This document shows, one piece after another, positions 1-35,059 of a stretch of 35,059 nucleotides of DNA; positions within the stretch are counted from its first letter, which is position 1, and every line of letters starts with the position of its first letter. A program made the position numbers and the translations under genes. Below the pieces are notes generated by a model. It had not been told where the DNA came from. It saw only the letters and a program-made list of their open reading frames with translations, and made no database searches. Source of the DNA: Atractiella rhizophila (taxonomy: Eukaryota); the NCBI GenBank assembly GCA_021432655.1, contig MU271654.1:1-35059 (forward strand), given 5' to 3'.

Positions 1-1113
1 GAAGAAGAATCGTTCGATGGTAGATTTAGCTGTGCTGGTGGAGAGGGAGGCTCTACGTCTGAAAGCGGGGAAGACTTGACAGATGGTATGATTGGAGACA
101 TAGACTCAGCCAGAGGAGGATCCTTAGTGTGAGAGCTTGTTGGAGACGGATGCCGAGAGGGTGCACCTCCAGAAGACAATTCCGCCACGAGTGGAAGCTC
201 CGAGGACGAGGATGAGGACGAAGAGGATGTATCATGATAGGCATCCTGAGATAAGGGAACTGAAAGGTCCCAACTGAAGACCATCGTACCATCGTGATCA
301 AAGATATCAAGAAAGCCTGTCTCCTTCTCGTCCCCAGCGATGAGTGTTGATAATTCTGACAGGAACTCGTCAAAGTCCTTTCTCAGATTCCACATCTCGG
401 ATTCGCCTCTCAATCCACGGGAATGAAAGTTCCAGCAGAACTTCTTTTTGTCCAGGGGCCCATCGAGTAAGAGACCCCAAAAAAAGGTGCGAGGTATCGC
501 TGCGAGCGTGTAGACAGCACCACGGCCCAGTTGCACTTTTCCGTCGGCAGCCGCCGACTTGTCCCCCGTCTTGACTTCTATGCCACAGGTCGCACAAGAG
601 TAGGCAGCGACGACGTTGTCATTTTTGCAGGAAGTGATCATCGCATCCATCTTCAAGGAATCTCGCTGGGTAGCGTTGCCGGATGACTGCAGACTTTCGT
701 CCACTTTATGATACCTAGGTTTGGATTCCGGTAGAACCACCTGAGCTCCTGATGCATCAACGTCGCCAGAAAGATTCAGACCTGCTTACACTGAATAAGC
801 GCTCCATAAAATCGCATAGTGTGCTTTCGTTCTGCCAATCCCTAGGATTGAACTTCAGGATTCCTTTTCGGGATAAACCTCTGTATTCGGGGTTGACGAC
901 CTTGGGACGCAAACCATTGACGTGGACGAGAGGAGACTCGGAGCCGATGCGACTATTGAGCTGCTGAAACCGCGCTACACGGTTAAAAGGGGAGTGGGAT
1001 TTCTTGTTGGGCGTGAATCCGGCACTGGTCGTGGTGAGCCCTGCTTCGTCTGCCGTTCTCTTGTTGGAAGGCGAAGCCGCTGGAGGAGGAGAAAGTGTCT
1101 TGAGCGGCGCCAT
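1..1113 (-). CDS. Partial gene (runs off left edge), probably the N-terminal PD-(D/E)xK-like region of a FunK1-type fungal kinase
   Basis: ATG at 1113. A GT-AG intron at 789-741 joins the 757..1122 ORF to a frame that stays open to base 1: ...KMDAMIT...GIEVKTGD...KVQLGRGAVYTLAAIPRTFFWGLLL...HSRG...ETGFLD, then a Ser/Pro-rich linker. The D..EVK..QL..R-F-x-G pattern resembles FunK1 N-terminal domains. No kinase motifs lie inside the window. Confidence 0.5.
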
Positions 1114-2806
1114 CAGGATCACAACACGCGTTAAAGTGTTTTCTTCCGGGTCTGCTCCATCTCAACAACCACGTCGTTCAAAGGGGCCTTGGTCTTGACG
1201 TTTTCGGCAGGTCAAACAAAGGTGGGGGAAGCCCCTGAAGGGGATATAATGTACGCGACCATTGGTTTTTGCCGCTGACTGACACCGACCCAAAAGAAAG
1301 ATCGAAATGAGTTCCTCCCCTAACTGACTTTGCATTGAAAGAACAATTGCCTCTCTGGAAATGGTGGATACAGTTACCAACCAGTCCCCCCCAGTTCCCC
1401 CACTCCACTTCTTCTTAAAGTAATGCCTCACCTCCTTCGCCTTCACCAGCTCAAACCCTTTCTCCTTCTCCTTCCCCTTGTCTGTGTGTTTGAACTTAGG
1501 CTTGGATTTGTAGGAGGCTAGTCAGGAATGTTCGCTCCAACGAAAGCAGTTTCATTTCAGCAAACGCAGGTTCAAATGAAGTGAGTCTCGCTCTTGCTAA
1601 GCCCTGTTCACTTCAGAGAATCCAGTATCATTGCCAAGAAGTGAGTATCATTTCAGTGAACTGGGGATTGTTCTACCGAAGCCAGTCTAGGGCTCACTAA
1701 GTCCTGTTTGCTCTTGCGAACGCAGGAGTGGTGTTGCGAAGCCTGGATGACTGCAACAAAGTGCCCGTTGCTTGAGCAAAGCCAGTCGATTTTTCATGTC
1801 TGCTTCATAACTCCAAGGCCACATGGGTCCTTTGTTCACGTCAAGCGTGTGGCTTCGCTGCCTACACCTCTAGTTCACCATGAAGAACTCAAGGTCATGT
1901 TCAAGCATCCATGGTCAGTTCATTTGTCACACATGGTATTCTTAGTTCCCTCCAGCTAAGTTCATGAAGCGATCCGTGAGCTATACAAAATCTAACACCT
2001 TTTCACTTTCCTTTTCAAGATTTTTTCAAAGCCAGAATGATATTGGACACGCTGTTTACAAAAAATACTGCCACGATGAAGATGAAGACTGGCCCAAAGT
2101 CTCGTTAGAAAGTTGGCAACAGAGTATAAATGCTCTCTTCCCAGTCCACAGAAACAATAGAACACTTGCTCCGATTGATATCCCTCTCTCCCAAACCCCA
2201 ACTTCATCCTCCAAAGCCAATCTCTTCAACAAAATCCGGTGTTACCCGATTTTTCACTTTGGCTCCGTGATAACGTTCGTCCAAGACGACAACTGTAGCG
2301 AAGCGAGGTCTATTCGTCGTGGGGGCAATCTGTGGTCCGCCACCGATGTAAAGATATTCGCCTAGATCAATACAATCGTCGACAGTTAGACAAAAACTTC
2401 GGATCAATTTTCGTCGTTACCCCGAGCCTGTCAGCTAACTTCCTATAGCTCAGTTCTTACCCTTTGATGTAGGTTGGCTGCAGCGACACAGGAGCGGACA
2501 TGTCGACTGAGCAAAAGGTGGGTATCACTGTAACTGGTACAGACTCTTTAGACTTACCAGTCCGTAATCGGATTGACGATCAGGTAAGGTAATGGCGTTG
2601 GCGGTTTCTTTCGCAAGGTTTTGGCTAGGGTTACATGCTCCGCCATTCCAGGGCTGAACGCTTTCATGTTGTCCGCCGAGATACACACCATGACAACCTT
2701 TGAAAACAAATGGATTAGTGCTGGCTGCTTTCTAATGAGTAATGAGGATTGGATTGCAAAGAGAAAAAATCGTAAATATAAACAGAAAGGGTTCCCAACC
2801 GCTAAA

Positions 2807-5036
2807 TCAGTCCCTTACACCACCATGCTCACGTCGGATACAATCCAACATGTCCATATCGTGATCGGCAAGGATCAGTTCACCATCTACCGCATCGTCG
2901 GGTCGCCACAACTCCGGACCTTTATTCACATTCATTGGATATCGCACTTCCCCAATCTTCCCTGCCCAGTCGAAGTCCACTAGCATAACTTGCTTTTCGT
3001 CCCGTGACACCAGGATGTTCGTCTGCCGAACATCGCCGTGAACGTAACTTCGCTGGTGCAGTTCGCTCAGCATCCTTTCAATCGTATCAAGCAGCGTGGA
3101 CGCGGGCGTCGTCAGCATGGTAAGCCCAATGTATTCCTCCTCCGGCAACCAATCCATCACTACCATCTTCCAACCACCAGGGAGCTCTTCAAAACCTCGA
3201 AGCTTTGGCGCAAATCCTAGGGAAGCGCATACCAAATGAGCCTCTTTCGAATACTGGCGAAAAAACTTGACACAAAGGTCCGGCCGTTCTGATTGGTTGC
3301 AGAGGAAGACTAGCTTTTGATCGTGGGGCTGGGATATGTAATCGAAATTTAAGGGATCACCTCCTGCGAGAGGAGTGAACGTTGTTCGATATGGATACAG
3401 TTGGGGTTGGCGTGCTGTCAAATGCGTTGTGTCGGTTTCGACGCCTCGATAGTATTGGTCCAGGAGGTTTACCGTCTTTCTGAATGCCGCAAGGTGGCGA
3501 GCCACCGTCCTCCGTACATTCGTGTCCGTAGGGTGGTGATGCAGTGGGAGAGCAAAGGATAACGTCTGGATGACAGGGCGCAAATTCCACACGGCACCAG
3601 CAAACGAGATATAAGGCCCTATTGTGAATAGCTGAATTGATCAAGTTTCTACTAGGACGAACCAATGCAACTGACCGAATAAAAGGATCAGCATACAGGG
3701 CAACGACGAGTGTTGCAGTCTAACTGCGTGATCTCTGGTCGACTCGAAGTAGTCTAAAATCCCCTGAGCGTACGGCTCGGTACCAGTTTTTCCGATTTCG
3801 TTCTTGAACTCTGCAATAGCGTAGCGCAAGCCTGCCACGGATATATCGCCATCCGTCCTGTACCTATTGATATCGCTCGGGACGAGATGAATACCGTGAG
3901 TTCTGAAAACGCGGCGAATTGCATGTGCACGTCTATCTTCGTTCGGATAGAGGTCTGACATGACGGAGCAGAGCTCTATAGTGAGGTCGCTGTCTTCTTT
4001 GGTCACTTCGTGATTCTCGCAATCGTCGAGAAATGTCCCAAAAACAGCGTGTAAGAGTGTGGGAGGAATCGTTGCAGTGACGATATCAGAGCGGTTGCAA
4101 TAGATCATCGTTTCGGGAGACTTCTGGCGAATCATGAACTCTTCCAACCTCGCCGCTGCAGATGGATTTTCGCTCTTATTTGCCCTAATAAAGGCGGATC
4201 TCCGTGCTCCGACATTATGTTGCTCAAGGGAACGGCCAGGGGATCCACACGTAATCGTACGAAATAATAAATTAGGAGACGAAGGGTCAGTCATCCATCG
4301 GAAGAACAGGTTGATAACGATGGCTCACTAGAGGGAGGGGCATCGGCCACGATGTGAACATGGTCGAAAACTGGTAAGTTATCGAAGAAGAGGCTAGACA
4401 GCAGGTCGACAACAAGCAAAGGCCCATTTTCATCAAACTTTAGCTTCTTCACATCTTCTTCAAAGTCTTTGTGGTAGGGGATGGAGGTCTTGTAGAGGAC
4501 GAGCGAATCTGCTTCCACGTCTCGCAACCGAATGGGCAGGGATACTTTTATCGCATTCTTGAGGTCCGCAACCGTCTTCGTGCTGGGGATCTTGACATGG
4601 AAGAGTTCGTCGAAAATACTACCTCGTATCCAACAATTCAGAGACAAGTCTGGGAAAGCACGATTAACAAGGTGGTAGAAAGAGTGAGAATGAATAGCGC
4701 ACTCGTAGGTTGGATGACGATAACGTTCAGGTGAGTATTGTCTTCGATGGTAAACAACTTCGATAATTCGGTTAGTGGATGCAAATGCAAATGTTCCTTG
4801 TCGTTCAAAGATAGATTCTTGAGCTGATCCTCGAAGCCTTCAGCGGGGAGAGAGACTTTGTAGAGGACAAGCTTTCTTGGGTCCACATCTCCAAACTCAA
4901 GAGACCGGGCTGGGCTGGTCACTATGTCTTCTTTGAGGAGCGCGACGGTTTTCGTGCTGGAGATGTTGACATTGAAGATTTCGTTGACATCAGTACCTCG
5001 AACCCAGCAGTTTAGACGAAGCGTTTTGGGGCTCAT
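2807..5036 (-). CDS. Crinkler (CRN)-like protein: two tandem ubiquitin-like header domains + PD-(D/E)xK REase + kinase-like domain (multi-exon)
   Basis: Header 1 (LNCWVRG..IFNVNIS..TVALLKEDI..LVLYKV..HLNVIV) and header 2 (LNCWIRG..LFHVKIP..TVADLKNAIK..LVLYKT..HVHIVA) are joined in frame by intron 4702-4650. REase motif RTDGDI..AEFKNEIG..EPYAQ. Kinase-like motifs CVKF, APKL..MVVMD, VHGDVRQTNILV, LVDFDWAG..RYP..DHD. The splice junction near 4330-4200 could not be resolved. Confidence 0.85.
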
Positions 5037-5199
5037 TGTTGCGAGCGGCGTTGATGGCGAGCCTCAGCTGTGGCAACGAATTGAGCCTAAGCTCTTGAAG
5101 CTCTGAAGTCATAGCCCTAAGCTTGTGCCACAGCCACAGCTGGAAGGAACGTTCGGGGAATATTCAGTTTTTGCTGTGATTTGTGTGTGTTTGCCAACA

Positions 5200-6097
5200 A
5201 TGTGCGATGCGGCGTTCCTAGCAGCACATGTCAACACCTTAACCCCAGAAACAGAAGCAATCGGGAGAGCCCGAAAGAACCCATTCAGCTCCTTTCCATC
5301 AAAGCCGTTCAATGCTCACGCATCAAACATCGAATACCCTGCGGCGTATCGAGCGGCTGAAAGAGAGACGAGGGGGAAATGGGTTTCCATAAAGATAGAG
5401 AAATTTATGGAGCTGATCTCGACGTGCAGCCATCAGGATGAAGAGACCATTTCCCATCTCCTCAAAACGCGCAAAGAAATCGTGCTTCCAACCGCAGAGC
5501 CGAAACAGTGCGACGTCGTGGTAAGTGTTCTGCCCGATTATGAAAATGGGTTTCATGGATGGGACAGATCGACTGCATGAAGGAGTATCTGGATACTGGA
5601 TGGAAGCAGGTTAACACTTCTGCGAATGTCGACTCAGACATTCCTGATGTCTTCGGCGCTGGTGGCGTCAAACCGGATATCACTCTTTACTCGCCGTCTA
5701 TGCTACCCCTCGAAGGGAGGCCTACCGACATGAAGAAGGCGGAAGTGTTTTGGAAGATTAAAATTGGCGTTACCCCGTTTCGCGATCCTCCAGAAGAGGC
5801 CGACGAAGACGATGCAGAGACAGCGGCAGACGAAAACAACACCGAGAAAATTGATACCGACGGCGACGGCGACGGCGCTGACGAGGGTGATACCTACCAA
5901 GTCGACGCATATGAAGAGGATGCGTACGAAGTCGAGGAATATGAGGATGATGCATACGGGGACAATCCGGCCGCCGACGATACCATCGAAGAACTGGATT
6001 CTCTAAACAACTTTGAAAATCCAGCCGAGAAGGCAGCGGAGATCCGTGGGCAAATAACGATTTACAACGCTGTCATCCAAAGTCTCCAACACAGGAC
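5200..6097 (+). pseudogene. FunK1 (fungal-specific, Pkinase_fungal-type) kinase gene, 5' part, cut by the transposon insertion
   Basis: ATG at 5200 and intron 5521-5567. Motifs VKPDI..PFRDP..(acidic insert)..RGQITIY..QHRT. The reading frame is interrupted exactly at the TSD 6091-6097. Confidence 0.8.
5761..6097 (+). repeat. Copy 1 (left part) of an in-frame ~0.4-kb tandem duplication inside the FunK1 gene; continues at 12389-12438 after the transposon
   Basis: aaattggcgttaccccgtttcgcgatcctcc...ctccaacacaggac closely matches 12439-12805, with scattered SNPs and one 30-bp indel. Confidence 0.9.
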
Positions 6098-6113
6098 CAA
6101 GGGGCGGCCAGAA
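6098..6113 (+). repeat. Left terminal inverted repeat of the P-like element
   Basis: caaggggcggccagaa, the exact reverse complement of 12366-12381. Confidence 0.95.
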
Positions 6114-6360
6114 GCTTAGGCGCTGCCTGACAAGCCTCACACTTAGGGGGTCATTTAGGGGGTCAAACTCTATTTTCAAAAAATATTTTTTGAAAGCTCG
6201 GTCCCGAACCCACTTTCTCGTCTCCGCCCGACCAGAAGTGCGCTTCACTTTTACCTGTCATTAATGTGGTGCAAGTTCATGCAACATGCTGCTGTACTGG
6301 AGTAAAGCATTAGAAATTGTACTGTAAGCAAAGGTGATTAAACGACCGACCCGATGCTGC

Positions 6361-9300
6361 CTATAAACCGCTTCCACCTGCACCGTCATCCTCCTTTGGC
6401 TTTTCCGTCCCCTCTCTCACACTCACTGCTCCTCTCAATCCCATACCCATCGTGATCCCACAACCTCTTCCTCGTCGTGAGCCACCCCGAAGCACCTTCT
6501 CTCCCCTCAATCTCCTGAGCTCATTCTCTGTTCCCTTTCTACGCTTTTTCTCCCACTCCAGCACCTCCATAATCATCCCCTGATATCGGTCATGAGATTG
6601 TCCTAGGCGCAAGATGTTATGGCATGCATTCGGAATGGATGCAACCCGGTCTGTCTTCTCCTCACCTTTGTGAGCGTGCTGCCAATGCTCCGAGAGAGTG
6701 TAGGTCCACAGGGTGAGCTTGCAATTGCCGCCTGGGCAAGGAAAGGGGTGGTTTGTGACAGGGTTGGAGTCATAGTAGCTGCGGGCTTTCTGGATGGAAA
6801 AGTTATCTAGTTCTTTGAGGACAGGACAGTCGGATAGGTGAAACTTGGGATCTTTGCTGTTTCCCTTCGTTAAGGCCGTCGTTGTATGCCCGAACGATCC
6901 ACATGCACCACATGTGTAGTCCTTTGCCTGATGTAGTTTTGTTAAATTCAAGATCAAGAGAAGCAGAAGCTGAGGTTTGAACTCACAGTGCGGTTGTGAG
7001 GTTCAACAGATACATCAACTAAAGGCAGTTCCAGCTCTCCATCCCATACTGGATCAGGTGGAAGCCCTGCCGAACGTTGATGTTCCAGGTGGATTTTCAG
7101 GACTTGATTGAACGCAATATGGCCCACAACATCGATCGCATTGTCTCGGAGAATGAGGTCACATCCAGCAGCAGGGCACGTCATGGTGCCGGCAAGTGAG
7201 GTCCTGACCAGTTGTTGCAGATGAGGTGTTGTAAAGGCAACATGCCCAGCTAAAGCATCTATATCTATCAGGACAGCAACCAGCAAACGATACAATAGAA
7301 GACTGACCAATATTTGTATAAGGAAAGCCCTTTGGAGGTGCTTTGAAATGGATCATCTCCTTCTTCTTCCGGTTCCTGAAGATAGCTTCCAGTGTCTCAA
7401 CACATGCACATAAAGCTTCATGTTGGAACTCGAGCCACTCCAGTCCACTTCCCACCGGTGTCAATGTGCTTCCTTCCCCTCCGACAAACACCACCAGCTG
7501 GCTGCTAATATCCCATGGCGAGTCACAAAGAGATTGAGGATACCGCCAGACCCAGCGGGTGGAAGCCACGCCATCCCAAAGATCCACAAGCGAGATTCCT
7601 CTCACTCTCAAAGTCACATTCCTCGTACTTTGACCAAGGTCTTTCTTAGCGATTTGCACACCACTTCGGCCATCTTGTGATGTATCCTGAAGCTGGAGAA
7701 GGAGTAGGGATATCACAGTGCCAGTGTGAGCAAGGGTGGCCACTACTTCTTGGGGCATGAGGGTAGATGATGGGTCTACCGGGTTGGCTTGAACAAGAGC
7801 TGAATGGTTGGGTTGGAGAGCGGCCCAAGCACCATGCGCATTTGCGCTCGGTATCCCTGCTACACGTTCTCCTCGGTTCTTGGAAAACGTCCGATAGTTT
7901 TGGTTCAAAACTTCTCGAGAAAGCCACTTGATGTGGACACGGTCGCCTTCTGGATCTAGCCGTGTGTGGAGGTAGAGGTCATCATGCTTTACATGACGCC
8001 GGAATGTTGGATGTTGAGGCACAGAGCGTCCATGGATGACTTGAGGCTCAGGAGTAGAAAATGTTGATGGGATGGTGGACAATTGTTGCTGTCTGACAGA
8101 ACTTTCTGCCTCAGAGGGTTCTAGTACATAAGCAGGCTTTGATAAGCAAATGGTACAAGATGGACACGGATTGACGGACCACATTGATCTCGTACGGAAT
8201 GCTTTCGTTCGTCCTCTTCTACTGCATGAACCAACAGCTGTAGACGATCAGCTTCCGAAATGCCCGGTAAGTTGGTGACATCGACATCAGCCTCATTCCG
8301 TAAGAAGAGGGCAGCCTCTGGTGGCATCTCTGATGAGGTAGATTTGTTGGATTCATTCTGTCGTGTTTCGTATCTTTGATTAAGGTCAGCCTCGAGGTGT
8401 GCAGCTGCTGGCAGTGGTTGATTGATGGACGACCCCTCAGAGGAATAGTCGTCGGTGGCGAGCTTCTGGTCACGTCCAATGATATCGCTAAACGGCTTGG
8501 ATTCAAATTCGGAGAGGTCAGACGAAAGCCCAGGGATATTTAACTCCTCCACGAAGCCACATGCTTTCTGAACACCCTTTTCCCATGATCCCTGTGGATC
8601 CTGGAAGGAACTCCCAAACACTTCCCCCACCCAGACCCTTACGCTGATGTGATCAAGATCCTCATCCTCTGGCCTAACATCACGGCGCTTATCTCTTGGC
8701 TTGAGTTCTGGATTGGATGCAAGGATATCACAGACTTCAAAGGCAGCAACTGATGAGATGGCAGCTTGGAGCATGTCAAAACTGCAGTTGCCACGGACAA
8801 CTGTACGCAGCACTCCAAAAAGTTGCTCGAGGCGATCTGTCCCAAGCTGGATAAGAAGGACTTCAAGGGTTGGATCCAGACGTCGTGAGCGTGCAGCATA
8901 GACCCAGGCACCTGTTGCGGTTGCAAGAAAGTCGTGGAGGATCTGCCACGGAATAAATCTCGATTTGGCACTTCGGAAGCCAATAGTCATAAGCACCATT
9001 GCCTCCGTCAGTTGTTCAAGCTGCTCGGTAAGAGAAAGTCGGACATCAAAAAATGGTGAAATGAGGGCACAGTGAAGTATAGTTCCGATGAATTGATAAG
9101 CCTTGGTCTCCATTGAACGATTGCGGGTGGTATCGAAAGGCTCATTGACATGTCGCAGTTCAGTTGTACGCTTTGCCAAGGTGTATGCGCGAGGTACATT
9201 CATCTTGTCTTTATCGAAAAAGAGCAATTCCCATTGACGGACCGTGAAGTCGGGAAAGCATGCTTGAAGATGGGCAAGCAGGGTCATCGGATAGACTGTC

Positions 9301-12185
9301 ACTTGACCGACCATGATCCCACCCTTCCGTTCAAGCCAGCTACACATCCTCTTAACCAAATGCAGAGGATCAAAGACCATCACTACCCCGTAGGCATCAC
9401 AGCAATAGTTGAATCCAACGAGAGCCGCAGGCAAATAAAGGTGGAAGTCCGGAAAGACAGCATGAAGAGTTCTCCTACTGAAACGGATATCGCCAGCTTC
9501 ACGGCGCGTGCTGTCACCATCACTAGCCAATGTCCACAACTCACTGCCAGGATGGTGATTCAGCAGCCAGCCATGCAGAGCAGAAATATGAATTTCGAAA
9601 GTGTCCAGCTCTTCAGTGACAGAAGGTCCGGTCCTGCAGGTCCCCGATAGCGAAAGAGGCCGTGGGGAATACTCTACCAATACCATATGTTAGCTCAGTT
9701 GCAAATTAGCAAGAAACCTCACCCTCCCTGCCATACCGGCCGTACACCCAATACGAGAGTAAACTTGCCGCATGGATCTCCTCCTTGGCTAGCCCCTCTT
9801 GTAACTCCCACAGCACACTCTCATCTTCAACTACTTTATTCCAATCCTTCGCATGCGCGCAGATACCAACAACCGACATTGTGTTGATATCCACTCCTGG
9901 GGTCTGATTGAGGACAGTTTCATCAGTGAACATGCCGAATCCTGTAGGTCTCGTAACCTTTCCACCAGGTTGAAATTCGTACTGCCCCATTGGTATCTGG
10001 TTCCCCCGTGACCCAATTATTCTATCAGATCCTCCACTATTCTCTCTCTCTCTCTCTTCCTCCAGAGCCTCTTCTAATTCCCTCTCCGCATCTCGTCCGA
10101 TTCGATGAAAGGTATCCAGATTATGGACCACTTCTTCTCTCTTCACAAGGTCAATTGATATCCAAAGCTTCATTCCTGAAACAAAACGCTTGATCGAGCG
10201 GGCGGATGGTAAGCCACAGGCAACGTGAAGGATTGAAAGAAGCGTTTGTGACCCAAGGCGGTAGACAAGCAGCCCCACGAGGTATTCTCGATAGAGGTAG
10301 GAATAGGCCTTTATTCGTCCTTGTTCGGCAGCAGAAATCTGTGCGAGCGTTCGTTCCAGAGAATATTTCCGCATGATGCAATTGAGCAGAAGGGGATTAA
10401 CGCGAGGATAAGCGGTGCTCGCAATCCGATGCAGAACTTCGTTTTGAAGTTTGATCTTCGCTTCCTGCGATTCAATGCGGCTGTCACGGTAACTGACCTA
10501 AATCCACCCTCAGCTGCATTCTTGCAGAGTAAGATCAGTTAATACCTTGGAATGTAAGCGGACAGCTTTCTTTCGTAATACCTTCAGGGATTCGTGTTGC
10601 TGATCCGGTGTCTTGTAATCCCAGTTCAAATACTCGAGTTCTTTCGCCCCCTTCCTGTTTGCAGACAATTTGATCCTTTCGACATTCGCATCGTGGCTTA
10701 GCTCTCGACAGCTTTGGCAGACAAATCCTCTTATCGTATTCTTCTCCGAGCCAAAACGGGCACAGGTTGTCGAGTGGAGAAATATCCCAACGCCATCACT
10801 AGTGAAGGACCATCGACGTCGCTTGAGTTTGGAGACATAGAGAGGTGGGAAAGATCGAGCTGGAGTGGTGAGGGGGTGTGCAGCAGGATAGGCGTATCCT
10901 TCACACACTAGTGGAGTCCTTGGTGTCCAGTTGGCTGGCTCATCGTACCGAACCACTTCCCAATCTGCTCCCTCTACATCTCCATGGTCATCCTCGCCTT
11001 GAGTTTCTCCACCTCCGCTCACATCCTCCATGATTGTTGGAAGCCCAGAGGAACGAAGCAGGGCGGGTTCGATCAGATGGTCAAGGGATCGTTTGCGGTG
11101 GCTGGTAGACAGCTTATCGTATGGGGAGGGATTAGAAGTTCCTTGACTGTCAAGAAAGTCTTCTGGGAGAGGAGCTTGTTCGAAGACTGAGATTGAGGGC
11201 AAGGGTTGCAAGTGCCTAAGGACTGCTGCCTCTTGTTGTTCTCGTTGGTTTCGAAGCCATTGGTTCTTACGGCATTGTGACTTTCCTTCATGGTTTTTGA
11301 CCTGAGCTCCTCCAATGCCAACGCCACACGACGGACAAATCTTCCTCGCATAGACTCGCCGCTGAACACCACTCAGTCATTAGATATGGAGGCTGAAACC
11401 GGACACACCTTCGTGCCATAATACAGCTCCTCAGGTATATCCTTCCCCGCCCTTGCCAATCTCTTCCTCTTCTGTCTTCTCCCATCCCTATCACGCTCTT
11501 CATCCGTCTTCCGCTGCAAAGTATAGCATCCAACACCCACTATCTTCTTTAAACATTCTTGCACTCCACCTTCACCATCATTCACCTGTGCGGTAGTTCC
11601 GGTAGTGGCTCGGAGTGACGGAGAGCGTGAGTGAGCGCGGTCAGGCATGGATGCAGCGGTAGCCATCCCATCAGAGGGAGGCACAGTTCGTGCAGAGTTG
11701 ATACCAGAACCTAGAGATCCTCCTTCTCGCCCTGAACCCATTAACCCCTCCCCTAATGCCATAAGGCAGTCCTCCTCCTCTCCACGCAACACTCCTGGGA
11801 TTCTTTCACTCCGGTCTGCATCAGACAGCGAATCCCACTGTCTTCCCCACCTCTTCTTTCGTTTTCGTGGTGAAGAAGATGGGGAAAGGCGCTCGGACAC
11901 TCGTCGTGTCATACCTGGACGTGCCATTTGAGCAGACAGATGATCCTCAGGTGGTCCATTAGAGGAAGACAGCGGCGGTGATGCAAAAGGGGATATTGAG
12001 GTCAGAGCGGTGAAAGGAGGGTCATCGAAACAGAGAGAACGGGATGGAGGCGAAGTGTAATTGATGCTGCAATCGTTCCGGACCTTGGTGCGAAGGGGGG
12101 ACATTGACAACGAGGGAAAGCTGGAGGAAGATGGGCTTCGAGGTTCGAAGAGCTGTCGTTCAGGATTACCGTCATTCGGATTCAT
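6361..12185 (-). CDS. Large P-element/THAP9-like DDE transposase, predicted 7 exons, ~1,837 aa
   Basis: Exons 12185-11409, 11361-10546, 10497-9723, 9673-8180, 8120-7308, 7258-6987 and 6927-6361 are joined by GT-AG introns of 47-59 nt, all in frame (5,514 nt). P-type motifs in order: LPSARSIKR (HTH), MFTDE (D1), LASDGD (D2), FDPLHLVKR (DxxH), DKMNVPRA, GTDRLEQLFG (E). Confidence 0.85.
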
Positions 12186-12365
12186 AAGCGTAGTAAAAAT
12201 GTCGTAATAAGGTGCGTTAAGGGTCGTTAAGTGTCGTTAACAGATGCTTTCAGCAGCGATATGTGAGCTTTATCTGTTGTGCGAGATAGGAAATGATGTG
12301 GGGGTCAGACCCCAAAGGCAGACACACAAAGCCCCTCAAGATGGCTTGTTAGACTCATTTTAAAG

Positions 12366-12381
12366 TTCTGGCCGCCCCTTG
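12366..12381 (-). repeat. Right terminal inverted repeat of the P-like element
   Basis: ttctggccgccccttg, followed immediately by the TSD acaggac. Confidence 0.95.
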
Positions 12382-12438
12382 ACAGGACTCGCGTCTTTTC
12401 CATTTATGTTCGTGGAAAAACAGCTCGCCTTCTTTGCC

Positions 12439-12856
12439 AAATTGGCGTTGTCCCGTTTCGTGATCCTCCCGAAGAGGCCGACGACGACGATGCAGCGGCA
12501 GCGGCAGACGAAAACAACACCGAGAAAATCGATACCGAAGGCGACGGCGACGGCGCTGACAAGGGTGATAGCTACCAAGTCGACGCAAGCGAAGATGATG
12601 CATACGAAGTCGACGCATATGAAGAGGATGCGTACGAAGTCGAGGAATATGAGGATGATGCATACAGGGACAATCCGGCCGCCGACGATACAATCGCAGA
12701 ACTGGATTCTCTAAACAACTTTGAAAATCCAGCTGAGAAGGCGGCGGAGCTCCGTGGGCAAATAACGATTTACAACGCTGTCATCCAAAGTCTCCAACAC
12801 AGGACTCGCGTCTTTTCCATTTATGTTCGCGGAAAAACAGCTCGCCTTCTTTGCCA
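12439..12856 (+). repeat. Copy 2 of the intragenic FunK1 tandem duplication (transposon-free copy)
   Basis: Starts aaattggcgttgtcccgtttcgtgatcc and ends ttctttgcca. It contains the un-inserted target site. Confidence 0.9.
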
Positions 12857-13075
12857 TTCTCGCGCTGGCACACTCGTCACCACGCCTTTCAACTACAACG
12901 AGGACTCATATCTGCATCGATTTTTGTTTCGGTACACGCGCGCTACCAGAACCCAACGGGGGCACGACGATACTTACAGGAAACCGAGCAACCCTGTAGA
13001 GGATAGAGAAGCGAGGCTCAACCTTGGGATCAAGGGTGACGACGAGCTTTACGTCGTTGACATCGGTTCATCCAG

Positions 13076-13145
13076 ATACTACGTCTCGACCCCATTCACG
13101 AGCTTTCACCATACTACGTCTCGACCCCATTCACGAGCTTTCACC
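13076..13145 (+). repeat. Perfect 35-bp tandem duplication
   Basis: atactacgtctcgaccccattcacgagctttcacc x2 (13076-13110 and 13111-13145). Confidence 0.95.
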
Positions 13146-14611
13146 TATTTCCTGTCGGTCGTGGTACAAAATGCTTCTACGCCTATTGCCCTGGTCGAGA
13201 TGAACTTGTGCTTTTGAAGGACACCTGGAGGAAGATGCAGGACGAAAAGGAGGGAAACACGCTTCGAACGTTGAACCTTGCAAATATCCCTAACATCCCG
13301 ACTGTTCTCGACGAGTGTGATATCGAGGGCAACTTCCAAATGATCGAGGCACCTTTCAGCCAAGCCATGCAACATTATGTTCAGGTTACTGACAAGATCG
13401 GACGCCCTCTTTCTTCGTTCAAGTCTAGCTGGGAAATGGTCAATGCTGTTTGTGACGCTATCTTAGGCATGTTTTTCTTCTGTTTTATTGCGCCACTGAC
13501 CGGAACACAGCTCACAAACTCGCTTGGGAGATGACCAATATTTTACACCGGGACATTTCATCGGGAAATATCCTGATTTATGATCTACCAAGATCTGACG
13601 GCGAGCCGGCAAGATCTCAAGGGCTTCTGATAGATTGGGAGATGGCAAAAACGGAGTCATCAAATTCGTTACCGCGGACGACTGAACGTACTGTACGTTC
13701 GCTCCTGTTGTCAATGCGAAGCGTTTCTGAACTGTGGCACATTAAGGGTACCCATCAATTCATCGCTCTCGAACTATTGAATCCAGGTCGCATCAAGCAT
13801 GGACCCCAGCACGACCTCGAATCATTCATCTATGTCTTACTTTGGATCACAATACGGCACGCCAAATGTGGACCATCTATGGGAGAGGATGACAAGCGTA
13901 GCGCGCTCGAATTTTTCGACAGGAAGAACACGATGGCAAAAAGTCGCGCAGCGAAAAAAGAGCTTCTCACGTCCTCCTCTCGCGTGACACTCCTAGCTCT
14001 AGAGACGTCAGGACTGCACGACGCTCTTGAGGCAATCTGGCTGCCGTTCCAAGCTCATATGCAAGCTATCCGACTTGGAAAGGCCGATCAACTCAACAGC
14101 AGCATCTTGACGCATTCTGTTTTGATCGAAAAGCTTTCATCCAGCCTTGAAAGTATCGATTGGAAACAGACAATGGATCCTGCTATAATTTACGTTATGC
14201 TGAAGCGAAAGAGGAAGGATGCAGACGAGGATGGAGAAAGGGAGAGGAAGCGATTACGGAGCCGTGCTGGAAGAAGTGGTGAGAATCGCGGTGGACAAAG
14301 GCTTGCCAGGATTGTCCAGGCTGAGAAGAGTGCTGCAAGTGGTCGAACGAAAAGAAGGAGTGGGGTGAGAGAGGTAGAGGACAGAGGTGGGAGAACTGGA
14401 TTGAGGAGTCAAGGATGAACGATCGTGACAGCGCCTTCGCTTCTCACATTCAATATGATTTTGATGTATTTCATTCTGCAAGCCATCCACAGCTTTACTC
14501 CTCCTACATTTCTTGTTGATGATTCTATCGTATCATCAAGTTCGTCACAACATTAGTGTGCTTGAACGAGCCAAGGACGACGCTTAGCTGCAACGATTGA
14601 TGTGCTTTCAG

Positions 14612-15560
14612 GTCAATGTCCCTTGGATTACTGACCCTGATGAGATCATCGTCCAGTAGGTCTACCCTAGGCTGTCTCGTCCATGTGCCACGCACTGCTG
14701 TATGTTGCTGGCGACATTTAGGCGGTTTTCCCCTTCTTTCTTTTTCTTTCATATCACCGAAAGGGGTGCTGATCCATCGATAGTAGGGCCAAGGCTGTCT
14801 CGCTCAATCCTACCGATTGGAAGAGGGCACATGAATCATTTGCTGGTACTTTCTCTTTCATCCGCTCGCATGTCCTTCGATCTGATCGTCTTTTAAACCA
14901 CAGAATACCTGAAGTCGGAAGGTGCGCTTGTGTGGAAGATTCCCGAGGGACTATCTTCGTCTTTCGAAGAGGCGGCAGCTATGGGAGAAAGTTCTCAACA
15001 TACTGCCTTCATGATGATGTTCCTAAGCGATTCTCCTCTCCCAAGGCCCGACAAGCCCATCAGCGAGGAAAGATCTTTCCCCCTTCTCATCTAGGCTGGT
15101 ACCACTGCTTGTGGTATTTACTATATTCAATACGCCAAGGTGCGCCGTCTACAGAACTTAGCGAAGTCTGCTGGACTCAAGGTTGTCACCACCGCTTCAC
15201 CAGTTAACCATCAACTTTTGAAGGGTTACTGCGCAGACGCTTGCTACGACTACGACGACCCTGAAGTTGTCTCGAGAAGGAGAAGGACTGGCCCAACATT
15301 CAGTTCGTTGATTCCTCCCCCTCCAGGCCATACCTAAATTGTTTCTACAGCTACGGAATCGACAACATTTGCCAGGCTCCTTCCTCGCTCCTTGCCGCTC
15401 AGCACTTCAATGATCTCACCGGTGGCCACTCATCGTACGACGTCATATGCAGTCACCTTTAGTCTGTTGTTTTAGCTCTGTCGTCTTCCCTGTGCTGTCC
15501 ACTCTCCTCCTTCCTGTGCTATCCAAGTCTTGCGGACATTTTTTGAGCAGCCATGGATGT
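14612..15560 (+). pseudogene. Degenerate MDR-family (enoyl-reductase-like, zinc-binding dehydrogenase fold) oxidoreductase, copy 1
   Basis: Fragments VNVP.ITDPDEIIVQ*, EYLKSEGALVWKIPEGLSSSFEEAAAMG, LAKSAGLKVVTTASPVNHQLLKGY.ADACYDYDDPEVVS and YGIDNI, with stops and frameshifts. Boundaries are approximate. Confidence 0.7.
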
Positions 15561-15667
15561 CCCAACGCCTTGGCTCCGCTCGCATGTAATAACCTAAAGT
15601 TCTTAAGTTCGCTCAGGTTCGCCACTTGCCTTTCCAGAGGTTGTGTAGTCCCGAGGTGCCGAATATT

Positions 15668-15696
15668 AGCGGTGTCCAAAATATCGCTGGCTTTTG
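15668..15696 (+). repeat. Left TIR of the Harbinger element
   Basis: 29-bp exact reverse complement of 19846-19874. Confidence 0.95.
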
Positions 15697-15925
15697 AGAG
15701 TCCCGAAAATGTAAAAGTCGAAAGAGCGTGATATATTGGATGGCGCTTGGGATAGTCCGAAGAGACTGTATGGTTCAGCTGGAGGGACCTAATGGGTACC
15801 ACGAGTGCGCAAACGGAATGGGATTTGGGGACGACGGAGTTTGCGATTTAACAGCCCACCTCTTTGTAAGGTGGCTTTCGTCTTTCATCCATCTCTATCC
15901 TTTCTGCAACATTCTGAGCATAAAC

Positions 15926-17905
15926 ATGTCAGACACGTCCGTAAACCAAACCCACAGCCCTCCAGCATCTCCCTCAATCACCACGGGAAGTCAGCCGCCC
16001 CAGAATCAGCTTCTTACCCCTTACACCCCCTCTGCCACAAATTATGCATATTGGGGAGCTCCAACTGGACACCAAGAGGGCTACATTGCACCCAGTCCAT
16101 CCACACCCCCCTACTACTACTCTCCACTCTACGGTCCTCCATACCACCACCTCCCTCCGCTTCCACCCCCGCCTAATTTCGCAGCTGAAGACGATGGAAC
16201 TCTGCCTTCTGTTGAAGACGTGATGCACGTTACAATGGAACGTTCCACCCCGCTTGCTTCTCGCCCTACAGGCACCGACAAGTCTGCAGTTACAGAAGAT
16301 ACGAAGAATGCAAGATCAGATCCTGCTGACCAGGCAAAGGAAGCAGTTCAATCTGCTCTCAACACCTATTCCATCTTCAAACCGCCGACACGTTCTCAAT
16401 TCCTTGCCCTGCCCATCGAAGCCCGCAACGCACTTCAGGCCAACAAAATCTTGTCTATCTCAGATGGCGAAGAGCCGAAAGTCACAAATTGGAAAGTCGG
16501 GAAGATTGTAGAGACGAGTCCAACACGTTATGTGTGGGTGAAGTCAAAATTCCCAGATGGGAAGTTTCTGAAGGAGGAAACTGCCACGGCCCGACGTGAG
16601 AGAGTAAGGACAATGCGCGCGACACTTGGTGAGGAGGAGGAAAAGGCGAAGGAAACGGCGGCTAAGGAAGAGGAGGAGGTAGCACGTACGGCGAAGATAG
16701 CGGAGATGGAGAAGAAGCTGGCGGTTCTGAAGGCTGGGGGAAATATGTCGCTCGAGGGCTCAAAGTCTGTTGTGAAATTGGGAGCCAAGGTCGGGACGAA
16801 GGGAGTGAGGGGTCGAAATTCAGAGGGTCCTGAAGTTATGCCATCTCCGGTATGTCTTTCTTGATGGGCTGATGCTGCAGGGAACTGGGCTAAAGAGAGA
16901 TCATTAGAAGTTCGAGTGGACAGAAGAACGCAAGCTCGCTGTTGCCAGATACCTGCTTAGTCCTGGTGTATATCCTGCAGCTCGTATGAACCAGACACAT
17001 TATTACATGAAGGTATGTCGCGCCTTGCATCATTGTACAACGTTCATGTTAGTTCTCTAGGCTGTTGCAGTTGTCGATCCTTTCTTAAACCTCGGCGCGA
17101 AACCCAATGACATCAAAAGTCTCATGGATAATTTACGAACACTGTATTCTAATACAGTTACGCATCTTGTTGAACATACTGGGGGAGGGGACGGAGATGT
17201 AGAGGATGAGTTAGAGGAGGCCCATGAGGTAATTCTCATTTGTCTTCGTTTCTATGCAGAGAATGACTCTGTGACATAGGGAGGTGCTTCTACAAGAGAA
17301 CTCTCTCGTGCGGCAACTCTTACTCAATCACTCAAGAACTTTTATGAGTCGGAGTACTTCCAACTGTTTGAAGAGTGTGTTTTCTGACTTCCATACCTGG
17401 AAAAGTTCTGATTGTCTCCAGCGCTGGGGTGCGAAACGAAGTGGTGAGGAAGTTTGTTGTTGGATCAAGCAATCCTCTGGGTCGAAATGTCGACAATCTG
17501 GATGCAGTCAGAGCGGAAGAAGAGGATGAAAATTACGACGACTCGACGTCCAATGCACGCCCGAACAAGAGAAAGCGAAGGGGAGGATCGTCGGCAGAGT
17601 ATCAACAGGACTTAAAGGACCGGAAAGTGGCCAGAAAAGTAATCTCACTCTCCTTCATCTTGCATTCCTACATGACACTTCACGGAATATAGGAACGTCT
17701 TGACCGTGCTGTTCGCAACGCAGACAATTTCGACAAGTGCATGTCCCTTCTGTCTGATCAGTTGAAGTTTAATGAAGAAGAGAGAAAGCGAAAGCTCGCA
17801 ATGGAGGAGGAGGAAGCAAAGTTTCAGCGTGCGATGCAACTCCAGAACCAACCCGGCGAACTTGGAGAGAGGGCTCGAGCCTTTCTGAGCAACCTAGAGT
17901 TTTAA
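15926..17905 (+). CDS. Harbinger accessory protein, probably Myb/SANT-like DNA-binding (multi-exon)
   Basis: ATG at 15926, a Pro/Tyr-rich N-terminus and a coiled coil. Intron 16850-16907 leads to KFEWTEERKLAVARYLL..., followed by further short introns and a charged C-terminal coil ending in TAA at 17903-17905. It lies inside the TIRs, convergent with the transposase, as is typical of PIF/Harbinger. Confidence 0.7.
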
Positions 17906-17977
17906 CTCCTGTGAAGCCTGTTTATAATTGTGCATTGCAAAGGAATGTGATCTGACATTAACTTTGACTTATAAGAC

Positions 17978-19539
17978 CTAGTGCCTCGCGTTTCTTTCAG
18001 CTAACTCATCTTGTTCCAACATCCAATCCATCAGAGCAGTCCGCTTCTGCTTACCAGCTGCTGAATTTGACACCTCAGCTGGCAATTCAATATTCTGCCA
18101 CGCTTGTTGCAGCTCTGCCTCCTCCCCCTCCACCATATCCACCCTCCTACTTCGTATTGCCTCAAGCTCATCCGCTCTTGTTGCAATGTGGTCGGCCCGT
18201 GCTCGCTGATTGAGTTCCTGATAGTCGGGAAGGTCATCGGCCTTGTCGCCAAAATCGATGCAAATGTTGTGAATCGCCATTAAAGGGAGAATAACTTCGT
18301 AGATTTCGTCGATATGACGGCCTGCCATTAGCATAAGACCAGGGAAACGAACTATGGAAGGCAGGATTAGCCTAGCCAAGAATAAATAGAGGAAAGAAAT
18401 ACCTTTGAGACGTCCGAAAGCGTGTTCAACTCCAATGCGCTTTGAACTGAGGAGATAGTTGAACCTTTTCCTACGCGCTCGTTCGTGGGGACTGTGACCT
18501 AGATCATCGGCTGAGAAGGGTCGAATACATATCGGAGAGATTGTATAGCCTGGATCCAAAATGTGCATGAATCAATTCTTCGAATGGCTAGCACACTAGA
18601 AGAAATCATATGCACCTTTGTCCCCAAACATAAACTCCCCTGGTGAGAGATAATCCTTGTAATTCATGAACAGGTCTGAGCGTTTCCAGACGAAGCTGTC
18701 TGTGCGAGATCCTCCCCATCCAGTTTCAACATTGATGAACCTTCCCGAAGCATCAACAACTGCCTGAGCTGTAATCTAACCAGCTTATATTAGTCCAAAG
18801 TCTTCGGGTTCTACAGAATTCACGTACAGCATAGAACTTCTTTCGGCAGTAATAATGCATTGCCATTTCTTTGGGAATCTCACTCAATCGGAACAGACAA
18901 CAATCAATGCTACCAACTAGGCCAGGGATTTCAAAATCCAGGGCGGTTTTCCTTCGCTGTTCAGCGTTCGGCCAGGCGAGATATCGATGTTGTATCTCTC
19001 TGAATGCCGCAATCACCCGCCTAACATAGTTTCTGACTGATCCACTGCCAATAGACGTCAATCCCGCCGTCCCAAAATGTCGGTTTGTATCACTAGATCC
19101 CATAAAGCGAAGGAAGGTGGCAAATTGATGTTGGACAGGTCGAGGAACCCTTCCTGCTCCCTTCGGAGCGAAAGTTTCGGTGGCTTGAAGTAAAGAGCAG
19201 ATAAAATCAAAGCAAGGCTTCCCGATCCTGATGACCATCAATACAAGTTTGCAAATGTCGCGAGACTCACCTAAAATACCCTCTCAACCATCTCTCACTC
19301 TCATGATTTGTATAAACAGGGTATATGTCAAGGGATTTAGGCATTTTGTATGGGCCTCTAGGTGTGTAATCGCCATCCTCACCGTCTTCCAAAGCCTCTT
19401 CAGCTAAGGATAGAGACTGACAAACAGCAAGCAGAAGGACAGGGAGATGCTCTGCTGCAGTTGATGGCATTGTAAACTGAAGAGCTACCATGCTCATCAG
19501 GGCGTCAGCTTGTTGATAATAGAGATCTGATGTGCTCAT
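17978..19539 (-). CDS. PIF/Harbinger (HARBI1-like, DDE_Tnp_4) transposase, 5 exons
   Basis: Motifs GLVGSIDCCLF, YYCRKKFYA/ITAQAVVD, GWGGSRTDSFVW, FMFGDKG/Y, FNYLLSSKRIGVEHAFGRLK/RFPGL and AIHNIC. Introns at 19270-19228, 18827-18776, 18615-18550 and about 18402-18352. Confidence 0.92.
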
Positions 19540-19684
19540 GGTTGTGGTAAGGGAGAGGGAAGATGTGCGAAAGCGCTTGAGGAGAGGAGGACAAGAACTG
19601 CTTGTTAAAACACGTCATAGGACAGAGCTCGGGATGTGAATTAGCATTGTAGACGTGAGATTTGCATGGTTTTCGCGTGTTTTC

Positions 19685-19760
19685 AAAAGTCGAAAGTGCG
19701 AAAGTGCCACTTAAGGCCCGCACGCGGGCCTCTGGCTCGACTTTCGCACTTTCGACTTTT
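19685..19760. repeat. Subterminal palindrome/hairpin in the Harbinger right end
   Basis: 21-bp perfect arms aaaagtcgaaagtgcgaaagt (19685-19705) and actttcgcactttcgactttt (19740-19760), with an inner stem aggcccgc-ac-gcgggcct. Confidence 0.9.
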
Positions 19761-19845
19761 AGATTCCGCGGTTGCTATTTACAGGCACTTCAGACTGCGG
19801 GAACGTGGTATTCGCGAGGCCAAAGTCGACCATTTGCTCCCTTTC

Positions 19846-19874
19846 CAAAAGCCAGCGATATTTTGGACACCGCT
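19846..19874 (-). repeat. Right TIR of the Harbinger element
   Basis: caaaagccagcgatattttggacaccgct, followed by the TSD att. Confidence 0.95.
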
Positions 19875-19957
19875 ATTTGAGCTACAAATTTGAGGGCAGC
19901 CTCACTTTGTCTTGATCTCCAAATCCTTCAGCTCCCTTCCCAGTGAATTATATCACC

Positions 19958-20191
19958 ATGATTACGTCATGCACCCTCTTCTTTCTCCAACTCTCATTCC
20001 TACTTCGGTCTGCAGGAGAAAGGGAGAGGAAGCGATTACGGAGCCGTGCTGGAAGAAGTGGTGAGAATGGCGGTGGACAAAGGCTTGCCAGGATTGTCCA
20101 GGCTGAGAAAGTGGTCGAACGAAAAGAAGGAGTGGGGGAGAGAGGTAGAGGACAGAGTGGTGGGAGAACTGGATTGAGGAGTCAAGGATGA
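19958..20191 (+). other. Chimeric 77-aa ORF at the duplication junction: GH55 signal peptide fused to the basic FunK1 tail
   Basis: MITSCTLFFLQLSFLLRSA (identical to the GH55 N-terminus at 21544) is joined in frame at 20014/20015 to GERERKRLRSRAGRSGE...RTGLRSQG (the FunK1 C-terminus). Confidence 0.45.
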
Positions 20192-21600
20192 ACGATCGTG
20201 ACAGCGCCTTCGCTTCTCACATTCAATACGATTTTAATGTATTTCACTCTGCAAGCCATCCACAGCTTTACTCCTCCTACATTTCTTGTTGATGATTCTA
20301 TAGCACGGATCATCAAGTTCGTCACAACATCAGTGTGTTTGAACGAGCCAAGGACGGCGCTTAGCTGCAACGATTGATGTGCTTTCAGGTCAATGTCCCT
20401 CAGATTACTGATCCTGATGAGATCATCGTCCAGTAGGTCTGCCCTAGGCTGTCTCGTCCATGTACCACGCACTGCTGTATGTTGCTGGCGACATTTAGGT
20501 GGTTTCCCCCCTTCTTTCTTTTTCTTTCATATCACCTAAAGGGGTGTTGATCCATCGATAATAGGGCCAAGGCTGTCTCGCTCAATCCTACCGATTGGAA
20601 GAGGGCACATGAATCATTTGCTGGTACTTTCTCTTTCATCCGCTCGCATGTCCCTCGATCTGATCGTCTTTTAAACCACAGAATACCTGAAGTCGGAAGG
20701 TGCGCTTGTGTGGAAGAATCCCGAGGGAGTATCTTCGTCTTTCGAAGAGGCGGCAGCTATAGGAGGAAGTTCTCAACATACTACCTTCATGATGATGTTC
20801 CTACTAGTAGGCGATTCTCCTCTCCCAAGGCCCGACAAGCCCATCAGCGGGAAAGATCTTTCCCCCTGATCTTTCCCCCTTCTCATCTAGACTGGTACCA
20901 CTGCTTGTGGTATTTACTGCATTCAATACGCCAAGGTGCGCCGTTTACAGAACTTAGCGGAGCCTGCTGGACTCAAGGTTGTCACTACCGTTTCACGGGT
21001 TAACCATCAACTTTTGAAGGGTTACGGCGCAGACGCTTGCTACGACTACGACGACCCTGAAGTTGTCTCCAGGATCGAGAAGGACTGGCCCAACATTCAG
21101 TTCGTTGATTCCTCCCCCTCCAGGCCATACCTAAATTGTTTCTACAGCTACGGAATCGACAACATTTGCCAGGCTCCTTCCTCGCTCCTTGCCGCTCAGC
21201 ACTTCAATGATCTCACCGGTGGCCACTCATCGTACGACGTCATATGCAGTCACCTTTAGTCTGTTGTTTTAGCTCTGTCGTCTTCCCTGTGCTGTCCACT
21301 CTCCTCCTTCCTGTGCTATCCAAGTCTTGCGGACATTTTTTGAGCAGCCATGGATGTTCCAACGCCTTGGCTCCGCTCGCATGTAATAACCTAAAGTTCT
21401 TAAGTTCGCTCAGGTTCGCCACTTGCCTTTCCAGAGGTTGTGTAGTCCCGAGGTGCCGAATATTTGAGCTACAAATTTGAGGGCAGCCTCACTTTGTCTT
21501 GATCCCAAATCCTTCAGCTCCCTTCCCAGTGAATTATATCACCATGATTACGTCATGCACCCTCTTCTTTCTCCAACTCTCATTCCTACTTCGGTCTGCA
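20015..21600 (+). repeat. Copy 2 of the ~1.6-kb tandem duplication (transposon-free copy)
   Basis: Begins ggagaaagggagaggaagcgattacgg like 14233 and ends cttcggtctgca like 20014. Confidence 0.9.
20389..21340 (+). pseudogene. Degenerate MDR/enoyl-reductase-like oxidoreductase, copy 2
   Basis: Fragments VNVPQITDPDEIIVQ*, EYLKSEGALVWK and AGLKVVTTVSRVNHQLLKGYGADACYDYDDPEVVSRIEKDWPNIQ/YGIDNI. Its lesions partly differ from copy 1. Boundaries are approximate. Confidence 0.7.
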
Positions 21601-24600
21601 AGCTCCCAACTCGGCGCACGCTGCAATGGGCGCGGCCTCCAAGTCTCAGATCCCACTGTCTATTGGCTGGAAGGAATTCAGCACCAAGGACTGTATGCCG
21701 TTCCCCTCCAGTATCCTAGCTCTTACTCATCTTTTTCGACTTGTATCAAGGGCTCCCTACGCTGAGGCAGGTTATACGGTTTGGCGAAATGTCAAAGAGT
21801 TTGGGGCAATGGGTAAGTAAGCCTTGTTCACGCTCCGAAATACCTTTAACTCACATTCACGCGGCTATTGACAGGCGATGGAGTAACGGATGAGTCTGTC
21901 ACTTCCCTTTCCTGAGAAGTGAACGCTCATCTACCCCTTCTATCAGCACTACGGCTATCAACAATGCGATATTTTCTGGTGGAAGGTGCGGTGACGGCTG
22001 TCCATCGACCTCGACAACTCCAGCCGTAGTTTATTTCCCCCCCGGCACTTATCGTGTTTCCTCTCCCATCCGTCAAGCTTACCTCACACAGTTCATTGGT
22101 TCGCCTATTCATGTACCTACTATCGCTCCTTCCACAGATTTTGTTTGGAACGCGACGAATACAGCTGTAGTTGACGTCGATCCTTACCGTGCAGGTGAGC
22201 ATTTCCGCGAGCAAAGCGCGCCGTTGAGTGCATGAAGTTGATGCAATCACTTCGAGACGGATCGCAGTGGTATACACCGCAAAATCAGGTGCGAACTCGC
22301 TTCGACTGCTTGCTATTAGTTGACCTCTGGCGCAGTTCTTCCGCGCCATCCAAAACCTGCACATTGACATCTCCTCCGTACGTTTCACGTTCCAGGCGTC
22401 TCCTCTCCCTGTCTTCCTTTTGGTCAATCAACGTTTTTTGGATCGCAGGTCCCGGAATCTACCCCCGCACGAGCCCTTCACTGGCAAGTGTCGCAGGCTA
22501 CCCACCTTCAAAATATTGAGATTACAATGGCCGAAGGGAGGCAGAACCAGGTCGGTGTGTATATGGAAAGCGGAAGTGGAGGATTTCTTAGTGATGTACG
22601 CATAACGGGTGGTGGTGCGCTTCTCATCAAGGTCAAAAACCTTCGATTGACGTGAACTTCTGAGCAGGGACGGGTATGGTGCTCGGCAATCAACGTGCGC
22701 AAATGATTCTCCTAAAAGTAGAAGCATCCGAAATTTGAGGTCTTCAGAGTTTACCATCCGGAATGTGTCAATTTCCAATGCCATTACAGGGATCGAGCAG
22801 CTATGGGACTGGTCTTTCACCTACATAGGACTAAGCATCAATAACTGCCAAACAGGAGTGCACGCACACACCGGCTCCACGCTCGCTATCCAGGTATGGC
22901 CATGCTCCTGACCCGCTGTGATTCTTGTTCTAACCTAGTATAAAGACTACCCAGCACTTATTCTTTCTGGACACCCTTGTCCAGCAAACACCTACCTTTC
23001 TGCAGACCAACGCTTCTGACATTGGGTCAATTGTAATCAAACACCTAACGCACAACGGTGTCCAGAATATCGTCCGGTCTCCCGACAGCGTTCAGCTCGC
23101 TGCAAGCACTGGGTCTGCAGAAGTCGATTTGTTCGTTGCTGGTCCAACATCGGTGGAAGGTACCGCGAATGGAAGTGTGCAGAATGAGGATTTTCCGGAT
23201 GTTTTGATGAATAATGCAAATGTATTCGGGAGAGAGATGCCTACTTACCAGGGGTATGCTGTTACTGGTTTGTGCTCTTCTCTGCCTCTGTGAGGGGAAG
23301 GACTTACCATACCCATAGATATCCTCAGCGTCCGGTCCGCTGGAGCAAAAGGAGACGGGAGCAGTGATGATTTGGCAGTACTCCAGCAGACACTGGATGA
23401 TGTATGCTTTTCCCATTGCTGCTTCTCGTACTGAGGGATGTCTTTATAGTATGCCGGGTGTCGCATCATTTACTTCGACGCAGGAATCTACCGAGTTCGT
23501 TGTTGCATTTTTGCTCTCCTAACTTTCCGATTCACTCGGCTACCACTAGATATCGGATACTCTTACTATACCTCCTTCTTCAATCATTGTTGGAGAAGCG
23601 TACCCTACCATCCAAGCCTTCGGTTCCAACTTCGCTGATTCAACTTTGCCACGCGTGGGTGTCCGAGTTGGAGCAGACGCGGACCACGGGAGCGTAGAAA
23701 TCAGTGGGATGCTGTTCAATGCGGCCGGTGGGAGTAAAGGTCTGCCTTGACGCGGAAACCTAAACAGATCGCTGACGACGGCGCAGGTGCAATCATTCTC
23801 GAATGGAACCTCCACGAAGACACCCAAGGGTCAGCTGCTATGTGGAATTCGCATTTACGGCTTGGAGGCACAAGGGACAGCAGTCTGACATTGGAAGACT
23901 GCCCTACTACCAGTAGGGATGACAGATGCTGGGTTGCGTATTTGGGTCTACATCTTACGAAGAAGAGTGCCGCATATCTTGAGGTTCGTCTTTTCTTAAC
24001 CAATGGAGACAAAAGTTGATTAGAGCGTGATAGAATGTTTGGATTTGGACCTCGGTATACTCTCACCAGTCCTTTTATCAATTGCAAGCAGTGCTGAGTA
24101 CTCCTTAGGATCACGATATCGACGCACAAGAACAAGACCAAATCAATGTGTTCTCTGCTCGCGGAATGCTTGTTGAGTCCCAAGGTCCCCTATGGCTTTA
24201 TGGAACAGGTGTGTTCCTACCTATTCAACTGCCCTTTCTGATCCCCCGCAGCCTCGGAGCATCACGGTTTATACCAGTACCTATTCGATGGGGCTCAAAA
24301 CGTTTTTACCTCTCTCATTCAGACGGAAACTCCGTACTATCAGCCAACTCCATCAACAAACTTCTTCGCGTCCTCTTCCTCGCTCTTCGATCCTTCAACC
24401 TACCCTTCCAATAACGGTTCCGCGTGGGCAATCTACGTCCGCAACTCCAAGGACGTGACAATCGCTGGAGCGGGATTGTACTCATTCTTCTCCTCCTATA
24501 CCCAGACGTGCATCGCTTCTTTCAGCTGCCAAGGCGAAATCGTCAATGTTGAAGGTTCAAAAGATATTAGAATTATAGGTCTGGCGACAATAGGGAGCGG

Positions 24601-24847
24601 AAGCATGATCAATGAAGGTGGCGAGAGCCTAGCGCAAGCGAGCCAGCACCGAACAGGCTTCGCGAGTTTGCTCAGCGTTTTCGACTGTCAGGATTCTGAC
24701 AGCGTTGAGGGAGAAGGAGGACATGGTACGAATGGCAGCGGATCTGCTGCAGGTTCGCTGCTGATACCCCAATTTGAGACTTGGATGGCGTGGCTGGCGG
24801 TTGTAATGTTTTGTTCTCTACCATTGATAGATCCATTTACTAGATAG
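21544..24847 (+). CDS. Glycoside hydrolase family 55 exo-beta-1,3-glucanase (glucan 1,3-beta-glucosidase), many introns
   Basis: Signal peptide, then YWLEGIQHQG, VWRNVKEFGAMG/DGVTDD/TTAINNAI, TPAVVYFPPGTY, LHWQVSQATHLQN, MESGSGGF, GAIILEWN, MWNSHLRLGG, SARGMLVESQGPLWLYGT/ASEHH..YQY, IQTETPYYQP and AGAGLYSFF. Confidence 0.93.
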
Positions 24848-25438
24848 ATCTTTGTCATTTGTGTTGTACATATTATGCCCAGTATCGAATACGATCTGAG
24901 TAATTCCCAAGCACCATGTAACCTGCTTATTCCATGTTAGTTTGTTACTGAGATTCAACGACAGAGCATTTGTTCCTTAACGTGGAAAGCGCCGCCTTCT
25001 AGATGTTTGGCTTGTCTATGCGTGTTGATGAGCATAAAACCATTTCAATGCAAGATCCTTTACAAGAAAAGCATGTAAACTACGGCTTATAGCCATTCAA
25101 AGCTGTAAGGAAGAAATAGCGAAGGGCACAGGCCTAGCTAGCTTGGCGTTGCTTATCTATGAAACCGTGCGGCAGTTCCGCTTTACAGAGCGCAATTGGG
25201 AACGAAACAGAAACAATCTGGCTTTTTTTCCCTGATGATAACTGAGGCACATAATGTAGGCTTCGTGTTTGTAATTCTTGATAAAGCAGCTGAAGAGGAT
25301 TATGGGGAACCAAGCTGACGATGAGACGATGATAAATTGATTGATATGGAGCGGAGTCTAATGTCCGGTTGTAGAGGATGAGGCGCAAGAGCAGTGGTCC
25401 GACGTACAGTTGAAAGATGAACGGATGACTGAAGATTC

Positions 25439-26683
25439 CTAGAACAGATCTTCTTCCTCGACGCTTCGAGATTGTGTTTCCAGACCATCAATGCCAATCC
25501 CGTTAGCAACACCTAGCTGTTCCCACGTCGCATCCATGATTTGTCCCCATTCGAAGTTCTCGTTCCTCGTCTTTTCTGCAATTTCCTTGGAAGCGATGGT
25601 GACTGGGATGGATATGGAAGACGATAGCTGCTGTTGCGACAGTGTGGCGGTCATGATCGGTTCAACAGGAGCGGTGTGAGAATGAGTTGTCGTTGATGGA
25701 ATGCTCAAGTGACCAACAGAAGAGGAAACCGTAGAGGAACAAGGCTCGAAGTCGCCGTTTAAGGAAAAGTTGGTTGGGGCAGTGGAGGCTGTGGACGGAT
25801 TTGAGAAGAAGGACAAGTCGGAGGACGAAGGAAGACTGAAGGCGGTAGAGTCGGGTGGCACCACGGAATACGAGGCAATGGCTTTTTTCTTCCTCGGGCG
25901 TGCTTCTTCTTGAATAGAAACTCGTCTGCCCCTCTTCTTTGATTGAGTGACGATGCTGCAGTTTCCCTTCCTCCTCAGATACACCTCCGCGCTCGAGTCT
26001 TCACTAGCTAGAAACTGTCCCAAATCTGCACCGCCAACGTTCAATCCCCGTAGATCCTCGTCTTCATCCACATTGTAACCCCTTGACAGGAGCCCAGACA
26101 GTGATGCGTCATTATATCTCTCGGCTTCCTCTTGCGCCTTTTGAGACCAAGCTGCTTTAGCCTTTGATGACATCTTCTCCCATATCTTCCCCACAACCTG
26201 GCTCACGCGAGCTTGATCCACTTGTCCGTTTGAAGTCAGCAGTTTCGCCTTGTTCTTCTCCACGAATCCGCCATCCATGAGATGCTTCTTGAACAAGAAG
26301 AACGAGTTCAGGGGTTTCCCGCTCTTCTCATCTTGCTTCTTCTTCTTCTTCTGTTTCCTCGTAAGCGGCGGCCTGGGAAGGGGGATTGGCTTCTCTTCTT
26401 GCTCAAAAAACGACGGTGGCGCGGAGTCTGGAGCTTCGTACGGCGTGGAGATGTCGTAATAGGAAGCCGAGGTTGGGGCATCGTAATATGGGGTAGAGGC
26501 GGAGGAAGGGTGAGCGTGGGTGTGAAAAGGGGTAGGCGGCGAAGGTGTAGTTTGGGATGGTGTTGTCGAAGCATATCCAACTGGTTGTTCAGGGGGGATG
26601 TATGTGGGATATGGATGTCCTTGCATCGTACCCTGAGGCGGGAGTGGGGCAGAGTAGGTAGCAGAGGTCGGTTCACGAAATGA
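25439..26683 (-). CDS. HMG-box (MATA/SOX-type) transcription factor, terminal exon
   Basis: KPLNSFFLFKK..QARVSQVVGKIWEKMSSKAKAAWSQKAQEEAERY. The exon is open from the acceptor at 26684. Intron 26735-26684 links it to in-frame upstream exons, so the true start is probably further upstream. Confidence 0.85.
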   Translation of the reverse strand, partial: SFREPTSATYSAPLPPQGTMQGHPYPTYIPPEQPVGYASTTPSQTTPSPPTPFHTHAHPSSASTPYYDAPTSASYYDISTPYEAPDSAPPSFFEQEEKPIPLPRPPLTRKQKKKKKQDEKSGKPLNSFFLFKKHLMDGGFVEKNKAKLLTSNGQVDQARVSQVVGKIWEKMSSKAKAAWSQKAQEEAERYNDASLSGLLSRGYNVDEDEDLRGLNVGGADLGQFLASEDSSAEVYLRRKGNCSIVTQSKKRGRRVSIQEEARPRKKKAIASYSVVPPDSTAFSLPSSSDLSFFSNPSTASTAPTNFSLNGDFEPCSSTVSSSVGHLSIPSTTTHSHTAPVEPIMTATLSQQQLSSSISIPVTIASKEIAEKTRNENFEWGQIMDATWEQLGVANGIGIDGLETQSRSVEEEDLF

Positions 26684-27601
26684 CTTTGCAAAGAAGCCTC
26701 ATTCAGGCAGGGAAGAGAACAAGGGAAAGACTTACCTCAATTGCCATTTCGCTGAGACGGAAGGGTTGTTGCCGATGCGGATACTGATGTTCTTGAAAAC
26801 GGTGGTGCTGATGATGGTTTGCAAGCCGCCGCGGTGGTGGTTTGTGGCGTGGGACGCAAAAGGGATAAGGGACCTTGTTAAAATGTCAATGCTGCGCAAC
26901 ATCCCTTGTGGAAAAGCGACGGACCTGAGTGCCTCTCCCTTGTTGTTCTCCATGAGAGTATAACTACCCGGACTCATTAGGTCGGATAAAGGCGAAATCA
27001 GACGACATACAGAATGGAAGCTGTGTCCACTATACGTGAGCTCCTTCATTGTTCGGTCTAAGTCTGCTGCTTCAATTGTTGGAGACCAGCAGAAACATAC
27101 CTCATGATCTGGTACAGCGTGCACCTGCTCGCATCGGATTATCAGCATAGCATAAGTGACTGGGAGAAGGAAGGAATCAGTACATTCTTCGACCCCTGCT
27201 GATCCCCCAGTGAGTCACGTAAGTCTTTCTCCTCGCCAATAAACGGATAGGTGCACACCAGGTGAGGGTCAAATACACCGCTTTTCTATAGATACTCATG
27301 CGTTAGAAGCCTGGCCCTAGCTCTGCATTAATTTAATGGAAGCGACAAACCTGCTCTAACGGTTGATAGACATGGCCTGACGCCAGCGTATCAGGCACAA
27401 TCTCTCCATTCTCGTTCTCGATCCATCGAGTCTAATCGCGCCACATGTCATCAGTTTCCACTTCAGCCAGAGGATGCAGCAGAGAGGATGCGCGCAGGTG
27501 GAGCGAATGGGACAGGAAATCACCTTATGCATCACTGGTGCTGACCCTATGTCCATCGTGGCCAAGTCAGTCCTTCCACCAGCCTTCACCATCCGAACAA
27601 A

Positions 27602-28165
27602 TCAGTAAATCGTACAGATGACAAGGCACGATGACAAGACCCACACGTACTGCTCGCTCCTTACAACGGTCTTCAGGTGCTGCTTGCTGAGTAAAGTACT
27701 CTGGAGGAAGGCGGGTATATCGTCCCCTGCGTACGGGCGGAGCGAATGCCTATATTTCCTGCTCAGCAACGCCGGCCATCGAGGGAAGCAGTAGTGAGAT
27801 AACGCACGGCTAACAGGGAAGGGTCTTGATCCTCCTGAAGATGTGAAGGCTGAAGTTGAGGAGTGGGTGTAGGAGCCCAGGCTGAGACTTGAGGCTGAGC
27901 AAGAGTGTAGGAAGTCTGAGTAAATGACACTCCGTCCTTTTCGCCACATCAAGTCAGAAAAGGTGCGAGAACCAGGAACACAATAGAAAGGAGGTACGGG
28001 AGCAGTGTCCATTCTCTCTCCTTCAAACTGGGATGGTTCGACGTGCGAGAAAGCGCGTTTCCTGCCTCTGTCCGTTGCCACTTCGACCTCCATCTCTCTC
28101 GTTTCTGAATGCTGAGTGGTGGACATATAAAAGTGTTCAATGGAAGCGCCCTGGAAGTCCGCCAT
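27602..28165 (-). CDS. Hypothetical protein exon, possibly the first exon of the HMG-box gene
   Basis: Long ORF from ATG 28165 (MADFQGASIEHF...RGRKRAFS...) on the same strand, with intron-like signals between it and the HMG exon. Confidence 0.4.
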   Translation of the reverse strand: MADFQGASIEHFYMSTTQHSETREMEVEVATDRGRKRAFSHVEPSQFEGERMDTAPVPPFYCVPGSRTFSDLMWRKGRSVIYSDFLHSCSASSLSLGSYTHSSTSAFTSSGGSRPFPVSRALSHYCFPRWPALLSRKYRHSLRPYAGDDIPAFLQSTLLSKQHLKTVVRSEQYVWVLSSCLVICTIY

Positions 28166-30354
28166 CTGCTCCCTGACTTTTCGCTCTCTGCTCGTTTTTT
28201 CGATGCCCCAAATGAATGTGATGGTGACGGGTAAATCTTTCTTTGGAGCGAAGGCAAGGCTCAAAGGCAAGGACTATTTGTGTGTAACGAGTGAACTGTA
28301 ACGCGCTATTTGGCTGCCAAACAGAGCAAACCGACGCCGCTGATCAAAACAGGAGGACCGACATGGATTGGATGACATGGCAGCGAAATCCCTGTCATGG
28401 GAAGTTGTTTCATTCATCTCAAAGTATAGCACAGAGCGCGTATAACGCAGGCGAAAATCACCAACTTCGTGGTGAAATCCTCAGTATCGGTTCCGGCACG
28501 GCCGAACAGACGCCGTGCTAAAGAACTTGAAAGTGATAGAAAATGGATGGAAGGAGCGAGACCAGGGCATTTTCTATAAGCTATGTATGTTCAAAGAAAG
28601 CAACCCAAGTCTCCTCTATGCTTCGAGTCTCTCTGCTTTAGAAGTTTGTCCATTTGCCAACTAAGTGTTACCTGTGTACCATCCTTTATATTCACCACCA
28701 TAAGCTTAAAACATTCAAACATCCGTAGCATTTATATAATTGCACACGAAACAATATCGCAGGGTTCTCGCCAAAACAAAGATGTGCGAGAGCTGATGCG
28801 GTTTGCAGTAAGTACAGCGCAGACGGGAACGAAGAGGTGGAATGTTTGCCCGATTCAGACAACAGATGACGGTCATCGTATTCAACCGATATCCAACATT
28901 TATCATCATGATTACGGTTCTTAAATGACAACACCGTTCTTGCTATCTCAGTAAAAACAGTTTCATTCTAGGATCTTCTGTAGCTTGCAGCGCGACCAAT
29001 AATCTAAACTATGACAACAGCAGTCGTTTGAGCTGTTCGCGAGAGTGATGAGAATACTGAGTTAAATATTTAGTGTATGTATACCTATACTAACAAGGAG
29101 AAGGACTCCTGCTTGCTCCGACTTTTGTTTGACGAGTTTTCAGAGACGCCATCTTCTCGTCTAGAAGCGACACAATAATGAAGGCAACGAGCGTCAAAGG
29201 AAACATAGCTTATACCGCTTGAGCGAATTTGATGCGTTGAGGGGAAGTAATATGACTGTTGGTTGAGTATCATTCATGGACCTGATCGAAACCGAGTGGT
29301 TCTGGCTTCGTCTGATCAAGCTTCACATGGTATGTTATGAATGTGATCAACGTGGTCTCGGGAGGTGGGCCGCCTGTGTTCAAACGGGGCAACTTATCAA
29401 TCGCAGTCCTGCAGAACATCGGAGTGACTAAGGTATTACAAAATTGAGTGATAGAGTAATGACAGCGAATTCTTAGACATGCTATTCAGGATAACAGCTC
29501 TTCCGTCGTCCACTAATTCAAAAAGGAGCGAACGGCTTCCTGTGTGCGAACCGAAAGAGGAAGAAGGCATAGAAGACAAATATGCACAAATATTTAGCTG
29601 AAACTAGTTGCGTTTGCAGTCGTGATTCAATACAGGAAAATTACGACAGGCTGAACGGTTAGAAACATGATGGACGCAAAACAAATCATTTACACAAACG
29701 CCGGGAACGCACAAGGGTTGACTTGAACTAGCTTGAAGGGTTCAGACCATTACTACATCGACTGTTGGTTTGCCAGCCTTGCTTGACAGTAATTATATAG
29801 CCCTGACGAACCGTGATGAGCGTTACAATGTTCCAAGATGTCAGTGAGGGAAAGGTCCAGTTACAAGGTTACGTAATGCTATCATGAACAGCATTAACGT
29901 CGTTAACACGTTACAAGGTTCACACAAGGTTTGATGGTCGCAGTTTTCAGGTGGAAGAAAATAGTTCCGAAATGAACTATAACCAGAACTCGAAGCACAG
30001 CCGTTACATGAAACGTTGCTAAAACCGTTTAAAACAGCAACCCACTTTTCTTGTCCTTACTTCGGACTTCTTTCTCTTCTTTTCTTCTTGCCATCTCTCT
30101 TCTTCAAGGACTTCGGAGTGATATCGTCCTTAACGTCTTCAAGTAACATCGTATCTCAAGAACAGCTGAGGAGCAAGCAAGGTTCAAACAAGGAAACAAT
30201 CGACAACGCGTTTTTCGTCATCAATTCAAACTGTTTCCATAAATCTCTAATAATCCTAACGTCGGTCCTGCTTTCTTCCCCTCTTTCTCTGCTGTCCTCA
30301 GTCTTCTCTTCCCCTTCCCCTTTACATTCTCAAACAGCTCATACAGACTCGAAT

Positions 30355-32558
30355 ATGTCCGCCTCCCCTGTTCAAGAGTATCCTCAAGAGTACCCTCTAG
30401 AGGATCACCCTCATGAGCACTTTCACGACAACGTCAAGCAGGGATCTGAGTCGCACTCTCCTCCAGCTCACCAACATCAGTCCACGCAACCAAGCGTATT
30501 GTTGTCCATCCCAGCACCCGGCCTTGTCGGCGCAGGAGAGGCTGGAGGAGAGTTGGAGGAAAAGCCAAAGGTCAAGCGCGCTTATCGTTCAAGGCCTGGC
30601 GCCGTCGCATCTGGACCAGGCACTGGGAGGAGAGGAAGAAGATGGGGAGATCCGCAGATAGTCAGTGCGTGATCCGCATTCACCAATCAAGAAAGACTGA
30701 GATATATCATGCCCTCCTTAGATCCAGAGGGAACTCTCACTAAGGCTGACGCCGCAGCTGTCACCAAAGAGACGCTGTGGGACATCATGCCCTCCCAGTG
30801 GACCGCGTCAGAGAAAGAGGGCTCACACAAAGCTCTACGCGTGAATTCTATTTTCACTGGCAGACAGCTAAAATACTGATATGCAATGGGACAGAAACGA
30901 ATCCAAGATCTGGTGAGGGAGAAAGATATCCAAGTCGCTTGGGCTGCCATCGAGAATGGCAAGTGGACGATCAAGAAGACGAGTTGGAGCGCGATCAAGA
31001 GGTCTTCTGCCGGTCAGACAGTTATGAAGGAGGTTCGTCTTCTCCCCTCTCGTCGTCCCGCCTTGTCCTTCCCACGCTGACGCATTCGGGTGCGGGCCGG
31101 TGGGAACAGGTCACAGAACAGTTCCCGTACCTTAGGAAATATAAAGATGGATGGGCTGCTGAGGAGGCTTTCTCCAAAGTCGTCCTGTCAATGAGTGCGA
31201 GTATGAGTGCCAAACTTGGACGAAGGGGTGAAAAGGGAGATATTGACGGTTTGTCTACCCATCTTCCTTTCGCAATTCGACGGCGGCCTGATGGTGATCA
31301 TGCAGAGGACCTTGTCAAAGAGGTCATGGGCGAGTTCTACACCACAACTCCACCGACTGCAGCTGGCCAATATGTCACACCACAGAATCTCAGCCACAGC
31401 AGCATGGATGGCCCCGGGCGGCGGCAACAGAAGAGGGTCTTTGCTCAAGGACACGCACATGGAGGACGGAGCGAGAGTGGTTCTGAATCTGGAGGGGACG
31501 AAGATTTCAGGAGGTGGAGGGAGTCCATGATGGGTTCGCCATTTCTCTCCCTCTGAAACAAAGTGATTTGCTTAGACCTCTTGAACAGGTGATTCGTCCC
31601 TCGACGAGCCTGAGCGTCGCTCTGTGGAGCCGCGAATTCCAAGCGGTTTGTCCTCCGTTCTCCTTATTCGTGCGGCAGAACTGAGGCGACAGATGATGAA
31701 GGTGGCCTAACCTTCAAACCGCGCGCTCCCGCATCAGGTCCCACTTATCCCTCCCACTCAACCCGACCACGTCCTCAGCCTTATCCGACTGCCTCTGCTC
31801 GTCGCTCAAAACATCAAGCCGTATCACGTATTTCAGAAGGTGAAGATGAAGACGAAGAGATGGAAGTGGATGAGCTCGCAGAGGACTACGAGGACGAAGA
31901 AGACTTTTATTCTAGTCCTCATGTCCACGCCAGTTCCAGGAACTCGCGTCATGGGAATGGACATATGCAAGGGGAAGGCTATCGCAATGGAGTTCGAGAA
32001 GAGGTGGCTGTCACCGCTAGGGGTCATCCCTTCCATCAATTTCTACCAGAGCCTTTCCCAGCTCCACTTCCCTCAAAAGAAATTGAAGACGACTCCCCTC
32101 GAGCTGTGCCATCGCTTCCTCCAGCGGCTGCTCAAACAACAGTTCGACGATCAGCTTCAGTCTCCACCTCGCGACCAGGAACCGCCGGTGACACCGCGAA
32201 CGGACCCCGCCCTCGTCCCTCGATCTCTACCTCTTCCTCAGCATCTGCCCAGCCAGCGTCTGCTCCCCCGCGCTCCGTGCCTCTGCTCCCTCCCCACTTG
32301 CCGTCCATGCATCTCCCACCGTCAATGATGAACTCATCCATTCCTCCCGCTCTCCTCCCCCCTTCTCTTCCCTCCCCACCGCCAGGACCGCCTCTTCAAC
32401 AGAAGGTAATGCAGGATGGCCGTCATTACGGTGCTCTCAGACCCCCCGGTGATTCCCCTCTTGGATATTTCAAGACGCCGGATGGGAGGGAGTTCTACTT
32501 CGCGGAGGGAGTGAGAATGGATAGGGAGAGCTTTTGGCAGTATTTTGGATATAACTGA
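30355..32558 (+). CDS. Hypothetical multi-exon protein with a Pro-rich, low-complexity C-terminus
   Basis: ATG at 30355 after a pyrimidine-rich leader. Consecutive + strand ORFs (to 30672, 30777-31556, 31860-32558) are separated by short intron-like gaps. Contains the segment QFPYLRKYKDGWAAEEAF. No family recognised. Confidence 0.6.
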
Positions 32559-33227
32559 ACTGACGCTTGTGGAATTACTAGGCGACGAGCGAGAGAGACG
32601 TTTGTTTCAATGCATAGCTGTGTTTATGGTTTATTGGTTTATTCGTTTCGGTATCGACCGTGATAGCTCAATATGATCTTACATCTTACTTCATAAATGG
32701 CCCATTTCAGGACTTGTACTGCGCAGACATGCACATAAGTCAGCTGACCACGAATTTCGGCAACAATGAATGACTGTTACGACCTACTGGCCCTTTAATA
32801 GTTCTTCATGGCATTGACCCGACCATGGCTTCCAGAGGGGTTGGGAGTATTCCCAAACTCCCCACCTCCCTCAAGGCCTCAATCCGCTGCTGATAGTGCT
32901 ATCTCCAGTGTGTTGATTCCAATGAAGTTATAATGGGCTTTTTATACCTTAAGGAACTCGGCAAAATGAGGGAAACGGCAAAGGGGAAAGAAAACTAGAG
33001 CCACAAATGACAGTGGCACGAATGCAGCTTAAAACGGTGCCAAACTCTGACACAGTGGCTGTCACTCACTTCTCGAAGTCCACCGCCGTTGGATGGAGTT
33101 TCACTACGGCGGGAAGATATACATTTTCACTCGAGCGGATCACGACGATATTGGCTGGTGCCATGTACTGGAGGTGAAAACACTTCTTTGGTATGTCACC
33201 TTTTTGATCAATTTTGGGTAATACTGA

Positions 33228-33554
33228 TTGTATGAGCGGGATGAAAAGCAAACCACGTTGAACAGGCTCAACCTGTTGCCAGTAGATTTCCGAACACAAG
33301 GATACCAGAATATGTTCCCGTCGCAATACAACAGGTCATTTGAAGCTGGGCTTTCTGCCGAACAGCCACCTTTTGGAATATTTATTTTGGTCGAGGAAGG
33401 ACGCCTACGATTTCGGGAGGACTCCATCGCGAACGGGAATGGAGATCCCGGCAGATTACCATATTCAGAGTTTTATGGAAGGTTCGATGCGAGTGGTGTA
33501 CACTACGATGCATCCTTACCTCTAAAAGCCATCCGTTCTTGGCATGAGTCATAA
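33228..33554 (+). CDS. Possible small hypothetical protein exon
   Basis: 108-aa ORF with protein-like composition, preceded by a GTATGT donor at 33191. No motif recognised. Confidence 0.2.
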   Translation: MYERDEKQTTLNRLNLLPVDFRTQGYQNMFPSQYNRSFEAGLSAEQPPFGIFILVEEGRLRFREDSIANGNGDPGRLPYSEFYGRFDASGVHYDASLPLKAIRSWHES

Positions 33555-35059
33555 AACACACTTTTGAGCGTTCATACCTCCCTCAGCAGGCACATTGAAA
33601 CGAAATGAATTACATCATCTTACTGCATATGCTTGCGCCTTTCTGAAGCCGCGAGGAAATTTTATTCTGAAGGTGTTAAAAAGTGTGCTTCCTCTGACTC
33701 GAACTCACAGTAGGGTTCAAGGGGCCATGCCCTTTGTGAGTGGGTTGGGGGCCTGAGGGACGAAGGCCTCTGACACACTTATACTTCGATAACAACGTTC
33801 AAAGCTTTCAGCGTATCTATCGACACGGCGACGAGAAATCGTACTATATAGACTCCGAAGCACCTCCGCCAGGTCATGATCCGTTTTCGCGACTCAAGTT
33901 GTACCTTTCTTTAACTGTCACGATTTGGGTCCAAGTCGACCGTGTGAGCACCCTCAAAACTGCGACTGCCAATCCGTTTGTGCGTTTTCTTTTGGCGCCG
34001 TGCTTGAAGCTGAACCCATATCTAGATCAACTGTGAGATACAATGGTCAACCCGCTCACATGCGGCAATACCTTCCTATTCTGGAAGCGGCTCCTGCCTA
34101 ACTTGGAAGTGACATTGACCACTGTATACCTCACAACTCCCCCGTCTCTCTACACCTCTCCTGTCGGCTCCAAGCACGTACAATCGATCAGGAGAAGAAG
34201 GGAAGATAACCGCATGGTATCTTACCCTTATCCAGAAGCTGGAAGGCAAGATCCATCGATTCCCTGGTAAGCCTCGTTTGATTCCCTTCGGCTTCCTCTT
34301 CGTTCCATGCTTTCAGATTATTCTATATTTCTATCTACTTATGTATTACGGGTTTTTCCCACGATGTTGTTTGATCTTTTATCCAATTCATTGGCCTATA
34401 AAAGAGGCCTCACTTGTTAATGTAAATTCATCTTATTCCTCATCATCTTATTTCACACTCACAGCAGAAAGCGCGGTAAGAATCGAGGTAAGTTCCCCGG
34501 GCCGTAGAAGTGCCTCTGTAAGATCCATTGTCCTTATTCTGAGACCAAATAGCTTGATAAGCGGCCCTACACTTCAGTGTGGCTAGCAAAAGCTGGTTCC
34601 TGTCTCTCCTTTTCGTTTAAGCTCTCATTTATTGATTGAGCCTCTTAGTTCTCGCTCTAGTCAAGCTAAAGGAACTCGCTTTTGCAGTAGAGTCTCACAT
34701 CAACATTGCACTAGCTGCTTATTTGAAGCAGTTGTGGGTGGCTTCGCCTCAAGCCCGCGGAGCGTTAGATTTGATGCGACCACGGACTCTCCCTCTTTCA
34801 GGAGTATGGCCATATGCTGGAAATTTACCGCCTGCGTTTACTTTATTCTCGAACACCAAGTTCACAGACCTCGATCCTCCAGGCTTGTCACCCTACCAAT
34901 TATTTAATCTGGCTTGGTGTTTGCCTGAATTTGACTATCAAGAGAAGCCAGAAGAAGAACCAAAGGGCCCCAAATTCGCGGGAATGACGACAGAAGAGGC
35001 TGTGTCACATGAGCTAGTGGCCAGGAAGCTGGTGGTCGGGTCGTAGATGAGAACGGCTG

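Follow-up and report, generated by a model that had tools for sequence, protein, structure and literature searches.

Do the seven open reading frame pieces at this locus encode one protein, and to which family of mobile elements does that protein belong? A reading made from the letters alone had proposed that they splice into one P-type transposase of about 1,837 residues, about twice the size of P transposase, by way of six GT-AG introns. In the window, by which we mean the whole 35,059-nucleotide stretch analysed, all seven pieces were found on the minus strand, and removing the proposed GT..AG intervals (47, 48, 49, 59, 49 and 59 nt) gave 5,514 nt, or 1,837 codons, with the sole stop at the end. 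The junctions are bridged by a single contig (record 20) from run X8, a run of unrecorded kind. This contig of 4,812 nt spans 6740-11871 with zero differences or gaps relative to the window, and all six introns are absent from it, the skipped intervals being 11362-11408, 10498-10545 (cut shifted by +2), 9674-9722, 8121-8179, 7250-7307 and 6927-6985/6986. Given this record, unrecorded as the kind of run is, the idea that six compatible introns were read into the sequence by chance is dismissed, and the seven pieces belong to one product. In principle, an intron-less contig could also come from a processed DNA copy. Runs X1-X7 are RNA by guess, and the parts of the element left uncovered in X1, X2 and X6 are uninformative. 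Introns 1 and 4 are also spliced in X6 and introns 5 and 6 in X1, where intron 3 is seen as a shifted alignment (joint 9674->9725) and, at 10499, a loose end of 14 nt equals the end of exon 2, taken here to mean that intron 2 is spliced.

Five of the six introns were exactly as proposed. In intron 5 the donor at 7307 held, but the acceptor used in both X8 and X1 is 7250, not 7259. The correction keeps the frame, removes three residues and yields a coding sequence of 5,505 nt and 1,834 aa with a single stop; the family profile described below crosses the corrected junction without a gap. The coding share, first put at about 88% of the element, is 87.6% of 6,284 bp after correction. Exon 1 is covered by the X8 contig over 11409-11871 and joined there to exon 2; the homologues lend this exon no support, and its start codon is presumably the first ATG, at 12185. 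A further intron, the seventh, begins 11 nt past the stop codon (Table 1). The public gene model of the locus, P0001, has 786 aa and ends in exon 4, and the splice that it uses inside this exon is absent from X8 record 20.

Table 1. Features of the element, its gene and its predicted protein (window coordinates; aa, residues of the corrected protein).
Feature	Position	Strand	Basis or remark
Whole transposon, 6,284 bp	6098..12381	-	gene on minus strand; TIR pair, flank comparison
TSD, left copy, ACAGGAC, 7 bp	6091..6097	.	flank comparison
Left TIR, CAAGGGGCGGCCAGAA	6098..6113	+	16 bp perfect, 39 nt at 74%; TIR pair
Two subterminal GGGGGTCA motifs	6146..6165	+	candidate transposase-binding sites, lead only
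Third GGGGGTCA motif	12300-12307		candidate transposase-binding site, lead only
Right TIR	12366..12381	-	16 bp perfect; TIR pair
TSD, right copy, ACAGGAC, 7 bp	12382..12388	.	flank comparison
Exon 1 CDS	11409..12185	-	aa 1-259; S/R/P/G-rich; basic stretches RKRKKR, RRQKRKR
Intron 1, 47 nt	11362..11408	-	joints in X8, X6
Exon 2	10546..11361	-	aa 260-531
Intron 2, 48 nt	10498..10545	-	X8 joint; X1 loose end 10499
Exon 3	9723..10497	-	aa 532-789; long helix, HTH, first part of RNase H fold
Intron 3, 49 nt	9674..9722	-	X8 joint; X1 shifted joint
Exon 4	8180..9673	-	aa 790-1287; all-alpha insertion domain
Intron 4, 59 nt	8121..8179	-	joints in X8, X6
Exon 5	7308..8120	-	aa 1288-1558; linker and beta-rich domain
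Intron 5, 58 nt	7250..7307	-	joints 7249->7308 in X8, X1
Exon 6	6987..7249	-	aa 1559-1646; start corrected to 7249
Intron 6, 59 nt	6928..6986	-	joints in X8, X1
Exon 7 including stop	6361..6927	-	aa 1647-1834
Seventh intron, 54 nt, GT-AG, 3' UTR	6297..6350	-	joints 6296->6351 in X8, X1; sequence
C2HC-type finger	aa 268-289, 11272-11337	-	exon 2, N-terminal
Second Cys/His module, C412...C474-x2-C477	exon 2	-	sequence
D723	9922-9924	-	exon 3; first Asp
D841	9519-9521	-	exon 4; second Asp, placed by conservation only
D891(2)H894	9360-9371	-	exon 4; aligns to P residues 339-342 (HMMER)
D1069/E1072	8826-8837	-	exon 4; E1072 aligns to P E531
Beta-rich domain	~aa 1412-1555	-	exon 5; by homology to P0054 model
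First C/H finger, from C1583	exon 6	-	family profile
CxxC knuckle and C2H2-like finger C1710...H1727-x4-H1732, then basic tail	exon 7	-	family profile

The X8 contig bears on a different reading of the gene, in which retained introns or early polyadenylation, as for the P repressor isoform, yield shorter products also or mainly, and the 1,834-aa form is minor. Because intron 4 has a stop just within its boundary, at 8121, its retention would cut the protein off behind the core; P0001 is itself short, and contigs cannot rank isoforms. Against this, the only long contig is continuous and fully spliced from exon 1 to exon 7 and lacks the exon 4 splice of P0001, and in 44 of 150 homologues the C-terminal Cys/His cluster lies in the same polypeptide as the core and always after it. 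We consider this reading unlikely.

Support for placing the protein in the P superfamily comes from its fold, not from Pfam. An AlphaFold model of the window's own residues 370-1143 superposes on the Drosophila P transposase (6p5a_A) with a VIA-align Z of 24.8, an rmsd of 4.8 and 396 of 442 residues aligned; Foldseek gave the same first match (E 2.2e-10, the next family following at 1.5e-4). The superposable parts are a helix-turn-helix (HTH) and an RNase H fold that is interrupted by a large, alpha-helical insertion domain. They make up aa 559-1107, with the first Asp in exon 3 and the second Asp and catalytic Glu in exon 4, which agrees with the sequence-only reading's placing of the core in exons 3-4. 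The hAT and Transib/RAG1 families were rejected on the same comparison, with Z scores of 7.7 for Hermes, 12.2 for Transib and 10.7 for RAG1. For a homologue, P0054, the model gave Z 21.5 to P transposase and 7.4 to the next family. The family profile had P transposase as its sole match in PDB at E<0.01 (E 0.0062), and HMMER aligned the two in three collinear segments, carrying the DE motif at D230, D..H..KR at 339-348 and D..E at D528/E531. Among 100 sequences, the columns of D723, D841, E1072 and D891-x-x-H894 are invariant or at least 90% conserved, and D1069, the equivalent of P D528 in the GTP-binding site of the insertion domain, is conserved in at least 90%. Language-model neighbours bear TNP-like_GBD, RNaseH_N and RNaseH_C (score 0.96).

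None of the seven exon translations matched Pfam at E<=0.001 (the best noise being zf-CCHC_6, E 0.0021, in exon 7), and the P/THAP9 models PF21787/8/9, PF12017 and PF12596 matched neither these translations nor any of 37 homologues at gathering scores; below threshold, TNP-like_RNaseH_N (PF21787) appeared in two of the 37, with E values of 8e-4 and 7e-3. No THAP domain (PF05485) was found in exons 1-2 at E<=1 or in the 37 homologues at E<=0.01, and other Cys/His modules stand in its place. Matches to the Pfam KDZ (Kyakuja-Dileera-Zisupton) transposase and CxC models numbered 0 in the seven exon translations and the 37 homologues, and this group was rejected. The missing Pfam and THAP matches, an identity to P transposase of only 11-14% in the structural alignments, the modest profile-to-sequence E value and domain additions with no counterpart in P or THAP9 would all suit a separate superfamily that has only the general transposase fold, RNase H plus alpha-helical insertion, in common with P. 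We judge this improbable, since both Z scores to P are about twice that of the next family or more, HTH, RNase H and insertion domain match together, the three collinear segments fall on D230, D(2)H and D528/E531, and the 7-bp target site duplication (TSD) agrees with that given for Galileo in excerpts of PMC4168063.

Long sequences flank the core on both sides, as the sequence-only reading had noted, and they belong to the family. At E<=1e-3 we obtained 760 clusters, with homologues of 1,669-1,740 aa, and a profile made from 58 homologues of other origin aligned collinearly to aa 270-663 and 711-1744 (E 8.8e-164), crossing five of the six junctions. The N- and C-terminal additions are conserved family-wide. 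The C-terminal part is modelled as a β-barrel with C2H2-like fingers behind it. The likeness of the barrel to Tudor/chromo domains is weak (Z 4.2-5.2) and comes from homologue P0054, not from the window's own protein. A PHD finger is present in some relatives. Unnamed Basidiomycota clusters were all that an atlas search returned for the C-terminal part of P0054, and the three named family members seen were ‘hypothetical proteins’ of Mycena. Of 145 pattern matches from a metagenome scan with exon 4 as the protein query, not one was confirmed, and a 24-nt pattern of the left end gave 0 matches.

The element sits in a FunK1 kinase gene. An X1 contig matches the window up to exactly 6098 and has a different flank beyond. 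At ~12790-12820 lies an uninterrupted site, paralogous or allelic, with a single copy of ACAGGAC; the TSD length, which comes from this one insertion and was checked against that site, lies within the 7-8 bp range of the P superfamily, as given in parts of PMC4168063 and PMC7776569. An X8 joint 6090->12382, at which 7 letters fit either side, was rejected as proof of excision: its shorter side has 23 letters, and it may equally be the uninterrupted site. A domesticated or dead, immobile transposase gene is very improbable here, for although the window contains a single copy of the element and mobility is predicted from its sequence, the terminal inverted repeats (TIRs) and TSD are intact, the 1,834 codons are uninterrupted, a differently flanked copy exists in the X1 organism, a deletion derivative with the same breakpoint (joint 6766->12035) occurs in both X1 and X8, and read depth is greater at the element ends than in the body.

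Altogether, the stretch 6098-12381 is very probably an autonomous cut-and-paste transposon whose gene is transcribed and spliced to encode a transposase of ~1,834 aa, and which belongs to the P superfamily, in a very divergent branch that spans the Agaricomycetes; the element is expressed and apparently intact. In such an element, the N-terminal zinc modules and the HTH, replacing THAP, may bind the element ends, and the long helix may dimerise the protein. The DDE site would excise the element and join it to target phosphates with a 7-bp stagger, and the C-terminal β-barrel and C2H2-like fingers, with the PHD finger of some relatives, might anchor the transpososome on DNA or chromatin. Copies with internal deletions would be mobilised in trans.

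In the Drosophila P transposase (PDB 6p5a / 6pe2), HTH, split RNase H and all-alpha insertion domain follow one another as they do here, and DE at the first Asp, D(2)H and the D-x-x-E that holds the catalytic Glu are shared motifs. The two elements also resemble each other in their short TIRs, in having derivatives with internal deletions and in a gene that contains introns. For the earlier ‘about twice’ the size, the lengths are 751 aa for the Drosophila protein and 1,834 aa here; the present protein has no detected THAP, carries other Cys/His modules and extends ~700 aa beyond the core into the β-barrel and fingers. The TSD is 7 bp here and 8 bp in Drosophila P, and the TIR 16 bp against 31 bp, according to excerpts of PMC7776569, which also give zebrafish Pdre-THAP9 a short TIR of 13 bp, like that of the present element. 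P-superfamily traits listed in part of PMC4168063 are 7-bp TSDs, as in Galileo, and a DDE plus D(2)H signature; both are present here. The transposases of Galileo, 1360 and Pdre-THAP9 contain THAP and match THAP9/P models, whereas the present one does neither, and their hosts are animals rather than fungi.

P elements hold a classic place in the study of transposons but are regarded as nearly absent from higher fungi. According to Muszewska et al. 2017 (PMC5751038), RepBase has fungal P elements from Pucciniales and Allomyces only, and a survey of fungi by Pfam P domain counted 11 copies as ‘single occurrences’. Those elements, compared by description, have fungal host and superfamily in common with the present family, which Pfam models miss. 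We found no earlier description of P-like elements in Agaricomycetes in the open literature, RepBase and subscription journals being outside the search. Dada of Laccaria bicolor, as far as passages of PMC3706591 describe it, is also a basidiomycete element; its DDE transposase is large, is encoded with introns and bears zinc fingers to either side as well as a DxxH motif, and its TSDs are 6-7 bp long. Unlike the present element it has no TIRs and targets small-RNA genes, and in Laccaria an exonuclease of the DEDDy type is placed between its second D and DxxH. On this comparison by description Dada was rejected, since here TIRs are present, the target is FunK1, and the modelled insertion is alpha-helical and P-like without an exonuclease-like domain.

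A large family (760 clusters) thus has a P-type core, and it escaped classification because its sequence is too divergent for the models and gene callers shorten the seven-exon gene. The element offers a natural case in which different DNA-binding and possibly chromatin-binding modules are fused to a P-type enzyme. Integrases of chromoviruses bear a chromodomain, a small Royal-family-like barrel, C-terminally on a DDE enzyme; the analogy is a possible mechanistic one only, as the enzyme families are unrelated and the barrel match here is weak. We tentatively suggest, as a possibility that we ourselves hold doubtful, that a large P clade without a name, found throughout the Basidiomycota and missed by domain models and surveys, here has its first characterised member, that the element is active now, and that in its transposase THAP is replaced by other zinc modules and a newly gained chromatin-reader-like C-terminal module (Tudor/chromo-like barrel, C2H2-like fingers, PHD in some) steers integration to marked chromatin. 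As an apparently intact and expressed element it is a candidate for the study of activity and GTP dependence outside animals, and the corrected gene model would better the annotation of transposable elements in mushroom genomes.

Near the ends of the element, GGGGGTCA is a candidate binding motif: all three of its matches in the window lie within 85 nt of an element end, a count that is not significant by itself, since 11 of 100 shuffles reach 3. The letters CAAGG would fit CANRG, which we take to be the terminal motif of the P element.

Seven consecutive open pieces lie on the minus strand at 6361-12236, and the sequence-only reading had proposed that they splice into a single transposase. 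Removing its six intervals, all of them GT...AG and 47-59 nt long, yields 5,514 nt, or 1,837 codons with a single terminal stop; introns of basidiomycetes are usually of this size. We compared the window with contigs from coded public sequencing runs. X8, a run of unrecorded kind, contains 0.85 of the words sampled from the element; X1 and X6 come from organisms and studies different from those of X8, and their 'RNA' label is a guess. An X8 contig of 4,812 nt, which matches the window with 0 differing letters and 0 gaps, spans 6740 (exon 7) to 11871 (exon 1) with none of the six intervals present. Subsets of the junctions are crossed in the other runs: introns 1 and 4 are removed in X6, and introns 5 and 6 in X1, as is intron 3 with a one-letter shift. 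X1 also has a loose end of 14 letters at 10499, which we read as the end of exon 2; on this reading intron 2 has been removed in this run too. The single spliced frame thus held, as did five of the six proposed introns. The exception was the acceptor of intron 5, placed at 7259 in the earlier reading: X8 and X1 both join 7308 to 7249, giving an intron of 58 nt (7250-7307). Either acceptor preserves the frame, and the corrected coding sequence is 5,505 nt, or 1,834 aa; it fills 87.6% of the element, in line with the 88% or so first estimated. An additional intron, in the 3' UTR, is listed in the table.

Exon 1, whose frame stays open over 287 codons, encodes 259 aa with basic runs and a high content of S, R, P and G. 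The X8 contig joins it to exon 2, and it has no counterpart among the homologues; the actual start codon could be a later ATG than the first one, which we assumed. Of the depth that X8 gives exon 1, most (607/824) comes from a variant that lacks a total of 7 nt at 11814-11822. It would shift the frame, and several variants of the element are therefore represented in X8, many of them probably non-coding.

The identification of the protein as a P-type transposase with its RNase H core in exons 3-4 is supported by independent lines of evidence from the family profile, Foldseek, VIA-align and language-model neighbours. A 100-member family profile had a single PDB hit at E<0.01, to Drosophila P transposase in three collinear pieces (E 0.0062). 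On P transposase the family motif 'DE' falls at D230, 'D..H..KR' at residues 339-348 and 'D..E..FG..R' at D528/E531. We modeled aa 370-1143 with AlphaFold, using P0001 (a public 786-aa gene model of this locus) and the 100-member family alignment (pLDDT 82.1, pTM 0.74). P transposase was the best Foldseek match to this core model (E 2.2e-10), with RAG1 at 1.5e-4, and VIA-align superposed model residues 190-738 (aa 559-1107 of the protein) on it with Z 24.8 and rmsd 4.8 over 396/442 residues; the next families were Transib (12.2), RAG1 (10.7) and Hermes (7.7). A second AlphaFold model, of the homologue P0054 (1,126 aa; pLDDT 85.3, pTM 0.83), gave Z 21.5 with P transposase and 7.4 with the next family in a search independent of Foldseek. 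The language-model neighbours of exon 4 carried the domains TNP-like_GBD, RNaseH_N and RNaseH_C (score 0.96). Candidate catalytic residues are D723 in exon 3 and D841 and E1072 in exon 4, with D891-x-x-H894 in between; across 100 sequences, conservation at these columns is complete or at least 90%. The assignment is supported by fold and profile rather than by curated domain models: none of the seven exon translations matched Pfam at E<=0.001, none of 37 homologues reached threshold for the Pfam P models (two were sub-threshold for PF21787), and no THAP domain was detected in the exon translations or in these 37 homologues.

An HMMER scan with exon 4 found 760 cluster representatives at E<=1e-3, of which 425 remained at E<=1e-10. 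P0001 is 100% identical to the window locus (8180-11100), begins at an internal Met of exon 2 and, via a splice absent from the X8 contig, stops early in exon 4, so that the public annotation cuts the gene short on either side. Six homologues among those listed are 1,669-1,740 aa long, and three named long homologues are each annotated as a 'hypothetical protein' from a Mycena species. A profile built from 58 homologues, none of them from the window, aligned collinearly to aa 270-663 and 711-1744 of the spliced protein (E 8.8e-164 in a one-sequence search). Its blocks span the exon 2/3, 3/4, 4/5, 5/6 and 6/7 junctions, and the alignment is gapless at the corrected intron 5 acceptor.

Toward the N-terminus, a C-x2-C...H...C finger at aa 268-289, found at the extreme N-terminus in long homologues, is followed by a second Cys/His module near C412...C474-x2-C477, and the core model shows a helix of about 48 residues and then an HTH. 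A C-terminal Cys/His cluster (exons 6-7) is present in 44 of 150 homologues, in all of these past the core. The C-terminal fold was taken from P0054, not from the window's spliced protein; in that model the post-core region is confidently folded, with a beta-rich domain at residues 713-851 and two beta-beta-alpha units resembling C2H2 fingers. Matches to the P0054 barrel were weak, and every one belonged to the Royal family (MRG701 chromodomain, Z 5.2; PHF19 Tudor, Z 4.5, rmsd 1.8, 56/57; SMN Tudor, Z 4.3), a predicted likeness that we treat as a lead. An atlas search with the P0054 post-core region returned unnamed Basidiomycota clusters only. A PHD finger terminates at least one long homologue (P0043, E 6.8e-9) and, weakly, a second; the window protein has no terminal PHD finger.

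The inverted repeats enclosing the gene are perfect over 16 bp (CAAGGGGCGGCCAGAA) and 74% identical over 39 nt. The left flank terminates in CAACACAGGAC, the right flank opens with ACAGGACTCGCG, and some 400 bp farther right (about 12790-12820) a copy of this host sequence without the insertion reads CAACACAGGACTCGCG. Comparison of the flanks with this copy therefore sets the limits of the element and, for this one insertion, a target duplication of 7 bp. An X1 contig matches the element as far as 6098, where it switches to unrelated letters, which fixes the left end independently and places a copy at a different locus in a different organism. X1 and X8 share a joint, 6766->12035, which leaves out 5,268 nt and has 3 nt of microhomology. 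The joint points to a derivative of about 1 kb, deleted internally and shifted in frame, that retains both ends and is common to two coded organisms. In X8 the element ends are several-fold deeper than the body. The 35-kb window contains one copy of the element only, and its three GGGGGTCA motifs are all subterminal in that copy. A perfect palindrome also lies in the left subterminal region.

Features of the element and of its surroundings in the window
Feature	Position	Description	Evidence
Whole element	6098-12381	6,284 bp	inverted repeats and uninterrupted-site comparison
3' UTR intron	6297-6350	54 nt, GT-AG, 11 nt past stop codon	removed in X8 and X1
Palindrome	6174-6195	22 nt, A/T-rich	
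Duplicated FunK1 host sequence	A 5761-6097, element, B 12382-12450, A' 12439-12805, B' 12799-12867		89-93% identity
Host gene ORF	13456-14418	FunK1-type fungal kinase	PF17667, E 2.3e-21
HMG-box ORF	25439-26698 (-)		PF00505, E 1.1e-6
Kinase-like ORF	2807-3640 (-)		weak protein-kinase matches

The gene is expressed in fully spliced form, its frame and the element's ends are intact, and its catalytic core is P-like. If the protein works like the P transposase whose structure is described in PMC7776569, the zinc modules and HTH would bind the element ends, the long helix would pair transposase subunits, the DDE site would cut and join with a 7-bp stagger, and internally deleted copies would be mobilised in trans. 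The subterminal motifs are candidate binding sites for the transposase. GTP may be a cofactor; among the GTP-binding residues of P transposase, D528 is the only one for which an equivalent was aligned. The C-terminal module might anchor the complex on DNA or chromatin, which we consider less likely than not.

DDE with D(2)H and a 7-bp target site duplication are reported as P-superfamily traits in the Galileo study (PMC4168063), and the window element has both in common with Galileo. The P element has 8-bp target site duplications and 31-bp terminal inverted repeats (PMC7776569), whereas those of the window element are 7 bp and 16 bp. A survey of fungal cut-and-paste transposons (PMC5751038) confines RepBase P elements to Pucciniales and Allomyces, and reports 11 copies, 'single occurrences', from a search of fungi for the Pfam P domains. 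Dada of Laccaria is without terminal inverted repeats, targets small-RNA genes and has an exonuclease (PMC3706591); the window element differs in all three. Literature searches that covered neither RepBase nor subscription journals gave no account of P-like elements from Agaricomycetes. We class the element with the P superfamily, as a divergent lineage whose N-terminus is not of the THAP type and whose large C-terminal module is conserved.

To either side of 12439 the X8 contigs break off, and their long loose ends extend as 'upstream of A' into A' and as B into 'downstream of B'. Hence the B->A' junction could reflect either a genuine tandem duplication or two haplotypes or paralogues joined in the assembly. 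The HMG-box ORF, the kinase-like ORF and the FunK1 gene fit an Agaricomycete genomic context.
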